Positions 1 through 64,000 of a DNA stretch of 64,000 nt are shown here, piece after piece (the first letter of the stretch is position 1; each line of letters opens with the position of its first letter). The notes under the pieces were generated by a model. That model searched no databases, was not told where the DNA came from, and was given only the letters and a program-made list of their open reading frames with translations. Origin of the DNA: an uncultured Chloroflexia bacterium (GTDB lineage Bacteria > Chloroflexota > Anaerolineae > Anaerolineales > UBA4823). The stretch covers positions 286,938 through 350,937 of the forward strand of contig CAVQOI010000001.1 in NCBI GenBank assembly GCA_963714425.1. The letters run 5' to 3'. The translations under genes and the position numbers were made by a program.

Positions 1-101
1 GCCATCCTGATGCGCCCCTGGACGAATAGCCCGGGGGTGTATTTATTTCAGAAGTGCCCGCACCAAAAGTAGCCAAGTTATCTATTTTCGGAGAAATCAA
101 T

Positions 102-1874
102 ATGAGAATGTCACAACTCTTCAGCCAAACGTTGCGCGAAGCGCCAGCGGATGCCGAAATCCCTAGTCACCGACTATTAGTGCGGGCAGGTTTTATTCGC
201 CAGCTAGCTGCCGGAATTTTCAGTTACCTGCCGCTGGCACGGCGGGCATTGACCCGCATCGAGAATATTATGCGGGAGGAGATTGATGCCATCGGAGGCC
301 AAGAGGTGACCATGCCGGTGGTGCATCCTGCGGAGATCTGGCAGGAGACCGAGCGCTGGTATCAGATCGGTCCTGAGATGGGGCGTCTCAAGGATAAGAA
401 CAACCGCGATATGGTGCTCGCCATGACCCATGAGGAGGTGGTGGCCGACCTGGTGCGAAAGGAGGTCCAGTCATACCGCCAGCTACCGCGCCTGATCTAC
501 CATATCCAGACGAAGTGGCGCGATGACCCACGCCCACGCGCGGGATTGATACGCGTGCGAGAATTCACCATGAAGGACAGCTACAGCCTGGATGCGGATT
601 GGGATGGGCTGGATCGCCAGTATCGCGCTCATTACCAGGCATACTTCAATATCTTCCACCGTTGTGGAGTGCCAGTGATCGCGGTTAAATCCGATGTTGG
701 CATGATGGGTGGTAAGCTGGCACACGAATATATGTACCTAACGCCGATTGGCGAGGATACACTATTAATTTGTGATGCATGTGGTTATGCTGCCAACCGG
801 CAGATTGCTCGCTTTAAAAAGGCTTCGGCAGCGAGCGAAGCGTTATCGCCCTTGGAAAAAGTGGCTACACCACAGGCAACCACCATCGCCGACCTGGCGG
901 ATTTTCTGAAAATACCTAAGGCAAAGACTGCGAAAGCTGTCTTCCAGATTGCAGCCATCCCACAGGGGAAGGAGATCGTAGAGCGATTTGTTTTCGCAGT
1001 CGTGCGTGGCGACATGGAAGTCAACGAGACCAAACTCGCCAATGCGCTGGGCGCCCAATCGTTGCGCCCGGCTATAGAGGCGGAGATCGTTGCAGTGGGT
1101 GCGGTTCCAGGATATGCATCTCCGGTTGGGCTGAAAAATGCCCTGGTGGTGGTAGACGATGCCATCCCGGATTCACCCAACCTGGTGGCTGGTGCGAATG
1201 AAGATGGCTTTCACCTTCTGAATGTGAACTATGGGCGTGATTACAAAGCTGACATGGTCACCGACATCGTTGCTGCCCAAGAAGGCGACGCCTGTCCAAA
1301 CTGCGGGGGAGTCTTGCGGAGCGTTCGGGGCGTGGAAGTGGGGAACATCTTCAAGCTGGGTACCCGATATAGCAATTCAATGGGCTGCAAGTTTCTTGAT
1401 AAAGATGGCGCAGAAAAATCTGTGATTATGGGATCGTATGGCATTGGCAGTGGGCGCCTGCTGGCGTGCGTCGCCGAGGAGTATCATGATGATCATGGCT
1501 TGATTTGGCCAATTAGCGTAGCTCCGTACGAGGTTCACCAGGTAGTACTCGGCGGGAAAGACGGATCGGATGTACAACAGGCTGCTGAAAATCTATACCA
1601 GGAGCTGTGCGATAATGGTATTGAAGTGCTCTATGATGACCGGGAGGAAAGCCCTGGTGTTAAATTCAACGATGCAGATTTGATCGGGCTTCCTATCCGC
1701 CTCACGGTGAGCAGCCGTGCTCTCGGGGAGGGCGGCGTGGAATTCAAGCGACGCGATCAAGGTGAGAAGGTCATAGTACCGCGTTCAAAAATTATCGCCC
1801 ATGTTCAGGCGGAGATTGAGCAATTGAAAGCAGCTATCCAGGCCATGATTGTGCCTATGACCTACGAGGAGTAA
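102..1874 (+). CDS. proS: proline--tRNA ligase, bacterial type with editing insertion
   Basis: ORF 54..1874. The conserved ProRS N-terminus MRMSQLFSQTLREAP begins at ATG 102. Class II aaRS core, and the ~590 aa length is typical of INS-containing bacterial ProRS. Confidence 0.93.
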   Translation: MRMSQLFSQTLREAPADAEIPSHRLLVRAGFIRQLAAGIFSYLPLARRALTRIENIMREEIDAIGGQEVTMPVVHPAEIWQETERWYQIGPEMGRLKDKNNRDMVLAMTHEEVVADLVRKEVQSYRQLPRLIYHIQTKWRDDPRPRAGLIRVREFTMKDSYSLDADWDGLDRQYRAHYQAYFNIFHRCGVPVIAVKSDVGMMGGKLAHEYMYLTPIGEDTLLICDACGYAANRQIARFKKASAASEALSPLEKVATPQATTIADLADFLKIPKAKTAKAVFQIAAIPQGKEIVERFVFAVVRGDMEVNETKLANALGAQSLRPAIEAEIVAVGAVPGYASPVGLKNALVVVDDAIPDSPNLVAGANEDGFHLLNVNYGRDYKADMVTDIVAAQEGDACPNCGGVLRSVRGVEVGNIFKLGTRYSNSMGCKFLDKDGAEKSVIMGSYGIGSGRLLACVAEEYHDDHGLIWPISVAPYEVHQVVLGGKDGSDVQQAAENLYQELCDNGIEVLYDDREESPGVKFNDADLIGLPIRLTVSSRALGEGGVEFKRRDQGEKVIVPRSKIIAHVQAEIEQLKAAIQAMIVPMTYEE

Positions 1875-1892
1875 TATCTCGTAAAATGGTTG

Positions 1893-1926
1893 AGCCCTGG
1901 CAGGTGGTTGCATCCCTGCCAGGGCT
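1893..1926. terminator. bidirectional stem-loop between convergent proS and SCP2 genes
   Basis: AGCCCTGGCAGG (1893-1904) pairs perfectly with CCTGCCAGGGCT (1915-1926) and is followed by TTT. It lies between the stop codons at 1872-1874 and 1932-1934. Confidence 0.7.
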
Positions 1927-1931
1927 TTAGG

Positions 1932-2267
1932 TTAATTCCCACTCATTTTAAAGAATGTGGTCAGTTTCATCGCCAGATTCAGGTCGCCAGCCAGGCGAAG
2001 CTTGCCCTGCATGAAATATTGCATGCCGTTGGCTTTGCCAGTGAGCACGTCTTTGAAATCCTGAGCATCTGCCGTGAGGGTCATCTTAGGATTCTCAGCC
2101 GATCCCTCCGCGACGGTGCATTTCCCCTCCCGGATATCGACGATCCAATCTCCGCCCTGTTCGCCGGTTAGGTGGTATTGGATAACAGCCTCTACCCCTT
2201 CAGCTGCTTCGGGCTTAAACGCGCGCTCGTGATTGCGGACAAGTTGTGGAACAGTGATATCAGACAT
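1932..2267 (-). CDS. SCP2 (sterol/lipid carrier) domain protein
   Basis: ORF 1932..2363. ATG 2267 is preceded by a GAGAGGA SD. The MSDITVPQLV...QYHLTGEQGGDWIVDIREGKCTV...FMQGKLRLAGDLNLAMKL pattern is typical of SCP2 domains. Confidence 0.8.
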   Translation of the reverse strand: MSDITVPQLVRNHERAFKPEAAEGVEAVIQYHLTGEQGGDWIVDIREGKCTVAEGSAENPKMTLTADAQDFKDVLTGKANGMQYFMQGKLRLAGDLNLAMKLTTFFKMSGN

Positions 2268-2283
2268 GGAATTCCTCTCATAA

Positions 2284-3491
2284 TCAAGACGAGATATTTT
2301 CGAAGATGCCCGCAGCGCCCATGCCGCCACCAATGCACATGGAGACCATGCCGAATTGCACATCGCGGTGCTTCATTTCATAGATAAGCTGCGTGGTCAG
2401 CTTGGCGCCTGTGCAGCCCAGCGGGTGACCGAGGGCAATTGCGCCACCATTTACATTGGTAAGCTCTTCATCCAACCCGACTTCACGAACTACAGCGAGC
2501 GACTGCGCTGCAAAAGCTTCGTTCAGCTCGATGAGCTTAATGTCTTTCAGGGATAAACCTGCCAGCTTGAGCGCCTTAGGAATAGCAACCACCGGCCCGA
2601 TCCCCATGATCTCCGGGGGTACTCCTCCCACAGCAAAAGCCACGAAGCGTACCAGCGGCTTGAGCCCCAGCGCCTCGGCTTTAGCGCGGGACATGATGAT
2701 GACCGCCGCCGCCCCATCCGACATTTGCGAGGAGTTGCCCGCAGTGATGCTGCCGCCCTCCTTGAAGACTGGTTTTAACCTCGCCAAGGCTTCATAATTG
2801 GTGTCGGCACACGGTCCCTCATCACGAGAAAATGTAAAAGTATGCCGAGTGGGTTTTCCATTTCCGCTTGGCTCTACGAGCTCCACCTCAATCGGGGTAA
2901 TCTGCTCATCAAATCGACCGCTTTCCACGGCGGCTGAAGCGCGTTGGTGGCTGCGCAGCGAGAATGCGTCCTGATCATTCCGGCTGACCCCGTATTTTGA
3001 GGCCACGTTTTCAGCAGTCAGCCCCATATTCGTGAAGGATTGAGGGGCAAACTCAGCCAGGTAAGGGGAAGGGGAGAATTTAAACCCCGTCATAGGCACC
3101 ATGCTCATCGATTCGACCCCTCCTGCGATGGCACACTCCATCTGCCCGGCCATAATCGCGAATGCAGCATGAGCTATCGCTTGCACCCCGGAAGAGCAGA
3201 AGCGGTTGATCGTCTCGGCTGGGACAGAATCCGGTAAACCGGCGCGCAGCCCAACCAGTCGAGCCATATTCAAGCCCTGTTCACCTTCTGGGAAGGCGCA
3301 GCCAAGGATGAGATCGTCGATCTCAGCCGGGTCAACCGCGGGGCGCGGCTTAAGACTTCGCGGATGACTGCAGATGCCAGCTCGTCCGGTCGCACGGTAG
3401 CGAGACTGCCCTTTTTGGCTTTTCCAACCGCTGTACGTGTCGCGGCGACGATGACAGCTTGTTTGGATGATCCATTACTATTCAACATCAT
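2284..3491 (-). pseudogene. acetyl-CoA C-acyltransferase (thiolase) with one reading-frame break near 3335-3345
   Basis: ORFs 3270..3524 and 2284..3273 together make one full-length thiolase. The N-part reads [42 protein letters not shown]. It continues in another frame as [27 protein letters not shown]...NRFCSSG...GHPLGCTGA...CIGGGMG. The 1208-nt span is not a multiple of 3. SD AGGAGA lies 7 nt before ATG 3491. Confidence 0.8.
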
Positions 3492-3507
3492 CTTCTCATC
3501 TCCTGAT

Positions 3508-3540
3508 GGGACACGGAATAACACGGAAAAACACGGAAAT
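3508..3540. repeat. left inverted-repeat arm: three tandem 10-bp units ACACGGAATA/ACACGGAAAA/ACACGGAAAT
   Basis: Read directly at 3511-3540, preceded by GGG. The reverse complement of 4051-4082 aligns with 27 matches over 32 columns. Confidence 0.85.
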
Positions 3541-3593
3541 TGTTGATATTCCTTGTCTGCCCGAGAGCTCCGTTCCTTTAAGTTTAAATAATC

Positions 3594-4001
3594 CTATTGT
3601 TGTGTCCAATTCAGCGTCCCTTTGCGATCATTGTCGTACACTTTCCGAATAAAATGTGGCTTGGGTCCAAAATTGAGCAAGAGACCAACTTCGATGTGCG
3701 TAGCTTTCAAGTAGTTTAATAATTGGGCTTCGTGTTCTGGCGAGAGATGCCTGGTAGCTTTTAATTCCAGCATGACTAGATCATTCACCAAAAGGTCAGT
3801 AAAGTACTCACCTACAAGATTCTCCTCGTAATACACAAGGATAGGCTTCTGCTGGTCAACAGTTAATCCCGATTTCCTGAGTACGATTGCGAGCGTATTT
3901 TCATAGACCTTTTCGGTGAACCCATAGCCCAGCTGGTTGTATACCTGGAAGACCGCAGCAATGATCTTTTCGGTTAATTCGCTGTGTTTGCCGTCGAACA
4001 T
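3594..4001 (-). CDS. GxxExxY family protein (PD-(D/E)XK nuclease-like fold)
   Basis: 135-aa ORF. It has the motif GFTEKVY (G-x-x-E-x-x-Y) and a D...ELK core (DLLVNDLVMLELKA). Length and pattern match the GxxExxY / PDDEXK_3 type. Confidence 0.8.
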   Translation of the reverse strand: MFDGKHSELTEKIIAAVFQVYNQLGYGFTEKVYENTLAIVLRKSGLTVDQQKPILVYYEENLVGEYFTDLLVNDLVMLELKATRHLSPEHEAQLLNYLKATHIEVGLLLNFGPKPHFIRKVYDNDRKGTLNWTQQ

Positions 4002-4050
4002 ATCCTGCCGGGTCTCCTATGATCAAACTTAGCACATCAGAAGGATTGTA

Positions 4051-4082
4051 TATCCGTGTTTATCGGTGTTGTCCGTGTCCGA
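4051..4082. repeat. right inverted-repeat arm: TATCCGTGTT/TATCGGTGTT/GTCCGTGTCC
   Basis: Three tandem 10-bp units that are the reverse complement of the ACACGGA units at 3511-3540. The arm ends 1 nt before the fadN-like stop codon. Confidence 0.85.
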
Positions 4083-6503
<2,421 letters not shown>

Positions 6504-6576
6504 GGGACCTCCTCAAGAAACGAGAGTAGAGAATCGGAAAATGAGAGTAGTATCCTGGCGTAAAGGAATCAACGAT

Positions 6577-7446
6577 TTATACATTCGGTTCGATGATGAC
6601 AAAGTTATCAAAGAAGACTTCGAGGCCAGGTGTGCTGCCGGTCCTAACCACCAGCCCGACATCCCCTGATTCATAATCTTCGTCCTCCACCTCCACCAAA
6701 AATTGTCCGTTAGCAAAGAGCGTCAGCTGGTCGCCAATGCAGTCTGCCCGGATGCGGTTGGTTGCATCCCCACCGAGGATTGCTCCCGAAGGTGCGCTGC
6801 CTTGTGTGAGGAACTCAAATTCGCCATCCTGCACCTTACCAATGCCAGCCTCGCCAGCGCTGTTGATAAGCAGAAGATAGAAATTCTCCTCATCCACATG
6901 CCGGCAAACCAGCCCAAAATAGCCCTCCTCCGGGCCATCCAGGCGGGCGGCGTCCACTTCTAGGCGGATATCATCGTAGTCCTGCAGGCGCACGCTCCAG
7001 ACTGGAGCATTGCGGATATCTACTCGGATGACGTACCCATCCTCCTCGTAGCTCAAGCTGAAACGGTTGTTCTCTTCCGTGTACCAGCTCGATTTGCCCT
7101 CAAAATCTTCCTCGAAGATCACCCTCCCAGAGCTGGCAGTTGGCATTTGAGTGGCGGTGAGAGTAGGGGTCGCAGTGGGTGCAGGGGAAGGGGTGTCTGT
7201 AGGTACGAGGGTATCGGTGGGAAGCGCTGCCGGCAGCGTTGGTGTATCGCTTGGTAGAGCTGGCGCAGCCTGAGTCAAGCCTGCAACGATCGTCTCAGCA
7301 GCCTGGGTATATGCGGGGCCAGGATCGGAAGGCCGCGAAGAGATGCCCGGCAGGCTGCACCCAGCCAGGGTAATCGCGATGAGCAATTGGAGAGCTCCTG
7401 TGCGGGTGTGTCGTTTAGCTGATGCATTTATTTGCTTTCTCGTCAT
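6577..7446 (-). CDS. lipoprotein with Thr/Pro-rich linker and beta-sandwich-like C-terminal domain, function unknown
   Basis: ATG 7446 overlaps the upstream stop (ATGA). Lipobox LAGC after a hydrophobic h-region. Linker PTDTPSPAPTATPTLTAT. No catalytic motif recognised. Confidence 0.6.
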   Translation of the reverse strand: MTRKQINASAKRHTRTGALQLLIAITLAGCSLPGISSRPSDPGPAYTQAAETIVAGLTQAAPALPSDTPTLPAALPTDTLVPTDTPSPAPTATPTLTATQMPTASSGRVIFEEDFEGKSSWYTEENNRFSLSYEEDGYVIRVDIRNAPVWSVRLQDYDDIRLEVDAARLDGPEEGYFGLVCRHVDEENFYLLLINSAGEAGIGKVQDGEFEFLTQGSAPSGAILGGDATNRIRADCIGDQLTLFANGQFLVEVEDEDYESGDVGLVVRTGSTPGLEVFFDNFVIIEPNV

Positions 7447-8543
7447 TTCAACCACTCCGTAAAAAAATCTACCACACGTTGAATGAACAGCTGATTAGCC
7501 TCGCCCTGGAAGGTATGTGCCTGCCCCTGATAGATAAAACACTCTACACGCTTGCCCAAGTCCTCCAGCCGCTGGCAGGTGTCCTGCGACCAGGCAACAG
7601 GCACATCTGGATCTTGTTCCCCGTGGTGGATGCTCACGGCAGCCTGGACGCGATCCAAAGCATATACCGGAGAAATCCGCATCAGGACCTCATCGGGAGT
7701 GCTGAGCTCATCCAGACCGCGCTGGCGGTCGGAGAAATACTCGTAAATACGCTCGTAATTTAACCGCTCATCACCGCTCATTGCGCCATAAAGTACGGCT
7801 GCCCGCACATCCGGACTGACGGTAATCACTCGGGTGGTTATGCCACCGCCCATACTATGCCCCCACAAACCGATCGCATCTGGATTTGCATGCTCGAGTG
7901 GACCAGGTTGGCCTGCCTGTTGCTTGACCAGGGCGATCAGGTTGAGGACATCAATTGCCATTCCCACCCGAAAGCGATCGTCGCCATCATCGGAGGGGGC
8001 GTAGCCGCGCAGGTTTGGATGGATGACCAGAAAGCCATCCCGGGCAAGTGCGTCAGCGTAACCAGTGGTGTAGTCCAGTGTTGTGTAAATATCTGGATCG
8101 ATGTAGCCATGCAAAGCGATCACAACCGGCAGGGGCTCCGCGTTCTCTGGGTCTCGCCTTGGGGTATTCATGAAGCCATAGATGGTGAGGTCGTCGCTCG
8201 GATAGGCAATCAAGGTGCGCGTGAAGTAGCTGTTTTCCGCCAGCGTATCTTCAATACGCAACTCCCCGCCACCAAATTCCCGCCGGACCAGATGATCAAT
8301 CGTGTAAGGTTCAAAGGGGTCTGGAGTGGGCGAAATCGTGGGCGTTGAGGTTTGTGTGGGTACGAGCGTGTGGGTGATCGATGGGATGCTCGTCACACGC
8401 ACCTGCGGAGGAGCCAGCGTGGCAGGGAGAGTTACTGTGTCCTCAACCTGTATGGGTGTGGGCTGCGAACAGGCGACCATCAGGATGGCGAAGATGGAGC
8501 CAATAGCTATGTTAATGTGCTGAGTCCTTCTACCAGCCACCAT
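7443..8543 (-). CDS. alpha/beta hydrolase lipoprotein (S9 / dienelactone-hydrolase-like)
   Basis: N-terminal lipobox MVAC, a TP-rich linker, the nucleophile elbow GHSMGG, and a C-terminal HGEQD...H pattern. Confidence 0.75.
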   Translation of the reverse strand: MVAGRRTQHINIAIGSIFAILMVACSQPTPIQVEDTVTLPATLAPPQVRVTSIPSITHTLVPTQTSTPTISPTPDPFEPYTIDHLVRREFGGGELRIEDTLAENSYFTRTLIAYPSDDLTIYGFMNTPRRDPENAEPLPVVIALHGYIDPDIYTTLDYTTGYADALARDGFLVIHPNLRGYAPSDDGDDRFRVGMAIDVLNLIALVKQQAGQPGPLEHANPDAIGLWGHSMGGGITTRVITVSPDVRAAVLYGAMSGDERLNYERIYEYFSDRQRGLDELSTPDEVLMRISPVYALDRVQAAVSIHHGEQDPDVPVAWSQDTCQRLEDLGKRVECFIYQGQAHTFQGEANQLFIQRVVDFFTEWLK

Positions 8544-8597
8544 AATAATAATCCTCGTAGTTAGTTACCAGTAATATCCGTAATCGTGTGCTCAAGA

Positions 8598-9848
8598 TTA
8601 GCGGAGCTCGCGACCGCCATATCCCAACACGTTGCGGGCTACGATCAACCGGTTAATTTGGCCAGTACCCTCGTAAATATCGGTGATCTTGGCATCTCGG
8701 AACCACTTTTCAAGTAGAGAGTCGCGGCTGTAACCCAAGGGCCCCATAATCTCCACAGCTCTCTGGGTGATCTTGGTGACGACATCGCCTGCGCGCAGCT
8801 TGCTCATTGACGCTTCCAGGGGGTTGTGCTTGCGGTTGTCTGCCATCCAGACGGCTTTGATCACCAGCAGCCAGGCAGAGCGCAGCATCACTTCCATGTC
8901 GATCACATCTCGCTCGATGCTGCTGAGCTTCTGGCGGGGAAGACCGTAGCGGATGGTTACCCCTTGTTGGGCGAGCATCTCTTTGAGCAGCTCTAAGGTA
9001 GCGCGAGCTACGCCAATGCCGGTCGCTGCGACCAGGGGACGGGTGGCATCGAAGGTCGCCATGGCGCCCTTGAATCCCTCGGTGGAGACCGCCTCTACCT
9101 CCGGGCTGCCAAGGATATTCTCAAACGGCACCCGGCAATCCTGCAGAACGATCGCGGCAGTATCGCTGGCGCGGATGCCCAACTTGTGCTCCAGCTTGGT
9201 CACCTGGACCCCAGGTGCGTTTGACTCAACCACAAAGGAGCGCATGCCCGCACGACCGGCTTGAGGATCGATGGTTGCCCAGACAACCACGAACCCGTTG
9301 CTCTCACACAGTGATTTGTGCCCGGCGGTGACGAATATCTTCTCGCCATTGATCACCCATTCATTCGTCGCACGGTCGAGGACGGCTGTGGCTCTAATAG
9401 CAGATGTGTCTGAGCCAGCTTGGGGCTCGGTCATTGCCATGGCGGCAAAGGTGGGTTTCTCCTCTTTGAAGCGCGCCAGGAATTTCTGCTTTTGTTCTGG
9501 TGTGCCGGCTGCTTCTACTGCGGCGGCGCCCAGCCCACCTCCGGGAGTTACCAAATACATGCCCACATCGCCCCAGGAAAGGATCTCGAGCATGAATGCC
9601 AGAGACTGGTAGCCAATTGGTGGGCGGTCTTTCCTGGGCTCATCCCCGTTCTTCTTGCTCTCACGTGGCGCAAGCGAGCCCGCGCCGGTGGCACGCATCG
9701 CCAGATGCATAAAGTTGATGTAATCCCAAGGGATCTCATGTTCGTGCTCGTCGAAATAGCGCGAGACGGGGCGCATCATGTTCTCGGCGACGGTCTTTAG
9801 CGCTACGTTTGATTGCGCGATGGGTTTCGGGGCTTCAAAATCGATCAT
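8598..9848 (-). CDS. acyl-CoA dehydrogenase, catalytic-type subunit
   Basis: ORF 8598..9968. ATG 9848 is preceded by AAGGAGG. It has TEPQAGSD and the C-terminal DIYEGTGQINRL with the catalytic-base Glu (about 8670-8672). Confidence 0.88.
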   Translation of the reverse strand: MIDFEAPKPIAQSNVALKTVAENMMRPVSRYFDEHEHEIPWDYINFMHLAMRATGAGSLAPRESKKNGDEPRKDRPPIGYQSLAFMLEILSWGDVGMYLVTPGGGLGAAAVEAAGTPEQKQKFLARFKEEKPTFAAMAMTEPQAGSDTSAIRATAVLDRATNEWVINGEKIFVTAGHKSLCESNGFVVVWATIDPQAGRAGMRSFVVESNAPGVQVTKLEHKLGIRASDTAAIVLQDCRVPFENILGSPEVEAVSTEGFKGAMATFDATRPLVAATGIGVARATLELLKEMLAQQGVTIRYGLPRQKLSSIERDVIDMEVMLRSAWLLVIKAVWMADNRKHNPLEASMSKLRAGDVVTKITQRAVEIMGPLGYSRDSLLEKWFRDAKITDIYEGTGQINRLIVARNVLGYGGRELR

Positions 9849-9858
9849 TGGGTCCTCC

Positions 9859-10953
9859 TTATACGATCGCCAGGCCGGTAAGCATGGCGATGCCGCGCCC
9901 GTTGCGCATCCACAGCTCGACCGGATGCTCGCGAATGTATCCATGCCCGCCCAGGATCTGCACGGCACGGTCGGTAACCGTCATTGCCATATCCACGGCG
10001 CCGGTGTGCGCCAGGTAAGCGTGCCGGGCAGCGTCTTCGTGGCTACCGTCCAGCATCCAGGCTGCTTCCCAGGTCAACAGGCGGATGGCTTCGACTTCAG
10101 TCGCCATTTCGGCGATCATGAAGGCAATTGCCTGCTTCTGCGCCACCTTGACGCCAAACACATCGCGATCCTTGGCGTAATCGCTGGCATATTCCAGGGC
10201 TGCTCGGGAGAGACCGACTGCCATGGCAGCCAGGGCGACTTGCGATGATGCTAGGATAGGCGCAAAATCGTGACCCTCGGGACCCCCCAGGCGGTTCTCG
10301 TGGGGGACATGCACGCCCCTGAGATTGAGCTTATACGTTGGTAAGGCTCGTATGCCCATTAATTTATCCCGCTCGCCAATCTCAAGACCCGGTGTATCGG
10401 TTGGGACGATAAATCCCTGGGTAGAGCCGTCCAGGCGGGCATAGACGATCATCTCCCGGGCATCTGCTGCGTAGGGAACGTATACCTTGTCACCGTTGAG
10501 CACATAGCTCCCGTTTTCGGAGGTCGCGTTGCAGCGTAGATCGTTCGGGTCGAAGTCATAGTAAGGCTCGACCAGTGCAGCGGTATAAGCCCTCCATTCT
10601 GCTTCAATAACTTCCGGTATGTACTTCTGTTTCTGCGCTTCGCTGCCGCTGAGCAGAATAGGTGTTGCGAAAAGCCCCGGCGCCAGAACAGCCATCGCTC
10701 CTGCCAGGTCACCCCAGGCAATCGTCTCGGCTGCCAGCGCTCCAGTTACTGCGGATCGCTCGCCGAAGCCGCCATAGGATTCGGGAATTGAGGCTTGCAA
10801 GTAGCCCAGCTCCCAGCCTTTCTCGATGATGGCTGGTGGAAAATGATCCTGCTCGTCGGCGTCGTGCGCGTTCGCGCGCAGGTCAGCCGAAGCGAAGCGG
10901 CTCATGGCATCCACGAGCATTTTTTGTTCTTCAGTTGGCTCAAATGAGAACAT
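9859..10953 (-). CDS. acyl-CoA dehydrogenase family protein, degenerate (non-catalytic-type) subunit
   Basis: ATG 10953 is preceded by AAGGAG. It has the ACAD fold, but TEPxAGSD is replaced by VEPYYDFD and YEGT by MLTG (Leu at about 9880-9882 where the Glu base is expected). Confidence 0.8.
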   Translation of the reverse strand: MFSFEPTEEQKMLVDAMSRFASADLRANAHDADEQDHFPPAIIEKGWELGYLQASIPESYGGFGERSAVTGALAAETIAWGDLAGAMAVLAPGLFATPILLSGSEAQKQKYIPEVIEAEWRAYTAALVEPYYDFDPNDLRCNATSENGSYVLNGDKVYVPYAADAREMIVYARLDGSTQGFIVPTDTPGLEIGERDKLMGIRALPTYKLNLRGVHVPHENRLGGPEGHDFAPILASSQVALAAMAVGLSRAALEYASDYAKDRDVFGVKVAQKQAIAFMIAEMATEVEAIRLLTWEAAWMLDGSHEDAARHAYLAHTGAVDMAMTVTDRAVQILGGHGYIREHPVELWMRNGRGIAMLTGLAIV

Positions 10954-11016
10954 AGTCACACTCCTTATTGATCTCCTCACCCAGTCGGATGCTGAAATAT
11001 TTCAGACTACCCCTCC

Positions 11017-12075
11017 CTAACTAGATTCCACGCGCTGGTATAGGATGGCGACAGGTGCGTGGTTGCTTTCAAGCTCATCCAGGTTGGCAATGCGGAGCAT
11101 GCCGCGTTGAGCCAGGTACTCAATGTGCGCCCCGGTTTCCTCGAGTGCAAGCAGTACGTTATAGCCGTAGACTTCGCCAAACAATTCGTCTGAGACCTGG
11201 ACGATCGTGCGAGGTTTTTCCAGTAAATTCAGCACGCTCTGCAAACGCTGTGAATGCATTGCGCGAAGAGCTTTTAAACGTGCAGGCAGGTCGGTGATCA
11301 CTGCGCGGTGGCCTCCCAGTGTCAGGCGGGGGGTACCTGCCCATAACTCCAGTGTGTCAAGCGATTTAAGGTAATGGTCGAGGCCAGTAGAAAGGGTCAG
11401 GCTCTCCGGAGATTGGTGCGGGCTGAGCCCATCCAGCACGTGATCGCCGCTCAGGAGCACATCGTGGAGGCGGATCACGACATGCCCAGCAGAGTGTCCG
11501 GGGACGTGCAGGAACTCAAATGGTCCTATATGCATGCCAGCGGCTTCATAAGTAAAATCAATGCGCACCGAGCTGTACAAGCTCTTGGGAAATTTGTAAA
11601 GATTTATCAATTCTTCGATGCGCCCGGCGGGCACTCCAGCCTCGGCAAGAAAGGTCTCCAGGAGGCGGGTGACGACCACCAGGCGTTCCTCGTAATTCGT
11701 CAGGATGCGCGAGTCGAGCTCGTGCACGCCTACCTGCGCCTGGGTGCGCGGTCTTACGTAGCTCAAACCGCCATAGTGATCGATGTGCCCGTGTGTGATG
11801 AAGACGTGTGTCAAATCAGCAAGGCTGATCGGGAATCCCAGGATATGAGATGCCTGCAGGAAACCGTCTTCGAGGTGCTGATTGGAATCCCCAAATCCTG
11901 ATCCAGTGTCAACCAATACGCGGTATGCCCCATGCAGGGGATCATCTACAAGGACCAAATAGGCATAGCCCCAAAGTATGGGGAAAGTCTGGAGGGGAAT
12001 CTGGAAGATGCGCGCCCCGTCGCTTGTGTGGATTTGCCGCACGCTGCGCGGCGTTGTAGGAGCGAGATCTGTCAT
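11017..12075 (-). CDS. MBL-fold metallo-hydrolase
   Basis: HGHIDHYGG (HxHxDH) plus downstream His/Asp ligands. The start overlaps the TetR stop (12072-12075). Confidence 0.85.
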   Translation of the reverse strand: MTDLAPTTPRSVRQIHTSDGARIFQIPLQTFPILWGYAYLVLVDDPLHGAYRVLVDTGSGFGDSNQHLEDGFLQASHILGFPISLADLTHVFITHGHIDHYGGLSYVRPRTQAQVGVHELDSRILTNYEERLVVVTRLLETFLAEAGVPAGRIEELINLYKFPKSLYSSVRIDFTYEAAGMHIGPFEFLHVPGHSAGHVVIRLHDVLLSGDHVLDGLSPHQSPESLTLSTGLDHYLKSLDTLELWAGTPRLTLGGHRAVITDLPARLKALRAMHSQRLQSVLNLLEKPRTIVQVSDELFGEVYGYNVLLALEETGAHIEYLAQRGMLRIANLDELESNHAPVAILYQRVESS

Positions 12076-12647
12076 TGGGGCGTCTCGCGCATTAATAAAC
12101 CTTGCAAAAGCAGATCAGCAAACTGTTCGGCTATCTGCGAGGGGGTGAGCGGACCTTCTGGGCGGTACCATGTGATCGTCCAGTTGAGCACTCCCAACAG
12201 GTAGCGCGATGCCAGTGCCGGGTCGGAACAGGAAAATATCCCTTCGTTGTAGCCTGATACGATCAGATCGCGCCACACACGCTCGAAGCGATCGCGGCGC
12301 GGGATGTGACTGGCGTGATACTGGGGTTCCAATGAGCGGTGCTCCAACAGCAAGACGGCTGCCAGGTCGATATTCTCCAGCATCAATTGCAGGTAGACGC
12401 TCATCGCCTGGCGCAGCTTCTCGTCGGGGGAGAGTGATTGAGACTGCACACTTTCGATGTGCTCGATGAGCAAATCCAGCGCCCGGTCCAGCAGCGCCGA
12501 TAATATGTCTTGTTTGGAGGAAACGTGATAGTAGAGGCTGGCTTTTTGTAAATTTACAGCTTTGGCGATATCCTGCATGGAGGCAGCGTGAAAGCCCTTC
12601 TCGCGGAAGATTTGCGCCGCCGCGTCCAGGATCTCATCGCGTGTCAT
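12072..12647 (-). CDS. TetR/AcrR family transcriptional regulator
   Basis: N-terminal HTH TRDEILDAAAQIFREKGFHAASMQDIAKAVNLQKASLYYHVSSK. ATG 12647 (or TTG 12650) follows AAGGAGG. Confidence 0.9.
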   Translation of the reverse strand: MTRDEILDAAAQIFREKGFHAASMQDIAKAVNLQKASLYYHVSSKQDILSALLDRALDLLIEHIESVQSQSLSPDEKLRQAMSVYLQLMLENIDLAAVLLLEHRSLEPQYHASHIPRRDRFERVWRDLIVSGYNEGIFSCSDPALASRYLLGVLNWTITWYRPEGPLTPSQIAEQFADLLLQGLLMRETPQ

Positions 12648-12664
12648 CAAGCCTCCTTGCTAAT

Positions 12665-12715
12665 CTACCGACCGTTCGGTAGTTACAGCATAGCAAAAAA
12701 AAGACGGCTTGTCAA
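12665..12715 (-). promoter_or_regulatory. putative TetR promoter with operator palindrome
   Basis: On the minus strand: TTGACA (12715-12710), a 17-nt spacer, then TATGCT (12692-12687). Just downstream is the palindrome CTACCGA-N4-TCGGTAG (12665-12682), which lies before the SD. Confidence 0.5.
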
Positions 12716-13281
12716 GACTTTCTCGCCACCAGGCTCGCCACTGCCTGCGGGTGTCCCTCCCGCGATTCGTCCCAGCCTTCGCGGTAAGCCAGGACCTCCA
12801 GGTGCGGGAACCCGTCCCGCAGCGCGCCTGGAGCCAGCAGGAACGCCGGGTCTCTATCGGGCTGCAGGCTCAGCATTTCCCGCGTGAGCGTCTCGAAAAT
12901 GAGTATTCCCTCTGGGCGCAACGCATCCTCGTAGTGATGCCAGAGATCCGGCTGCAGGTAGTAAAAGTTCAGGATCACATCAAAGCGACAAACTGGTAGA
13001 TAGAACCTGTCCAGATCGGCGATCACTGCCATAAGTGCGGGCTGGCTTATTTTGGCACGAGCCACCGCCACGCTCGAGATATCGACGCCGATCACGCGCA
13101 GGCCGCGCTCAAGCATGAAAGCAGCATTGCCGCCCAGGCCCATAGCGACATCCAATGCCAGACCTGTGGAGGGCAACCAGTGCGCCTGGTCGATTAAGAA
13201 AGGGCGCGGCTGGGTAAAGGTTGCATAGCGAGCATCTTGCGAATAACGCTCATTCCAACGCCGGGCGTCATCCAAAGGCAT
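12712..13281 (-). CDS. class I SAM-dependent methyltransferase
   Basis: ORF 12712..13383. ATG 13281 lies 2 nt after the kinase stop. Motif I LDVAMGLGGNA and a post-I VIGVDIS. Confidence 0.8.
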   Translation of the reverse strand: MPLDDARRWNERYSQDARYATFTQPRPFLIDQAHWLPSTGLALDVAMGLGGNAAFMLERGLRVIGVDISSVAVARAKISQPALMAVIADLDRFYLPVCRFDVILNFYYLQPDLWHHYEDALRPEGILIFETLTREMLSLQPDRDPAFLLAPGALRDGFPHLEVLAYREGWDESREGHPQAVASLVARKS

Positions 13282-13283
13282 GT

Positions 13284-14492
13284 TTATTGGACTATGGGAA
13301 GATGAACTGTAAAGGTAGTGCCTTCGCCATCCTGGCTGCGCAGCTCGATAGTCCCCTGATGAGCCTGGACGATGCGCTTGCACAAGAACAATCCCAAGCC
13401 ACTGCCCTGGGTGGATTGCTCGGTGTTCGGCACACGGTAAAATTTTTCGAAGATCATGGGTTGGTATTCTTGCGGGATGCCGACCCCATTATCACTAACC
13501 GCAATCGATGCCTCACCGTTGGAACTCTCCAGCGCCAGGTTGATCTTTCCCCCTGGGGGGGTGTATTTGATGGCGTTGCTCAACAGGTTGATTACGACCT
13601 GTTTCAGGCGGGCGCGATCCCCTTGGATCACTAACGGACTGTTTGCAATGGACGTCTCCAGGGCGAGATCTTTTTCTTGTACTTTCCCATGCATAACCTG
13701 GATGCAGTCCTGAATTACTTCCTGCAAATCAACCTGGCTGACCTGGTACGGCGAGCGACCCGATTCAATGCGCGCCAGGTCCAGATAATTGGTTGCCATC
13801 TCTGAAAGTCGGTTGAGCTCGCGTTGCATGATCACAAAATAGTTCTCGCGTTTTTCGCTGCTCAATTTATTGGACTGGATCAAGTGGACGGCTGCACTCA
13901 GGGAAGTGAGCGGTGTGCGCAACTCGTGGACCAGCTCCGAGATCAGGTCGGACTGCTGGAAGAGTCGTGCATTTTCGATCGCAACGGCTGCCTGTGAACC
14001 CAATCCCAGAAGCAATGCCTGGTCCTGATCGGTGAACTTGCCATCCCGCTTATTGATGGCTTCGAGCACGCCGATGACTTTGTCTTTCGTGATGAGTGGG
14101 ACGCCAAGCAGTGAATCGGTCTGAATATTGGTCGCCTTACCGATCTGCTTGAAGTGGCGCGGGTCTTGTTGCGCATTGTTAATGATCACGGGCTTGCGCT
14201 GTGTGACGATCCAGCCTGCGATGCTCGATTCGACCGGGACGGATAAACCCCGCATGAGCGGTGTTTCCAGGTTGGTCGACGATTGGAAGTGCAGTGTGCC
14301 GTTCGCTTCATCGGTGAGCAGAATGGATGCCGCCTCCGCATCACTCAGGTCAGCTGCAGCCTGTACAATCCGGTCAAGTAGCGCTTCCAAATCCAGGGTG
14401 GATGCCAGATCATTGGAGATCTCTATCAGCTTTTGGTAGCGGGTCAACAGGTTATAGGCTTGCGGTTCAGTCACCCAAAACCTCTCTGGCAA
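13284..14492 (-). CDS. GAF-domain sensor histidine kinase
   Basis: N-terminal GAF domain, H-box HELRTPLTSL, N-box LLSNAIKYT, and G-boxes DNGVGI and GSGLGL. Confidence 0.9.
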   Translation of the reverse strand: MPERFWVTEPQAYNLLTRYQKLIEISNDLASTLDLEALLDRIVQAAADLSDAEAASILLTDEANGTLHFQSSTNLETPLMRGLSVPVESSIAGWIVTQRKPVIINNAQQDPRHFKQIGKATNIQTDSLLGVPLITKDKVIGVLEAINKRDGKFTDQDQALLLGLGSQAAVAIENARLFQQSDLISELVHELRTPLTSLSAAVHLIQSNKLSSEKRENYFVIMQRELNRLSEMATNYLDLARIESGRSPYQVSQVDLQEVIQDCIQVMHGKVQEKDLALETSIANSPLVIQGDRARLKQVVINLLSNAIKYTPPGGKINLALESSNGEASIAVSDNGVGIPQEYQPMIFEKFYRVPNTEQSTQGSGLGLFLCKRIVQAHQGTIELRSQDGEGTTFTVHLPIVQ

Positions 14493-15243
14493 TCTGCGGA
14501 ATGATTATAGCTACGTCCTCATTGAAAACTACGTCAGCTCGCACGTCGAGATAGGTAGCCGTGTTGTTGATGATAATCAAATGTGCGCCGCTCTCCACCG
14601 CGCGCATTGGAAGGCTTGCAACTGGCAAGACTTCGAGTGACGAACCAGCTACGATCATGAGATCGCAACCCCTGCTGGCTTCGACAGCTTGGAGCCAGGG
14701 GGCGTGGGGGAGCTGCTCTCCGAACAGGACAACGTCAGGCTTGAGCACATTCGTACAACGTGGGCAAACCGGAATGGTCCCATCTTGGATGAACGCTTGT
14801 GAATACTGCTCGGCAGATACCTGCTGGAAACAACCGCCACATGTCATTGTCTCCATTGATCCGTGAACCTCCAGCACGTTCTGAGAACCAGCGCGCTGGT
14901 GCAAGCGGTCGATGTTTTGCGTAATGATCGTATGTATTCTTCCACTTTTCTCAAGTCGCGCCAGACCGATGTGCGCCGGATTAGGTTTGGCAGCATAGAT
15001 GGTGTTCGCCAATGGGCGCAGCCAATCGTAGAATTGTTGGGGTTTGTAGCGGAATGCTGAGAGCGACGCCACCTCGAATGGGTCATAGCGTTCCCACAAC
15101 CCCCCTTCATTGGACCGGAAATCGGGAATACCAGAAGGGGTTGAAACGCCAGCGCCAGTCAGGACAACCGAATGATGGCTGGCATTAAGGATGTCAGCAG
15201 CGTATAGGATCCTTTCATGGATCCTTGTGGAGAGCTCAATCAT
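14467..15243 (-). CDS. cobB: NAD-dependent protein deacylase (Sir2/CobB family)
   Basis: GAGVSTPSGIPDFRS, a catalytic His in LEVHGS, and the zinc-ribbon cysteines CGGC...CPRC. Confidence 0.88.
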   Translation of the reverse strand: MIELSTRIHERILYAADILNASHHSVVLTGAGVSTPSGIPDFRSNEGGLWERYDPFEVASLSAFRYKPQQFYDWLRPLANTIYAAKPNPAHIGLARLEKSGRIHTIITQNIDRLHQRAGSQNVLEVHGSMETMTCGGCFQQVSAEQYSQAFIQDGTIPVCPRCTNVLKPDVVLFGEQLPHAPWLQAVEASRGCDLMIVAGSSLEVLPVASLPMRAVESGAHLIIINNTATYLDVRADVVFNEDVAIIIPQIAREVLGD

Positions 15244-15244
15244 G

Positions 15245-16393
15245 CTACCGGCTACGTTGGGTAACCCTTTCCGCCAGTTTACTAAATTGCTGAGATGTCA
15301 GACTGTCCGGCTGCTGAAGTACGATCGGCAGGTTGTGTTCTGAGGCTTGGTACGCCAGCTCGGGGGCGGGAGTAAAAATCACGGCAATGTTGTGCTGGAT
15401 TTGCTCCTGCACCTGGCTCCATGAGAGCTGCACACCGGAGCGGATGCGATTCACCAAAACCAATGTGATCCTGCCTTCACCCACACCCAGGTTGATCAGA
15501 TCGTTAATTAGCGCTTTGGTCTGCACGATGGTCTGGGGAACGGGCTCGACAATCACGATTATTTCGTCACAGAGCTGGACAACCTTCTCAGTGATGGGGG
15601 TAATGGATGGTCCTAAATCCACGATGGTATAGCGTGCCATGAATGCCAGCTGTCGGGCGATGGCTTCGAAGGTCCCTACTGCGGCTACCTGCTGTCCATC
15701 TTTCGGCTGGTATGAGGCAAGTAACAGTTGTATCCCAGATGGGTGGACGGTCAGCTCGTTTTCGATCTCGCGTACTCGGATATCGGAGGGGGTCTTAGCG
15801 AGCAGGTGATTCAACCCTTCGGGTTTCAAATATCCCAGTTCCAGACTGATGGTGCCTTGACCAGGGCGAAATTCAGCAACGATCACCGGTTTGCTTGTCT
15901 CTTCGCGTAAAGCCACCCCCAGATTCAGAGCCAGTGTGGTCACCCCCAGACCACCTTTTGCGGCGATCACGCCAAGCATGTAGCCCTTTTCACCGGCTGG
16001 TGTCGCAGGGCTAGTGCGCTTGGTTGACCGTCCAAGAACAGCGCGCATGTGGGCGAAAAGTTCCCGGGGTTGGGTAGGCTTGGTCAGATAATCGTCCGCT
16101 CCCGCTTCGAAGCCCGCTACCTTGTCGTCCACCTGGGTCTTGGCGGTGAACATGATGATCGGCACTTCTGATGTGGCCGGATCTGCCCGGAGACGGCGCG
16201 CCACTTCATAGCCGTCCATCTCTGGCATCATAATGTCTAATAGAATCAGATCTGGCAATTCTGCCTGCGCCAGAGAGAGAGCTTGTAATCCGTTATTTGC
16301 CGCGCGCACTTCGTATCCTTGGCGCTGCAACATCAACCCGACAAGGCGTAGCGTATCCATGTCATCGTCGACGAGTAAGATCTTCTCAGCCAT
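15245..16393 (-). CDS. response regulator receiver fused to a CpaE/MinD-like domain with degenerate P-loop
   Basis: REC domain (LLVDDD...LILLDIMMPEMDG...TAK). The C-terminal domain has AKGGLGVTT where MinD/ParA proteins have KGGxGK[ST]T. Confidence 0.85.
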   Translation of the reverse strand: MAEKILLVDDDMDTLRLVGLMLQRQGYEVRAANNGLQALSLAQAELPDLILLDIMMPEMDGYEVARRLRADPATSEVPIIMFTAKTQVDDKVAGFEAGADDYLTKPTQPRELFAHMRAVLGRSTKRTSPATPAGEKGYMLGVIAAKGGLGVTTLALNLGVALREETSKPVIVAEFRPGQGTISLELGYLKPEGLNHLLAKTPSDIRVREIENELTVHPSGIQLLLASYQPKDGQQVAAVGTFEAIARQLAFMARYTIVDLGPSITPITEKVVQLCDEIIVIVEPVPQTIVQTKALINDLINLGVGEGRITLVLVNRIRSGVQLSWSQVQEQIQHNIAVIFTPAPELAYQASEHNLPIVLQQPDSLTSQQFSKLAERVTQRSR

Positions 16394-16582
16394 AGCGTGC
16401 TCCTTCTCGAGTCTATATTCTAAATCAGTCTAGCATAAAAGCCAAATTCTATGCAAGCAACTTGCCAATTCGTAAGCCTTAGATTTACGCAAGCTAAAAT
16501 GAGCGGATTTATTTGTCTTTGCGATCTATGATGTGTGACCCCTCCACGCTCGCAGCATAATTCACGCTATAATTTATATACG

Positions 16583-18013
16583 ATGCTAACCCGGTTGAAT
16601 TCAATTTTACAACACAAATGCTTGATCGTAGCTGGCAAACCTCTGTTGGTTGGAGTATCGGGCGGCCCTGATAGCCTGTGTTTGCTGGACTTGCTATACC
16701 GCTTGGGTATTCCTCTGGGGGTAGCCCACTTCAACCACCAACTGCGGGAGCAGGCGTTGCAGGATTCTCTCCAGGTTGAGCGATTGGCAAGCGAACTTAA
16801 GCTGGGGTTTGTATCTGCATCCATGGATGTAGCGGCATTCGCGCAGGAAAATTCCCTCTCCATCGAAGAAGCGGCGCGCGAGCTCCGGTATCGCTTTTTG
16901 TTCAGCGAAGCCAGGCGAGGCGGGTTTCAGGCAGTGGCTGTAGGCCACAGTGCCGACGATCAGGTGGAGACCGTCTTAATGCACCTGCTGCGAGGTGCCG
17001 GTCGCGATGGTTTGGTGGGCATGCCCTACCGCCTGCAGCCTAACCCATGGGATGCAGAAATCCCTCTTATCCGCCCTCTGCTAGATTTTTGGCGGGAGGA
17101 AATCCAGGCTTATATCAGCGAGCGCGACCTGCAGCCAGTGGTTGATGAGAGCAACCTGGATGTGTCTTATCACCGCAACCGCCTGCGCCTCGAGACGATT
17201 CCTTACCTGGAAGGGATTAATGCCCAGATTAGGAAATCTCTCTGGAGAATGGCGGATGTCTTGCGCGAGGAGGGGCGCCTGCTAGATGAATTGACCCGGC
17301 AGGGATGGGATGTGTGCGTGCCGGAGGAAGGTCCCGGCTACTTTGCCTTCGAGCAAACGATTTTCGCGAGCCAGGAGATTGGCCTGCAGCGGCGCTTGAT
17401 CCGGAACGCCATGCTGAGGTTGGTGCCGGGCTTGCGGGATTTAGACTTCGAGACTGTGGAGCGCGGTAGGAGGTTCCTGGCCGAAGCGGGCCGGATGGGG
17501 AGGTGCAGTCTAATTGGCGGCTTGTCCTTGCTGCGTGAAGTTGGGCGTGTGTGGCTATGCTCCCAGGAAGCGCAGCTGCCAACGAGCGATTGGCCGCAGA
17601 CGTGCTCCACAGAAGTTGAGACACTCACCATCCCTGGGGTGGTGCCGATGCAGGCGGGCTGGGTCTTGCAAGCGGAGATCGTCTTGAATCCCCCTCAGGA
17701 TTATCGCGCCAATCAGGACCGCTTCCTGGTGTGGTTGGAAGCAGCTTCCCTGCCAGACGAGCTGTATGTGCGCCGGCGGCAGCGGGGAGACCGGATACAG
17801 CCATTAGGTTTACAAGGTCGCTCGGCAAAAGTCTCCGACCTTATGGTCAATGCTAAAATCCCGCAGCGTGCGCGCGACGGCTGGCCGCTGGTGTGTGCCG
17901 GGGAAGAGATCGTTTGGGTTCCCGGGTGCCGGCAGGGGATGACAGGGCGCGTCCAGGCAAACACAGAGCGGTTTCTACGCCTGAGCTTGAAAAAAACAGG
18001 TTTTCGTGCATAA
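16583..18013 (+). CDS. tilS: tRNA(Ile)-lysidine synthase
   Basis: PP-loop VGVSGGPDSLCL plus the TilS substrate-binding and C-terminal domains. ATG 16583 is preferred over GTG 16535. A TATAAT at 16568-16573 lies only 9 nt upstream of that ATG. Confidence 0.88.
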   Translation: MLTRLNSILQHKCLIVAGKPLLVGVSGGPDSLCLLDLLYRLGIPLGVAHFNHQLREQALQDSLQVERLASELKLGFVSASMDVAAFAQENSLSIEEAARELRYRFLFSEARRGGFQAVAVGHSADDQVETVLMHLLRGAGRDGLVGMPYRLQPNPWDAEIPLIRPLLDFWREEIQAYISERDLQPVVDESNLDVSYHRNRLRLETIPYLEGINAQIRKSLWRMADVLREEGRLLDELTRQGWDVCVPEEGPGYFAFEQTIFASQEIGLQRRLIRNAMLRLVPGLRDLDFETVERGRRFLAEAGRMGRCSLIGGLSLLREVGRVWLCSQEAQLPTSDWPQTCSTEVETLTIPGVVPMQAGWVLQAEIVLNPPQDYRANQDRFLVWLEAASLPDELYVRRRQRGDRIQPLGLQGRSAKVSDLMVNAKIPQRARDGWPLVCAGEEIVWVPGCRQGMTGRVQANTERFLRLSLKKTGFRA

Positions 18014-18020
18014 TGGTGAT

Positions 18021-19001
18021 ATGGCGGTAGATCAATTCGGACGGTGGATTCATTATTTACGCATCAGCCTGACCGATCATTGTAACTTGCGCTGCATTTA
18101 CTGTATGCCCGAAGACATTACCTTCCGGCCGAACGCAGAGCTGATGCAGGATGACGAGATTCTTACCCTGGTGGAGCTTTTTGCAGGGTTAGGGTTCGAC
18201 AAGATCCGTCTCACCGGAGGCGAGCCAACCGTACGCCAGGGGGTTGTCGAGCTGGTGCGCCAGATCGCGAACACACCCGGCATCCGCACAGTAACCATGA
18301 CCTCCAATGGGGTGTTATTCGAGCGCCTGGCGGAGCCACTGGCACAGGCTGGGCTGCGGAGAGTAAATTTCAGCCTGGACAGCCTCGATCCGCAAAAATT
18401 CGAGCGCCTCACTCGCCGTGGGTCGTTGGAACAAGTATTTGAAGGGATTTTCGCGGCCGAAAAAGCTGGGCTGACACCCATTAAAGTGAATGCAGTGGTT
18501 GTGCGCGATTACAGCGACGCAGATGTGGTCGACCTGGCACGCTTAACCTACGATCACCCGTGGCAGGTGCGTTTTATCGAGATGATGCCCTTTGCAGGAG
18601 CGACGGAGTTCCAGCGCTCGCAGGTGGTCACCGCAGACGAGATCAAGCAGCAGGTGGAAAAGAGCTTGGGAAGTTTGGAACCAGTTAATGAGGGCAGGCT
18701 CGATGGGGAAGCACGGCTTTATCGTTTGCCAAAGTCGCTTGGCGATCTGGGATTTATCTCCTCGGTGAGCCAGCCTTTCTGTGCTGACTGCACGCGGGCT
18801 CGCCTGACAGCGGATGGGCGCCTGCGCCTTTGCCTTTTACGCGAGGATGAAGTGGATCTGCTCGGACCGCTGCGAGCCGGCGCTACGCTGGCTGAGATGC
18901 GCCAGATCATCCTGGAAGGTATCTGGCACAAGCCCTGGGGTAATCGCCTGGCGCAGGGGGAAGTGCCTCTTAACCGCCTCATGAGCGAGATTGGAGGTTA
19001 G
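18021..19001 (+). CDS. moaA: GTP 3',8-cyclase (molybdenum cofactor biosynthesis protein A)
   Basis: Radical SAM motif CNLRCIYC, the YLRISLTDHCN N-terminus and the C-terminal Cys cluster CADCTRARLT. An alternative GTG start lies at 18006. Confidence 0.92.
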   Translation: MAVDQFGRWIHYLRISLTDHCNLRCIYCMPEDITFRPNAELMQDDEILTLVELFAGLGFDKIRLTGGEPTVRQGVVELVRQIANTPGIRTVTMTSNGVLFERLAEPLAQAGLRRVNFSLDSLDPQKFERLTRRGSLEQVFEGIFAAEKAGLTPIKVNAVVVRDYSDADVVDLARLTYDHPWQVRFIEMMPFAGATEFQRSQVVTADEIKQQVEKSLGSLEPVNEGRLDGEARLYRLPKSLGDLGFISSVSQPFCADCTRARLTADGRLRLCLLREDEVDLLGPLRAGATLAEMRQIILEGIWHKPWGNRLAQGEVPLNRLMSEIGG

Positions 19002-19037
19002 AAAAAAGCGGGCCAAGCCCGCTTTTTTCTAACCTCC
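18993..19037. terminator. 45-bp perfect palindrome / bidirectional intrinsic terminator
   Basis: GGAGGTTAGAAAAAAGCGGGC (18993-19013), loop CAA, then GCCCGCTTTTTTCTAACCTCC (19017-19037). The GC core is flanked by A6/T6. Confidence 0.85.
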
Positions 19038-19922
19038 AGAGAGTCTCTCCAGCTTCATGCTGATCTCCCGCCATTGAACCTTCGAGATGCCGAGCTTTTG
19101 GCGGATCTTCTCCTTCTCCATGCCCGACTCCCAATCACTCAGAGCGCTGGTCCAGCGGCACATATCGAAAGACATGTGCTTGTCGAGTCCAGCGTCCTCA
19201 CCAAGGTCTTCAAGCAGGTATTCGAGGCGGCGTTGCGACCACGGGAACAGGCGATCGTCGAGCGCATATTGGCTATGATACTCATGATAGGCGCTCAACC
19301 AGCTTTCGGAGAGTGGGATTTTTCGCTCCTTATAGCGATGCTGCGGGCTGGCATAGCGCACAAACAGCTGCGGTCCGGAGGGCGAATCAAGATCGACGTG
19401 ATTAAGGCTGACGGTGACGCACTCGCCCTTCTTTATTCCGGTTTCCAGCAGCAGGGCAACCAGGGCATAGGGGCGCGCGTCAGGTTTGTCCTGGCGGCGC
19501 ACTTTTTCTGCTGCAGTCAAGACAGCCTCCACCTCGTCTGGCGTGAGCACCTGCGGTAAGGGGCTGAGAACGGATTTCTGCGGCACTTTCTCCGCAGGGT
19601 CTACCAGGGTAGCTCCATTTTTGTGCAGCCAGCGAAAGAAGGCTTTTAGAGCGGTAATGCGGCGGGAGAGAGTTTTTGGGCTGCACGGAACGCCGCGAGC
19701 GTTTTGCATCCAGTCAAGGAAAGCGTTCAGGTCGGTGGTGTTGATCTCTCCAAGCGGCTGGTCCGGCGGAAGGTAGGAAGCCAGCAAGCGCAGGTCAGCG
19801 GTGAATGCTTTCACAGTATGCACAGAATTGCCCTGATCCTCCAGGAAAATGCGCCAGGCATTGATGGTGGGAATGAGCAGGGAGCTCGAGGTAATATGTG
19901 CAGAAGGAGAAGTGGATGTCAT
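19029..19922 (-). CDS. tyrosine-recombinase-like protein lacking canonical catalytic residues
   Basis: N-terminal SAM-like core-binding domain (HTVKAFTADLRLLASYL...LSRRITALKAFFRWL). In the C-terminal fold, box I is TGIKKGE (no Arg), box II is FDMCRWTSA, and there is no Tyr in the last ~40 aa. Confidence 0.7.
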   Translation of the reverse strand: MTSTSPSAHITSSSLLIPTINAWRIFLEDQGNSVHTVKAFTADLRLLASYLPPDQPLGEINTTDLNAFLDWMQNARGVPCSPKTLSRRITALKAFFRWLHKNGATLVDPAEKVPQKSVLSPLPQVLTPDEVEAVLTAAEKVRRQDKPDARPYALVALLLETGIKKGECVTVSLNHVDLDSPSGPQLFVRYASPQHRYKERKIPLSESWLSAYHEYHSQYALDDRLFPWSQRRLEYLLEDLGEDAGLDKHMSFDMCRWTSALSDWESGMEKEKIRQKLGISKVQWREISMKLERLSGG

Positions 19923-20154
19923 CGAAACCTCCAGATGGACAAAAAATTCGTATAGCCAAAGATGCGCATAGTTTAATGTAGAAAGAGTTTTCTGTCAACA
20001 CCTTTCCCCCCACATCCAGAACATAACTTTCGAGCGCAGGCTCTATGGTACGGTAGTACTAAATGCTGATTGACAAGTTCAGGACAGATGCGTATCCTAT
20101 CGCAATCGGACAATTAGCGTCCAAATTATAACAATTGCAGTGGAGGATATTGGT

Positions 20155-20664
20155 ATGAAAATCAGCAAGCGTCTGTTCGTGATCGTCGTGTTCGTTCTTC
20201 TCATTCTGGCATTGCCTGGCACGGCCATGGCAAACAAGCAGCTATGGCAGGCGAGGCTGTCGACAGACAATGAGCTGCATCAAGTTGTTGGTTCTTCGGC
20301 ACGTGGCTCCGCGACGTTCGCCACAGCTCCGGATGGCACAGGATTCAGCTTCATTATCGTGGTGCGCAACTTATCTGGTCCAGTTACCGGTGCGCACATC
20401 CATGCTCCTGCCGACGAGACGCAGAATGCATCTGTGGTCCTCAGCTTGTGCGGTAATCCAGCTCCATCAGCTACAGGAGAGGCGTGCGAAGTTGTGGATG
20501 GTGTCCTGACCATTGAAGGGACAATTACATCGAGTGACTTGCTTCGCGGTGGTGTAACTGGCGCCGAGCTGAAGGAGTGGATGGATGATGGCCTGACGTA
20601 TATCAACGTGCATACGGCGTCGAACCCGGCAGGTGAAGCCAGAGGGCAGATCTACCCGCGCTAG
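20155..20664 (+). CDS. secreted CHRD domain protein
   Basis: ATG 20155 follows GGAGGA. Signal peptide ends ...LPGTAMA. Motifs GAHIHAPA and YINVHTASNPAGEARGQI are typical of CHRD domains. Confidence 0.8.
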   Translation: MKISKRLFVIVVFVLLILALPGTAMANKQLWQARLSTDNELHQVVGSSARGSATFATAPDGTGFSFIIVVRNLSGPVTGAHIHAPADETQNASVVLSLCGNPAPSATGEACEVVDGVLTIEGTITSSDLLRGGVTGAELKEWMDDGLTYINVHTASNPAGEARGQIYPR

Positions 20665-20739
20665 CCTCCCTCCTGATTACCGGACCGTCGAGCTCAAGAA
20701 AGGGGCGTGACGGTCGCCGGTCTTACACCCATATACAGG

Positions 20740-20773
20740 TCGCTCCGGAATCCGGTACCAGGTTCCGGAGCGA
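20740..20773 (+). other. 11-bp perfect hairpin downstream of the CHRD gene, no U-tract
   Basis: TCGCTCCGGAA (20740-20750) pairs with TTCCGGAGCGA (20763-20773) across a 12-nt loop. Confidence 0.5.
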
Positions 20774-20910
20774 TCTGGATTATCCACGGCGCCAATGACA
20801 CGCTGGCACTGAATGCCTCACCACCCCAGGCGCCTCATTGCATGGATGGGCGTCTTAACAAGTACTTAATTCTCATTGCAATTATGATAAAATTAGTCTA
20901 ATATTTCCTT

Positions 20911-20964
20911 GATACTCGGGCGAGTGTCACTGAATAAAAAGGCGAGCCACAGCTCGCCTTTTTT
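20911..20964 (+). ncRNA. candidate ~54-nt small RNA (orphan promoter plus intrinsic terminator)
   Basis: TTGCAA (20876-20881), a 17-nt spacer and TAATAT (20899-20904). Then a stem GGCGAGC/GCTCGCC (20941-20947 / 20952-20958) followed by T6 (20959-20964). No credible ORF lies between. Confidence 0.3.
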
Positions 20965-21117
20965 ATTTCAATCTGTGAACTTGAAACGAGTGGCAAAGAG
21001 TGGCTGCATTATTATGTCTGTAATTGAATCGGACGTGTACAGAATATCTGACAATAATGTACGCAATCCGAATTACCTGTTGACAACCACCTGTGATCAT
21101 GATATTTTTGTTCTAAG

Positions 21118-22735
21118 ATGCCAATCGTCCGGCGCCTCGTTCTGTTTGCATTGCTCTGCCTGCTCTTACTGGCGGCAGGTGGACGGTTCAGTCAACGCGT
21201 CGAGGCCCAAGAAGGCGGCAGGCAAATGACCATTGTCGTTCCCTTCACAGAATATGAGTGGTGGCTTCTGGCCTTCGACGATAACGAGCTCAAGTGCCAG
21301 TTCAAGACCGACCACGAAGGCTTGCCCAATGGTGATGAGGTTGGAAGATATTGCGGCGCTGAAGTGCAAGCTGACTGGCTGAGCACCCCGCCCTGCGACA
21401 AAATCCTCAAAGGCAAAGGCAAGATCACTGCCTGCAACGGCCTGTACCTGTTGGAAATCTCCTCCCAACCCAAACAAAAAGAGATCCTGATTGACCTGCC
21501 GATCGCCTCAGCAGGCGTTACGCTGGAAGGCTGCACGCCAGAGCCGCCGGAGAACCTGTGTCAAGAGCTGCCTGAACCTGCTGGTAACCGGCGAAGAGCC
21601 TCTCCCCAACGAGCGCATTACGTCAATTGAGGGGAGCTTCAATGGCGTCCCATTTTTCTGTGAGGGCGAAAGCTGCGCCTTGCCGCTGCCTACAACTACG
21701 TTTGCCGGTATGATGGTTGAATTTTGGGCAAATTCTTCCTTCGGCAATTCCAGCCCGAAGTACACAGCTCAGGTGCGCGTCATCGATGCGGGTGTGTCCC
21801 TCACACCTGGTGGGGGCGGCTGGCATGTGGACGTGCTGAGCAGCCAATGGCGCGGCGCCCGCCTGGCAAGCTGCTCACAGACCTGGGGGGCGTTCGCACC
21901 GGTAGGCGGCAGCGTGGACTGGCTTACATCCCCTGATCAATTCGAGTTATTAGCCAGCGACGATGCCTACTATTATCTGGCAGGCAGGCTGATCTCCCAG
22001 GGTGTGGTCGACGCTTCGCATTGCCCCAGCTTGGGATTGCTGCCAAACGGCTATGCTGACACATGCGGGCTCGAATCCGCTGCACCCCTGGTGATGGAAT
22101 GGCAGAACCAATTCGATGCCCGCATTATCGAAGTTTCCAACGAGACGTCTGTCCCTGCGCAGTTAATGAAAAACCTGTTCGCCCAAGAGAGCCAATTCTG
22201 GCCTGGAATGTTCAAGGTCGAGCGTGAGTTTGGACTGGGTCAAATAACGGATAAGGGGGCGGATACGATCCTGTTATGGAATCCGGCATTCTACGAGCAG
22301 TTTTGCCCGTTGGTGTTAACGCAGGATACCTGTGACAAAGGCTATCTCAATTTACCCATCGATATTCAGGAGATGCTGCGAGGTGCCCTGGCGATCGAGG
22401 CAAAGTCGGATTGCCCGCAATGTGATGCAGGGGTAGACCTGACAAACGCGACCTTCAGCGTCAGGCTGTTTGCCGATACATTGCTGGCGAGCTGCGAGCA
22501 GGTGGCGCAGGTCGTGTTCAATGCAAGCGGCGCGGTTCCAGGGGCGGTAAGCAGCTACGAAGACCTGTGGCGCTTCACGCTGGCGAACTATCATGCAGGC
22601 CCGGGTTGCCTTTCCTACGCCATTCACGCTGCCTGGGCAGTCAATGGGCAAGAGTTGCTCTGGGAAGAGGTCACAGGCCAATTCACTGAGGCGTGTCTGG
22701 GGGTGGTGCCTTACGTAGAAAAGATCACGAAATAA
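21118..22735 (+). pseudogene. secreted SLT (lytic transglycosylase-like) domain protein, split over two overlapping frames
   Basis: ORF 21118..21630 has a signal peptide (MPIVRRLVLFALLCLLLLAAGG). ORF 21491..22735, in the +1 frame, carries LFAQESQFWPG...FGLGQITDKGA, which is SLT-like. Both frames are open across 21491-21630, and the second has no plausible independent start. Confidence 0.6.
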
Positions 22736-22844
22736 GGTCGAAATTTTCAACACATACGGCACAAAGTAAACGCAAAGGTTATAAAATATATTGTGTGCTT
22801 GGTGTAGCCTTCGTGACCTTCGTGTTAAATCTTATCACCCGTTT

Positions 22845-23030
22845 CTAAAGTTCTTTTACCAGCTCGAGGAATTCGCGCCACTCCTCATCAAAGAAGTGTA
22901 GGGTGACGTTGTTGAGCTCCAAATGGTAGGTGATCTCACCATCTGGCTCTTCGGCTCGCCAGGCGATGTAGTTTTCCGTCTCAGCGAAGACATCCGTCTT
23001 GGGTTCGGAATTGGTATCTGCTTTTGCCAT
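22845..23030 (-). CDS. 61-aa acidic protein of unknown function, translationally coupled to the radical SAM gene
   Basis: ATG 23030 lies 7 nt after the radical SAM stop (TGA 23038-23040). The gap GGGAGTT provides the SD. The sequence is MAKADTNSEPKTDVFAETENYIAWRAEEPDGEITYHLELNNVTLHFFDEEWREFLELVKEL. Confidence 0.55.
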   Translation of the reverse strand: MAKADTNSEPKTDVFAETENYIAWRAEEPDGEITYHLELNNVTLHFFDEEWREFLELVKEL

Positions 23031-23037
23031 AACTCCC

Positions 23038-24837
23038 TCATTCTCTCTCTACTTCTTTTTTGTTTGTATAATTCGCGGCTGAATAAGTTTGTAAGTTCTC
23101 AAGGTGTTCTAACTCCCATCCCAACTCATCGAACCAACGCTTGCCAATGCGGCGACTAATAGGTACTGCCTGGTTGGATACACATGAGGAAAAGACCAAT
23201 TCATTGCGAGCTTGAATCTCATCCCCCAGCTTTTCCAGCTCGGTGAGGCGCACCTGGGAATCAGAAATTTCATCGACCTTGTGGACGACCTGGATGAATT
23301 CGAGTGCATCGTCAATTCTCGCATTATACATTTTTACGACACTTCCTGGAAGGAAGCCAGTGTCAGCTTTTACTTGCATCAATCGTTTTATAGCTTTATA
23401 ACCAACCTTGACGATATCCGCCCGCGAGAGCCACGCGGTCTCGTAATTGAGGCGATTAATGATCGAAGCTCTTCCCATTGCCTGACGGTGCTCGTCTACC
23501 GTCCGATAGAATACGCGGTACCCATGCTTCGAAGGGTTTTCAAAAAACGTGGATGCAGGATCCAGGAACGGTATCATGGGGCAGATCATCGGATTCAGGC
23601 GCAAATTCCGGAATTTGCTCATGATGTGGTGGGTATACTCAACTGTGTGCATGACCGAAGTCTCATCCTGTTCGGGCATTCCCACAAAATACCAGAGATC
23701 GATCCGGTAGATACCCAGCCCTAATGCTATTTCGATCCAGCGCTCTAATTCCTGGTTGGTATAAACCCCTCTCCCAGCCAATTTGGAGACCCTAATGTCA
23801 TGGCTTTCTGGTGAAAGCGTGATTGTCGTATGTTTATTTGCTGCAACCATTTTTTTGAGCACTTCCACAGGAGTCAAGTAATACTGCTCGTAACTGATAG
23901 ACTTCAACCCCGCGCGCTCAACCAAATCGAGATATTTGTCGATCCTGGAAGCAGGCTCGTTATAAAAATTAACCGGATAGAAATGATATCTGTCGATATC
24001 CTGAGAAGATCCCATCGATTCAAACTCATACCGGATGTTTTCAAACGGTACGTAAGCTAGGCTACTATGGGTGGCATGAACTCTTTTGAAAGCATCTCGA
24101 GAACCGCCGCACCACCCACAGTTATAACTACAACCACTATTAGAAGTAGAAACCATTTCCAGTATCGGAATGACATCAGATTTTTCTTTTTTAGGTAGAT
24201 CGGACCAATCGACGCAATAACTGGATCTATGGGGCTTATGATAAAAGCCGTTGTCCACAATTTTCTTTTCGGGTGATTTCCACAGGAGATTGTCTACATT
24301 TCCCAGGCTATGCCCTGAATCGATGGCTGCCATGAGTTGCGCCATCGGCCTGTGCGTATCATAGCCGCGCATGACGAAGTCGATATACGGATAACGAATA
24401 ATCTCATTCGCATAGTAGGTGGAGGAGATACCGCCAAAAAGGATGGGAATATCCCTCCGTACTAATTTCAAACGCTCAGCTATCGCCAGACTACCTTGAA
24501 CATGAACCATCCAGTGTAGATCAATCCCTACCAAGCTTACATCCAAGGAATTAAATAAAGTATCGAGGTTAATTTGCGGAAATTGCTGCAGAAGCACAGC
24601 AAGATTGACGATTTTTACATCATATCCTTTAATGGCAAGATACCTTTGAAGCGACTTAAATCCTATCGGAAAATACTCGTATAGCGGTGAGATGGGTACC
24701 GCGCCAGAAGTCTCCAGAAACGGGAAGTAGATGTCACGCCGGGCGCGAAACTCGAAGTAGGCAGGTGGGTGAAGAAGGAGAAGATCTGCTTGCAGTTTTA
24801 CGAGATACGGGTTGTCCAGCATGATATCAGGATCCAT
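23038..24837 (-). CDS. B12-binding-domain radical SAM protein (class B-like), function unknown
   Basis: 599 aa. N-terminal Rossmann-like B12-binding region (DVKIVNL...GIDLHW...PILFGG). CxxxCxxC cluster in GCSYNCGWCGG (about 24104-24133). The gene is visibly AT-richer than its neighbours. Confidence 0.8.
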   Translation of the reverse strand: MDPDIMLDNPYLVKLQADLLLLHPPAYFEFRARRDIYFPFLETSGAVPISPLYEYFPIGFKSLQRYLAIKGYDVKIVNLAVLLQQFPQINLDTLFNSLDVSLVGIDLHWMVHVQGSLAIAERLKLVRRDIPILFGGISSTYYANEIIRYPYIDFVMRGYDTHRPMAQLMAAIDSGHSLGNVDNLLWKSPEKKIVDNGFYHKPHRSSYCVDWSDLPKKEKSDVIPILEMVSTSNSGCSYNCGWCGGSRDAFKRVHATHSSLAYVPFENIRYEFESMGSSQDIDRYHFYPVNFYNEPASRIDKYLDLVERAGLKSISYEQYYLTPVEVLKKMVAANKHTTITLSPESHDIRVSKLAGRGVYTNQELERWIEIALGLGIYRIDLWYFVGMPEQDETSVMHTVEYTHHIMSKFRNLRLNPMICPMIPFLDPASTFFENPSKHGYRVFYRTVDEHRQAMGRASIINRLNYETAWLSRADIVKVGYKAIKRLMQVKADTGFLPGSVVKMYNARIDDALEFIQVVHKVDEISDSQVRLTELEKLGDEIQARNELVFSSCVSNQAVPISRRIGKRWFDELGWELEHLENLQTYSAANYTNKKEVERE

Positions 24838-24851
24838 TGTTTGGCAGTGCT

Positions 24852-25931
24852 TTATGGCGCGGGCAGGACATACCAGGGATTGACGAAACCTCCCAGGTAG
24901 CGTACTTCGAAGTGCAGGTGGGCGCCGGTAGAGTTGCCTGTACTGCCGGCATAGCCGATGATAGAGCCCTGTCCGACACTGCGCCCGCAGCCAGCCGAGG
25001 TGCTGGACAGGTGACCGTATACGGTCTGGTAGCCGTTGCCGTGGTCGATCATGATCATATTCCCGTATCCACCTGTTGACCAGCCGGAGAAGACCACCAC
25101 ACCGCTGTCGGCAGCGTAGACCTGGGCGCCTTCGCCCGCAGCGATATCAATCGCAAGGTGACCAGACCAATAATCATTGCCAGAGAGCGAGTGGTTGCTG
25201 GCGGGCCAGATGAACCCCCCACTACCGTAAGCGCCCTCATAGCTGCCGTCGCACGCGCCGGCGCCGTAAACAGCCCGCGACACGCCGGCTGCCCCGCGCG
25301 GGATAACGGGGATGATCCACTGGCGGAACTCGCGATGCCCGCCCGGGACCATCACCAGGGTGCCAGGCTCGAGAGCTGGATTGGTTAGATCGAAGGGGTT
25401 ACCGGACCAGGAGAGGAGTGCCTTCTGATCGGCTTCAAATCGCCCCGCCACGCTTTCTAGAGTATCCCCAGCTTGCCATTCGTAGTACACGCCGTCTATT
25501 GGAGGGACTAACAACTCCATCCCCACGGAGATCATGTCTGGGTTGTCGTTGAGCAGATCGTAGTTCGCCCACAGCAAGGTTTCGGGTTTGATTTTGAACA
25601 GCGCTGCGATCTCGAAGACAGAATCGCCAAACTCGACAGTGTGAGTCTGGACGGCTACGCTGGGGCGTGTTGGGATGAGGGTGCGTAGCTCGGCTTTTCG
25701 ACCCACTGCTGGGATGCTCTCGAACATCACCCAGGGGGGCAGGCGGACAGGCTGATCGGATTCAACTGCATGCGGTGTGGCAGTGACAGCCGCCTGGGCA
25801 ACTGCTCTGACTTCTGGAAGCGAGGATTCTGTAGCGACATATCCCCAACCCAGGAAACCAGCATAGCCTGTCAGGCTCAAGGCGACCAGCCAGGCAAATA
25901 CTGATGGCAGAATGCTGGATTTAGGGGACAT
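24852..25931 (-). CDS. LysM-domain M23 family metallopeptidase
   Basis: N-terminal TM segment and two LysM-like repeats (HTVEFGDSVFEIAALF; YEWQAGDTLESVAGRF). M23 motifs HLAIDI and GAHLHFEV. Confidence 0.88.
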   Translation of the reverse strand: MSPKSSILPSVFAWLVALSLTGYAGFLGWGYVATESSLPEVRAVAQAAVTATPHAVESDQPVRLPPWVMFESIPAVGRKAELRTLIPTRPSVAVQTHTVEFGDSVFEIAALFKIKPETLLWANYDLLNDNPDMISVGMELLVPPIDGVYYEWQAGDTLESVAGRFEADQKALLSWSGNPFDLTNPALEPGTLVMVPGGHREFRQWIIPVIPRGAAGVSRAVYGAGACDGSYEGAYGSGGFIWPASNHSLSGNDYWSGHLAIDIAAGEGAQVYAADSGVVVFSGWSTGGYGNMIMIDHGNGYQTVYGHLSSTSAGCGRSVGQGSIIGYAGSTGNSTGAHLHFEVRYLGGFVNPWYVLPAP

Positions 25932-26074
25932 GACTCTTGATCGATCGCCTGGGATTTATCTGGGCAGGTTAATCTAAGGCTAGCTCTGGCGACTGTTTGC
26001 GGCTCAAGTGCAGCAGTTATCCGAGAATTCCCCCGGTCGTATGTGCGCGATGGGGAGGTGGAAACTGAAAGGAT

Positions 26075-27355
26075 TTATCGGTCTTCGTCGGTGAGCGTCT
26101 CAAGGAACTCGAGATTATCGTTGGTGCGCGCCAGGCGCTGCAGGATGGCTTCGGTGCCAGTAGACGAGTCCAGCCCAGCACCGTGGGGTGGGGCGGTGAC
26201 CATCTGATCGTACATGCGACGCATCAGCCACACGCGCGGGGTGATATCTGGTCCAAGCAGCAGCTCTTCACGCCGGGTGGAGGAGCGCTCGATGTCGATT
26301 GCTGGGAAAACGCGCCGCTCTTGCAGACGGCGAGAGAGGTGAAGCTCCATATTGCCGGTCCCTTTGAATTCTTCATAGACTACATCGTCCATGCGCGAAC
26401 CGGTGTCGACCAGGCAGGTGGCGATGATGGTGAGCGAGCCGCCTTCCTCGATGTTACGCGCTGCGCCGAAGAAGCGCTTGGGCGGGTAGAGCGCCGATGG
26501 GTCGATTCCGCCAGAGAGGGTGCGCCCGGAGGGCGTGACCACCAGGTTATAGGCGCGCGCCAGGCGGGTGATCGAATCCATCAAGATGACCACGTCGCGG
26601 TTGACTTCTACCAGGCGCTTGGCGCGTTCCAGGACCATTTCGGCGGCGCGCACGTGGGAAGTGACCGGCTCATCAAACGTCGAGGCGATGACTTCGGCGT
26701 CCACGGAGCGGTCCATATCGGTGACCTCTTCGGGGCGCTCGCCGATCAGGGCAACCATCAAATGCACCTCGGGGTACTTAGTCGAGATGGCATTGGCAAT
26801 CTGCTTGAGGATGGTGGTCTTGCCAGCCTTGGGGGGCGAGACGATCAAGCCGCGCTGCCCACGCCCAATGGGGGTCACGAGGTTGATCAGGCGTGTGGCC
26901 AGGGTGTGGCGATCCATCTCCAGGTCGAAGCGTGTATCGGGGAAGATGGGTGTGAGTGATTCGAAGACCGTCCGGTGGCGGGCGATCTCGGGATCAATAC
27001 CGTTGATGCTCTCGACCTTCAACAGCCCATAGTGCTTCTCGGATTCGCGCGGTGGGCGGACGTGACCGATGATCAGGTCCCCATTGCGCAGGTTGTAGCG
27101 CCGGATCTGGGATTGCGAGACGTATATGTCGTAGGGACCCGGCTGGTAATGCCCGGAACGCAAGAAGCCGATCCCTTCGTTCATGATCTCCAGAATGCCG
27201 CCGCGCACCTCCAGGCCTTCACGTTCAGCCTCAACCTGCTGGATACGCAGGATCAAATCTTCTTTCTTAAGCCGGAGAGCATTGGGGACATCGAGATCTT
27301 TCGCCTTCTGGCGCAATGCGGAGAGTGGTGTGTTTTCTAATTCTATGACCTTCAT
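26075..27355 (-). CDS. rho: transcription termination factor Rho
   Basis: Rho N-terminal domain (LSALRQKAKDLDV), a cold-shock-like RNA-binding domain, Walker A SPPKAGKTT and the RecA-type ATPase core. Confidence 0.96.
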   Translation of the reverse strand: MKVIELENTPLSALRQKAKDLDVPNALRLKKEDLILRIQQVEAEREGLEVRGGILEIMNEGIGFLRSGHYQPGPYDIYVSQSQIRRYNLRNGDLIIGHVRPPRESEKHYGLLKVESINGIDPEIARHRTVFESLTPIFPDTRFDLEMDRHTLATRLINLVTPIGRGQRGLIVSPPKAGKTTILKQIANAISTKYPEVHLMVALIGERPEEVTDMDRSVDAEVIASTFDEPVTSHVRAAEMVLERAKRLVEVNRDVVILMDSITRLARAYNLVVTPSGRTLSGGIDPSALYPPKRFFGAARNIEEGGSLTIIATCLVDTGSRMDDVVYEEFKGTGNMELHLSRRLQERRVFPAIDIERSSTRREELLLGPDITPRVWLMRRMYDQMVTAPPHGAGLDSSTGTEAILQRLARTNDNLEFLETLTDEDR

Positions 27356-27775
27356 GGTTGTGGACTCTGTTGCCTCAGGGGACGATGATTAGGTGCCACC
27401 GCCAGGGAGGTTTGCGTCCTGGCAGCGGGGCCGGTGAGCGGGTTAGGTGGGATTTAGCGTGAGAGGATCAATGACATCGGAACAGGTGCAGACGCATTAT
27501 AGCATACCCAGGGGAAGCCTGAAAACCTCACTCATGACCACCAGAACCACGATTAAGGGGTTAATCTGAAAGACCGGAACCTGTACCTCACAGGCCGGAC
27601 CAATACGAGTACGGGTAGACAAAATCTAATTCTTGGATAAGGATATTCCCCAGGAGTGCGCTTATTATAACATGAAATTGGGGATACTGGCGTAGGCAAG
27701 ATTGAACCAAATTGCAATCTTATGCGACTCAACAATTAAACAAGCATTTCAATCGGTCAGCAATGGAGGCACACC

Positions 27776-28541
27776 ATGTTCATTCATCAACGACGGATTC
27801 AATGGAAATGGGCGCTCGGGGCGGCTCTGCTGGCAGCTTTGCTGCTAACCGGGGTGGCGTTGGCGTATTATATTGACGTCAACACTAATGATACGGATCT
27901 GGGATCCTGATTGGATGGTAAGTCCAATATGTCATAGCTGATGCGCCAGTGATGGCATCGCTAGGCTATGATATCCACGACAGTGTGGATGTCACGGACA
28001 GATCCTGGATCCGGCACCCAATATTTTAATTTTCTTGTTCAGAATGGACCAATGCTCCTATCCGATTCCATCAATTGTAGTCAGTCCTAGATTGTGCAAC
28101 TGTCTGGATGACGATACTTCGATAATGAAAGCGAAGATCGCTAGGTTGTTTGGTACCGTCCGGTACAAGTGATGTGATGATCTACTGACGGTAGCGCAAG
28201 GGTCAATCAACACCTCCAGATGCATCGGCTAGGTTGAAGCTATGTCCTGGACTCTAGTCGGAACACAAGATACGGAACGGAATTCAAAGCCCCCTTCACG
28301 ACATATGGGGAATTGCGCTACTGCTGGGAATACTTCGGGTAAAGGTATGCAACTTTCATATCCTACAGGACACGACATTTAGTGACGATGCCACCGGCAT
28401 TCCGGCTTCAACGTCCCCACCGCCATCGAGCTGGTGAGCGTGGAAGGTCGCTCGGCGTCCAACCTGCCGCTCGTCCTGGCAGGGGCGGCTGCGGCGGTCC
28501 TGTTGGGTCTCAGCCTGGCGCTCCGGCGGCGTAAGGTTTAA
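27776..28541 (+). pseudogene. decayed surface-protein gene: intact SD and signal-anchor, stop-riddled AT-rich middle, orphaned C-terminal anchor
   Basis: GGAGG lies 6 nt before ATG 27776. A 44-aa ORF, MFIHQRRIQWKWALGAALLAALLLTGVALAYYIDVNTNDTDLGS, ends at TGA 27908-27910. Every frame across 27910-28385 has many stops. Frame 28386-28541 encodes ...VPTAIELVSVEGRSASNLPLVLAGAAAAVLLGLSLALRRRKV. Confidence 0.45.
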
Positions 28542-28588
28542 AGAATATTTCTTTCCCCCCTCCCAGGGCCAGGGGGGAGTTCGCTTCA

Positions 28589-28631
28589 AAATGGGTTGAT
28601 GTCGTCGTAATCCGACCACATCAACCCATTT
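28589..28631. terminator. 14-bp perfect stem-loop between the convergent pseudogene and the VIT/VWA gene
   Basis: AAATGGGTTGATGT (28589-28602) pairs with ACATCAACCCATTT (28618-28631). Confidence 0.65.
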
Positions 28632-28651
28632 AGTTTTGCTGTTGTGATCCG

Positions 28652-31072
28652 TTAGCGGTGATGTGCCGTCCAGGCTAAACCCAGCAGCGGGAAGAGCGCC
28701 AGGGGGAGCAGGCTGCTGGCGCACGGCAACCCACCCGGTGCGGTCTGCGTCTCCTCTGGGATTTGGGTGGGAGCCGGGAGCTGGTCTGGCTCGAGTGTCG
28801 CGGAGGCGGGCTCCAGCGTGGGCAGCGCTGGGGGGATTTCTACGGGGGCGACGTTTGCCTGCGCTTCGACCACCTCGTAAACCACGCCATCTGCAAGGGC
28901 GATGACCTGCTTCCCCAGGGCGAAAGCTGCCGCTAGCTCAGAGCGAGAGGCGACTAGGGCAAAGTAATCATCGGATAGAAAAGCCACTTTCACAGTTTGC
29001 ATGCGCTCGGGATCGAAAGCGGTGTCTACCCAGGCACCGTCCGAAAAGACGAACACACGCGAGCCGACGATGCGCACCGTCTGGCTGGCTTCTTCACCAG
29101 GGGGAACCGCCGACTGGGCGTCAGCCATGCCACCCATCCCGGAGGCTTTCTCCACGGCGTCCTGCCCACTGGCTGGCGCAGCCGGCATCGCTTGCATCTG
29201 GCTGAACTGCTCACGGGCAATGCGCTCCTGTTCGGCGGCACCCAGGGGCATCTCTTCGGTCACCAGGTAAGACGTATATGGGGTGACGATGCCATAGCGG
29301 ATGCTCAGGCGCACGATCTGGTCGATGGTCTCCTCGTCTGGGCCATGCAGTCGCACCTGGTTGAGCAAGTGCCCAATCTTGCGTGTAGCCCAAAGACGAG
29401 ATAAAGGCGAATCAAGGCTTGATTGCAGCGTGTCGTTATCGTCTACGAAGCGCTGGCGTGGGAAGCGGAAGTTCTGCGTGCGCCCATCTAACGAGCCGCG
29501 CAAGGTAATCGTTGTCTCACCACCTTGTCGGTAGCGCCCCACGACGACGATCTGGGTTCCGGAGAACAGGTCAGGCAGGGGATCAGGGTACACGTCGTGC
29601 ACTCGCACGTCACCGAAGTCTAACTGAAGGTCGGTGAGCACAGGCGTACTGATCTTGGCGTAGAACGCCGAGACGGCTTCATCCAGCCGCTCGCCAGGCG
29701 ACACATACGAGCTCGTGCCGTGATGGGCTTGGGCCAGCGAATCGAGCAGGATGGTATCCACATCGTATCCCACACCGAAGGAGAACAGGCGCAAGTTCTT
29801 GCTGGCAGACCTGGCGAAATTGTCAAGGATATCCTGGCTATCGACAATACCCTCTGTCGGCAATCCATCCGTCAAGAAGATCAGGTAGGTAGGGCGTTCA
29901 CTTTCTGCAATGGCAGCGGCTTCCAGCAAAGCGCGGTTGATGTCAGTGCTGCCCTGGGCAGACTGGCGGTCTACCCAGGCGAGGGCTTCGCTAGCCTCGT
30001 CGGCAGAGCGCAGCGTACGGGCGTAGGTATCCATGCCAGTGCTGAACACAATGATATTGAAGCGGTCTTCAGGGTTGAGATGGCGTAGGATATAGCGTAG
30101 CGCCTCCTGCGCCTGCAGGAACTTCTCACCCTCCATGCTGCCGGAACGATCCAGCACCAGGATCACGTCCTTGGGCAGGGTTTGGGCAGCCGCATCTGGG
30201 CGGGGTGCAAGCAAGAGCAGGAAGAAACCATCTGCGTCCGATGGGTCGTCGGGATCGCGGTAGGAAAACAGGTGGAAAGCTTCATCCTCTCCCAGTGAGT
30301 AGTAGAACGTGAAGTCGCTGTCAGGCAGCAGGTTGGATGCTTCGTATCCGGCGATCACGTGGCGCTCATCCACATGGCGCAAGTCGATGTCGTGGCTGGG
30401 CGAATAAGCGGCGCGCACCGGCGATTGTGACGAACGAACGTCAACATGAATGCGCACCTCTTCGAGAGGCCACAGCGAGAATTTCTCCGTGCTCAGCGGG
30501 TAGGTATAACGCACCAGCCCATTCTCAGCAGTCAGTGCCTGGACGTATTCCAGCTCAATACGGCGCTCTCCCCTGGGCGGGATGGGGAAGATGCGTGCCT
30601 GCACCGCCCCACGCCCGACATACTCCAAGAGAGCGGGGTCGTTCATGCTGCGCACAATCTCTTCGTAGGTCTGCCTCGCCTGCTCGGCGTCCAGTACCTG
30701 TCCCTTCACTGGCTCGCCATCAATCCACAGGGTAAATGAAGAGATAGCGGCATCCACCGGGATGGGGAAGATGTAGGTGCCCTCTACCTGCCACTCATTC
30801 GGGTTATAGAAGGTCTGGTCTACGTGGGTTACGGCGAGCTGGTCCTGGATGGTCACATCGACTTTGTGGTAGCGAATCGCCAGTTGTACGATGGGTCGTC
30901 TGGGCGGGCAGGGGAACATATCCAGGCAGGGTGGAGGCGGGCATTCGCCCTCGATGCAGATAGGCCAGTCGGGGACGATGATGCCATCCGCGCGGGCTGG
31001 TGTAGGCAGGGCTGCCAGGCATGCGACCAGGACCAATATAAATGTGAGTTGTGTCTTCAAGATTGTGCTCAT
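28652..31072 (-). CDS. secreted VIT + von Willebrand factor A domain protein with C-terminal hydrophobic anchor
   Basis: ATG 31072 follows GGAG. Signal peptide ends ...LPTPARADG. VIT-like N-terminal domain. VWA MIDAS motif VILVLDRSGSMEG. The C-terminus LLPLALFPLLGLAWTAHHR is hydrophobic with a basic tail. Confidence 0.85.
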   Translation of the reverse strand: MSTILKTQLTFILVLVACLAALPTPARADGIIVPDWPICIEGECPPPPCLDMFPCPPRRPIVQLAIRYHKVDVTIQDQLAVTHVDQTFYNPNEWQVEGTYIFPIPVDAAISSFTLWIDGEPVKGQVLDAEQARQTYEEIVRSMNDPALLEYVGRGAVQARIFPIPPRGERRIELEYVQALTAENGLVRYTYPLSTEKFSLWPLEEVRIHVDVRSSQSPVRAAYSPSHDIDLRHVDERHVIAGYEASNLLPDSDFTFYYSLGEDEAFHLFSYRDPDDPSDADGFFLLLLAPRPDAAAQTLPKDVILVLDRSGSMEGEKFLQAQEALRYILRHLNPEDRFNIIVFSTGMDTYARTLRSADEASEALAWVDRQSAQGSTDINRALLEAAAIAESERPTYLIFLTDGLPTEGIVDSQDILDNFARSASKNLRLFSFGVGYDVDTILLDSLAQAHHGTSSYVSPGERLDEAVSAFYAKISTPVLTDLQLDFGDVRVHDVYPDPLPDLFSGTQIVVVGRYRQGGETTITLRGSLDGRTQNFRFPRQRFVDDNDTLQSSLDSPLSRLWATRKIGHLLNQVRLHGPDEETIDQIVRLSIRYGIVTPYTSYLVTEEMPLGAAEQERIAREQFSQMQAMPAAPASGQDAVEKASGMGGMADAQSAVPPGEEASQTVRIVGSRVFVFSDGAWVDTAFDPERMQTVKVAFLSDDYFALVASRSELAAAFALGKQVIALADGVVYEVVEAQANVAPVEIPPALPTLEPASATLEPDQLPAPTQIPEETQTAPGGLPCASSLLPLALFPLLGLAWTAHHR

Positions 31073-31226
31073 GAGAAGCTCCGGGTGCGGTGTAACCATT
31101 CAAGTGATGTTTTGTATGCATTAGACGGAGCGAAGAGCAAAATTGTTCCGGTGGTATAATCCACATTCGCGACGTCTGGATCAATTGAGCTAGACAATCT
31201 ATCTTTGAGAATTGGCATGGAACTGT

Positions 31227-32297
31227 ATGCTTGAAAAATTGGCAGGTATTGAAGAACGATATCACGAGCTGAATAAAATGCTCAACGAGGTGGGTGATGA
31301 CTACCAACGCGCCGCCGAGCTGAACAAAGAACGCATCGATCTGGAACCTCTGGTGGGTAAAGCAAGCCAATACCGGCAGGCGAAGACCCGTCTAGACGAG
31401 GCACACACCCTACTTGATTCAGAGGACGGTGAGGACGCTGATTTACGCTTTCTGGCTGAAGCTGAGATCGCCGACCTGCTGCCGCTCATTGAGCGCCTGG
31501 AGGAGGAGATCAAGTCGATGTTATTACCCACCGACCCACGCGACAAACGAAATGTGATCATGGAGATCCGCGCGGGCACAGGTGGGGACGAGGCGGCAAT
31601 GTTCGCCGCTGATCTCTTCCGCATGTACAACCGCTACGCTGAGCGCCAGCGCTGGGATATCGAGATGCTCTCCGCTAATGAGATTGGTATTGGGGGGTTC
31701 AAGGAGGTCATTTTCCTGGTAAAAGGGCGCGGCGCGTACTCCCGTCTAAAATACGAGTCTGGTGTGCACCGTGTGCAGCGAATCCCAGTCACCGAATCGT
31801 CGGGACGCATCCATACGTCCACCTCCACCGTGGCGGTGCTGGCGGAGGTGGATGATGTCGAGGTCGAAATCCCTGAGAACGATATTCGCATGGATGTTTA
31901 CAAGTCTGCCGGAGCTGGCGGTCAGAATGTCCAGAAGAATGCCACTGCCGTGCGAATCACCCATATCCCCACCGGCATCGTGGTGGCATGCCAGGACGAG
32001 CGCTCGCAATTACAAAATCGAATGCGAGCAATGAGCATCCTGCGCGCCCGCCTGTACGAGATTGAGGAGGAGAAGCGGCGCCTGGAGGTGGATGAAGACC
32101 GACGGTCGCAGGTAGGCAGCGGTGAACGTGCTGAGAAGATCCGCACTTATAACTACCCGCAATCGCGGGTGACCGACCACCGTATTAATGTATCCAGCCA
32201 CAACCTGCCGGTGGTGATGGATGGCGATATCGATGAGTTTATAGACGAGCTTGCGACACGTGACGAAGCTGCCCGTTTGTCAGCAGTGACCGAGTAG
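31227..32297 (+). CDS. prfA: peptide chain release factor 1
   Basis: The PVT tripeptide (RIPVTESSGRIHTS) is specific to RF1. GGQ motif in SAGAGGQNVQK. Confidence 0.95.
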   Translation: MLEKLAGIEERYHELNKMLNEVGDDYQRAAELNKERIDLEPLVGKASQYRQAKTRLDEAHTLLDSEDGEDADLRFLAEAEIADLLPLIERLEEEIKSMLLPTDPRDKRNVIMEIRAGTGGDEAAMFAADLFRMYNRYAERQRWDIEMLSANEIGIGGFKEVIFLVKGRGAYSRLKYESGVHRVQRIPVTESSGRIHTSTSTVAVLAEVDDVEVEIPENDIRMDVYKSAGAGGQNVQKNATAVRITHIPTGIVVACQDERSQLQNRMRAMSILRARLYEIEEEKRRLEVDEDRRSQVGSGERAEKIRTYNYPQSRVTDHRINVSSHNLPVVMDGDIDEFIDELATRDEAARLSAVTE

Positions 32298-32349
32298 ATT
32301 ATTGTGTCTCGATTTATCGAGACCTAGATACCAGGCGGATTGCCTCTCA

Positions 32350-33243
32350 ATGCGGGTTGCCGAATCCCTCCAGATGATTGTCTCCCAGCTCCAAAAGCAG
32401 AGTGACAGCGCCAGGCTGGATGCACAGGTGCTGGTGGCACACATCCTAGAAAAATCACGCGCCTGGGTCCTGGCGCATCCTGAAATCGAGATCAGCCAGA
32501 CGCATGAACAGGCGCTACGGGATTCATTGAGTCGATTATCGGCAGGGGAGCCGCTACCTTATGTGATCGGTCACTGGGAGTTCTACGGGCTGGACTTCGA
32601 ATTGAGCCACGGTACCCTCATTCCCCGTCCTGAGACCGAATTAATTGTCGAACATGCGCTCGATTGGCTGCGCCTGCACCCTGGGCAGCGCCGGGTGGCA
32701 GATATCGGCACAGGGAGCGGGTGCATCGCCATTACACTGGCTGTACACAATGCTGACCTTTCTGTGCAGGCAAGCGATCTATCGCTTGCTGCCCTGGAAA
32801 TTGCCCAAGCAAACGCAGTCAAACACAATGTGGAAGACCAAATCCAGTTCTTCTGCGCTGACTTATTGGACTTCCGGTGGGAAAATACCGGCAGCCAACT
32901 TGCAGGTAGCCTAACCCCTCCGGACGATCAATCCATTGACTTGATAACTGCCAACTTACCGTATATTCCTTCAGATCGGTTGCAGAGCCTGGCAGTTGCT
33001 CGCCACGAGCCACAAGCAGCACTGGATGGCGGTGCTGATGGGCTAGACATCATCCACCGTCTGCTCCATCAAGCGCCTCGGGCGCTTGCGCCAGGCGGGT
33101 TGATGCTTGTGGAGGTTGACGCATCCCATGCAGATGTTGCCCGCGGGTTAGCCCAGGCTGCTTTTCCGCAAGGACAGGTCAAGCTTGTGGCGGATCTGGC
33201 CGGTCTGGGCAAACTCGTGAGAATTCAACTCCCAGAAAGTTAA
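32350..33243 (+). CDS. prmC: release-factor glutamine N5-methyltransferase
   Basis: Immediately downstream of prfA. SAM motif DIGTGSGCIA and the NPPY-type motif NLPYIP. Confidence 0.9.
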   Translation: MRVAESLQMIVSQLQKQSDSARLDAQVLVAHILEKSRAWVLAHPEIEISQTHEQALRDSLSRLSAGEPLPYVIGHWEFYGLDFELSHGTLIPRPETELIVEHALDWLRLHPGQRRVADIGTGSGCIAITLAVHNADLSVQASDLSLAALEIAQANAVKHNVEDQIQFFCADLLDFRWENTGSQLAGSLTPPDDQSIDLITANLPYIPSDRLQSLAVARHEPQAALDGGADGLDIIHRLLHQAPRALAPGGLMLVEVDASHADVARGLAQAAFPQGQVKLVADLAGLGKLVRIQLPES

Positions 33244-33258
33244 CCCTCCCCCAATATT

Positions 33259-33297
33259 AGAGGTCAATTAAGATATCGCCATCTGGGACCTCTTTTT
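33259..33297 (+). terminator. weak stem-loop plus T-run after prmC
   Basis: AGAGGTC (33259-33265) pairs with GACCTCT (33287-33293), followed by TTTT. The 21-nt loop is large. Confidence 0.35.
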
Positions 33298-33439
33298 AAT
33301 CCAATACCAATCAACTTTCATAATATTAGTTATCATTTGAGGGTTCGGGATTGTAATATGGCGGCGCCTGACGGGACACCAACTCCCCGACAGGCAACAT
33401 GTACTCAGTGCAAACAGCGCTAACCTATTGAGAGGAATA

Positions 33440-34192
33440 ATGCGAACAATTAATATTTTTTTGTTATTCGGCGGGTTGTTGCTCACTGCATGCAGCGGTG
33501 TTTCATCTTCGCCCACTGCGGAAGCTATTCAACCCCCGAAGATCGATGCGACCGTAACGAAAGTAGCTACCTCTACCGTACTCCCTTCCCCAATGGGGGT
33601 CGCTTCCACGGAATTACCAGCCACGAATTCCTCTCCTGCAGTTCTGCCTGCCGGAGGGGTGGCGTATAAGATCGTCCCTGGAGAATCGAAACTGCAGTAC
33701 GAGGTAGGTGAAGTCTTTCTCAACGACAATAACCGTTATAATCTGGCACTTGGCGTGACTCCCGCCGTGAACGGTGAGATCCGGGTCGATGCGGCAGCTC
33801 CGCAAAACACCCAGATCGATGTGATTACAGCGGATATCAGCCAGTTCCAGTCGGACAGCTCACGCCGGGATAATGCCATCCGGGGTCGCTTCCTGGAATC
33901 GTCTCAATATCCGACGGTTACTTTCGTTACTACTCAAATTGAGGGGTTGCCTGAAACCTACACACAGGGTCAGGAGGTTCCCTTGAAAATCAGCGGAGAT
34001 CTGACCATCCGACAGGTTACGCGACCAGTGACATTTGATGCCACGACGCGGCTCGAAGGGGATACTTTATATGGTAGTGCCACCACGACTATCCTGATGA
34101 GCGAATTTGGCTTCGGCCCGATCAGCATACTGGGTGTGCTGAATACTGAGGATGAAGCTAAGGTGACGCTCACGCTTGTCGCGCGTCGATAA
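33440..34192 (+). CDS. YceI-like lipoprotein (polyisoprenoid/lipid-binding fold)
   Basis: ATG 33440 follows GAGAGGA. Lipobox LTAC. The YceI-like C-terminal barrel shows ...VTFDATTRLEGDTLYGSATTTILMSEFGF. Confidence 0.8.
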   Translation: MRTINIFLLFGGLLLTACSGVSSSPTAEAIQPPKIDATVTKVATSTVLPSPMGVASTELPATNSSPAVLPAGGVAYKIVPGESKLQYEVGEVFLNDNNRYNLALGVTPAVNGEIRVDAAAPQNTQIDVITADISQFQSDSSRRDNAIRGRFLESSQYPTVTFVTTQIEGLPETYTQGQEVPLKISGDLTIRQVTRPVTFDATTRLEGDTLYGSATTTILMSEFGFGPISILGVLNTEDEAKVTLTLVARR

Positions 34193-34268
34193 AATAATCC
34201 GTTTTCCCTACCCCTTTTGACGAAGGGGAGCGCAATTCAGTCATTAAACAGCTGGAGAGGGGGTAAAA

Positions 34269-35069
34269 TTGTCATCGCCGATGTTCCTTTACTTCTCCAA
34301 GCTCTTACCTCTGCTTGTGTACCCGGTCAGTCTGGCATGCATCCTGATCCTGATGGGTCTGGTCGTGCGAGGCAGGGGCTGGCAGAAAGCCACCCTTTCA
34401 CTGGCGTTCGGAGTTCTCTTCATCACTGGGAATCATTGGGTGTCGCTAGGAGTAGCCCAAATCCTCGAATGGCGCTATCTGCCACCCCAACCAGGTGTGC
34501 AGGCGGAAGCAATTATCATCCTGGCTGGAGACATGCGGGAGAGGGATACCCCACGCGTAATCCCCGAGGTCGGCGAAGCAGGCGATCGAATAATCTATGC
34601 TGCACACCTCTACAACCAAGGAGCCGCCCCAGTAATCATCCACAGTGGCGGCAATATTGAGTGGCTGGCTGCCATCCAGGAATCTCAGGAGGGTCCGGCA
34701 TACATCCTGGAAGCGTTAGGTGTACCTGCAAATGTGTTGAAGTTTGAGACAAACTCACGCAACACCTATGAGAGTGCTGTCGCCTGCGCAGAGCTCCTCC
34801 AAGAACTTGGATTGAAGAGCGTATTGCTCGTGACGTCCGCAGCGCACATGCCGCGTTCAGTCGGGGTATTCGAGCGACAAGGCATTGAGGTCATTCCAGC
34901 ACCGGTCGACTATACGGTGACACGAGCTGATTGGCAGCAGTTCAAAAAGGCTTCACTGGGAACGCATTTAATCTATCTGATCCCATCGTCGAATAACCTG
35001 GAGATCACCACGCGCATGCTGAAAGAATATCTGGGCTTACTCGTTTACAAACTGCGCGGTTGGTTGTAA
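34269..35069 (+). CDS. YdcF/ElyC (DUF218) family membrane-anchored protein
   Basis: N-terminal TM segments, then the DUF218 pattern IIILAGD...HSGGN...LLVTSAAHMPRS. The start is ambiguous (TTG 34269 or ATG 34281). Confidence 0.75.
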   Translation: MSSPMFLYFSKLLPLLVYPVSLACILILMGLVVRGRGWQKATLSLAFGVLFITGNHWVSLGVAQILEWRYLPPQPGVQAEAIIILAGDMRERDTPRVIPEVGEAGDRIIYAAHLYNQGAAPVIIHSGGNIEWLAAIQESQEGPAYILEALGVPANVLKFETNSRNTYESAVACAELLQELGLKSVLLVTSAAHMPRSVGVFERQGIEVIPAPVDYTVTRADWQQFKKASLGTHLIYLIPSSNNLEITTRMLKEYLGLLVYKLRGWL

Positions 35070-35079
35070 GATATATGCA

Positions 35080-36306
35080 ATGACAAATCCACTCAAAGGT
35101 AAAAACATCCTCCTGGGCGTCACTGGATCGATCGCCTGCTACAAGGCAGCTGACCTGGCCTCTCGGTTGGCGCAATCGGGAGCGAACGTCGATGTAATCC
35201 TCACCCAGGCTGCGACCCAGTTTATCACGTCGTTGACTTTCAAGTCCGTCACGGGTGGCGGTGCTTATGTAGACGGCGACCTGTGGGGAAGTGAAGGGCA
35301 CGTACTGCATATCAGCCTGGGACAGAAGGCAGATTTGGTAGTAATTGCCCCCGCCTCGGCTAACACCATTGCCCGGCTGGCGCATGGTCTGGCTGATAAC
35401 CTGTTGGCTGTCACAGCGTTGGCAGCCAAATGCCCGCTGCTGGTTGCCCCAGCTATGGATGGGGGCATGTACGCCCATCCAGCCACCCAGGCTAATCTGG
35501 AAATTCTGCGAGAGCGTGGAGCTCACATTGCTGGACCCGGCGAGGGACACCTGGCATCTGGACTGGTGGGACCTGGGCGAATGCTCGAGCCAGCAGAGCT
35601 TGTGGGACACATGCGTCTGGTGTTAGGAGCAGATGGACCATTACGGGGGCGCCGTGTGGTCGTGACTGCTGGCGGTACACAAGAGCCCGTGGACCCTGTG
35701 CGAATGATCACCAACCGCTCTTCAGGAAAGCAGGGATTCGCTCTAGCTCAGGCTGCCGTTGACCTGGGGGCAGAAGTCACGCTGATTACAGCGCCCGTTG
35801 AGCTGCTCACACCAGTAGGGGCGCGCCGCGTGGAAGTAGGCTCTGCCCAGGAAATGCTTAATGCTGTGATGCAGGCGGTGACGAACAGCGACGTGTTGCT
35901 GATGGCGGCAGCAGTGGCTGATTTCCGTCCTGCTGAGCCCAAGGAGCACAAGATAAAGAAAGATGGAGGTACCCCCCAAATCCACCTTGAGAGTACACCA
36001 GACATCCTGAGAGAAGTATCACGCTATAAAGCAGAGCATGGCTGCCCATATGTCACAGTCGGCTTTGCTGCCGAGAGCCGAGATCTCCTGGAGAACGCGA
36101 CGATAAAACTTCGGAATAAAAACTTAGATTGGATTGTTGCGAACGACATCAGCGCCACGGATGCGGGATTCGCCGTGGATACCAACCGGGTCACTTTGAT
36201 GGCAGCGAATGGGGAGGTGGAGGCGTTACCCTTAATGAGCAAAGACGAGGTTGCAGAAGTGGTGATGGAAAGGGTCATGAAGTTATTAAGCGATAGAAGC
36301 TTGTAG
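35080..36306 (+). CDS. coaBC: bifunctional phosphopantothenoylcysteine decarboxylase / phosphopantothenate--cysteine ligase
   Basis: N-terminal flavoprotein domain (ILLGVTGSIACYKA...PAMD) and a C-terminal CoaB domain (ITNRSSGKQG...AAVADFRP). Confidence 0.94.
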   Translation: MTNPLKGKNILLGVTGSIACYKAADLASRLAQSGANVDVILTQAATQFITSLTFKSVTGGGAYVDGDLWGSEGHVLHISLGQKADLVVIAPASANTIARLAHGLADNLLAVTALAAKCPLLVAPAMDGGMYAHPATQANLEILRERGAHIAGPGEGHLASGLVGPGRMLEPAELVGHMRLVLGADGPLRGRRVVVTAGGTQEPVDPVRMITNRSSGKQGFALAQAAVDLGAEVTLITAPVELLTPVGARRVEVGSAQEMLNAVMQAVTNSDVLLMAAAVADFRPAEPKEHKIKKDGGTPQIHLESTPDILREVSRYKAEHGCPYVTVGFAAESRDLLENATIKLRNKNLDWIVANDISATDAGFAVDTNRVTLMAANGEVEALPLMSKDEVAEVVMERVMKLLSDRSL

Positions 36307-36326
36307 ATTGGAATTAGGAGTGCTGG

Positions 36327-36704
36327 GTGTGGAGTGAGGGGACCGAGAACTCAAAACCAAAAGAAGGCGGACAAATCATCCATATCTGTAGTCGGCAGGC
36401 GTGGAGAGGAGCACAGAAGACCGGGGAGTATCGTGCTGCCTCGCTAGAGATGGAGGGATTCATCCATTGCTCAAACCCTGAGCAGGTGCTGGAAGTGGCA
36501 AATCGATATTATCGTGGGGTACCCGATCTCGTGCTCTTATGGATCGAACCTGGTAGTGTAACAGCCCCAGTCCGCTGGGAGAATAATGAAGGCAGTGAGA
36601 AGTACCCACATATCTATGGGGGGATCAATATGGATGCAGTCCGGGCAGTAACGGATTTCTTTCCAAACTCAGACGGGATTTTCATAAATTTACCCCAGGT
36701 TTAA
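36327..36704 (+). CDS. DUF952 domain protein
   Basis: IIHICSRQAW...GFIHCSNPEQV...YPHIYGGIN is the DUF952 pattern. The GTG start follows AGGAG. Confidence 0.75.
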   Translation: MWSEGTENSKPKEGGQIIHICSRQAWRGAQKTGEYRAASLEMEGFIHCSNPEQVLEVANRYYRGVPDLVLLWIEPGSVTAPVRWENNEGSEKYPHIYGGINMDAVRAVTDFFPNSDGIFINLPQV

Positions 36705-36790
36705 TTTGGCTTTGAGGGAAAAGCCATTTCGCTCTTTTACTCTTTGAGCGCAGTTGGATATCAATGCTGAGAAATATTGTGTGAGGGAAA

Positions 36791-38017
36791 ATGAAAAAGT
36801 CTGAGATATTTCTCTTGGTCAGCATCTGGGCGATTGTCATGCTGGCTGCCTGCAAGGCGGAGACAAAACCAGGATCCCTCCCCACTGCTACCCAACACCA
36901 GTTGCCTTCTCCTTTCGTTCAGCTCACAAGCACCCAGGTGCCTCCTGAAACTGCCACAAATCAAGCAACGATGGCGCCTATCATAGCTGAGGTGACGCAC
37001 GCAGCGGACCCATTCGTCCTGGGGCAAGCCGGGCCGTACTTTCCAGGGAAACGCTATTACGACCTAGAAGGATTCAAGCGTACCGGTGTGCAGGTTGACT
37101 TTACCGTTTGGTACCCATCGGTAAAGCCGGAGGGATTTACAGGACCTGTTGTGAGAGAAGGGCAGACGGATAGAAGCGGGGAACCCTATCCCCTGATCGT
37201 CATGTCCGCAGTGATGGGCGATGTTATGGCTCCTCATCTGGTGAGCTATGGTTTTGTCGTCGCAGGAGCCGGCTCCCAAGGTCCCAGCAGAAAGTGGGCA
37301 AACTTTGTAATCGATTACCCGCGGGAGATCTTGGCGATGCTGAACCAGATTGCAGCGAAACCACCGGAGGGGCTGGAAGGCATGATCGACAGCCAACATG
37401 TAGGAGCAATGGGATACTCATTCGATGGACTAAACTCACTATTTTTAAGTGGGGCGCGCGTTGACCCATCATTCTACGCGCAGAAATGCGCGCAAGGATC
37501 TGAAACGGGATCATCACCCTCTGAGACGGCCGAACTTGAGATGAGCTACCAATATTTCTGTGCGCTAGAAGCTGACTGGGATGGGTTCGCAGCTAACGCG
37601 GGCGAAGCAATTACATCTAATGAAGATGGCTTATGGCAACCCATAACCGATGATCGTATCCTGGCAGTCATGCCGATGGCGCCCGAAGGCGTATGGCTTT
37701 TTGGGGAGGGCGGGCTTGCGGCGGTTAACCGACCGGTGCTCATGATCTGCGGGACGCAGGATGACAGAGAAACTGATTATCAGAAGGAATGCGCTTACAT
37801 CTTCGAGCACCTGGGCGCACCAGAGAAGGGATTGATCTCTTTTATTGATCAGGAGCATGGGATGGTTTTCGATGAGGAGCCTCAGCGGCGAATGAGGCAT
37901 TTTATCACGGCGTTTTTCGGCAACCATCTGCAAGGACGAGAGGAGTATGCTCAATATTTCTCCTCGCAATTCGTCCAGGCACAGGAAGGTCTTGCGTGGG
38001 GAGTTTATGAGAAGTAG
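36791..38017 (+). CDS. alpha/beta hydrolase-fold lipoprotein (PAF-acetylhydrolase / dienelactone-hydrolase-like)
   Basis: Lipobox LAAC. The elbow-like motif is GYSFDG (37412-37429). A downstream ...CGTQDD...DQEHG pattern is consistent with the Asp/His of a catalytic triad. Confidence 0.65.
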   Translation: MKKSEIFLLVSIWAIVMLAACKAETKPGSLPTATQHQLPSPFVQLTSTQVPPETATNQATMAPIIAEVTHAADPFVLGQAGPYFPGKRYYDLEGFKRTGVQVDFTVWYPSVKPEGFTGPVVREGQTDRSGEPYPLIVMSAVMGDVMAPHLVSYGFVVAGAGSQGPSRKWANFVIDYPREILAMLNQIAAKPPEGLEGMIDSQHVGAMGYSFDGLNSLFLSGARVDPSFYAQKCAQGSETGSSPSETAELEMSYQYFCALEADWDGFAANAGEAITSNEDGLWQPITDDRILAVMPMAPEGVWLFGEGGLAAVNRPVLMICGTQDDRETDYQKECAYIFEHLGAPEKGLISFIDQEHGMVFDEEPQRRMRHFITAFFGNHLQGREEYAQYFSSQFVQAQEGLAWGVYEK

Positions 38018-38097
38018 GCTCGTTACTTGATGGAAGCAGGCAAAATACAAATAGATGATATCCTTGAGGGCTGTTGGCGAAATATCGTCAGTCCTGC

Positions 38098-39306
38098 CTA
38101 CAGGGACTCCAAAATACCAGCCAGCTTCTCAGCCAGCAACCTCCGGTCGAAATCTTTCTCAACACAGCGCCGCCCGGCGAGACCCATCTGGCGAGCTGTA
38201 TCTCGCCCCTCACATAGCTGACGAATAGCTCCCGCGAGGGCGATCGGGTCGCCCGGGGGTACCGCGATACCCGCTCCGGCACCTTCCACCACTTCGCGAA
38301 TAACCCCATCCATCGCCAAGATCACAGGCCGCCCAGCTGCCATATAATCGAAGACCTTATTGGGGTAGACAGTCTTGTACAGCTCCACCGGTTTAAGAAT
38401 GGCGATGCAGGCATCAGCCGCAGCCAGTGCGGCTGGCATTTGAGCTTTGGGCACGGGGGGTAAGAAATGGACATTGGGCAGATCCTTAGCCCGAGCCTGT
38501 GCAACGAGCGCCGGTTTCTCCTTGCCATCCCCAAGCAAAACGATGGAAATCTCGGTCTGGCTGCGTAGAAGATCGGCGGCCTCGAGCACCACACCCAGGT
38601 CGTTGGACATTCCATGCGCACCTGCGTACAACGCTACGAATTTGCCCTCCAGATGATGCACATTGCGAAAGTCGTTCGCATCAACTGCTGGATCAAACAT
38701 ATCGACATCGGCCCCATTGGTGACGATGGCAACATTTGATGCGCCGCGTGACTCTACGTGGGAGACGAAGCCCGGAGAGTTCACCAGCACGCGGTCGGCG
38801 TACTTGTAGAGGAAGCGCTCTAGCCCCTCTGAAAGGCGAATGAGCAGCGGGTTGCGCAAGACACCCACTGCTATGGCAAACGCGGGCCACAGATCACGCA
38901 CTTCAAGCAAGAAGCGGGCGCCCTTCAGGCGCGCCAGCGCCCAGGCAGTCACGCCCTGGAAGATGGGTGGCGAGGTGCCCCAGACCAGGTCCACACCCTT
39001 CACGCGCATACCGATAATAAATGACGAAAACATGAAGCTGAGAAAGCTGAAAACGCGGTGTACGAAGCTGCGATGCAGTCCTGGGTAGGTAAGCGCATAA
39101 TGGATGGTCAGCCCCGGATGGCGATTTGGTTCCACGTGCTCGACGGAACGCTTTCCCCGGACAGAGCCTGTGAGATAGCTGACCGGGCTGGCGATCACGG
39201 TAATTTGATGCCCGTGGGCAACCAGGAAGCGCGCCATCTCATAGTGGCGGGTTCCGCCGGGTTCGTCGAGTGAAGTAAAGGCTTGATGGATCAGTAGCAG
39301 GTGCAT
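38098..39306 (-). CDS. GT4 family glycosyltransferase (WbuB-like)
   Basis: N-terminus MHLLLIHQAFTSLDEPGGTRHY, a GT-B fold, and the C-terminal E-x7-E-type region ...PNKVFDYMAAGRPV. Confidence 0.85.
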   Translation of the reverse strand: MHLLLIHQAFTSLDEPGGTRHYEMARFLVAHGHQITVIASPVSYLTGSVRGKRSVEHVEPNRHPGLTIHYALTYPGLHRSFVHRVFSFLSFMFSSFIIGMRVKGVDLVWGTSPPIFQGVTAWALARLKGARFLLEVRDLWPAFAIAVGVLRNPLLIRLSEGLERFLYKYADRVLVNSPGFVSHVESRGASNVAIVTNGADVDMFDPAVDANDFRNVHHLEGKFVALYAGAHGMSNDLGVVLEAADLLRSQTEISIVLLGDGKEKPALVAQARAKDLPNVHFLPPVPKAQMPAALAAADACIAILKPVELYKTVYPNKVFDYMAAGRPVILAMDGVIREVVEGAGAGIAVPPGDPIALAGAIRQLCEGRDTARQMGLAGRRCVEKDFDRRLLAEKLAGILESL

Positions 39307-39341
39307 CGATGTTGAATGTTATTTGTTGGATGGTTAAGAGC

Positions 39342-41432
39342 TCAATGCTTGATAAAGGGTGATTGTAACTCTTGATCGTGGGTATTAGCCGGTAAGCGCC
39401 ATTCACTTGTGAAAGTGAGTGGAGGTTTGCCAGTGGCTATCACCGTCAATGAGAGCGCTGGGACTTTATGCGCGTAAGTAGGCGACACCCAACCCATGCA
39501 GATCTCGCCTTCACCAGACCCGGATAGCAACTCCCCAGCACGGATGAGCTTGTAGTTCGAGGGCAGAGAATCGAGCGTAGATTCTGGAGAATCGAAAAGG
39601 GTATTAATCAGAAGGCTGATCCAACCATGTGGTGAGAGCAGGCGGAGCTCGATACTCGTAACACTAGCCTCAAGAATTTCCCAGTGCCAGTCGGGGAGCA
39701 GCCAATGCAGACTGACGTTATCCAACGCGGAACCTTTAGTTTGTTTTGCGTTACCAGCCAGCTTTAGCGTATCTTCGACGAGCCAGCGACCATCGCGGTA
39801 TGCTGTGACAGATCTTTGGTGCACAAGCCCGAGCCTACGGTAGCCATCGTGCTGGGCGATAATGCGCTCCCAGGCGCCGTCGTCAGCGCGCTCGGGTGCG
39901 CTCCACTCCGCCTGAGCCCAGTCCAGCCACAGGAAGCGGCTGGCGCGGGTCATTTGATTTAGATGATTAACCATGAGTGTATTGTGTGTGTTTGTGCCGC
40001 TCAAGGAGTTATCCCAAGGTGGAGCGGCGTTATACAGGAAACTGCCGGCGTCCTGTGCCAGGTTGAGCCCGCGCCACCACAAATCCAGATGGAGCTGGTC
40101 GGCATGGCCTGGGCGGGAACGGAATTGGGCAGCACGCAAGTAGGCGTGCGATTCGCTATTTGGATTGCGAATGATCAATGGGGAGATGGATGGATTGTCT
40201 GCAGGCTGTAGAGAGGAGTCTGAAATATCAGAGACCTCCTCAGCATTCATCCGGAGGGCTTGCTGTGTGGAGTGACCGAACCACAAGGACATCTCATCCC
40301 AGGTCCCTGGCGGTAGTGGTCGTTGTTCGAGGAAGACCGTGCCAGCCGCCTGAAGTACGGGGCGAAAGTCAGCGAACGGGTTGGTCGAAAGAGGGAAGAT
40401 GTAGGCGCCATCATTAGGGCCGAGATTAGGTACTGCTCCGGTCTGCGAGTTGAGCATTGCGAGCAGCCAGCGGGTTGCCGCAGCAAGCCGCTGGTGCGTG
40501 GATGCCTGCATCATGTTCTCCGGCTGAGAGACCGCGTTTACCCAGAGTGCTAACTGAAGTAATAAGCGATGGTAGTTCGTACTGTGCTGGGTATATACGC
40601 CATCTATTGATATCTGGGATTGAAATCCGCGCACCAGCAAGCTCCAACCCAGACTACGCCATCGCTTTGAAGCGGGGTGTGTAGGCAGCGCCAGCCCAGC
40701 GGTGTATAGAGCAGCTGCTTCGCTGAGCACGTGGTTGTTGTTTTGGGCAAGCCCGTATGCCAGGCTGGGCGGGATGCGGCTGGCGTGTTGCGCAACTGCC
40801 TTGGCAAGCCGTTGTAGATTTTCAATGGTCGAGTGCGGGGAGGTCGAAAAAACCTGGGCTGAGAAAACCAGAGCCATCAGGCGCAAGGCTGCCTCTTGCG
40901 CTGACATCCAGTTGGGGCCAAGGTAAGGTGGATTGCTGTCGAGAAAAGTGTTTGTATAATCCCAGAAACACTGAGCGTAACTTTCATCCCCGGTCAGGTA
41001 ATAGGCACGCCCGAGGGTGAATGCCCATCCGAAGCGCGCTGGTTCCCATAGGAGCTTTATGTCTGCGACATTTGATGGTAGAGGATTTGATTTTCCAAGC
41101 TCGTACGCAGTCCAATCCTGCAAGGACTTCGAGCTTGTGAGCTTCAAGGGCTGGGGTTTTCCCCCGAAGAGACGCGCCCATCCCGATGAGATCTCGACTG
41201 CCTCTTTCTGCAAAAGTGCCAACCCCGAATCGCCCAGGGTGGTGCGCAGTTGCTCACGATCTGGCAGTACCAGCAGGGGGCGAAGAAAAGTCGTTTGCGG
41301 AAGCTTGTCCTGGGTCAATCCCGCTTTCCAGGTTGCCCAACGCAAATATCCGCTACGCAGCATTACGAAATACCAGGCATAGTAAGAGATGCGTCTTGGG
41401 CCAAGCTGGCGGAAAGCTTTCCAGGCAATCAC
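39342..41432 (-). CDS. heparinase II/III-like (alginate-lyase superfamily) protein
   Basis: 696 aa. It has the NNHVLSEAAALYTAG and ...HGHADQLHLDLWW patterns typical of heparinase II/III-like proteins in polysaccharide loci. Confidence 0.75.
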   Translation of the reverse strand: MIAWKAFRQLGPRRISYYAWYFVMLRSGYLRWATWKAGLTQDKLPQTTFLRPLLVLPDREQLRTTLGDSGLALLQKEAVEISSGWARLFGGKPQPLKLTSSKSLQDWTAYELGKSNPLPSNVADIKLLWEPARFGWAFTLGRAYYLTGDESYAQCFWDYTNTFLDSNPPYLGPNWMSAQEAALRLMALVFSAQVFSTSPHSTIENLQRLAKAVAQHASRIPPSLAYGLAQNNNHVLSEAAALYTAGLALPTHPASKRWRSLGWSLLVRGFQSQISIDGVYTQHSTNYHRLLLQLALWVNAVSQPENMMQASTHQRLAAATRWLLAMLNSQTGAVPNLGPNDGAYIFPLSTNPFADFRPVLQAAGTVFLEQRPLPPGTWDEMSLWFGHSTQQALRMNAEEVSDISDSSLQPADNPSISPLIIRNPNSESHAYLRAAQFRSRPGHADQLHLDLWWRGLNLAQDAGSFLYNAAPPWDNSLSGTNTHNTLMVNHLNQMTRASRFLWLDWAQAEWSAPERADDGAWERIIAQHDGYRRLGLVHQRSVTAYRDGRWLVEDTLKLAGNAKQTKGSALDNVSLHWLLPDWHWEILEASVTSIELRLLSPHGWISLLINTLFDSPESTLDSLPSNYKLIRAGELLSGSGEGEICMGWVSPTYAHKVPALSLTVIATGKPPLTFTSEWRLPANTHDQELQSPFIKH

Positions 41433-41461
41433 GATCGGTTAGGTGAGAGCCATCGAAACGG

Positions 41462-43708
41462 CTACCAAATCTCCGGGATGGATAGGCGATCACCAGTACG
41501 CAGCGCCTGGAGCGCGGTGATCGTCGCCGCAGTCACTCCAAATAGGTGCTCGTAGGGGATTGGCGGCGGACCCCCGCTCGCGATTGCGTCCACGAAAGCC
41601 CGCCACTCGCTGGCGTGGCCTTTATCCTGGCGCAGCCGCGAACGTGCGCTCTGACGGCGCCCGTCACGTACCATCTCCAGCATGCGAAAATCATCCAGCA
41701 CAGCTGCCCGGCCTCCGAAAAAGACCTCTACACGTTCCTTGGAAAAGGATTTGTCGCCATTTGCCACGTAGGTCACCGTTCCAACGGAGCCATCTGAGAA
41801 GGTGAAATTCATGACAACATTGTCTTCCCGGTATCGACCACCATCTGGCAGCCCAATCGCTTGCACAGAGATGGGTGGGGCGCCAACCAGGAAGGCAAGA
41901 TAATCGATAAAATGGCAGGCCTCCCCGAGAATACGCCCGCCGCCCTGTTCTGGGTCGTGCACCCAGTGTCCCGGAGGGAGATAACCCGCGTTTACGCGGT
42001 AGTGGGCTGCCAGCGGTTCTTGCCGGGAAGCGAGAAACGCACTCAATTTTAGAGACAACGGGGCAAAGCGGCGGTTATACCCTACCGTGAGCATCTGCGA
42101 GAGGGGAGGCAGTTGTGCCAACTGGTCGCTAATCTCTGAGAGTTGATCCATGCTAAGCGCCAGCGGTTTCTCGCAGAAAATGTGCTTGCCAGCTGCAAGC
42201 GCGTGCATAACCTGGCGGGCATGCATCCCATGACGGGTGAGGATAGCGACGGTGGTTACGGATGGATCATTGATGAGCTCAGCCTCATCCGTACAGGCGT
42301 AGCGAAAGCCATAGCGCCTTTGTGCATGCGCTGCGCTCACTCCACCTGCGGAAGCGACTCCTACCAGCTCGACGCCAGCCAACGACTTGATCGCAGGAAG
42401 CAAGATAGCGCTCGCATAGTTTCCAGCGCCCAAGACCCCAAGTTTGCAAGTCGTTTGGGGTATGGTTGATGGTTTTTCGATTGTTTCGGCTTTTACTTGC
42501 TGGATCTCGACCGGTAATACAGGACTTGCCTGCCTGCCATCCTTTTGCAGGTGCACAGGTGGTGTGTCTGGTGTGGCGGCTTTGGATTCATTGGAAGGAT
42601 AAGTGAGCACCACGCCGAGAAAGGGTTCCTTCTTTTTACCCGTGATCAGCTCATAAGCTGCAGGTGCGTGATCGATGGGGAAGCGATGTGTAATCAGGGG
42701 GCGCACGTCGATGCTGCCAGAAGCCAGCAGCTCCACAAAAGCTTCCAGATTACGCCCTTCGGTCCAGCGCACGTAACCGATAGGGTAATCCTGTCCTGCT
42801 TGTTCATAGGTTGGGTCGTATCGGCCGGGTCCATAAGAACGCGAATTAATGAATGAGAGCTCTTTCTCGTAGTACATCTTGCGCGGCAAGCTCTGCCCCA
42901 CAGCGCCGATGGCGACCACTCGGGCGCGATCACGGGCGATCGTCCCGGCAAGTTCCACCGGGTCTGCGGAGGGAGTATCTGCGCAGATTAATATTACGTC
43001 GACCCCGTGCGAGCGAGTAAAGGTTCGTGCTGCCTCTTCTGCATTCTCGCGGAAGGTTGCGCTTACCCCCATCTCCCCAGCCAGCTCTACTCGCTGCTGG
43101 TCCAGGTCGACCCCGAGGACAACACAGCCTGCGGCACGGGCGATAACCGCTGCCAGCAATCCGAGCAAGCCCAATCCGATTACCATGACTCGCTCGCCGA
43201 TCTGCGCTTCAGCCAGGCGAAAGCCGTGCAACGCGATGGCTCCCAGGGTGGTGAATGCCGCTGATTCGAAACCCACATTTTCGGGCAAGGCGGCCATCAA
43301 ATTCTGAGGTACGATGTTGAATTCCGCATGCACTGCAAATCCGCCGCCAGCGCAGGCAACCCTTTGCCCTACTGCAAAGCCATGCAGACCCTCTCCCAAT
43401 GCTTCGATCACTCCGGCGGATGAATATCCCAGGGGCATGGGCTGGTCCAGGCGGTTGAAGGCCGCGTCGATAGTGCTCAGCAAGCCCTCTCGCCGGGCTT
43501 TATCGAGCACCTGGCGCACCAAATCAGGACGCGAGCGCGCCTTTCCTAACAGGGACTTCTCAGCGAAATCGACCAGCATGCGCTCCGTCCCCGCTGACAC
43601 CAAGGAGGCAGCTGTGCGCACTAAAGCTGTCCGGGGACTTGGGCTGGGCACAGGAACATCCACTACCTGGGTTTCGCCAGTTCGCATATTCTGGAGTAGT
43701 TGCTTCAT
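41462..43708 (-). CDS. bi-domain oxidoreductase (Zn-type alcohol dehydrogenase + Gfo/Idh/MocA)
   Basis: N-terminal MDR/ADH fold with Rossmann motif VIGLGLLGLL. C-terminal Gfo/Idh/MocA domain (LGVLGAGNYA...EKPLA). Confidence 0.85.
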   Translation of the reverse strand: MKQLLQNMRTGETQVVDVPVPSPSPRTALVRTAASLVSAGTERMLVDFAEKSLLGKARSRPDLVRQVLDKARREGLLSTIDAAFNRLDQPMPLGYSSAGVIEALGEGLHGFAVGQRVACAGGGFAVHAEFNIVPQNLMAALPENVGFESAAFTTLGAIALHGFRLAEAQIGERVMVIGLGLLGLLAAVIARAAGCVVLGVDLDQQRVELAGEMGVSATFRENAEEAARTFTRSHGVDVILICADTPSADPVELAGTIARDRARVVAIGAVGQSLPRKMYYEKELSFINSRSYGPGRYDPTYEQAGQDYPIGYVRWTEGRNLEAFVELLASGSIDVRPLITHRFPIDHAPAAYELITGKKKEPFLGVVLTYPSNESKAATPDTPPVHLQKDGRQASPVLPVEIQQVKAETIEKPSTIPQTTCKLGVLGAGNYASAILLPAIKSLAGVELVGVASAGGVSAAHAQRRYGFRYACTDEAELINDPSVTTVAILTRHGMHARQVMHALAAGKHIFCEKPLALSMDQLSEISDQLAQLPPLSQMLTVGYNRRFAPLSLKLSAFLASRQEPLAAHYRVNAGYLPPGHWVHDPEQGGGRILGEACHFIDYLAFLVGAPPISVQAIGLPDGGRYREDNVVMNFTFSDGSVGTVTYVANGDKSFSKERVEVFFGGRAAVLDDFRMLEMVRDGRRQSARSRLRQDKGHASEWRAFVDAIASGGPPPIPYEHLFGVTAATITALQALRTGDRLSIPEIW

Positions 43709-44958
43709 GCAGACGCCCCCTCGATCAGGCTCAGGATTGCTGACATGTTTAAGAGCGCCTTTGGGACAAATGATCCTACCAAAACGTATTCCTGGTCTTT
43801 GCTGCCATCCGGGCTGCGCTCAGAGCAATGGGCGTTGTTCCCCGATGGACCTAACCCATCCAAAGTAGGGATGTGATCCCAAATCATGTTGCCATCGCTC
43901 AGCCCCCCGCGCTGCTCTGGAGCAAGACGCATCCCAAGTGCTTTGGCTGCTCCCAACCACAGGTCATACAGTCGCTGCGTGCCTGGATTAGGCGGCCAGG
44001 GAGGAGTAATATCCTTTAGGTCCACATTAACCTTGCAGTGATAGCCATCTGTGCTGGAGATCTCCGAAGAGCCGTCCAGAGCTAAAATTGCACCCATTCC
44101 GGTTTCGAATACATCTGGGTCGAAAGCTCGCATCTCTACATCCGCTTCGGCGGAATGAGGCACGCGGTTTACCACTGACCCTCCGCTTACCGTGCCAACA
44201 TTAAATGTGATTTGCTTCTGGTAGTCGGTAAGGTCGGCTATCTTCTGGATTGTGTGGGAGATTTGAAGAATGGCATTAGCGCCGTTGGCGTGGTAGTTTC
44301 CCGCGTGGGCGGATTTCCCCTCAACTGAGACGTGATAAGAAGCTCGACCTTTGCGTGCAATCACCACCGGAAAAACATTCCCAGCACTCGTACCGCCTTC
44401 GAAAACCAGGCAGGCCTTGGTAGATTGCGGCAGGCGTTGCAGACATAAGGCCCCAAAATCTCCGGAGAGAGTTTCCTCACTGGCATCCAGCAGCAAGACC
44501 CAGTTAGCATGCGCAAATGCCAGTGGGGCGAACACTCGCAAAGCATCTAGAACCATATACATCATCACAGTTCCGCCCTTGATGTCCACCGTCCCAGGTC
44601 CGTAGATGCGCTTACCTGCCGGGCGCCATGTAAAATCGTGTTCCAGCTCCTCCTCGGGGGGAAATACCGTATCCAGGTGTGAAACCATGCCAATGTGGAT
44701 TGATGGCTCGCGGTTGGGGAGTATTTCTCCTGATCGGGTGAGCACCAGGTGCCTTCCAAAGCTGGGATTGATGGACTGCACGAATTCGGCATCAAAACCT
44801 AGATCAGCGAAGATGGATGCAGTCAGCGTACCCAGCTGGTTGACCCCCGATGCATTTGCCGTGAAGCTGTTGATTGAGACCATCTGGTGCAGAAGATCCA
44901 GATACTTATCTAAATTGTTTTTTAAAAATTGCTCAATCTCGTTAAAATGTTGCATCAT
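43705..44958 (-). CDS. M20 family metallopeptidase / deacylase
   Basis: M20 metal-ligand patterns (SHLDTV, GPGTVDIKGG, DASEE). The stop overlaps the start of the downstream oxidoreductase (43705-43708). Confidence 0.82.
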   Translation of the reverse strand: MMQHFNEIEQFLKNNLDKYLDLLHQMVSINSFTANASGVNQLGTLTASIFADLGFDAEFVQSINPSFGRHLVLTRSGEILPNREPSIHIGMVSHLDTVFPPEEELEHDFTWRPAGKRIYGPGTVDIKGGTVMMYMVLDALRVFAPLAFAHANWVLLLDASEETLSGDFGALCLQRLPQSTKACLVFEGGTSAGNVFPVVIARKGRASYHVSVEGKSAHAGNYHANGANAILQISHTIQKIADLTDYQKQITFNVGTVSGGSVVNRVPHSAEADVEMRAFDPDVFETGMGAILALDGSSEISSTDGYHCKVNVDLKDITPPWPPNPGTQRLYDLWLGAAKALGMRLAPEQRGGLSDGNMIWDHIPTLDGLGPSGNNAHCSERSPDGSKDQEYVLVGSFVPKALLNMSAILSLIEGASA

Positions 44959-45050
44959 CCGAACATGCGCTCCTCACTCTACAGGTTACTTTATTATAAC
45001 CGCGGGGTGATATAATCCCTTCGCTATTCCACATGAAGAGGAGCGACCCA

Positions 45051-46160
45051 ATGACTGACATCCAAGTCCAAAAATTCGCCCAAATCCTGGTGGATCACTC
45101 TACCAAGGTAAAACCGGGCGATAAAGTGGCTATCACTGCCACAACCGCAGCGCAGCCTGGTGTGCAGGCGTTATACGAGCTAATCCTGGAGCGCGGTGGT
45201 TACCCGCATGTATTGCTAGAATTTGCCGGCGAGAACGAGTCCTTCTACGCTCGCGCCAGCGAGGCGCAGCTAGATTTCGTCCCTCTGTTTCATAAGATGG
45301 CTTTCGAAGAATTCGATGTGCTGATCAAGCTGCGCTCGGAGATCAACACCCGGGCGCTAACCAACGTCGACCCCGCCCGGCTGGCACAGCGTAATAAAGC
45401 TCTGTCACTCCTTTTATCTGCCCAGATGCGTCGTGGCGCAGATGGCACTCTTCGCTGGATGAGCACGCTTTACCCTACACCAGCCTACGCCATGGAGGCT
45501 GACATGGGTGTCGAGGAATATAATGAGTATTTCTACCGTGCTTGCCATGCCGACGCCGGTACACTCGACCCGGTGGCTTATTGGCAAGGTGTGAAGCGAG
45601 ACCAACAGCGCATCGTGGACTGGATCAATGGACGTTCCCAGATTGCCCTGCACGGACCGAATGTGGATTTGCGCTTATCCGTGAATGGTCGTAAGTTTAT
45701 CAATTGTTATGGAGATAGGAACCTGCCAGACGGCGAGATATTCACAGGGCCAGTAGAAGATACAGCCGAGGGTTGGGTCAAGTATACATACCCGGCGGTG
45801 TACCAGGGAATGGTAGTCGAAGGCATCGAGTTAAATTTCGAAAAAGGTCGTGTTGTGAAAGCCAGCGCCAGCAAGAATCAAGATCTTTTACTTAAGATGA
45901 TCGACAGCGACGCCGGGGCGCGTTACATAGGCGAATTTGCGATTGGCACAAATTTTGGCATCGATCGCTTCACCCGCAATATATTGTTGGACGAGAAGAT
46001 TGGTGGTTCATTCCACATGGCGCTTGGGGCGGGTTATCCAGAGAGCGGTAGCAAAAACAAGAGTGTCATCCATTGGGATATGATCTGCGATTTGCGAGTG
46101 GATTCGGAAATCCTCGTGGACGGGGAATTATTCTACAAAAATGGTGCCTTTGTAATCTAG
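45051..46160 (+). CDS. M29 family aminopeptidase (AmpS/PepS type)
   Basis: ATG 45051 lies 7 nt after GAGGAG. It has ...FAQILVDHSTKVKPGDKV... and the C-terminal HWDMI pattern. Confidence 0.85.
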   Translation: MTDIQVQKFAQILVDHSTKVKPGDKVAITATTAAQPGVQALYELILERGGYPHVLLEFAGENESFYARASEAQLDFVPLFHKMAFEEFDVLIKLRSEINTRALTNVDPARLAQRNKALSLLLSAQMRRGADGTLRWMSTLYPTPAYAMEADMGVEEYNEYFYRACHADAGTLDPVAYWQGVKRDQQRIVDWINGRSQIALHGPNVDLRLSVNGRKFINCYGDRNLPDGEIFTGPVEDTAEGWVKYTYPAVYQGMVVEGIELNFEKGRVVKASASKNQDLLLKMIDSDAGARYIGEFAIGTNFGIDRFTRNILLDEKIGGSFHMALGAGYPESGSKNKSVIHWDMICDLRVDSEILVDGELFYKNGAFVI

Positions 46161-46195
46161 CCCATCTCCTATTTCCTGTAGAGATAGGGGAAATT

Positions 46196-46244
46196 CCAGA
46201 AAAGGGATGCTGCAGGCGAACAGCCTGCAGCATCCCTTTTCTGG
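46196..46244. terminator. 22-bp perfect hairpin between convergent genes
   Basis: CCAGAAAAGGGATGCTGCAGGC (46196-46217), loop GAACA, then GCCTGCAGCATCCCTTTTCTGG (46223-46244). Confidence 0.85.
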
Positions 46245-46265
46245 TGAATGTTTCCGTTCTGTTGA

Positions 46266-46793
46266 TTACGCTCGCCAGAAGCCGCGGCGGACAGGACGAA
46301 TGTCTTCGGCAGTGATAAATGCGTCCGGGTCAATCTCGTTTACCAGAGACTTTACCCTTTCAGTGTTCTTACGACGCACATCGCATTGCAACAAATTAAC
46401 TGTACCATCTTTACCCCGCGCGGCTATCTCAGTAACGGCATAGCCTTCCCCGCGCAGTCTCTCTGCTACGGCGGTGCCACGCCTTGGGCTCACGATACTC
46501 AAATGGGTGTGGCCGATTGCCAGACGCTCCTCGATGAACATACCGATCACATTACCTGTGGCAAAACCGGCTGCATAACCAACCACGTTAATCAGGTTGT
46601 CTAGATTCTGCAGCACGGTGCTGATCGCCAGGACAAATACGCCCGCCTGGAAGAAACCCAATATCCAGGCATAGCTCTTGCGGCCACGCATGACCACCAG
46701 CACACGCAATGTGTCCAGGGTCATATCGGTGACTCGCAACAGAAAAATCAAGCCCGCTACCCACCATGGGCCGAGGTTGAGTAATGATTCCAT
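46266..46793 (-). CDS. UPF0316 / DUF2179 family membrane protein
   Basis: Three N-terminal TM helices (LRVTDMTLDTLRVLVVMRG) and a C-terminal DUF2179-like soluble domain. Confidence 0.78.
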   Translation of the reverse strand: MESLLNLGPWWVAGLIFLLRVTDMTLDTLRVLVVMRGRKSYAWILGFFQAGVFVLAISTVLQNLDNLINVVGYAAGFATGNVIGMFIEERLAIGHTHLSIVSPRRGTAVAERLRGEGYAVTEIAARGKDGTVNLLQCDVRRKNTERVKSLVNEIDPDAFITAEDIRPVRRGFWRA

Positions 46794-46800
46794 ATACTTA

Positions 46801-48972
46801 CTATCCTTCTATTTTTTCAGGGGCAGGAGGCTGCATTGCAGGAAGGTACAATCGCTCTGTGTAGTCGTTAACCATCCTTCGCATGCTGAATTGGGGCGCC
46901 AAGGTACGGATGGATTCTTTAATGCGGGCGATCCATTCGACCGGCAGCCCATCGGTAGCGCGGTCTGCATAATAAAGAGGAATGATTTCTTTCTCAAGGG
47001 TATCGTATAAGCTGCGTGCGTCCACCTCATCCTGGTAATCTGGGTTGTCGTAATCGACGTCTTCACCAATCACCCAGCCATTCTTGCCGTTGTAGCCTTC
47101 TGGCCACCAGCCATCCAGTACAGAAAAGTTTAAAACGCCATTGAGCGCGGCCTTTTGGCCGGATGTACCTGAAGCCTCATTTGGCCTGCGTGGTGTATTT
47201 AGCCAAACATCTACCCCTTGCACCAAGAAGCGTGCCAGGTTCATGTTGTATTCTTCCAGGAAGACCAATCGCCCACCAGCATCAGGGCGCTTAACAGCAC
47301 GATAGACCTCCTGGATGAGAAGCTTGCCTCCCTCATGATCGGGGTGCGATTTGCCGGCAAAGATAATCTGCAAGGGCTTGCCTGGGCGGTTGAGCAGGGC
47401 AATCAAGCGATTGATGTCTTTCAAGATCAGGCTGGCGCGTTTGTAGGGGGCAAAACGGCGGGCAAAGCCGATGGTCAACGCGTTCGGATCGAGGAGCGCG
47501 CCACCAGCCAATGCCTGCACAGGATGCGTCTTGCCCGTCAGCCAGCTATTGCGAGCGCAATCGGTTACGTAGTTGACCAGTTTGCGCTTGAGGTGGCGGC
47601 GAACTGCCCAAAGTTGGTCGTCAGGAATGATGTTTATCTGGTCCCAGAGATCCACTTCATCAATGTGATCCCGCCAATCTGGCCCTAGATAACGATCGAA
47701 GAGATGCCCCATGCGGCGCGCCAACCAGGTGCCGGTGTGGACACCGTTGGTGACATAGCTGATGGGGACATCCTCCTCCCGTCGCTCTGGCCAGATGAAC
47801 TGCCACATGCGCCGTGCTACTTTGCCGTGCAGCTCGGATACGGCATTAGAAGATGCAGAGAATTGAAGCGCCAGCATGGGCATGCTGAAAGCGTCGCCCC
47901 AAGCTAGTGTGTGTCGAGCCAGGTCGACAAACTGCTCGCGGGTCAGTCCCAGCTCAGGCCAGATGTGGGCAAAGTATTTATCCGTCAGCCAGAGTGGGAA
48001 CTCATCGTTACCCGCAGCTACAGGTGTGTGGGTTGTAAAGATATTTGATGCGCGCACCATCTCCCTGGCTTTCTCAAAGGGGTGCCCGGCAGCAACCAGC
48101 TCACGGATGCGCTCTAAGATCAAGAAGGCGGAATGGCCTTCATTCATGTGCCACACACTCGGGTTATAACCCAGCACCCTGAGGGCGCGCAACCCACCCA
48201 TCCCCAGCAAGATCTCTTGCGAGATGCGGGTCTCCGGGTTGGCGCTGTACAAGCGTGCAGAGAGAGCCCGGTCTCCGGGTGCATTTTCGGGTACATTGGT
48301 ATCCAGCAGGTATAAGGGCACTCGGCCGACACGGATTTCCCAGATAAGAGCGGTCACCTCGCGGCCAGGCAACTCAACCGTGACGGTGTAGGGCCGGTTG
48401 TTATCCCCAAGAACGGGCATGATAGGGAGGTCTTCGAGATCTCTGTGAAGGTAACTGGCTTCCTGCCAACCATCATCTGTGATGCGTTGGCTGAAATAAC
48501 CTTCGGCATAGAAGAGACCGACTGCAATGAATGGCAGGCCCATGTCGCTGGCTTCCTTGACATGATCGCCAGACAGGACACCCAATCCTCCAGCGTAGAT
48601 CGGAAAAATCTCGTGTACGCCGAACTCCATTGAGAAGTAAGCGATAGGGTTATTGCGCTGGTCGGAATGGGTGCGGGAGAACCAGGTATCGACCGGTGAC
48701 ATGTACTGGTCGAAGGCGCTAAAAATCCGGTCGTAAAAATCGAGATATGCCCGGTTGTTCGTTACTGCGTTGAGCTTGGATCGCTCCACACGTCTAAGGA
48801 AGAGCACCGGGTTATGGCTAAGCTGATCCCAAAGCTCTTTATCGATCCCGGAGTATAGTCGCTGAGAATCGGGATTCCAAGACCACCACATGTTATAAGC
48901 CAGCTCTCCCAACCGGCTTATGCGGCGTGGAAGGCTGAACTGGTTGGGGATTAATGTGCGAAATGATTCCAT
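46801..48972 (-). CDS. glgP: alpha-glucan family phosphorylase (GT35)
   Basis: About 720 aa. It has YFSMEFG, SGDH, TNGVHTGTW and the PLP-site region FAGKSHP. ATG 48972 immediately follows an in-frame TTG at 48975. Confidence 0.92.
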   Translation of the reverse strand: MESFRTLIPNQFSLPRRISRLGELAYNMWWSWNPDSQRLYSGIDKELWDQLSHNPVLFLRRVERSKLNAVTNNRAYLDFYDRIFSAFDQYMSPVDTWFSRTHSDQRNNPIAYFSMEFGVHEIFPIYAGGLGVLSGDHVKEASDMGLPFIAVGLFYAEGYFSQRITDDGWQEASYLHRDLEDLPIMPVLGDNNRPYTVTVELPGREVTALIWEIRVGRVPLYLLDTNVPENAPGDRALSARLYSANPETRISQEILLGMGGLRALRVLGYNPSVWHMNEGHSAFLILERIRELVAAGHPFEKAREMVRASNIFTTHTPVAAGNDEFPLWLTDKYFAHIWPELGLTREQFVDLARHTLAWGDAFSMPMLALQFSASSNAVSELHGKVARRMWQFIWPERREEDVPISYVTNGVHTGTWLARRMGHLFDRYLGPDWRDHIDEVDLWDQINIIPDDQLWAVRRHLKRKLVNYVTDCARNSWLTGKTHPVQALAGGALLDPNALTIGFARRFAPYKRASLILKDINRLIALLNRPGKPLQIIFAGKSHPDHEGGKLLIQEVYRAVKRPDAGGRLVFLEEYNMNLARFLVQGVDVWLNTPRRPNEASGTSGQKAALNGVLNFSVLDGWWPEGYNGKNGWVIGEDVDYDNPDYQDEVDARSLYDTLEKEIIPLYYADRATDGLPVEWIARIKESIRTLAPQFSMRRMVNDYTERLYLPAMQPPAPEKIEG

Positions 48973-49039
48973 CAAAATGTCAAGCTCCTCTCAGAGCTGA
49001 ATAAATGCGCCTAATCTTACCACATCTAAATAAAGAGAG

Positions 49040-49080
49040 ATTGGGGCTGTGCGCGTAATTCACACACGCACAGCCCCAAT
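49040..49080 (-). terminator. intrinsic terminator after infA
   Basis: ATTGGGGCTGTGCG (49040-49053) pairs with CGCACAGCCCCAAT (49067-49080). On the minus strand it is followed by CTCTCTTTATTT. Confidence 0.75.
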
Positions 49081-49161
49081 GCCATCGGAAATAATGTTCG
49101 ATGAAACCGGAGATTATATTCGAACTTGAAAAGCGAGGTTCAATCCCGAGCTTGATGTCTT

Positions 49162-49422
49162 CTAGCCTTCTTGTTCTTCTCCAACAGGCGTCTCTACCAT
49201 CTTGCGGTAGCGGAAGACGATACGCCCACGGGTCAAATCGTAAGGGGATATCTCAACTCGGACACGGTCACCCAGTAAAATGCGAATATAGTATTTGCGC
49301 ATTTTGCCAGACAGGTATGCAAGTACCTCGTGCCCATTATCCAGACGAACCTTAAATTGGGTCGCCGGCAAAGCCTCGATAACAACGCCTTCGACCTGTA
49401 TCTTATCTTCATCTTTAGCCAT
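49162..49422 (-). CDS. infA: translation initiation factor IF-1 with short acidic C-terminal extension
   Basis: The S1-like core [66 protein letters not shown] is followed by [13 protein letters not shown]. Confidence 0.95.
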
Positions 49423-49444
49423 TTACACCTCCGGTTAGTGGTTC

Positions 49445-49642
49445 CTACTCAGAATCAACCGCCTGGCGGCGGCGAATACGGCGCATCGACTTTTTCTTTT
49501 GAATGCGACGCAGCTCGCTCTTGGAGACAAACCAGCGCTTGCGCCGTACGGTGCTCAAGATGCCGCTTTTTGCCACTTTCTTGCGAAAGCGCTTGAATAA
49601 CTGATCTTGCAACTCATTGGGTCTTAAGTTGACATTAGCCAA
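49445..49642 (-). CDS. rpsU: 30S ribosomal protein S21
   Basis: ORF 49445..49651. TTG 49642 lies 7 nt after AAGGAGG and gives MANVNLRPNELQDQLFKRFRKKV..., a typical S21 N-terminus. Confidence 0.9.
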   Translation of the reverse strand: MANVNLRPNELQDQLFKRFRKKVAKSGILSTVRRKRWFVSKSELRRIQKKKSMRRIRRRQAVDSE

Positions 49643-49695
49643 ACTTTTCACCTCCTTTCCAGGCGTTGGATATTGTTGATCAACGGGATTTAATC

Positions 49696-49870
49696 AAAAA
49701 ACCCGGCAGCTTTCATAGACACAGCCGGGCCAGACTTACATGAAAGTAGCGAATAATCACTCAGAACGCGATATGCTCTCTCCTATTGCCTGGTTGCAAA
49801 CTGCACGCTAAAACGTACATTCCCATGAAAGTTGCATGAATATTATAACAGCAAGAAAATTAATTGTCAA
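49696..49870 (-). promoter_or_regulatory. consensus sigma-70-type promoter plus ~190-nt leader with a U-tract hairpin upstream of rpsU-infA
   Basis: On the minus strand: TTGACA (49870-49865), a 17-nt spacer and TATAAT (49847-49842). Then a hairpin CCCGGC/GCCGGG (49729-49724 / 49707-49702) followed by U6 (49701-49696). Confidence 0.55.
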
Positions 49871-49885
49871 TTAATAGAAAAAGTC

Positions 49886-50003
49886 CCTTGGCAATGACCT
49901 ACTCTCCCAGGGGGTCGCCCCCCAAGTACCATCGGCGCTGACGGGCTTAACGACCGGGTTCGGAATGTGGCCGGGTGTACCACCGTCGCTCCAATCACCA
50001 AGA
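49886..50003 (-). rRNA. rrf: 5S ribosomal RNA
   Basis: The reverse complement reads TCTTGGTGATTGGAGCGACGGTGG...CCGAACCCGG...GCGCCGATGGTACT...GAGAGTAGGTCATTGCCAAGGG, with the terminal helix closing. Confidence 0.9.
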
Positions 50004-50152
50004 GACAATTTCACAGTATTTTGTTTTGAATAAGCGCAGTGCAGTTAGACGAGTAGGGGATTCAATCCTTCGTTATAACGAATAGCGATTGACCACGCTC
50101 GTCTTTGCTCTTTCCTTTCGCATTTAGAAAAGTTTCGAGTTCTCCGCACCAC

Positions 50153-53127
<2,975 letters not shown>

Positions 53128-53359
53128 TCGTGATGCGGAGAAATCGAAACTTTTCTAGGCGCTTCTCAAAATTACTAAGAAGTCACCTTTCTTAATTATG
53201 CGCTTATTCAATTATTAAGGTACAGAACTATCGAGAGACAAAGCGACCCGGCAAACCGCCGGGTCACTTATCCCTTGCGATTTTACCTGGAAATTTGATT
53301 AAGTCTCGAAAAAATCTACCAAACTCAATCCTTTTGCTTTGTCTGGCCTCGTAGCCAGG

Positions 53360-53432
53360 TGGAGATGAGGGGACTCGAACCCCTGACTTCCGCCTTGCAA
53401 AGGCGGCGCTCTCCCAGCTGAGCTACATCCCC
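53360..53432 (-). tRNA. tRNA-Ala (anticodon TGC)
   Basis: The reverse complement is GGGGATGTAGCTCAGCTGGGAGAGCGCCGCCTTTGCAAGGCGGAAGTCAGGGGTTCGAGTCCCCTCATCTCCA. It folds as a cloverleaf with a G3:U70-type acceptor. Confidence 0.97.
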
Positions 53433-53445
53433 GTTTACCGAGGAG

Positions 53446-53519
<74 letters not shown>

Positions 53520-53658
53520 AGCTGACCGGGCCCTTAGCAACTGAGAAGTGATAGAAAACGGTCTGCTTTCAGGTGTCTCAACACCGCTGAAGAGACATGT
53601 TGTGAGTGGAGCCTCCTACCGCGCCACAAGGGCGCCAGAGGGAAGCTCAGTACTCGTA

Positions 53659-55167
<1,509 letters not shown>

Positions 55168-55472
55168 AACTTTATACGCACAGAGTGCGTTTGGTTACGG
55201 ATGTTCCTGAAAAGACAGGTTGTCGCTTTCTATCACTTTTCAGTTGTTAAGGTCCAGTCAATCAAGCGGGCTGGATTGTACCAGCCTCACTTGTGCCTGT
55301 CAAGGCTGAAACGATTGTTACACAGACGCAATCGCCGATGCCTAAACTCTCTGACATCGGCCCGTCAGACCATCAAGTTTTTAACTCAGGTCTCTGACGC
55401 AGGGGCGTCCTATTCAGTTGTTACCGGTCTGCCCACTTGGGCTAAACCTCAACTTGTAACTTCGCGTATTCT

Positions 55473-55513
55473 ATTATACCCGACCTGACAATTCTGTCAA
55501 GATATGATATTAT
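55473..55513. promoter_or_regulatory. overlapping back-to-back promoters for the rRNA operon (minus) and rnpB (plus)
   Basis: Minus strand: TTGACA (55500-55495), a 16-nt spacer, TATAAT (55478-55473). Plus strand: CTGACA (55485-55490), a 17-nt spacer, TATTAT (55508-55513). The two -35 boxes form the palindrome TGACA-ATTC-TGTCA. Confidence 0.6.
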
Positions 55514-55517
55514 CCGA

Positions 55518-55898
55518 CATGTCCAGGTCGGTCGGGCGATCGCGTTTTCCCCCTATGGGAGATCGAGGAAAGTCCGCACTCCAAAGAGCACGGCGCCGGG
55601 TAACACCCGGAGCGGGGTAACCTGCTGGATCGGGCTACAGAGATATACCGCCAGTAATGGTAAGGGTGAAAAGGTGGTGTAAGAGACCACCGGCGCACGC
55701 AGTAATGCGGGCGGCCAGGCAACCCCCGCCGGGAGCAAGGCCAAGCAGGAACGAATGAAACGGCTCGTTTCTCCACCCAAAAGGGTGTAAGTTCCGGGTA
55801 GGCTGCTAGAGCTGCGCTGAGAAGTGCAGACCAGAGAGATGATCGCCGAGGCGTTAACTCGCCCCACAGAATGCGGCTTACAGACCGGCCTGGAAACA
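55518..55898 (+). ncRNA. rnpB: RNase P RNA, bacterial type A
   Basis: GAGGAAAGTCCG at 55565-55576 and ACAGAATGCGGCTTACAG near 55866-55883. P1 pairs TCCAGGTCGGTC (55522-55533) with GACCGGCCTGGA (55883-55894). Confidence 0.9.
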
Positions 55899-55946
55899 CC
55901 CCCCTCAGTCCAGTTTTCCAATATTCAGGATTGTAATTCCGTCGAA

Positions 55947-56399
55947 TTACCGTGCATACCTGCCCATGAGCTGTGCCTGCTGAAGGATGTGATCCCGCAT
56001 GGCGCCCTCTAGATCAACTTTCGTAGCTCCTGGGTGGAGTCTTAGCAATTGATCCAGCGCGTAAAGTTTGAAGAAATATCGGTGTGCTGGACCGCGAGGA
56101 GGACACGGGCCATTGTAGCCCAGCTTGCGGAAGCTGTTGGCGCCAAGCATTCCGACACCCTGCACACCTTCCCGCAACTCGCTAAAGGCAGGCGGGATAT
56201 CGAAGAGAACCCAATGGATGAAATCCCCCGAAGGAGCATCCGGATCGTTCATGATCAAAGCCAGGCTGCGCGTGCTTTGGGGAGCGCCTTGCCAGGAGAG
56301 ATGGGGTGAGATGTTATCGCCGTCGCAGGTGTGCTTGCGAGGGATCGTACCTCCCTCGTTAAATGCGGGGCTGCTAAGTTCCATCTGGTTCGCTTTCAC
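55947..56399 (-). CDS. YbhB/YbcL (PEBP / Raf-kinase-inhibitor-like) family protein
   Basis: Motifs ...DNISPHLSW...LIMNDPDAP...FIHWVLFDIP...GYNGPCPP...HRYFFKLYALD. The start is uncertain: GTG 56399 overlaps the upstream stop, or ATG 56384. Confidence 0.85.
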   Translation of the reverse strand: MKANQMELSSPAFNEGGTIPRKHTCDGDNISPHLSWQGAPQSTRSLALIMNDPDAPSGDFIHWVLFDIPPAFSELREGVQGVGMLGANSFRKLGYNGPCPPRGPAHRYFFKLYALDQLLRLHPGATKVDLEGAMRDHILQQAQLMGRYAR

Positions 56400-57031
56400 A
56401 CGCCAATCAAGATTGCTCGGGCAGGGGCGCCATCACAGCCAGCCAGCTTGAGCGGCAGGCAATGCAATGTATACCGTCCTTGTGTAACACTGGAGAGGTC
56501 CAGACCTTCAAGAACGATCACGCCGGCCTTGAGCAGAATCTGGTGAGTGGGTGTGCCATCAGCATAGGGAGCAACCGAAAGGTAATCCACACCAACCAGC
56601 TTGATGCCGCGCTCAACCAGGTGTTGTGCGCCGTCGGCGCTCAGGGCGACAAATTCTTTCTGGAATTGCGAGGATGGTTTATCCCAATATGAGGAGTTGC
56701 GCGTTTTGAAAAGCAGGCGCCGGGTGCGCGGCGGAATTTCAGTTGTCTCCAGGACACGGGCGGTGATAAGATCCTCATCGGCGATTTCCACGACATACGC
56801 CCGGCCAGTGAGCAGTTTCAATGGCAGCCGGTCCACCGACATGGCATTGCCTCCCAGGAAATGATAAGGGGCATCCACGTGTGTTCCTGTATGAGCGCTC
56901 ATGTGCAGGTAGGTTACATTCGCATGCGCGCCATCTTCCATCTTCTGCACTCGGTCCAGTTCGACCGGAGGATCACCTGGCCAGACTGCCATGCCTGGCG
57001 AGATGGGCAAAGAAATATCATAAATGTGCAT
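56396..57031 (-). CDS. cyclase family protein (kynurenine formamidase-like)
   Basis: The HTGTHVDAPYHF metal-binding motif, in a 211-aa protein. Confidence 0.85.
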   Translation of the reverse strand: MHIYDISLPISPGMAVWPGDPPVELDRVQKMEDGAHANVTYLHMSAHTGTHVDAPYHFLGGNAMSVDRLPLKLLTGRAYVVEIADEDLITARVLETTEIPPRTRRLLFKTRNSSYWDKPSSQFQKEFVALSADGAQHLVERGIKLVGVDYLSVAPYADGTPTHQILLKAGVIVLEGLDLSSVTQGRYTLHCLPLKLAGCDGAPARAILIGV

Positions 57032-57163
57032 GCGCCCTCATTCCTGATGTGAGTATTAATTAGTATAGCCCAGCCCATACCAAAAAGCAACGTATTGAGG
57101 GACCCTTTTTATGGTAAACTCAATGCGGTGCTCACTAGGGCACAACCAGGAGTGGAAACTGGC

Positions 57164-57538
57164 ATGACTCGCTCGCGCACTGAACTGATGGTGAGCCGTC
57201 TGCGTGAAATGCAGGCAGCCTCACCGGAGATCGAAGCCTCTGCTGTAGTCTCTGTCGACGGATTGATCATGGCGTCTGCCCTCCCAGCCGAAGCTGAAGA
57301 AGACCGGGTGTCAGCCATGTCAGCAGCTATGCTAAGCTTAGGAGAGCGCATCGCTGGTGAGTTGGGACGCGGCGCTCTAGATCAGGTATATATCCGCGGT
57401 TCGAGTGGTTACGTGATACTGACAGCGGTTGGAGAAGAAGCTGTGCTGACTGCCCTGGCACGCGAAGGAGCCAAGCTCGGCCTTGTGTTCCTTGAGATGC
57501 GCCGCGCTGCTCAAGATTTGTTCAGGTTAGTGGGATGA
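57164..57538 (+). CDS. Roadblock/LC7 (MglB-like) domain protein
   Basis: ATG 57164 follows AGGAG. It has ...IEASAVVSVDGLIMASALP...VSAMSAAMLSLGERIA...GYVILTAVGEEAVLTAL. Confidence 0.75.
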   Translation: MTRSRTELMVSRLREMQAASPEIEASAVVSVDGLIMASALPAEAEEDRVSAMSAAMLSLGERIAGELGRGALDQVYIRGSSGYVILTAVGEEAVLTALAREGAKLGLVFLEMRRAAQDLFRLVG

Positions 57539-57574
57539 GACCAAGAAAGCCAAACATAAATTCCAGACAACCCT

Positions 57575-57617
57575 GTGGGGAGGTCGCCGGTAAACGGCCC
57601 TCCCCACTTCCTTTTTT
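57575..57617 (+). terminator. intrinsic terminator after the Roadblock gene
   Basis: GTGGGGAGG (57575-57583) pairs with CCTCCCCAC (57599-57607), followed by TTCCTTTTTT. Confidence 0.8.
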
Positions 57618-57675
57618 ACCAGACCCTGGTGTGTGGCACTGATGTTTATGTAGATTTTTCTTATCGGAGGAAATT

Positions 57676-59343
57676 ATGTCAACCAAGTACATATTTTTCA
57701 CAGGAGGTGTGGTTAGCTCGGTAGGCAAAGGCGTGACAGCTGCGGCAATTGGCCGGCTGCTAAAGGAGCGCGGGTTCAGTGTCGCTGTTCAAAAGCTGGA
57801 TCCGTATATTAATGTCGATCCGGGCACGATGAGCCCATACCAGCATGGCGAGGTGTTCGTCCTGGATGATGGAGCGGAGACCGACCTGGATCTGGGGCAT
57901 TATGAGAGATTTATCGATATCAGCCTGAAGAAGGTTTGTAACGTCACCACAGGGCAAGTTTACGCTGAGGTGATCGGTAAAGAACGCCGAGGCGACTTCC
58001 TGGGTGGCACCATCCAGGTCATCCCGCACATAACGAATGAGATCAAGCGGCGGATTGGACTGGTAGCCAAGACAACCGGAGCAGAGATCGTGCTGGTTGA
58101 GATAGGTGGCACGGTAGGAGATATCGAATCTCTGCCATTTCTGGAAGCATTGCGCCAAATGCGCAACGATCTTGGCCGCGAAAATACGCTATTTGTCCAT
58201 GTGACCTGGCTACCGCATATTGGAGCCACAGGTGAGCTGAAGACAAAACCCACGCAGCATTCCGTTCGTGAGCTGCGCTCCATCGGTATCTCTCCTGACG
58301 TGATTGTGCCTCGCTCAGATTTCCCGGTGGGTGATGACCTGTGCGAGAAGATTGCCCAGTTCTGCGATGTCAGCCGCCAGGCAGTGTATCCCCTCGTGAC
58401 GACGGATGTGCTCTATGATGTCCCATTATTGTTGGATCGTCTCGGTGCGGGCGATTTCCTGCTCCAGAGATTGGGATTGCAAGCTCGCAGTCAGCCTGAT
58501 TGGGGAGAATGGGAGCGATTAACGAGCGAGGTGCGCCGTACAAAGCCGACTGTGCGCGTGGCGATTGTGGGCAAATACGTGGAACTGCATGATGCCTATA
58601 TGAGCGTGCGAGAGGCGCTCAAGCATGCGGCACTTGCGAGCGGCATCGAGGTCGAGATTTCCTGGGTGCATTCGGCGGAGTTGGAGAAAGGCCGCGGTTG
58701 GGAACTCCTGCGCGCGACGGATGGCGTCATTGTTCCCGGTGGTTTTGGCAGTCGTGGTACAGAAGGCAAGATCCAAGCAGCGCGCTTCGCTCGCGAGGAA
58801 AAAGTGCCTTACCTGGGTTTATGTTTGGGGATGCAGCTAATGGTGGTGGAGTTTGCAAGGCACGTCTTGGGGACTGATGAAGTTAACTCGTCTGAGTTCG
58901 ATCGCTCCACACCATATCCTGTGATAGATCTTATGCCCGATCAGAAAAGCATCTCCGACATGGGCGGCACCATGCGCCTTGGACTGTATCCATGCAACTT
59001 GCAACCTGGGACCATCGCTGCCAGAGCCTACCAGAAAAAGGTCGTCAACGAACGACACCGCCATCGTTTTGAGTTTAACAATGCTTACCGGGGACCTCTG
59101 GAGAAAGCTGGCATGCGCTATTCCGGATTGTCGCCGGATGGTCGTCTGGTAGAGATCGCTGAGTTGAGCGACCACCCGTTTATGCTTGGTACACAGTTCC
59201 ACCCTGAGTTTCTCTCCCGACCCAACCGGCCTCACCCCCTTTTCGTTTCCTTTGTTAACGCTGTACGCGAACGCGCTGGAATCGGAAGCAAGGAGATGGA
59301 GCTGGATCTGGAAAAGGTGAAGGGTGGTAAGTTGAAAGTCTAA
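57676..59343 (+). CDS. pyrG: CTP synthase
   Basis: N-terminus [19 protein letters not shown], and a glutamine amidotransferase domain with GLCLGMQ and HRHRFE. Confidence 0.97.
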
Positions 59344-59375
59344 TACTTATAAAGAAACACGCCGCCGATCAAGCC

Positions 59376-60062
59376 CTAGAATCCAGGGGGGTGGTGGGAG
59401 TAGACTCCGCGTTGTTTTGGGGGTAACAAGCCTGCTAAGGAGAACATCATGCGGTCGGTGAGCGCCAGGGCCGTCTCGCCAGGTTGTGGGAAGAGGGCTG
59501 TACCAATAGTAATTCGGACTCGTGTGCGGCGGGGGAAGCGGTGGAACATGCGCTGAGTGCCGTCTACGGCTAAGGGAACAATCGGGCAATCTGCAGCGAG
59601 AGCCAGCCGTGCGGCTCCAGTCTTGGCAGGGCGCAGCCCTAAGCCTTTGTTGCGTTTGCCTTCTGGGAAGATCCCCAGGACCTTTCCGTGCTGCAACAAG
59701 CTCACAGCATGCTCGATTGCCCACTCATCCCGGGAGCCGCGTTCGACGGGAAAGCTCCCCATCGGGCGCAGCAAGGCATCCATCACGGGATTGCGATGCA
59801 GCTCCACCTTGGCCATGAAGAAGATTGGCCGTGATATGGCGAACTGCATCGGGAACACGTCGAAATTGGTCATGTGGTTGGCAACCAGCACGACCGGACC
59901 AGAATCGGGAAGTTTATCTACACCACTGGATTGCATTACTGCGATCCCGCGGAAGAGAGAGCGGGCGAGCCAAACCATCATGCGACGGTAAAGCGTCTCG
60001 TGGTAGTAATATGTGCGCTGCTGGTGTAGACCACCAGCAGCAGGCGGGGTATCATCGAGCAT
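59376..60062 (-). CDS. plsC: lysophospholipid (1-acyl-sn-glycerol-3-phosphate) acyltransferase
   Basis: HX4D motif in ANHMTNFD, plus the FPEGKR block. Confidence 0.85.
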   Translation of the reverse strand: MLDDTPPAAGGLHQQRTYYYHETLYRRMMVWLARSLFRGIAVMQSSGVDKLPDSGPVVLVANHMTNFDVFPMQFAISRPIFFMAKVELHRNPVMDALLRPMGSFPVERGSRDEWAIEHAVSLLQHGKVLGIFPEGKRNKGLGLRPAKTGAARLALAADCPIVPLAVDGTQRMFHRFPRRTRVRITIGTALFPQPGETALALTDRMMFSLAGLLPPKQRGVYSHHPPGF

Positions 60063-60172
60063 GGAATTGGATTATACTTGCATTTTGGTAAATCCCTTGA
60101 TTGACCACCCGAATTGGGAGCATGCCGACCGTAATTCTGAATAATCGTAATAAATATCTGCAAGAGAGGTGA

Positions 60173-61465
<1,293 letters not shown>

Positions 61466-61515
61466 ACCAGCGCCCTCACCTCCTTCTAGAAAGAGAGGAG
61501 AGGGAAAAGCGGGCA

Positions 61516-61560
61516 AAATCAGAGAAGCGCGAGCACTATCTGCTCGCGCTTCTCTGATTT
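61516..61560. terminator. 20-bp hairpin between convergent eno and the zinc-ribbon gene
   Basis: AAATCAGAGAAGCGCGAGCA (61516-61535), loop CTATC, then TGCTCGCGCTTCTCTGATTT (61541-61560), followed by T. Confidence 0.85.
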
Positions 61561-61575
61561 TGCATGGTATCCGTT

Positions 61576-62088
61576 CTATTCAGAAGCGGGTTCTTCATCG
61601 ATAGGGAGGGGGCGCAGGGCATCGTCCAGGGTCATGCCTTCTCGGCGCATTCCGGGGGCTGGGGTGCCGCAGTACGGGCAAAGGTTCCAAGCCAGCTCCA
61701 TCAATTTGCCACACTGGTGGCAATTCTTCTTGAGTTTGGTGTGGCAACCAGGACACACCATCCAGTTATCCTTGATGCGCCTGCCGCAGCCCGGACACAG
61801 CGAGGCATCTTCAATGGAGTGCAATAACGCTTCCTCTTCCAGAGACTGCTGGTATTCCTCCTCCAGGGTGCGTGACGGGCGCAGGATTAGGTAGATGACG
61901 ATGCCAGGAATGAAGAGCATCGCCACAACCAGCACTGCCAGGATGCGCGCCAGCGGATCACGAGCTCGCACCCGGATGTCACGGTAAGTCCAGATTACCA
62001 GGCTTAGCCATAAGGCAGCCAGAAAGGCTCCGCCCCAGGCGGTGAGAATGAGGATGATATTGCTGAAGGCAGTTGGATCAAAGGTCAT
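61576..62088 (-). CDS. membrane protein with PLD-N-like two-TM N-terminus and double zinc-ribbon C-terminus
   Basis: Two TM helices, then CPGCGRRI...CPGCHTKL...CHQCGKLM...CPYCG. Confidence 0.7.
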   Translation of the reverse strand: MTFDPTAFSNIILILTAWGGAFLAALWLSLVIWTYRDIRVRARDPLARILAVLVVAMLFIPGIVIYLILRPSRTLEEEYQQSLEEEALLHSIEDASLCPGCGRRIKDNWMVCPGCHTKLKKNCHQCGKLMELAWNLCPYCGTPAPGMRREGMTLDDALRPLPIDEEPASE

Positions 62089-62240
62089 GGCAGACTCCCT
62101 GCAGGGGAATTATAGCATTATTAGGACAAGGGAGAGTAGAGAGTAGTGAATCGAGAATTGTGTAAGGAGGCGAGCTGAATTTCCGGAGTAAAATAGCTCA
62201 ATTGCTATAAAGCCTCAATTTCCGACTCTGGGTTCTCTGT

Positions 62241-62939
62241 ATGAATGATCGTTCCCCAACATACCGCATCACTGATCTAAATGAAGCTGAACGGCCGCGT
62301 GAGCGGTTGCGGCGATTAGGCGCGCAAGCGCTCACCTCAGCAGAACTCCTGGGTATCTTGCTTCGGGTTGGCGTCCCCGGTGAAAATGCTGTCCAGGTAG
62401 GGCAGCGGCTGATCCAGGCAATGGGTGGCTTGGATGGGTTGCACCGTGCGTCCTTCGACGAGGTGTGTGCCCAGCACGGTATCGGAGACGCAAAAGCCGC
62501 CCAGATCAAGGCGGCAATTGAGCTTGGACGCCGCCTGGCTGCCGAATCTCCCGAAGACCGGCCTGCCATCCATAGCCCACAGGACGCTGCCGACCTCGTG
62601 CGGTATGAGATGAGCGCTCTCGAGCAAGAGGAGCTGAGAGTATTGCTCCTGGATAACCGCAACCGGCTGCTGGCGGTGGAGACAGTCTACCGCGGCTCAG
62701 TGAACTCTTCTCAGGTGCGTGTGGGAGAATTGTTCAAGGCTGCTGTTCGGCGCAACGCAGCGGCGCTCGTGGTGGCACATAACCACCCTAGCGGCGATCC
62801 TGCGCCAAGCCCGGATGATGTAGCGGTGACGCGGGCTATCGTCCAGGCAGGCAAGCTGCTGGATATCGAAGTTCTGGATCACCTGGTGATCGGGGCGGGA
62901 AGGTTTGTGTCGTTGAAGGAAAGAGGCTTGGGATTTTGA
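62241..62939 (+). CDS. radC: RadC-family JAB/MPN domain protein
   Basis: N-terminal HhH region (ERPRERL...LTSAELLGILLRVG) and the JAMM motif HNHPSGDPAPSPDD. Confidence 0.9.
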   Translation: MNDRSPTYRITDLNEAERPRERLRRLGAQALTSAELLGILLRVGVPGENAVQVGQRLIQAMGGLDGLHRASFDEVCAQHGIGDAKAAQIKAAIELGRRLAAESPEDRPAIHSPQDAADLVRYEMSALEQEELRVLLLDNRNRLLAVETVYRGSVNSSQVRVGELFKAAVRRNAAALVVAHNHPSGDPAPSPDDVAVTRAIVQAGKLLDIEVLDHLVIGAGRFVSLKERGLGF

Positions 62940-63025
62940 CTGCTGGTGAATTACTGTGGAGGAGTGAGGAGGAAGAAACGATTGCTCAACTTTCTTCCGT
63001 CGGTAGCAAAACACCTCTCGAAAAC

Positions 63026-63319
63026 TCAAAATGTTGACCTGACATAGAAGCTCTTAAACTCGCCCGCATGTTCCTCCCACTCGAAATCCACGCCACTTAC
63101 GTAGGCGCCGCGCGGTCCGTGGCGCAACGCAGCCAGAAGCTGTTCTAACGCAAGGCGATTGCCTTCTGCCACAACCTCCACACCGCCGCTCCACAGGTTT
63201 CGCACCCATCCACGCAAGTGTAAAGAGACAGCAGTCTCCTGGACAAAGAAGCGAAAACCCACACCTTGCACACGCCCTTCAAGGGTAGCGTGTAACCTTG
63301 CGCTATCACCGTCTGTCAT
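63026..63319 (-). CDS. acyP: acylphosphatase
   Basis: GRVQGVGFRFF and GWVRN motifs. ATG 63319 overlaps the upstream stop (ATGA). Confidence 0.88.
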   Translation of the reverse strand: MTDGDSARLHATLEGRVQGVGFRFFVQETAVSLHLRGWVRNLWSGGVEVVAEGNRLALEQLLAALRHGPRGAYVSGVDFEWEEHAGEFKSFYVRSTF

Positions 63320-64000
63320 AAGCTTTCGTTCGACGGATTTGCTGACGGCTGCTTCCTTGCTCCGCAAATAGTTAGCCAGAGGGGGACAATCAAAGCCAGC
63401 ACCAGCAATCCCAGCCAGGGGGAGAGATTCACTATCGCGCGCAGTGCACCAGGATTCCCAAACGCCTCACGACGCCAGCGTAACTCTAGCTGGTTCAGAG
63501 TGCTTCCTAGTGCCACTTGCACGCCACGCTCACAAGACAATCCATCCGCATAGGCTCTGGTGAGCTTCTCTAAACCGTTAGATCCATATTGCCGCTGGAG
63601 GAAACGCGTAAACGAAGTTGCTTGTGCATAAGCAAGAAATGCACCCGATGCATCGCGGGGAAAGGTATCGCACAAGCTCACTATGGGCAGTAGGTCATCC
63701 TTATCAAAAGCGTTATCGAGCAGCGCGAGGTAATCTGGGTTGGGGTACAGCTCCGATATTGAAGCCAATCCTTCTTCCAGCCAGGTTGGAAGGTTGGTGT
63801 ATCCCGCTCCAAGCCAATGGTAGAGCATTAAGTGCATTGTCTCGTGAGGGATTTGGCGCTCCATCTCTAACCGCTGCTCGGGGCCTGCCGGCAGCGAGAC
63901 AACCATAACACCCAGATCCGGGTCGGTGTGGGCTCCAACCCAGCTCGTTCCAAGCAGCTGAAGGGTGGCGCGCATTTCTTGAGCGCTGTCGTAAGCGTAA
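63316..64000 (-). CDS. HExxH zinc-metalloprotease-like membrane protein (5' end outside the window)
   Basis: HETMH motif followed by ...WLEEGLA. C-terminal TM helix LSPWLGLLVLALIVPLWLTI. The frame stays open to the window edge. Confidence 0.6.
   Translation of the reverse strand, partial: YAYDSAQEMRATLQLLGTSWVGAHTDPDLGVMVVSLPAGPEQRLEMERQIPHETMHLMLYHWLGAGYTNLPTWLEEGLASISELYPNPDYLALLDNAFDKDDLLPIVSLCDTFPRDASGAFLAYAQATSFTRFLQRQYGSNGLEKLTRAYADGLSCERGVQVALGSTLNQLELRWRREAFGNPGALRAIVNLSPWLGLLVLALIVPLWLTICGARKQPSANPSNESL

What the first reader, a model, noticed from the sequence alone, without database searches (positions are those of the whole stretch)
3508..4082. GxxExxY nuclease-fold gene on a cassette bounded by inverted arrays of three 10-bp ACACGGA repeats, inserted exactly between the fadN stop and the thiolase RBS
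Seen directly:
- 3511-3540 is ACACGGAATA ACACGGAAAA ACACGGAAAT.
- 4051-4080 is TATCCGTGTT TATCGGTGTT GTCCGTGTCC, the reverse-complement units.
- With flanking bases the two arms align at 27 of 32 columns.
- The arms enclose only the 135-aa GxxExxY ORF, which has a PD-(D/E)XK-like D...ELK core.
- The segment is AT-richer than both flanking genes.
- It starts 1 nt after the fadN-like stop and ends about 15 nt before the thiolase SD.

Interpretation:
- On the minus-strand operon mRNA the arms would form a ~30-bp imperfect duplex around the ORF.
- That geometry resembles the RNase III-processed stems of rRNA intervening sequences. As far as I recall, small proteins of this and a related family are often found in such IVSs. 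This recollection needs checking.
- The 10-bp phasing (one helical turn) also fits arrayed protein-binding sites, as at transposon ends.
- Either way it looks like a selfish or processing-linked element parked in a metabolic operon, not a beta-oxidation gene.
Basis: partly seen in the sequence, partly recalled or inferred. Interest (0 to 1): 0.75.

Follow-up and report, generated by a model that had tools for sequence, protein, structure and literature searches.

The report
Repeat-armed nuclease cassette inside an operon
A small nuclease gene flanked by mirror-image arrays of a 10-bp repeat sits between two fatty-acid genes; it is one copy of a widespread, evolutionarily mobile cassette family built like the intervening sequences of ribosomal RNA genes, and that family seems not to have been described as such.

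Summary
Window 4051-4080 and 3511-3540 are inverted arrays of three ~10-bp units (core ACACGGA). They enclose only a 135-aa GxxExxY (PF13366/TIGR04256) PD-(D/E)XK gene, between the fadN-like stop and the thiolase RBS.

It is not a recent or one-off insertion:
- Orthologous fadN-thiolase junctions in relatives carry the same cassette with conserved arms. This holds although synonymous sites are saturated.
- Other relatives are empty, one of them with a two-unit remnant.
- Others carry, at the same junction, a 23S_rRNA_IVP (four-helix-bundle) gene flanked by inverted arrays of a different unit (TAGGR).
- About 90 GxxExxY genes in unrelated operons (dnaX, nuoL, plsX and others) and in several phyla are flanked by the same kind of arrays (unit ACRCNGA).
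- For related cassettes at different sites, homology begins and ends at the outer units.
- ORF-less hairpins of the same arrays occur in more than 10 phyla.

Conservation is at the level of the motif. I found no compensatory changes and no G·U bias.

Best reading: an IVS-like, evolutionarily mobile cassette whose arms are arrayed recognition sites, probably for its own nuclease, and which also fold into a stem on the operon mRNA. Binding, cleavage and RNase III processing are untested.

The parts
4051..4080 (-). 5' arm (in the direction of the genes): GGACACGGA-c-AACACCGA-taa-ACACGGA, three units with spacing 9+10. It starts 2 nt after the fadN-like stop codon.
   Evidence: Conserved in orthologous loci L002, L003, L005.
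4083..4085 (-). Stop codon (TAA) of the 806-aa fadN-like 3-hydroxyacyl-CoA dehydrogenase/enoyl-CoA hydratase gene (4083-6503). This is the left boundary of the junction.
4014..4018 (-). Shine-Dalgarno-like AGGAG, 12 nt upstream of the GxxExxY start codon. Orthologues have GAGGAG or GGAGG at 5-8 nt.
   Evidence: read
3594..4001 (-). GxxExxY gene, 135 aa. It is a PD-(D/E)XK nuclease of RecB/Cas4/lambda-exonuclease type with G27xxE30xxY33, D69, E79-L-K81 and Q93xxxY97.
   Evidence: invariant columns; AF2 pLDDT 89.6; Foldseek: Cas4 SSO0001, lambda exonuclease, Hjc
3544..3557 (-). Degenerate 5'-type unit (GACAAGGAATATCA). It can pair locally with the outermost unit of the 3' arm, giving an alternative small hairpin just upstream of the thiolase RBS.
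   Evidence: inverted repeat I6: 14 nt, 86% complementary, 20 nt apart. Its function is not established.
3511..3540 (-). 3' arm: ATTTCCGTGT-TTTTCCGTGT-TATTCCGTGT(CC), three units with spacing 10+10. It ends 4 nt before the thiolase SD.
   Evidence: Conserved in L002, L003, L005. A two-unit remnant is present in the empty site L001.
3486..3504 (-). Thiolase ribosome-binding site (AGGAG, 3504-3500) and start codons (ATG at 3491-3489 and 3488-3486). This is the right boundary of the junction.

Best explanation
The segment 3509-4080 is one copy of a widespread, array-armed 'intervening cassette'. It consists of a small, intact RecB/Cas4-like PD-(D/E)XK nuclease gene (GxxExxY family) between two inverted arrays of three ~10-bp units (general unit ACRCNGA, usually preceded by GG at the outer end).

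How I think it works:
1. It has no promoter or terminator of its own. It is transcribed with the fadN-thiolase-SCP2 operon and translated from its own SD.
2. The arrays are sequence-specific recognition sites, one per helical turn. They are most likely bound by the cassette's own protein, because the repeat motif changes with the family of the enclosed gene.
3. This protein-array pair is what lets arms plus ORF be copied or retained as a unit at new intergenic sites. ORF-less hairpins of the same arrays would be the non-autonomous or empty forms.
4. On the mRNA the arms pair into an imperfect stem of about 30 bp that loops the ORF out. As in rRNA intervening sequences, this probably makes the insertion tolerable, perhaps through RNase III cleavage between cistrons.

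Shown here: the anatomy; conservation of arms and protein under saturating divergence; occurrence at many unrelated sites, with homology ending at the outer units; presence, absence and replacement at one junction; motif-level rather than pairing-level conservation.

Inferred: who binds the units, nuclease activity and its substrate, the copying mechanism, and RNase III processing.
For: Family-wide association:
- 59/89 GxxExxY genes have at least 2 phased units upstream. 51/89 have inverted units downstream, and 41/89 have both. Control windows give 2.3%, 2.5% and 0.6%.
- Nearly all of the rest have looser variants of the unit.
- The association also holds in Bacteroides, Treponema, Gemmatirosa and a verrucomicrobial MAG.

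Mobile unit:
- Cassettes 80-91% identical in protein lie in non-homologous flanks.
- In the L171/L174 alignment, similarity starts at the outer unit of one arm and stops at the outer unit of the other.
- Close relatives of the window's copy sit next to dnaX, nuoL and plsX.

Turnover at this junction:
- On the fadN tree, GxxExxY is present on both deep branches. Three separate branches are empty and three carry PF05635 cassettes.
- L001 keeps a two-unit remnant.

Selection:
- pN is 0.16-0.29 and pS about 0.86, which is saturated.
- 34 columns are invariant, including D, ExK and QxxxY.
- The arms are retained despite that divergence.

Motif rather than helix:
- The variable heptamer positions match no better between paired units (73%) than between unpaired units of the same element (78%).
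- Arm mismatches give G·U 90 times and A·C 95 times in the sense RNA, p=0.77.

Cargo-specific arms:
- PF05635 genes have TAGGR arrays.
- One Uma2 gene has TCTCGAA arrays.
- The Coxiella S23p IVS has GACAGAT heptamers.

ORF-less hairpins:
- At least 120 hits in GTDB genomes across more than 10 phyla, where I estimate about 17 by chance.
- Several copies per genome.
- Arm separation is bimodal: 150 bp or less, or 351-650 bp.

Stem on the RNA. No internal promoter or terminator above chance.
Against: - No target-site duplication could be defined. L002 has AATTAG on both sides, which is suggestive only.
- No recognisable transposase or recombinase is present.
- One of the three cargo families (PF05635) is not a nuclease, so 'the cargo moves the cassette' cannot hold in the same way for all of them.
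- At this junction the cassette has been inherited vertically for a long time. That fits a host-useful element as well as a selfish one.
- No ORF-less ACRCNGA hairpin was seen at the three empty fadN junctions, so homing into a pre-existing hairpin is not shown here.
- Motif and cargo could co-vary simply because arms and gene descend together.
- The window has only one copy, and the rest of the source genome could not be searched.
Confidence: 0.5

Rival explanations
1. Host-serving intercistronic RNA element. The arms exist to form a stem on the operon mRNA. The stem would serve as an RNase III site or an mRNA stabiliser that uncouples fadN and thiolase expression, as at phage T7 intercistronic sites or REP stabilisers. 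The ORF is a passenger.
For: - Stable stems in the window and in its orthologues.
- The arm abuts the thiolase RBS in all orthologues.
- ORF-less hairpins lie between co-directional or convergent genes.
- They sit at successive gene junctions of one contig, L241.
- The Coxiella IVS stem is cut by RNase III.
- Long vertical retention at this junction.
Against: - No compensatory change and no G·U-versus-A·C bias on the sense strand. About 20% of arm columns are mismatched, and transversions dominate.
- The heptamer sequence itself is conserved across phyla, which a generic stem does not require.
- Three relatives do without any element at this junction.
- The protein is under strong purifying selection, so it is not a mere passenger.
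Confidence: 0.2
2. REPIN-RAYT-like partnership. The hairpin arrays are the replicating entity, dispersed through the genome. GxxExxY is their dedicated, largely vertically inherited caretaker nuclease acting in trans. It is flanked by its cognate repeats as RAYT genes are flanked by REPs.
For: - ORF-less hairpins far outnumber ORF-bearing ones among array hits.
- There are several near-identical copies per genome.
- The unit variant is specific to the element or genome: 78% agreement within an element against 45% between elements.
- The gene is flanked by cognate repeats, and the protein is under purifying selection.
- The REPIN concept is described in PMC3116915 (listed).
Against: - GxxExxY genes occur in many copies and many sites, each enclosed by its own arms, rather than as one gene per repeat family.
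- Homology between copies ends exactly at the arms, so the gene itself moves.
- There is no Y1 (HUH) transposase.
- The repeat census of whole genomes that this model needs could not be run.
Confidence: 0.15
3. Autoregulated accessory gene, for example a defence- or toxin-like nuclease. The arrays would be operators or translational operators through which the protein controls its own expression inside a host operon. Spread would then be by ordinary recombination or HGT.
For: - Cargo-specific motifs.
- A conserved SD.
- A neighbouring cargo family, Uma2, matches a PADLOC candidate defence family, PDC-S03.
Against: - GxxExxY and PF05635 have no PADLOC or PHROG hit.
- An operator does not need an inverted copy downstream of the gene.
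- This model does not explain ORF-less hairpins or element boundaries at the arms.
Confidence: 0.1
4. Operator array for a local regulator (such as TetR) of the beta-oxidation operon, or a chance repeat.
For: None beyond the position inside a regulated catabolic operon.
Against: - The same arrays flank GxxExxY genes in dozens of unrelated operons and in several phyla.
- Some orthologous operons lack the arrays.
- Chance is excluded.
Confidence: 0.01

Closest known systems
Intervening sequences (IVS) of bacterial 23S/16S rRNA genes that carry an S23p / 23S_rRNA_IVP (PF05635) ORF (Leptospira, Coxiella; PMC4990558)
   Same: - A small ORF in the sense orientation inside a long stem made by inverted repeats.
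- Tandem short repeats within the arm (GACAGAT heptamers in Coxiella).
- No promoter of its own.
- Sporadic presence and absence among relatives, and a long-standing suspicion of mobility.
- PF05635 cassettes of this design occupy the very junction studied here in relatives.
   Different: - It sits between protein-coding cistrons, not in an rRNA helix.
- The cargo is a PD-(D/E)XK nuclease, not a four-helix bundle.
- The unit is ACRCNGA at a 9-10-bp period.
- The ORF has a conserved SD and is under purifying selection, whereas Coxiella S23p is decaying and probably untranslated.
- RNase III cleavage is not shown here.
REPIN-RAYT systems (REP doublets with their Y1 transposase; PMC3116915)
   Same: - A gene flanked by its cognate palindromic repeats.
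- Many ORF-less hairpin copies in intergenic regions, mostly between co-directional or convergent genes.
- Genome-specific repeat variants.
- Long vertical persistence.
   Different: - The protein is a PD-(D/E)XK fold, not HUH/Y1.
- The gene is multi-copy and itself enclosed by the arms.
- The arms are arrays of 3-4 phased units rather than a single REP hairpin.
TIR transposons and MITEs with subterminal repeat arrays (Tn7 or Mu ends with several transposase sites)
   Same: - Inverted ends made of several phased copies of a short site.
- Homology between copies ends at the arms.
- ORF-less short derivatives exist.
   Different: - No DDE, serine or tyrosine recombinase is present.
- No target-site duplication could be defined.
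- A 135-aa nuclease alone is not known to carry out transposition.
Free-standing homing endonuclease genes
   Same: - A small nuclease gene with presence/absence polymorphism at an identical site in relatives.
- Persistence by reinvasion would be plausible.
   Different: - The same conserved protein is found at many different sites, so the target cannot be the host junction itself.
- No cleavage site is known.
- The arms travel with the gene.
Integron gene cassettes
   Same: - Promoterless small genes in the sense orientation inside a host transcript.
- Imperfect inverted repeats at the borders.
- Occasional tandem arrangement (L198).
   Different: - There is no attC-type single folded site with R/L boxes and no integrase context.
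- The arms flank the ORF on both sides.
- Cassettes are scattered in housekeeping operons.

Membership tests
GxxExxY protein family (TIGR04256 / Pfam PF13366 PDDEXK_3) | Match to the family HMMs above the curated cut-offs | tested here: met
   PF13366: 135.6 bits against a cut-off of 22. TIGR04256: 132.6 bits against a cut-off of 35.
GxxExxY protein family (TIGR04256 / Pfam PF13366 PDDEXK_3) | GxxExxY motif and the PD-(D/E)XK catalytic core (D ... ExK), with the nuclease fold | tested here: met
   G27-F-T-E30-K-V-Y33, D69, E79-L-K81 and Q93xxxY97 are all invariant in 46 relatives. AF2 model pLDDT is 89.6. Foldseek finds Cas4 SSO0001, lambda exonuclease and Hjc. Enzymatic activity was not tested.
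rRNA intervening sequence (IVS) | Located inside an rRNA gene helix and transcribed within the pre-rRNA | tested here: not met
   It lies between two protein-coding genes. The window's own 23S gene has no insertion. None of 89 GxxExxY loci is in an rRNA gene.
rRNA intervening sequence (IVS) | Bounded by inverted repeats that form a long stem around the insert | tested here: met
rRNA intervening sequence (IVS) | Excised by RNase III without religation | not testable with these tools
rRNA intervening sequence (IVS) | ORF of the S23p / PF05635 family (in the ORF-bearing IVSs) | tested here: not met
   The window's ORF is PF13366. PF05635 cassettes do occupy the same junction in L206, L209 and L222/L230.
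TIR transposon / MITE | Terminal inverted repeats that mark the limits of the mobile unit | tested here: met
   In L171 versus L174, homology begins and ends at the outer units of the arms.
TIR transposon / MITE | Target-site duplication | tested here: inconclusive
   No consistent direct repeat at the borders. AATTAG flanks the element in L002 only.
TIR transposon / MITE | A recognisable transposase in the autonomous copies | tested here: not met
   The only gene between the arms is the 135-aa nuclease.
TIR transposon / MITE | Multiple copies within a genome | tested here: inconclusive
   One copy in the 64-kb window. Several copies per contig or MAG elsewhere. The source genome could not be scanned.
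REPIN-RAYT | RAYT (IS200-like Y1/HUH) gene | tested here: not met
   The Pfam hit is PD-(D/E)XK only.
REPIN-RAYT | Gene flanked by cognate repeats that are also dispersed as ORF-less hairpins in the same genome | tested here: inconclusive
   Seen on single contigs: in L198 the GxxExxY arms are identical to neighbouring solo hairpins. A whole-genome census was not possible.
Integron gene cassette | attC recombination site and integron-integrase context | tested here: not met
   The arms flank both sides of the ORF. The neighbours are housekeeping genes.
Homing endonuclease gene | Presence/absence polymorphism at the identical site in related genomes | tested here: met
   L001, L207 and L211 are empty. 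L002, L003 and L005 are occupied.
Homing endonuclease gene | Enzyme cleaves the empty allele | not testable with these tools
   Requires biochemistry.

The most novel reading that the evidence does not exclude
GxxExxY, 23S_rRNA_IVP (four-helix-bundle) and some Uma2 genes are the cargo of one previously unrecognised class of mobile 'intervening cassettes'. Each is bounded by inverted arrays of a short motif that its own small protein recognises. They spread into operon junctions and rRNA helices by a mechanism that needs no canonical transposase, and the ORF-less array hairpins found in more than 10 phyla are their non-autonomous forms. This would also explain how rRNA IVSs move, a question open since about 1990.
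Probability: 0.25. Interest if true: 0.9.

Novelty: new variant of a known kind. Interest (0 to 1): 0.75.

Why it matters
- GxxExxY and four-helix-bundle (23S_rRNA_IVP) proteins are very large, widespread families with no known function. GxxExxY alone gave more than 8000 close hits in one search. The finding gives both a concrete, testable context: each is paired with its own array of short repeats.
- It links the enigmatic rRNA intervening sequences to look-alike cassettes that sit inside ordinary operons.
- It identifies a cross-phylum family of periodic palindromic repeats (ACRCNGA arrays) that matches no Rfam family.
- It offers a natural experiment: one operon junction that has been occupied, emptied and re-occupied by different cassettes.
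- If the protein-array recognition is real, it could be a new minimal mobility or DNA/RNA-targeting module.

Tried and rejected
- Rfam on the window and on 19 hairpin loci: no family hits the arms.
- Literature: string searches for the repeat returned only primer noise. Searches for GxxExxY, PF13366, PF05635 and Uma2 found no description of array-flanked cassettes.
- PDB by sequence: nothing significant.
- PADLOC and PHROGs: no hit for GxxExxY or the PF05635 protein.
- Viral contigs: a GxxExxY relative was found once and PF05635 never, so this is not a phage gene family. The arrays do occur on 32 IMG/VR contigs.
- Look-up of the window's own contig gave no DNA, so the source genome could not be scanned for other copies.
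- rRNA context for GxxExxY: none was found. The 16S gene on L144 has an unrelated LAGLIDADG-type insertion.
- Covariation and G·U-bias tests for an RNA helix were negative.
- Target-site duplications: none was consistent.
- CsrA-type GGA sites, DnaA boxes and response-regulator direct repeats were considered from memory and dropped. The motif is paired in the stem, differs from those consensus sequences, and occurs across phyla together with the cargo gene.
- The TetR-operator idea was rejected on distribution.
Full report
**1. The observation**

On the minus strand the gene order is:
- a fadN-like gene (806 aa, 6503-4083);
- a 135-aa ORF (4001-3594);
- thiolase (start about 3491);
- an SCP2 gene.

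- Five of the seven ACACGGA heptamers in the window lie in them.
- They align at 27 of 32 columns with a 1-nt bulge.
- The segment has a lower GC content than its flanks, 0.43-0.47 against 0.55-0.63.
- The ORF is a clear GxxExxY / PDDEXK_3 protein.
- Two details needed correcting. The arm next to fadN starts 2 nt after the stop codon. The arm next to the thiolase gene ends 4 nt before the SD.
- Folding the minus-strand RNA 3490-4100 pairs the two arms in both the MFE and the centroid structures.
- The arms alone give -38.9 kcal/mol, z = -5.9.
- No promoter-like or terminator-like site above chance lies inside the segment.
- No Rfam family matches it.

**2. The same junction in relatives**

I used the fadN protein as an anchor and fetched orthologous loci. 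Names attached to the closest homologues point to Chloroflexota/Anaerolineae.

| State of the junction | Loci |
|---|---|
| GxxExxY orthologue with both arms in place | L002 (fadN 81% identical), L003/L004 (75%), L005 (73%), plus nine metagenome loci |
| Empty | L211 (13-bp spacer), L207 (66 bp, no units), L001 (85%) |
| PF05635 23S_rRNA_IVP (four-helix-bundle) gene | L206, L209/L210, L222/L230 |

- The conserved arms read GGACACGGA..ACNGA..ACACGGA directly after the fadN stop, and TCCGTGT..TCNGTG..TCCGTGTCC directly before the thiolase RBS.
- L001 keeps stop-TCCGTGTCCGTCCGTGTCC-CATCAGGAG. That is the last two units of the 3' arm, which looks like a deletion footprint.
- The PF05635 genes are flanked by inverted arrays of a different unit: AATTAGGA/TTAGGA upstream and TCCTAA downstream.
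- On a fadN tree, GxxExxY occurs on both deep branches. The empty and the PF05635 states each appear at three separate places.
- The GxxExxY tree puts all fadN-site copies in one clade that is broadly congruent with the fadN tree.
- Among these copies pN is 0.16-0.29 and pS about 0.86, which is saturated.

The cassette is therefore old at this junction. Both the protein and the arm units have been kept by selection. Losses and replacements by a different cassette have happened repeatedly.

**3. The cassette at other sites**

A metagenome scan with a GxxExxY alignment gave 80 loci that are 54-69% identical to the window's protein. Only about ten are in the fadN context.

- Nearly all the others are also flanked by inverted arrays of ~10-bp units.
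- The general unit is (G)GAC[A/G]C[N]GA(T). Variants seen: ACACGGA, ACGCGGA, ACGCAGA, ACGCTGA, ACACAGA.
- With a strict pattern, 59/89 genes have at least 2 phased units upstream and 51/89 have inverted units downstream. 41/89 have both. Control windows give 2.3%, 2.5% and 0.6%.
- The reverse polarity is rare, 6/89.
- Neighbours of close relatives of the window's copy include dnaX, nuoL, plsX and an SDR gene.
- The cassette is co-directional with its upstream neighbour in 56/67 cases and with its downstream neighbour in 62/73. Gaps are about 50-130 bp, so it sits inside operons.
- Cassettes 80-91% identical in protein lie in non-homologous flanks.
- In L171 versus L174, similarity begins at the outer unit of one arm and ends at the outer unit of the other. 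Arms plus ORF therefore move as one unit.
- Distant family members in cultured bacteria show the same theme. Bacteroides finegoldii has ACRCRGAGG units in inverted arrays. Treponema has one ACACGGATTCG unit on each side. Gemmatirosa has an adjacent GACGCGGAT hairpin.
- A verrucomicrobial MAG, L072, shows it too.

**4. Arrays without a gene**

I scanned one genome per GTDB species for GGACACGGA-N4-5-ACNGA-N3-4-CACGGA.

My arithmetic gives about 17 expected by chance.
- Hits came from Chloroflexota, Planctomycetota, Acidobacteriota, Verrucomicrobiota, Desulfobacterota, Nitrospirota, Lentisphaerota, Gemmatimonadota, Spirochaetota, Bacteroidota, Cyanobacteriota and a Methanoperedens MAG.
- Most hits are compact inverted pairs with 3-4 units per arm and 15-150-bp loops.
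- Only a few enclose a GxxExxY gene.
- Arm separation is bimodal: 150 bp or less (20 cases) or 351-650 bp (14 cases), with one in between.
- The hairpins are intergenic. Neighbours are co-directional in 13 cases, convergent in 7 and divergent in 2.
- They are multi-copy within genomes, with near-identical spacers and loops.
- They also occur on 32 IMG/VR contigs.
- No Rfam family matches them.

**5. What is conserved: the motif, not the helix**

- At the two variable positions of the heptamer, paired units of the two arms agree in 73% of cases. Non-paired units of the same element agree in 78%, and units of other elements in 45%.
- The unit variant is therefore specific to the element or genome, but it is not compensated position by position.
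- Spacers show only weak palindromy, 58% against 48%.
- Across 60 cassettes, arm mismatches would give G·U in the sense RNA 90 times and A·C 95 times (p = 0.77). Transversions outnumber transitions, 341 to 185.
- The stems do form, with about 80% of positions paired. What selection has held constant is a sequence read once per ~10 bp.
- The motif changes with the cargo family: ACRCNGA for GxxExxY, TAGGR for PF05635, TCTCGAA for one Uma2 gene, and GACAGAT in the Coxiella S23p IVS.
- The simplest candidate reader is the enclosed protein. This is an inference. Shared descent of arms and gene would also give this pattern.

**6. The protein**

- D69, E79-x-K81 and Q93xxxY97 are invariant in 46 relatives.
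- The AF2 model is confident, pLDDT 89.6.
- The model resembles Cas4 SSO0001, lambda exonuclease and, more weakly, Hjc. This is a minimal RecB-type nuclease core.
- No solved structure is found by sequence.
- There is no PADLOC or PHROG match.
- Orthologues keep a good SD, so the protein is probably made.

**7. Interpretation and comparison with known systems**

- The closest known system is the ORF-bearing rRNA IVS. It has a sense-oriented small ORF in a stem of inverted repeats with tandem short repeats, is cut by RNase III, is sporadically distributed, and has long been suspected to be mobile (PMC4990558; PMC11270868).
- This element fails the defining feature of an IVS, since it is not in an rRNA gene. 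It also carries a different cargo.
- It shares with REPIN-RAYT systems the gene flanked by cognate repeats and the dispersed ORF-less hairpins. It lacks a Y1 transposase.
- It shares with TIR elements the arrayed ends and the sharp boundaries. It has neither a transposase nor a definable TSD.
- I therefore file it as a new variant of the IVS/MITE-like kind.
- My best mechanism is given in the dedicated field at 0.5 confidence. The main rival is a host-serving RNA processing element.

**8. Limits**

- All functional steps (binding, cleavage, RNase III processing, the copying mechanism) are inferred.
- The source genome outside the window could not be searched.
- Gene calls in the fetched loci are my own ORF heuristics.
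- Trees are neighbour-joining trees without support values.
- The literature library is open-access only, so an existing description may have been missed.

Noticed in passing
window 3333-3354 (thiolase gene, minus strand): The thiolase reading frame shifts from frame -3 to frame -2 about 50 codons into the gene, near a GGGG/CGCGG run. The gene is split into ORFs 3270-3524 and 2284-3273. This is either an assembly indel or a real pseudogene.
   Followed up: partly
L003/L004 5390-5650: The last ~39 bp of fadN plus the 5' arm and ~70 bp beyond it are tandemly repeated about 2.5 times upstream of the GxxExxY gene. This suggests duplication or recombination activity at the arm.
   Followed up: no
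L198 1000-3600: Several elements in a row on one metagenome contig. First a Uma2 gene with TCTCGAA heptamer arms. Then three near-identical ORF-less GGACGCGGA hairpins that frame a second Uma2 gene. Then a GxxExxY gene. The last codons of the GxxExxY gene (L-N-W-T-Q..TTGGACGCAG) overlap the first unit of a complete hairpin.
   Followed up: partly
window 3594-3610; GxxExxY C-termini in general: The conserved C-terminal N-W-T-Q codons (AAT TGG ACN CAR) read like an array unit (TTGGACRCA). W132 is invariant in the family alignment. This may be coincidence, or the ORF end may be part of an arm.
   Followed up: no
L222/L230 1470-1500; L211 4920-4940: The unit of the PF05635 arms (AATTAGGA) closely resembles the ancestral empty junction itself (..GGAATTAAAGGAG.., that is, fadN stop plus SD). 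In L222 the first unit overlaps the fadN stop codon. This hints that unit-like host sequence may attract or seed these cassettes.
   Followed up: no
L241 (IMG/VR contig) 546-630, 1115-1250, 6006-6119, 9990-10103: At least four near-identical array hairpins, each placed exactly between consecutive co-directional genes. One has a GC-rich terminator-like hairpin nested in its loop.
   Followed up: partly
L055 5029-5176; L067 5836-5912; L045 7094-7154; L096 5740-5806: Long one-directional tandem arrays of the same unit: 16, 8, 7 and 7 copies. One is in a Kuenenia MAG. None has an inverted partner within the stretch held, and L055 is at a contig end.
   Followed up: no
L144 7433-8240: A 16S rRNA gene, 89% identical to the window's, carries an ~800-bp insertion about 44 nt from its 3' end. 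The insertion holds a 195-aa ORF with a LAGLIDADG-like motif (YFDAEGG). It is unrelated to the array cassettes, although a GxxExxY cassette lies 3.5 kb away.
   Followed up: partly
L171 about 4060 (GxxExxY ORF): This copy has an in-frame TAG at the position of the nearly invariant F17, while its arms are intact. It may be a pseudogene or a sequencing error.
   Followed up: no
window 49886-55896: A complete rRNA operon (5S, 23S, two tRNAs, 16S) on the minus strand and an RNase P RNA gene on the plus strand. The 23S gene has no intervening sequence.
   Followed up: yes

Follow-up and report, generated by a model that had tools for sequence, protein, structure and literature searches.

Does a small acidic protein whose gene begins 7 nt behind that of a B12-binding radical SAM enzyme belong functionally to this enzyme, or does the close spacing have another origin? 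In the Anaerolineae genome considered here, the two genes had been proposed to form an AT-rich, horizontally acquired two-gene island, in which the enzyme would act on, or together with, the small protein. RiPP methyltransferases are included among the class B radical SAM enzymes, and a small ORF adjoining a class B radical SAM gene is also what is seen in pairs of RiPP precursor and maturase (e.g. PoyC-type, TIGR03975 C-methyltransferases). We have analysed the locus in the context of the window, i.e. the whole 64-kb stretch of DNA under study, and consider a different history highly probable, namely the insertion of one foreign radical SAM gene of ~1.77 kb into the spacer between the M23 gene and the small ORF of a conserved Anaerolineae gene string. 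The features of the locus are the following:

21118–22735, plus strand: native gene in convergent orientation, coding for a weakly SLT-like protein and split into 21118–21630 and 21491–22735
22736–22844, no strand: convergent intergenic spacer with an imperfect palindrome (tandem 9-mers and opposite arm)
22845–23030, minus strand: native gene of the 61-aa acidic protein (conserved Anaerolineae family, no Pfam entry)
23031–23037, minus strand: gap of 7 nt, GGGAGTT, forming with the TGA before it the GAGG/GGGAG Shine-Dalgarno sequence of the small ORF, as read from the sequence
23038–24837, minus strand: putatively inserted cobalamin-type (class B) radical SAM gene, 599 aa, of a CloN6-like/TIGR04190-related clade (Pfam, NCBIfam, fold, composition, absence in relatives)
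23060–23066, minus strand: second CAAACAA copy at the right junction, within the 3'-terminal part of the radical SAM ORF, as read from the sequence
24838–24851, minus strand: putative left remnant of the original spacer between M23 and the small ORF, AGCACTGCCAAACA, matching the start of the empty-site spacer of the relative L175
24852–25931, minus strand: native LysM-M23 peptidoglycan metallopeptidase gene, upstream of the insertion (Pfam Peptidase_M23, E 1.6e-31, and LysM)
26075–27355, minus strand: rho, encoding the transcription termination factor, at the head of the conserved native string (Pfam Rho_N, Rho_RNA_bind, ATP-synt_ab)

Gene order and base composition

The reading frames and distances of the original prediction were reproduced. 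The 599-aa ORF (23038–24837, minus strand) contains GCSYNCGWCGG, corresponding to C236/C240/C243, and the 61-aa ORF (22845–23030, minus strand) has exactly the sequence that had been quoted. As claimed, the two are joined by TGA-GGGAGTT-ATG, so that 7 nt separate them and a GAGG/GGGAG Shine-Dalgarno sequence precedes the small ORF, and 14 nt lie between the stop codon of the upstream M23 gene and the start codon of the radical SAM gene. The convergent neighbour, which had been taken for an SLT-domain gene, is present as well, but its Pfam SLT match remains below threshold (14.8 bits, cutoff 21.3). This gene is syntenic in 18 loci and forms a single 538-aa ORF in relatives, whereas it occupies two frames in the window, with the frame switch located at about 21578–21603 by tblastn against relatives.

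The tandem 9-mer CCTTCGTGA/CCTTCGTGT described at 22808–22825 was also found, not as a local feature but as one arm of a conserved imperfect palindrome, consisting of two copies of CCTTCGTGN at 22808–22825 and an opposite arm CACAAAGTAAACGCAAAGG at about 22759–22777. In the relative L175 the palindrome occupies the corresponding position, and in L176–L178 it is located upstream of the small ORF; the predicted fold of its RNA lacks significance (z = -1.44). The idea of a dispersed repeat of the REP or MITE type was rejected on account of this fold and because no further copy of the palindrome was found in the window or in the loci.

With regard to base composition, the low G+C of the segment was borne out for the radical SAM stretch, which has a lower G+C than any other 1.8 kb of the window (0.457 vs a mean of about 0.548, sd 0.023) and lies ~4 sd below this mean. 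Its GC3 amounts to 0.498, compared to 0.57–0.75 in the neighbouring genes, and is ~0.07–0.25 under that of the flanking genes. The idea of a two-gene island did not survive this analysis, since only the radical SAM gene is atypical. The small ORF has a native GC3 of 0.629, like its neighbours, and its total GC of 0.50 is explained by amino-acid composition (GC2 0.29). In addition, a comparison with 5.8 billion proteins gave no homologue of the enzyme closer than 61% identity, and the few organism-named homologues belong to Gemmatimonadota, Planctomycetota, Streptomyces and Polyangiaceae. By its composition, its absence from syntenic relatives (see below) and its distant homologues, the radical SAM gene looks horizontally acquired. 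The predicted horizontal acquisition is accordingly retained for the enzyme gene, on the basis of GC3 and the empty sites, and dropped for the small ORF, whose composition is native.

The empty site in relatives and its junctions

Window proteins were compared by tblastn with 88 small-ORF loci, 15 of which share the synteny of the window (rho, mostly M23, small ORF and convergent SLT-like gene). Altogether, 19 syntenic loci from different species display the order rho, M23 (in 15 of the 19) and small ORF, and the radical SAM gene is absent from them. The spacer before the small ORF, counted from the M23 stop or from the rho stop where there is no M23 gene, measures 10–117 nt in these loci and contains no radical SAM remnants. 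It is purine-rich, and in most relatives carries a GGAG-type Shine-Dalgarno sequence ~6 nt before the small-ORF ATG. Rho is 86–96% identical across the syntenic relatives. The M23 C-terminus ...HLHFEVRYLGGFVNPWYVLPAP* recurs in relatives in which the small ORF comes directly after. The closest relatives, L175–L178, also lack the radical SAM gene, and their identity to the window amounts to 96% for Rho, 89–91% for the small ORF, 80–89% for the SLT-like protein and 72–87% for M23.

The DNA of L175 is collinear with the window on either side of the insert, and its alignment with the left remnant breaks off at the radical SAM ATG. This remnant ends in CAAACA at its 3' end, which, extended by the first letter of the radical SAM start codon, yields CAAACAA (24843–24837). 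The same heptamer recurs at the right junction and is the sole repeat common to both junctions; a single CAAACA is found in L175, at the corresponding place. The presence of CAAACAA at both junctions is weak evidence of a target duplication or of microhomology. The foreign segment is best placed at ~23067–24836 (about 1.77 kb), and the last ~9 radical SAM codons (TNKKEVERE*) are probably derived from native spacer, of which 14 + 7 nt lie outside the radical SAM ORF. No long direct or inverted repeats flank the insert, the repeat search having returned chance-level short repeats only, and neither a tRNA near the insert nor an integrase adjoining it was found; a XerC-like recombinase gene is located 3 kb away, outside the insert. 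An own Shine-Dalgarno sequence is not obvious for the radical SAM gene, and a promoter and terminator scan of 22500–27700 gave counts equal to the shuffle expectation. The lack of mobile-element hallmarks and of an obvious own Shine-Dalgarno sequence weighs against the insertion, as does an insert of almost exactly one ORF, which is unusual.

This near-exact fit in the spacer and the absence of mobility signatures would be in keeping with a radical SAM gene that is ancestral to the rho-M23-small-ORF operon and was repeatedly lost in relatives. We consider such a history very unlikely, because the gene is lacking in 19 out of 19 syntenic loci whose short spacers are free of remnants, because its GC3 falls below that of the flanking genes, and because its nearest homologues are ~60% identical, the organism-named few belonging to other phyla. 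An assembly or binning artefact of the metagenome-assembled genome, for which the uncultured source and an enzyme without close relative anywhere might speak, has next to no probability in our view, as both flanks keep their collinearity with relatives up to a few nt from one complete ORF, with 14 + 7 nt left outside. A chimeric join is not expected here, because a single complete ORF sits cleanly inside a short collinear spacer.

Class, clade and possible substrates of the enzyme

The assignment of the enzyme to the class B radical SAM proteins, as had been proposed, was confirmed on several lines. A B12-binding domain (Pfam PF02310) covers residues 51–162 with 51.9 bits (cutoff 32.1, E 8e-14), Radical_SAM (PF04055) scores 26.4 bits, slightly below its cutoff of 29.5, and the CxxxCxxC cluster (C236-x3-C240-x2-C243) is invariant in 35 sequences. 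The AF2 model of the enzyme (pLDDT 85.9 overall, with the tail 592–599 below 50) finds its best Foldseek matches in TsrM, MgmA, AprD4, TokK, CysS and OxsB (E 5e-16 to 8e-12, probability 1.0). By domains, motif and predicted fold, the enzyme is thus assigned to the cobalamin-type class. Whereas the overall fold of the model is like that of these known B12 radical SAM structures, TM values reach only ~0.44–0.52 at a sequence identity of 10–16%, and a sequence comparison with the PDB gave no match at E < 0.01; the low TM, the low identity and the lack of a PDB sequence match therefore point to a distinct subfamily without a solved member.

Comparison with radical SAM subfamily HMMs, for which TIGR04190-like proteins had been named among the candidates, returned TIGR04190 (B12_SAM_Ta0216) as the best match (343.2 bits, E 2.7e-102), with a nearly full-length alignment of residues 18–543 on profile positions 1–531 of 554. 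As this score stays below the curated 500-bit cutoff, the relationship holds but membership does not, and the enzyme is to be regarded as a relative of this family. A literature search found no papers on TIGR04190/Ta0216. Of the 152 family-invariant positions, defined over 34 homologues, 148 are kept by the enzyme, which is an intact, outlying member of its clade at 56–61% identity. A more distant clade with 34–40% identity adjoins SelA, FdhE and formate dehydrogenase genes and may be the TIGR04190 family proper. An Rfam scan of the window detected no cobalamin riboswitch and no other riboswitch near the locus.

Dozens of the 56–61% identical homologues bear the JGI product names 'CloN6' or 'CloN6/CouN6'. 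The clade is widespread, and none of its members recovered as homologues in this analysis is a characterised protein. Among the neighbours in 49 close-clade loci, we counted AMP-binding proteins (16 loci), acyl-CoA dehydrogenases (10), an 88-aa PP-binding carrier (8), an ~850-aa protein (7) that has a weak GDSL-lipase match and an apparently hydrophobic N-terminal part, and PKS KS (6). CloN4 and CloN5 have their roles in the adenylating-enzyme/carrier part of the CloN4/CloN5/CloN3 logic. The carrier/CloN3/CloN6 logic fits the neighbourhoods of the clade (PMC10849742), and TsrM methylates sp2 carbons by a mechanism that has been put forward for CloN6 as well (PMC9204698). Like CloN6/CouN6, the enzyme combines B12-binding and radical SAM domains with a CxxxCxxC motif, a sizeable minority of the close-clade loci adjoin an adenylating enzyme, a PP-binding carrier and an acyl-CoA dehydrogenase, and the best structural match of the enzyme is TsrM. 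In contrast to CloN6, the window gene is not part of an aminocoumarin cluster, and its host is an Anaerolineae bacterium and not a Streptomyces. The suggested CloN6 relationship derives from the JGI product names of homologues and from gene context.

Judging by analogy from the genes that surround its homologues, the enzyme is most likely a B12-dependent C-methyltransferase acting on a non-peptide substrate, the candidates being an acyl or pyrrolyl group tethered to a carrier protein, or else a substituent of a glycan. Homologues of the AMP-binding, PP-binding (carrier) and glycosyltransferase proteins are absent from the 64-kb window, and acyl-CoA dehydrogenases are represented there by just two generic proteins, encoded ~13 kb off and only 30–32% identical to the neighbour in the clade. 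Since no such partner genes are present in the window, the enzyme may be an orphan at this locus, although partners may be encoded outside these 64 kb.

Two of the close homologues whose contigs were consulted (L010 and L173) lie in glycosyltransferase/polysaccharide-export clusters, and near clade members a Dlt-like set is formed by the adenylating enzyme, the 88-aa carrier and the large, weakly GDSL-like protein with its hydrophobic-looking N-terminal part. The idea that one large membrane protein accompanies the enzyme across loci was discarded, as the L010 and L174 proteins are not homologous. These clusters, together with a transcript that is probably common with M23, no terminator being predicted between the two genes, could suggest that the captured enzyme was recruited to cell-envelope chemistry along with the M23 and SLT-like hydrolases, e.g. 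to the methylation of a wall-polymer substituent. We regard this as unlikely, given that the genes are adjacent in this lineage only, probably by accident, and that glycosyltransferase, carrier and adenylating genes are missing from the window.

The 61-aa protein and its spacing to the enzyme gene

The 61-aa protein is very acidic (pI 4.25, net charge about -11) and contains no Cys. In agreement with the statement that it is not recognised as any known family, no Pfam or NCBIfam family was matched. More than 1500 homologues share 60–90% identity with it, and at least 573 relatives occur in GTDB species genomes; these are mostly labelled Anaerolineae and, save for one MAG labelled Herpetosiphon sp., titled Chloroflexota. 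The family alignment is uniformly conserved with 16 invariant columns, and a pN/pS of 0.15 over a 45-residue core, with pS saturated, indicates strong purifying selection. In 72 of the 88 small-ORF loci, an AI-2E transporter homologue is present, nearly always directly upstream of the small ORF, and an FHA gene is additionally found in 57 of those 72. A profile search with the family alignment against 1.84 billion representatives gave 206 matches (E up to 0.001), and among the best 150 of these, all 38–157 aa in length, no fusions to larger domains were encountered.

The AF2 model of the protein consists of four beta-strands and a C-terminal helix (pLDDT 87). Its best Foldseek matches are PUR repeats (Pur-alpha), which have a similar topology of four strands followed by a helix, but the resemblance is non-significant (E 0.2–1.2, TM 0.41–0.56) and amounts to a weak lead only; moreover, the protein is unlike typical nucleic-acid binders in being very acidic. 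With respect to DUF6686, on which a literature search found no papers, two-repeat homologues of the protein reach the cutoff at 31.3 bits, whereas the window protein itself scores 13.8 bits, below the cutoff of 23.9. From its conservation and predicted fold, we infer an independent, folded and strongly constrained protein of the housekeeping type.

Is this protein then modified by the enzyme, as a RiPP-like precursor, or bound to it as a dedicated partner or carrier? The 7-nt gap, a Shine-Dalgarno sequence that overlaps the stop codon of the enzyme gene, and a small protein without an assigned family would speak for such a pairing. The co-occurrence implied by a functional module was, however, not observed: a radical SAM homologue is present within about 6–8 kb at 0 of 92 small-ORF loci and, conversely, the small ORF at 0 of 85 radical SAM loci (L173 and L174 judged by gene tables). 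The small ORF is also older than the enzyme at this site, and where enzyme homologues have a small neighbour, it is the PP-binding carrier protein. Unlike in RiPP pairs, the 61-aa protein shows no conserved-leader/variable-core pattern and is instead uniformly conserved, constrained across its core, devoid of Cys and predicted to be compactly folded. RiPP-maturase NCBIfam models match the enzyme at noise level, far below their cutoffs (TIGR03975 17.5 bits, cutoff 281.85; ApyD 16.4 bits, cutoff 750), and no PqqD/RRE domain was found by Pfam. In the light of these results, the module that had been proposed is not upheld, and we judge modification of the 61-aa protein by the enzyme exceedingly unlikely. 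The 7-nt gap and the Shine-Dalgarno sequence can be explained by an insertion that hit a purine-rich native spacer and, as such, are not evidence of a functional pair.

Proposed history of the locus and its meaning

We favour a model of single-gene insertion, in which the ancestral string would have comprised rho, followed by LysM-M23 and the 61-aa gene and convergent with the weakly SLT-like gene. A single radical SAM gene would have been inserted horizontally into the short spacer upstream of the small ORF, the latter having been the downstream member of the rho-M23 operon from the start, and the enzyme would now presumably be co-transcribed with rho and M23. A more far-reaching view holds that the captured enzyme has gained a new lineage-specific substrate, either the 61-aa protein or a wall polymer handled by the hydrolases, and that, separately, the 61-aa protein is an undescribed Anaerolineae-wide factor tied to Rho or envelope function; to us, this appears distinctly unlikely. 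If true, a new substrate after capture would mean that a new enzyme-substrate pairing was made by a single-gene insertion.

Our verdict on the locus is that of an ordinary single-gene horizontal insertion. Its analysis documents two uncharacterised families, i.e. a conserved cobalamin-type radical SAM clade, with several phyla named, and a small acidic Chloroflexota protein, neither of which would be surprising to specialists. It further provides a note of caution for genome mining, as a close gap with a Shine-Dalgarno sequence here mimics a functional pair, and a RiPP- or module-mining pipeline would flag a false module where comparative genomics traces the 7-nt spacing to a probable single-gene insertion in a short operon spacer.

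Arrangement and composition of the locus

The radical SAM gene and the small ORF lie behind rho and a LysM-M23 peptidase gene on the reverse strand.

Features of the window (small ORF and enzyme from ORF calls, LysM-M23 and rho from Pfam)
18006–19001, +, MoaA-type radical SAM gene, 3–5 kb from the insertion (with the recombinase gene)
19029–19922, –, XerC/XerD-like tyrosine recombinase gene
21118–22735, +, convergent, weakly SLT-like gene (overlapping frames 21118–21630 and 21491–22735)
22845–23030, –, small ORF, 61 aa
23038–24837, –, radical SAM enzyme ORF, 599 aa
24852–25931, –, LysM-M23 peptidase gene
26075–27355, –, rho
49886–50002, –, 5S rRNA, part of a complete rRNA operon
50152–53127, –, 23S rRNA, same operon
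53358–53519, –, tRNA-Ala and tRNA-Ile, same operon
53660–55167, –, 16S rRNA, same operon
55524–55896, +, bacterial RNase P RNA (whole rRNA-RNase P region, 49886–55896)

The positions of both ORFs, the junctions (M23 TAA, 14 nt, radical SAM ATG; radical SAM TGA, GGGAGTT, small-ORF ATG) and a tandem 9-mer at 22808–22825 read as in the original prediction, which regarded the two genes as an AT-rich island encoding an enzyme and its putative peptide substrate or partner. The AT-rich region is real, the radical SAM stretch being the lowest-GC 1.8 kb in the whole window (0.457 versus a mean of 0.548, sd 0.023), but only the enzyme gene is atypical, with a GC3 of 0.498 compared to 0.57–0.75 across all neighbours and 0.629 in the small ORF. 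The latter appears AT-rich only on account of its second codon positions (GC2 0.29), reflecting amino-acid composition. Since the two genes differ in per-gene GC3, just one of them, not both, is compositionally odd. Another short stretch rich in AT (20700–21200, GC about 0.45) occupies intergenic DNA between a CHRD-domain gene (20140–20664) and the SLT-like gene start.

The enzyme and the small protein are evolutionarily unlinked

When the window proteins were run by tblastn against 88 loci carrying the small ORF, no radical SAM homologue was found within about 6 kb in any of them. Conversely, a small-ORF homologue was absent from all 80 radical SAM loci of a metagenome scan and from all four obtained by exact look-up (L011 and L012 are duplicates, leaving three distinct contexts), and in the gene tables of two further loci, L173 and L174, no small gene adjoins the enzyme. 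Co-occurrence of the two genes was thus found in neither direction across the loci examined, demonstrating that they are evolutionarily unlinked. That the small protein serves the enzyme as substrate or partner is not favoured by these data, and the pairing that had suggested a coupled module is accounted for by ordinary comparative genomics.

Instead of the enzyme gene, an AI-2E-family transporter homologue accompanies the small ORF in 72 of the 88 loci, directly upstream in nearly all, with an FHA gene further upstream in 57 of these 72 according to the gene tables. Two Anaerolineae contexts of the small protein are conserved among L001–L008 and L013–L092: behind FHA and AI-2E-family transporter genes (about 70 loci), or behind rho, usually with M23 (15 loci). 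The latter 15 share the synteny of the window without the enzyme gene, comprising rho, M23 (11/15), the small ORF and the convergent SLT-like gene, which is seen on every syntenic contig long enough to reach that site; in the other four, the small ORF directly follows rho. The spacer from the upstream stop (M23, or rho where M23 is absent) to the small ORF measures 10–117 nt in these loci and usually carries a GGAG Shine-Dalgarno sequence, and the M23 C-terminus (...HLHFEVRYxGGFxNPWYVLPAP*) is common to them and the window. In the closest relatives found, L175–L178 (identity to the window: Rho 96%, small ORF 89–91%, SLT-like 80–89%, M23 72–87%), M23 adjoins the small ORF with a spacer of 39–110 nt and the enzyme gene is absent. 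An ancestral enzyme gene that was repeatedly lost is not favoured by this distribution.

The small ORF is, rather, an old, native and independent gene. More than 1500 homologues were found at roughly 60–90% identity, the few organism-named ones labelled Anaerolineales or Chloroflexi; scanning single genomes of each GTDB species for its pattern recovered at least 573 relatives, and the best 80 listed loci are all labelled Chloroflexota, mostly Anaerolineae. An alignment of forty sequences has 16 invariant columns and the consensus AETENYLAWRAEEPDGExTYHLELNNVTLHFFxEEWxEFLELV. Across 68 loci, synonymous sites of the 45-codon core are saturated (pS 0.82) while pN is 0.12, indicating a genuine protein under strong constraint. 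The protein is acidic (pI 4.25), contains no cysteine and is predicted to form four beta-strands and a C-terminal helix (pLDDT 87); a fold search with it returned nothing significant, the top hits being Pur-alpha repeats (E 0.2–1.2). Its profile matched 206 of 1.84 billion representative proteins, and the best 150 of these are all 38–157 aa long, with one or two repeats and without fusions. Two-repeat versions weakly match Pfam DUF6686; in some homologues of 93–124 aa the C-terminal strand-strand-helix unit is duplicated, and these reach the cutoff of that family. The small protein is a member of an undescribed, taxonomically narrow family.

One foreign gene placed into a native operon spacer

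Using L175 as empty-site comparator, we found that window and L175 DNA are collinear, at 83% column identity, over a stretch that begins at the small-ORF start, takes in the spacer downstream and reaches into the convergent gene at its 3' end. On the M23 side, the match to L175 extends past the M23 stop and across AGCACTGCCAAACA, and breaks off precisely at the radical SAM ATG. At its 3' end, the radical SAM ORF (CAAACAAAAAAGAAGTAGAGAGAGAATGAGGGAGTT-ATG) resembles the rest of the purine-rich L175 spacer (CAAACACAAAGAACACAATGGAAAGAAGAGACT-ATG); therefore, CAAACAA stands at both junctions (24843–24837 and 23066–23060, – strand) and only once, as CAAACA, in L175. Taken together, these results show that one foreign gene was placed into a native operon spacer, and an assembly artefact is not favoured by the data.

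The insert would amount to about 1.77 kb, and the last ~9 enzyme codons (TNKKEVERE*), together with the small-ORF Shine-Dalgarno sequence, probably derive from the native spacer. Such an origin is consistent with the C-terminal tail of the AF2 enzyme model (592–599) falling below pLDDT 50 and with most homologues being shorter, about 580–600 aa. The CAAACAA repeat may represent a target duplication or microhomology, 7 nt being too short to be conclusive; repeat and tRNA searches found no other mobility signature at the insert. The XerC/XerD-like recombinase gene lies outside the inserted segment and has no evident connection to it. Because no terminator was predicted behind rho-M23, in a scan that was itself uninformative, the enzyme gene would be co-transcribed behind these genes.

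The spacer beyond the small ORF holds an imperfect palindrome that is conserved in the clade, with the tandem 9-mer CCTTCGTGN as one arm and CACAAAGNNNNCNCAAAGG as the other.

Palindrome spacer
Window, 22736–22844
L175, 1403–1529
L176, 3644–3751
L177, 292–401
L178, 974–1084

L175 (3–4 tandem copies) and the window carry it downstream of the small ORF, L176–L178 upstream, in the M23-small spacer; its RNA fold is not significant (z = -1.44). The SLT-like gene, a single 538-aa ORF in L176–L178, switches frame in the window at about 21578–21603, owing either to a sequencing-error frameshift or to a pseudogene.

Enzyme identity and gene neighbourhoods

The predicted B12-binding domain and CxxxCxxC cluster are borne out by Pfam (B12-binding, 51.9 bits) and by the motif itself, with Radical_SAM scoring just under its cutoff (26.4 bits). 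TIGR04190, which describes a B12/radical SAM family without assigned function, is the best-scoring NCBIfam model; at 343 bits against a 500-bit cutoff, the enzyme is related to this family but falls outside it. Every other radical SAM subfamily model (PhpK, HpnR, RiPP C-methyltransferase, ApyD) scored at noise level, and the subfamily comparison thus lends no support to a peptide-modifying enzyme. No PDB relative was found by sequence search; the AF2 model (pLDDT 85.9) finds its matches among radical SAM enzymes that depend on cobalamin, with TsrM on top and then MgmA, AprD4, TokK, CysS and OxsB, and as modelled the enzyme has the class B radical SAM fold.

The nearest homologue in a set of 5.8 billion clustered proteins shares only 61% identity with it. 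The clade has many members, often labelled CloN6 or CloN6/CouN6 by JGI, the few organism-named ones being assigned to Gemmatimonadaceae, Planctomycetaceae, Streptomyces and Polyangiaceae. Conservation within the clade is tight: among 34 homologues (mean pairwise identity 66%), 152 columns are invariant; the window enzyme is an outlier at 56–61% identity yet keeps 148 of them, and therefore looks intact and functional. It is a new, divergent and unusually placed class B radical SAM enzyme, CloN6-like and TIGR04190-related.

Neighbours in 49 close-clade loci
Adenylating enzyme (AMP-binding), 16/49
Acyl-CoA dehydrogenase, 10/49
88-aa PP-binding carrier protein, 8/49
~850-aa protein (weak GDSL-lipase hit; N-terminal part apparently hydrophobic), 7/49
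PKS ketosynthase, 6/49

This set follows the same thiotemplated logic as methylpyrrole formation, in which CloN3, an enzyme of the acyl-CoA dehydrogenase type, oxidises proline bound to a carrier before CloN6 methylates it (PMC10849742), CloN6 and CouN6 still being without mechanistic characterisation (PMC9204698; PMC12931638). Further close homologues are surrounded by glycosyltransferase or polysaccharide genes or, in Streptomyces, belong to a cluster for secondary metabolites. Judged by analogy to the clade, the enzyme would be a B12-dependent methyltransferase acting on a non-peptide substrate.

The close-clade set is also reminiscent of the Dlt system: adenylating enzyme, 88-aa carrier, acyl-CoA dehydrogenase and a ~850–900-aa protein, weakly GDSL-lipase-like and seemingly hydrophobic in its N-terminal part, recur near close homologues (L009, L094, L096, L118 and others), which hints at a possible transfer of the methylated, carrier-tethered group to an envelope polymer. 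Recruitment of the window enzyme to envelope chemistry is not favoured by the data. Adenylating enzyme, carrier and PKS homologues are absent from the 64-kb window, as is a cobalamin riboswitch, and it has just two acyl-CoA dehydrogenases, both generic and about 13 kb from the enzyme gene; the enzyme is probably an orphan in this genome.

Members of a more distant clade of this B12 radical SAM family (L144–L172, 34–40% identity) sit in a conserved string with a 312-aa protein (22 loci), SelA (19), FdhE (14), RluD (13) and formate dehydrogenase subunits, all except the 312-aa protein named by reading sequences only, a context that suggests a housekeeping role tied to selenocysteine or formate dehydrogenase.

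Overall, this locus is a caution for genome mining, and it points to two uncharacterised conserved families, the enzyme clade and the small protein.

Follow-up and report, generated by a model that had tools for sequence, protein, structure and literature searches.

On the minus strand of the 64-kb stretch of DNA analysed here (the window), the 5S rRNA gene is followed by a strong promoter, a non-coding leader and the genes rpsU and infA, which encode the ribosomal protein bS21 and the initiation factor IF1 (Table 1). The source genome has one 5S and one 16S gene, and this 5S gene is the last gene of its sole rrn operon. An initial annotation of the window had described a perfect promoter just past the 5S gene, a hairpin with a U-tract, a repeated 9-mer with an AUGAAAG element in the hairpin loop, and a leader ahead of rpsU-infA. 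All of these features are present, the hairpin is the minimum-free-energy fold, and the leader has been borne out as a non-coding one that ends in a predicted intrinsic terminator.

Table 1. Features of the rpsU-infA locus, with their positions in the window
Feature	Position	Strand	Basis or remark
5S rRNA gene	49886-50002	minus	Rfam RF00001, 93.4 bits; upstream neighbour, outside the leader element
Sigma-70 promoter TTGACA-17 nt-TGn-TATAAT	49842-49870	minus	12/12 consensus match
5' element GCAACUUUCAUGGGA	49821-49835	minus	5' strand of the predicted long-range helix; holds distal ACUUUCAUG
Hairpin UGUACGU-UUUA-GCGUGCA	49802-49819	minus	Minimum-free-energy folds; species-variable
Conserved SD-like box AGGAGAGAGCAUAUCG, GGAG motif	49769-49784	minus	GGAG nearly invariant in alignment A2
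Proximal ACUUUCAUG copy	49739-49747	minus	Exact repeat; specific to the source genome
Predicted intrinsic terminator (putative attenuator)	49696-49731	minus	Minimum-free-energy hairpin and U6
3' strand of the predicted long-range helix, UCUAUGAAAGCUG	49707-49719	minus	3' half of the loop and first base of the 3' arm
rpsU extended Shine-Dalgarno (SD) sequence GAAAGGAGGUGA	49648-49659	minus	12 nt complementary to the 16S 3' end
rpsU (bS21), probable TTG start at 49642	49445-49642	minus	ORF; tblastn relatives with 70-89% identity
infA (IF1)	49162-49422	minus	ORF; 22 nt past rpsU, co-transcribed
Strong terminator ending the operon, 18-bp stem	49040-49080	minus	Terminator scan

The -35 hexamer of the promoter (49870-49865) starts 15 nt past the end of the 5S gene, and the -10 hexamer (49847-49842) carries the TGn extension with its TG at 49850-49849; from these positions, the start of transcription is predicted at about 49837-49835. 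This is the single perfect match in the window. When up to one mismatch is allowed, two sites are found against 0.07 expected, the second of which precedes the 16S gene. A near-consensus site, TTGACA-17-TACAAT, lies about 110 nt 5' of the 16S gene (55275-55303, minus strand) and is probably an rrn promoter. Genome-wide, perfect TTGACA-17-TATAAT occurs 11 times against 0.47 expected (among others at C1:211224 and C14:282457 of genome G000), and several of the 11 sites lie ahead of tRNA genes, at least two of them directly. As consensus copies are both enriched and placed before tRNA genes, the organism employs the consensus at its strongest promoters.

The hairpin within the leader consists of GGCCCGGC (49731-49724), a 16-nt loop and GCCGGG (49707-49702), followed by U6 (49701-49696); its paired 5' arm spans 49730-49724 and its loop 49723-49708. 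A GC-rich stem of 6-7 bp that runs directly into a U-tract has the composition of an intrinsic terminator, and termination at this site is predicted on that basis. Our terminator scan, which allows loops of 3-8 nt, missed the hairpin solely because of its loop size. A hairpin and U-tract stand at the equivalent place in 82 of the 82 leaders analysed, with an atypically large loop of 12-16 nt, and the stem is 92-94% paired in the two alignments described below. The stem sequence, GCUCGGCUG...CAGCCGGGC, is far more conserved than the function of a terminator requires. In the window, about 40 nt separate the end of the U-tract from the GGAGG core of the rpsU SD, and in some leaders (L079, L094 and L118) the U-tract lies only 9-15 nt from the SD. 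In several loci the gap between terminator and SD thus leaves no space for a second promoter, which implies that rpsU-infA is expressed there through read-through of the terminator.

Downstream of the U-tract, a further segment complementary to the 3' arm of the terminator was observed (49684-49691, minus strand, in the window). About half of the loci, among them L004, L023, L084, L069, L056 and L024, have such a segment 8-15 nt downstream, with GCCGGGC-U6AUUGUCUU-GCCCGGC and GGUCGGG...CCCGACC as examples. The segment could pair solely in read-through transcripts, and the signal is weak (-9.01 for own versus -8.48 for cross combinations, with 87 of 20000 permutations as low).

In order to follow the leader through the family, we searched 121 family genomes, identified rpsU in 103 of them and took the 430 nt upstream of it, in 105 loci altogether. 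The promoter pattern TTGAC[AT]-N16-18-TAnnnT, about 215-280 nt upstream of rpsU, is matched by 81 of the 105 loci, 63 of which have perfect TTGACA/TATAAT hexamers; in most of the loci outside this strict pattern, the leader is the same and the -10 is of the GGTATAAT type. The spacer measures 17 nt in 79 of the 81 loci and its sequence is unrelated between loci, that is, the hexamers are kept over unrelated spacers in about 80 genomes. A DNA search of 60 relatives showed that the end of the 5S gene and the promoter are kept in many genera, and a relative from the same genus aligns across the entire leader. By tblastn, the gene order 5S-leader-rpsU-infA was found in 19 loci, and rpsU-infA synteny in all 19 of the first loci.

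A 5S gene precedes the promoter in 43 of the 81 pattern-matching loci; the other 38 have no 5S gene upstream, and for 36 of these at least 60 nt of sequence are available upstream of the -35 hexamer. Termination of rRNA read-through can therefore not explain the existence of the element, and we rule out that it is a mere rrn-operon terminator. It is plausible that the hairpin also ends rRNA transcription in the source genome as a secondary role, given its sole rrn operon and the lack of any further terminator behind the 5S gene. A broader version of this idea is that the hairpin is an unregulated dampener or insulator, a constitutive leaky terminator that ends rRNA transcription and fixes a low level of read-through, while the long-range helix described below merely makes the 5' UTR more compact and stable or directs how it is processed. 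The single rrn operon, the 43 loci that do follow a 5S gene and the lack of another terminator from the 5S gene to the hairpin would all be consistent with this, as would the strong conservation of the stem, which is also seen in constitutive attenuators such as the rimP leader (PMC2965389). However, the 38 loci without a 5S gene are not accounted for, and a passive terminator needs neither a helix that covaries with its loop, nor near-iso-energetic, mutually exclusive folds, nor an SD-like box; we therefore regard an unregulated element as unlikely, if still worth bearing in mind.

A covariance model of the leader finds one match per genome, always just upstream of rpsU. This placement bears on a further possibility, namely that the element is an independent sRNA gene of about 140 nt that happens to lie beside rpsU and acts, for example, as a decoy for bS21 or for 30S subunits. 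With a perfect promoter and a terminator of its own, its terminated product should be abundant, and the SD-like box could titrate 30S subunits. However, a free-standing gene would not be expected always directly upstream of rpsU, on the same strand and once per genome, and since several genomes have no space for a separate rpsU promoter, the RNA must at least also be a leader. A purely independent sRNA hence seems to us a rather improbable explanation.

The feature that is newly documented here is a long-range helix, backed by covariation, between the 5' element of the leader and the loop of its terminator, which we first noticed by eye. Each leader can pair through its first 20 or so nucleotides with the 3' half of its own terminator loop, and both sides covary (Table 2). 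In the window, 49834-49822 would form 12 pairs with 49719-49707 (-11.4 kcal/mol), G49707 included. Among 80 distinct leaders, the duplex with the own loop has an energy of -14.75 kcal/mol versus -10.63 kcal/mol for cross-species combinations, and none of 20000 permutations was as low.

Table 2. 5' elements and terminator loops in individual leaders
Leader	5' element	Terminator loop
Window	CUUUCAUGG	CUAUGAAAG
L037	GACGUUCA	UGAACGUC
L059	GACGUUGA	UCAACGUC
L117	GAAGUUCAG	CUGAACUUC
L080	GAACGCGG	CCGCGUUC
L048	GUAAUCGCGU	ACGCGAUUAC
L095	GGUUGUC	GACAACC
L116	AUUCGCAG	CUGCGAAU

Two alignments were used to examine the helix. Alignment A1 was made with MAFFT from spliced 5' ends and terminators and used no structural information, and alignment A2 was made independently from 76 full-length leaders. 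In A1, 8 of the 8 core pairs of the helix have changed on both sides and the core helix is 83% paired; for the whole structure, 84% of the cells are paired, a share that falls to 27-43% once the 3' partner is shifted by 1-3 columns, and the observed scores were reached in 0 of 500 shuffles. In A2, compensatory changes are found at 9 of the 9 core pairs, with 79% of the cells paired. Covariation in related genomes had been named in the initial annotation as a check on the elements it described, and these counts show it for the helix. A second helix, GCUCU:AGAGC, which would close the middle domain, is unsupported, with only 59% of its cells paired across subtypes, and RNAalifold run on the mixed alignment returned the terminator stem alone.

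The initial annotation had also proposed how the switch would work. The 9-mer ACUUUCAUG occurs at 49832-49824 and at 49747-49739 and nowhere else in the window, and AUGAAAG lies at 49716-49710. At least two copies of the 9-mer in 64 kb were obtained in 8 of 100 shuffles, which is a weak control; we infer that the presence of both copies inside one 94-nt stretch of leader is non-random. It had been suggested that the proximal copy, once paired with the loop, encloses the 5' arm of the stem and in this manner acts as an antiterminator, and an exact 9-mer repeat with 7 bp of complementarity to the loop does speak for it. The pairing of CUUUCAUG with AUGAAAG is backed by covariation and stands, but the choice of the proximal copy as partner does not. 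That copy is absent from every relative examined, including the one from the same genus; its fold (-38.6 kcal/mol in the window) is the least stable, 6.3 kcal/mol worse than the terminator (-44.9 kcal/mol) and 4 kcal/mol worse than the fold with the distal helix (-42.6 kcal/mol); and the predicted partner of the copy is the GGAG box, not the loop. With no counterpart in relatives, the proximal copy is ruled out as a conserved antiterminator, and we give very little credence to a switch built on it in this genome. As judged from the alignments, it is the distal copy, located at the 5' end of the transcript, that is conserved as the partner of the loop. As a separate observation, the genome-specific proximal copy is predicted in both competing folds to pair with the AGGAGAGAG box (49784-49776), and on this prediction it would be an anti-SD-like sequester of the SD-like box, present only in the source species.

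The strands follow each other in the order 5' element, 5' arm, loop strand and 3' arm, which is the arrangement of a pseudoknot, and only 0-1 nt separate the loop strand from the 3' arm. The commonest subtype has a helix of 11-12 bp that lies only about 1 nt from the 5' arm; from A-form geometry, we infer that the full helix and the full stem could not coexist in these leaders. Another subtype has an 8-bp helix with a linker of 5-6 nt, which continues, GCUCUGGC with GCUGGAGC, into the 5' arm. Where the helix is short and the linker has 5-6 nt, helix and terminator could therefore coexist as a pseudoknot, and the helix might instead aid termination or form a protein-binding site. The overlap between helix and terminator also amounts to only 1-2 nt, which counts against an attenuator. 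When either structure is forced, terminator and helix differ by 2.8 +/- 4.3 kcal/mol among the 76 leaders, with the helix winning in 19. When the RNA is truncated just ahead of the 3' arm, 5 or more nucleotides of the loop pair with the first 35 nt in 89% of the leaders, as compared with 53% of cross-species chimeras and 34% of leaders with shuffled 5' ends. The appearance of the helix in these truncated RNAs together with the near-equal energies leads us to regard the long-range helix as the likely antiterminator, the conformer that permits read-through, and the hairpin as the conformer that stops transcription. A local antiterminator hairpin beside the 5' arm (GAGC...GCUC or AGCCAAGC...GCUCGGCU) was also considered and was discarded, its energy across the family (-5.76 kcal/mol) being no better than that of shuffled sequences (-5.49 kcal/mol).

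Taking these findings together, we think it probable that the leader is a cis-acting transcription attenuator of the rpsU-infA operon. According to this model, the consensus sigma-70 promoter would drive the synthesis of a 5' UTR of about 193 nt, and in many relatives a small hairpin at the 5' end would present the first nucleotides of this UTR in its loop. Hairpins of other sequence fill the position of 49802-49819 in relatives (type-A alignment). Once the terminator loop has been transcribed, and ahead of the 3' arm, the long-range helix could form; it would overlap the top pair of the terminator stem and in many relatives would leave too few linker nucleotides for full closure of the stem. 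In the alternative conformation, the conserved GC-rich hairpin and U6 would halt RNA polymerase after about 140 nt, and bS21 and IF1 would be produced solely from read-through transcripts. The balance between helix and terminator would presumably be set by a factor acting in trans.

What this factor might be can be approached through the middle of the leader, which differs between subtypes and shows no evident single binding pocket. The architecture, with a covarying closing helix, variable peripheral hairpins and a conserved junction box, is aptamer-like, and the helix could in principle be the closing P1 of a small-molecule riboswitch whose junction binds a translation-linked metabolite. However, the junctions differ by subtype (AGGAGAGAGCGUAUCG, GGAUGGUGA and CCGGAGGACAACGC) with only GGAG-like purines in common, there is no Rfam match, and the distribution covers one family and a few neighbouring families, all of which makes a riboswitch very unlikely to our minds. 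A metabolite is an unlikely signal because no binding core is conserved.

What almost every leader does have is a purine box that matches a portion of AAAGGAGGUGA, to which the 16S 3' end GAUCACCUCCUUUCU is complementary. A match of at least 5 nt to this anti-SD complement is found in 88% of the leaders versus 56% of shuffles, a modest enrichment, and the energy of the duplex between box and 16S tail is -10.45 kcal/mol in leaders versus -8.52 kcal/mol in shuffles. A strong SD-like box in mid-leader could mean leader-peptide attenuation, in which the box drives a tiny upstream ORF whose translation disrupts the terminator. However, a start codon 4-10 nt after the box is present in 17 of the 76 leaders versus 13% of shuffles, and the frames that follow are inconsistent in length, from 1 to 48 codons, with no conserved upstream ORF in the 76 leaders; translation of a leader peptide thus appears hardly credible as the mechanism.

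The SD of rpsU itself, GAAAGGAGGUGA, has 12 consecutive bases perfectly complementary to the 16S tail and is nearly invariant in relatives; the 12-mer occurs three times in the 3.94-Mb genome, one of these occurrences being the 16S gene itself. In a comparison at the sequence level, no word of more than 8 nt is shared between the leader and 16S or 23S rRNA. Both bS21 and IF1 act at translation initiation, and bS21 adjoins the anti-SD, the accessibility and use of the anti-SD tail depending on bS21. We consider free bS21, or a bS21-dependent state of the 30S subunit read via the GGAG box, the most likely candidate signal; IF1 comes second and is less likely. The element is a conserved structured 5' UTR of the operon of its candidate regulators, as expected of an autogenous ribosomal-protein leader, and the binding of bS21 or IF1 to it is hypothetical. 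A more specific and speculative idea, which we put forward as a possibility with a small chance of being correct, is that the leader senses ribosome composition without a leader peptide, through co-transcriptional binding of its ORF-less SD-like box by the anti-SD tail of the 30S subunit. In such a case, the 30S anti-SD would bind the box (AGGAG in the source genome, different parts of AAAGGAGGUGA in the other subtypes), the occupancy of which would decide between helix and terminator. If this were true, the box and the 12-nt SD of rpsU would make up a two-layer circuit that gauges ribosomes without bS21, and the leader would be the first structured RNA operator for bS21.

The taxonomic range of the leader was surveyed with the covariance model, named R1, which is sequence-heavy and was used with strict filters, so that divergent versions would be missed. 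Matches, one per genome, were obtained in 24 of about 32 family genomes and, beyond the family but inside its order, in 7 of about 270 genomes; under the same strict filters, which miss divergent forms, none was obtained in 300 genomes of the other orders of the class. Among public sequences, 45 of 80 rpsU loci match, in metagenome-assembled genomes (MAGs) labelled Anaerolineales, Anaerolineae, Anaerolineaceae, Anaerolinea sp., Chloroflexota or 'uncultured Chloroflexia'. Other Anaerolineales, for example Leptolinea MAGs, have kept the promoter, a GGAGG box and a ACUCGGCUG...CAGCCGAG terminator, and their terminator loops are short. In still other Anaerolineales (L152, L161-L163, L166, L167, L171, L174, L182, L187 and L194), rpsU lies directly behind an S1-domain (rpsA-like) gene and is leaderless.

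Some genomes encode divergent rpsU paralogs, and the lack of the leader at these paralogs counts against the attenuator explanation. The paralogs L206-L212 (60-73% identity; G112:C1:4002150-4003300 and 2243900-2245060, G127:C5, G138:C55, G134:C264, and G122:C130 and C391) have in common a different conserved element, about 250 nt long, in their upstream regions, GTTATAATA...GCCTGGT..GCGAG..TACATCTAATGA..TTGGTCTG..AACGACC..GGGGG..CACTTCGCT..GATCCCGCGAGCTTCTCATTAGATT..CAGCCAGGCTG. A search of Rfam with this element gave no match at E <= 0.1, and the S21 paralogs may have in it a second structured leader that is unrelated to the first.

We found no prior description of the rpsU-infA leader in Rfam 15 or in the published literature; Rfam 15 gave no match at gathering score and, at E <= 10, merely a noise match of 15.5 bits. 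The statement in the initial annotation that this is not a described ribosomal-protein leader thus holds, and to our knowledge no structured leader family has been described for bS21 or IF1. The element is thus real and conserved, an attenuator-type leader that has no public description and forms a new RNA family within a known kind of regulation. It is a covariation-supported RNA of about 140 nt that is present in many uncultured Anaerolineales genomes, some deposited as Anaerolinea or Leptolinea, and we suggest that it be annotated as a leader and not as an rRNA-operon terminator or an orphan sRNA. The geometry of the proposed switch, in which a 5' loop would pair into the loop of a terminator, is unusual, and if bS21 or bS21-free ribosomes were the signal, the leader would link ribosome heterogeneity to transcription attenuation.

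Several known systems show similarities to this leader. The L20 leader of the Bacillus subtilis infC-rpmI-rplT operon and the S10 leader of Escherichia coli, which responds to L4, are likewise structured 5' UTRs of translation-protein operons, closed by an intrinsic terminator. Genes for an initiation factor and for ribosomal proteins are combined in the L20 operon too, and a long-range pseudoknot is part of the L20 operator in E. coli. The rpsU leader, however, has no sequence or structure homology to these leaders and no Rfam match, its candidate regulator is bS21 or IF1, and its helix would target the loop of the terminator and not an arm of the stem. In ON riboswitches such as those for fluoride and ZTP and the pbuE adenine riboswitch, a long-range helix formed by the 5' end also competes with an intrinsic terminator. 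There, the 3' strand of the helix overlaps an arm of the terminator and the binding core is conserved, whereas in the rpsU leader this strand is located in the loop and the junction varies from subtype to subtype. The leader of the rimP-nusA-infB operon is likewise an attenuator with an unusually conserved stem in an initiation-factor operon (PMC2965389); it is essentially a terminator alone, whereas the rpsU leader adds an upstream domain of about 100 nt that covaries with the loop. With regard to the gene concerned, there are two systems in which rpsU is controlled through its own leader. In Francisella, bS21 represses its own mRNA via the 5' UTR, as described for rpsU2 of F. tularensis (PMC13374519). 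In flavobacteria, the extended SD of rpsU is preferentially read by bS21-free ribosomes, and the unusually long SD of Flavobacterium johnsoniae rpsU (PMC9976891) has its counterpart here in the 12-nt SD that is nearly unique in the genome. The flavobacterial control is translational, unlike the transcription attenuation that we propose, and a promoter-proximal terminator and a covarying long-range helix are both missing from the rpsU leaders of Francisella and Flavobacterium.
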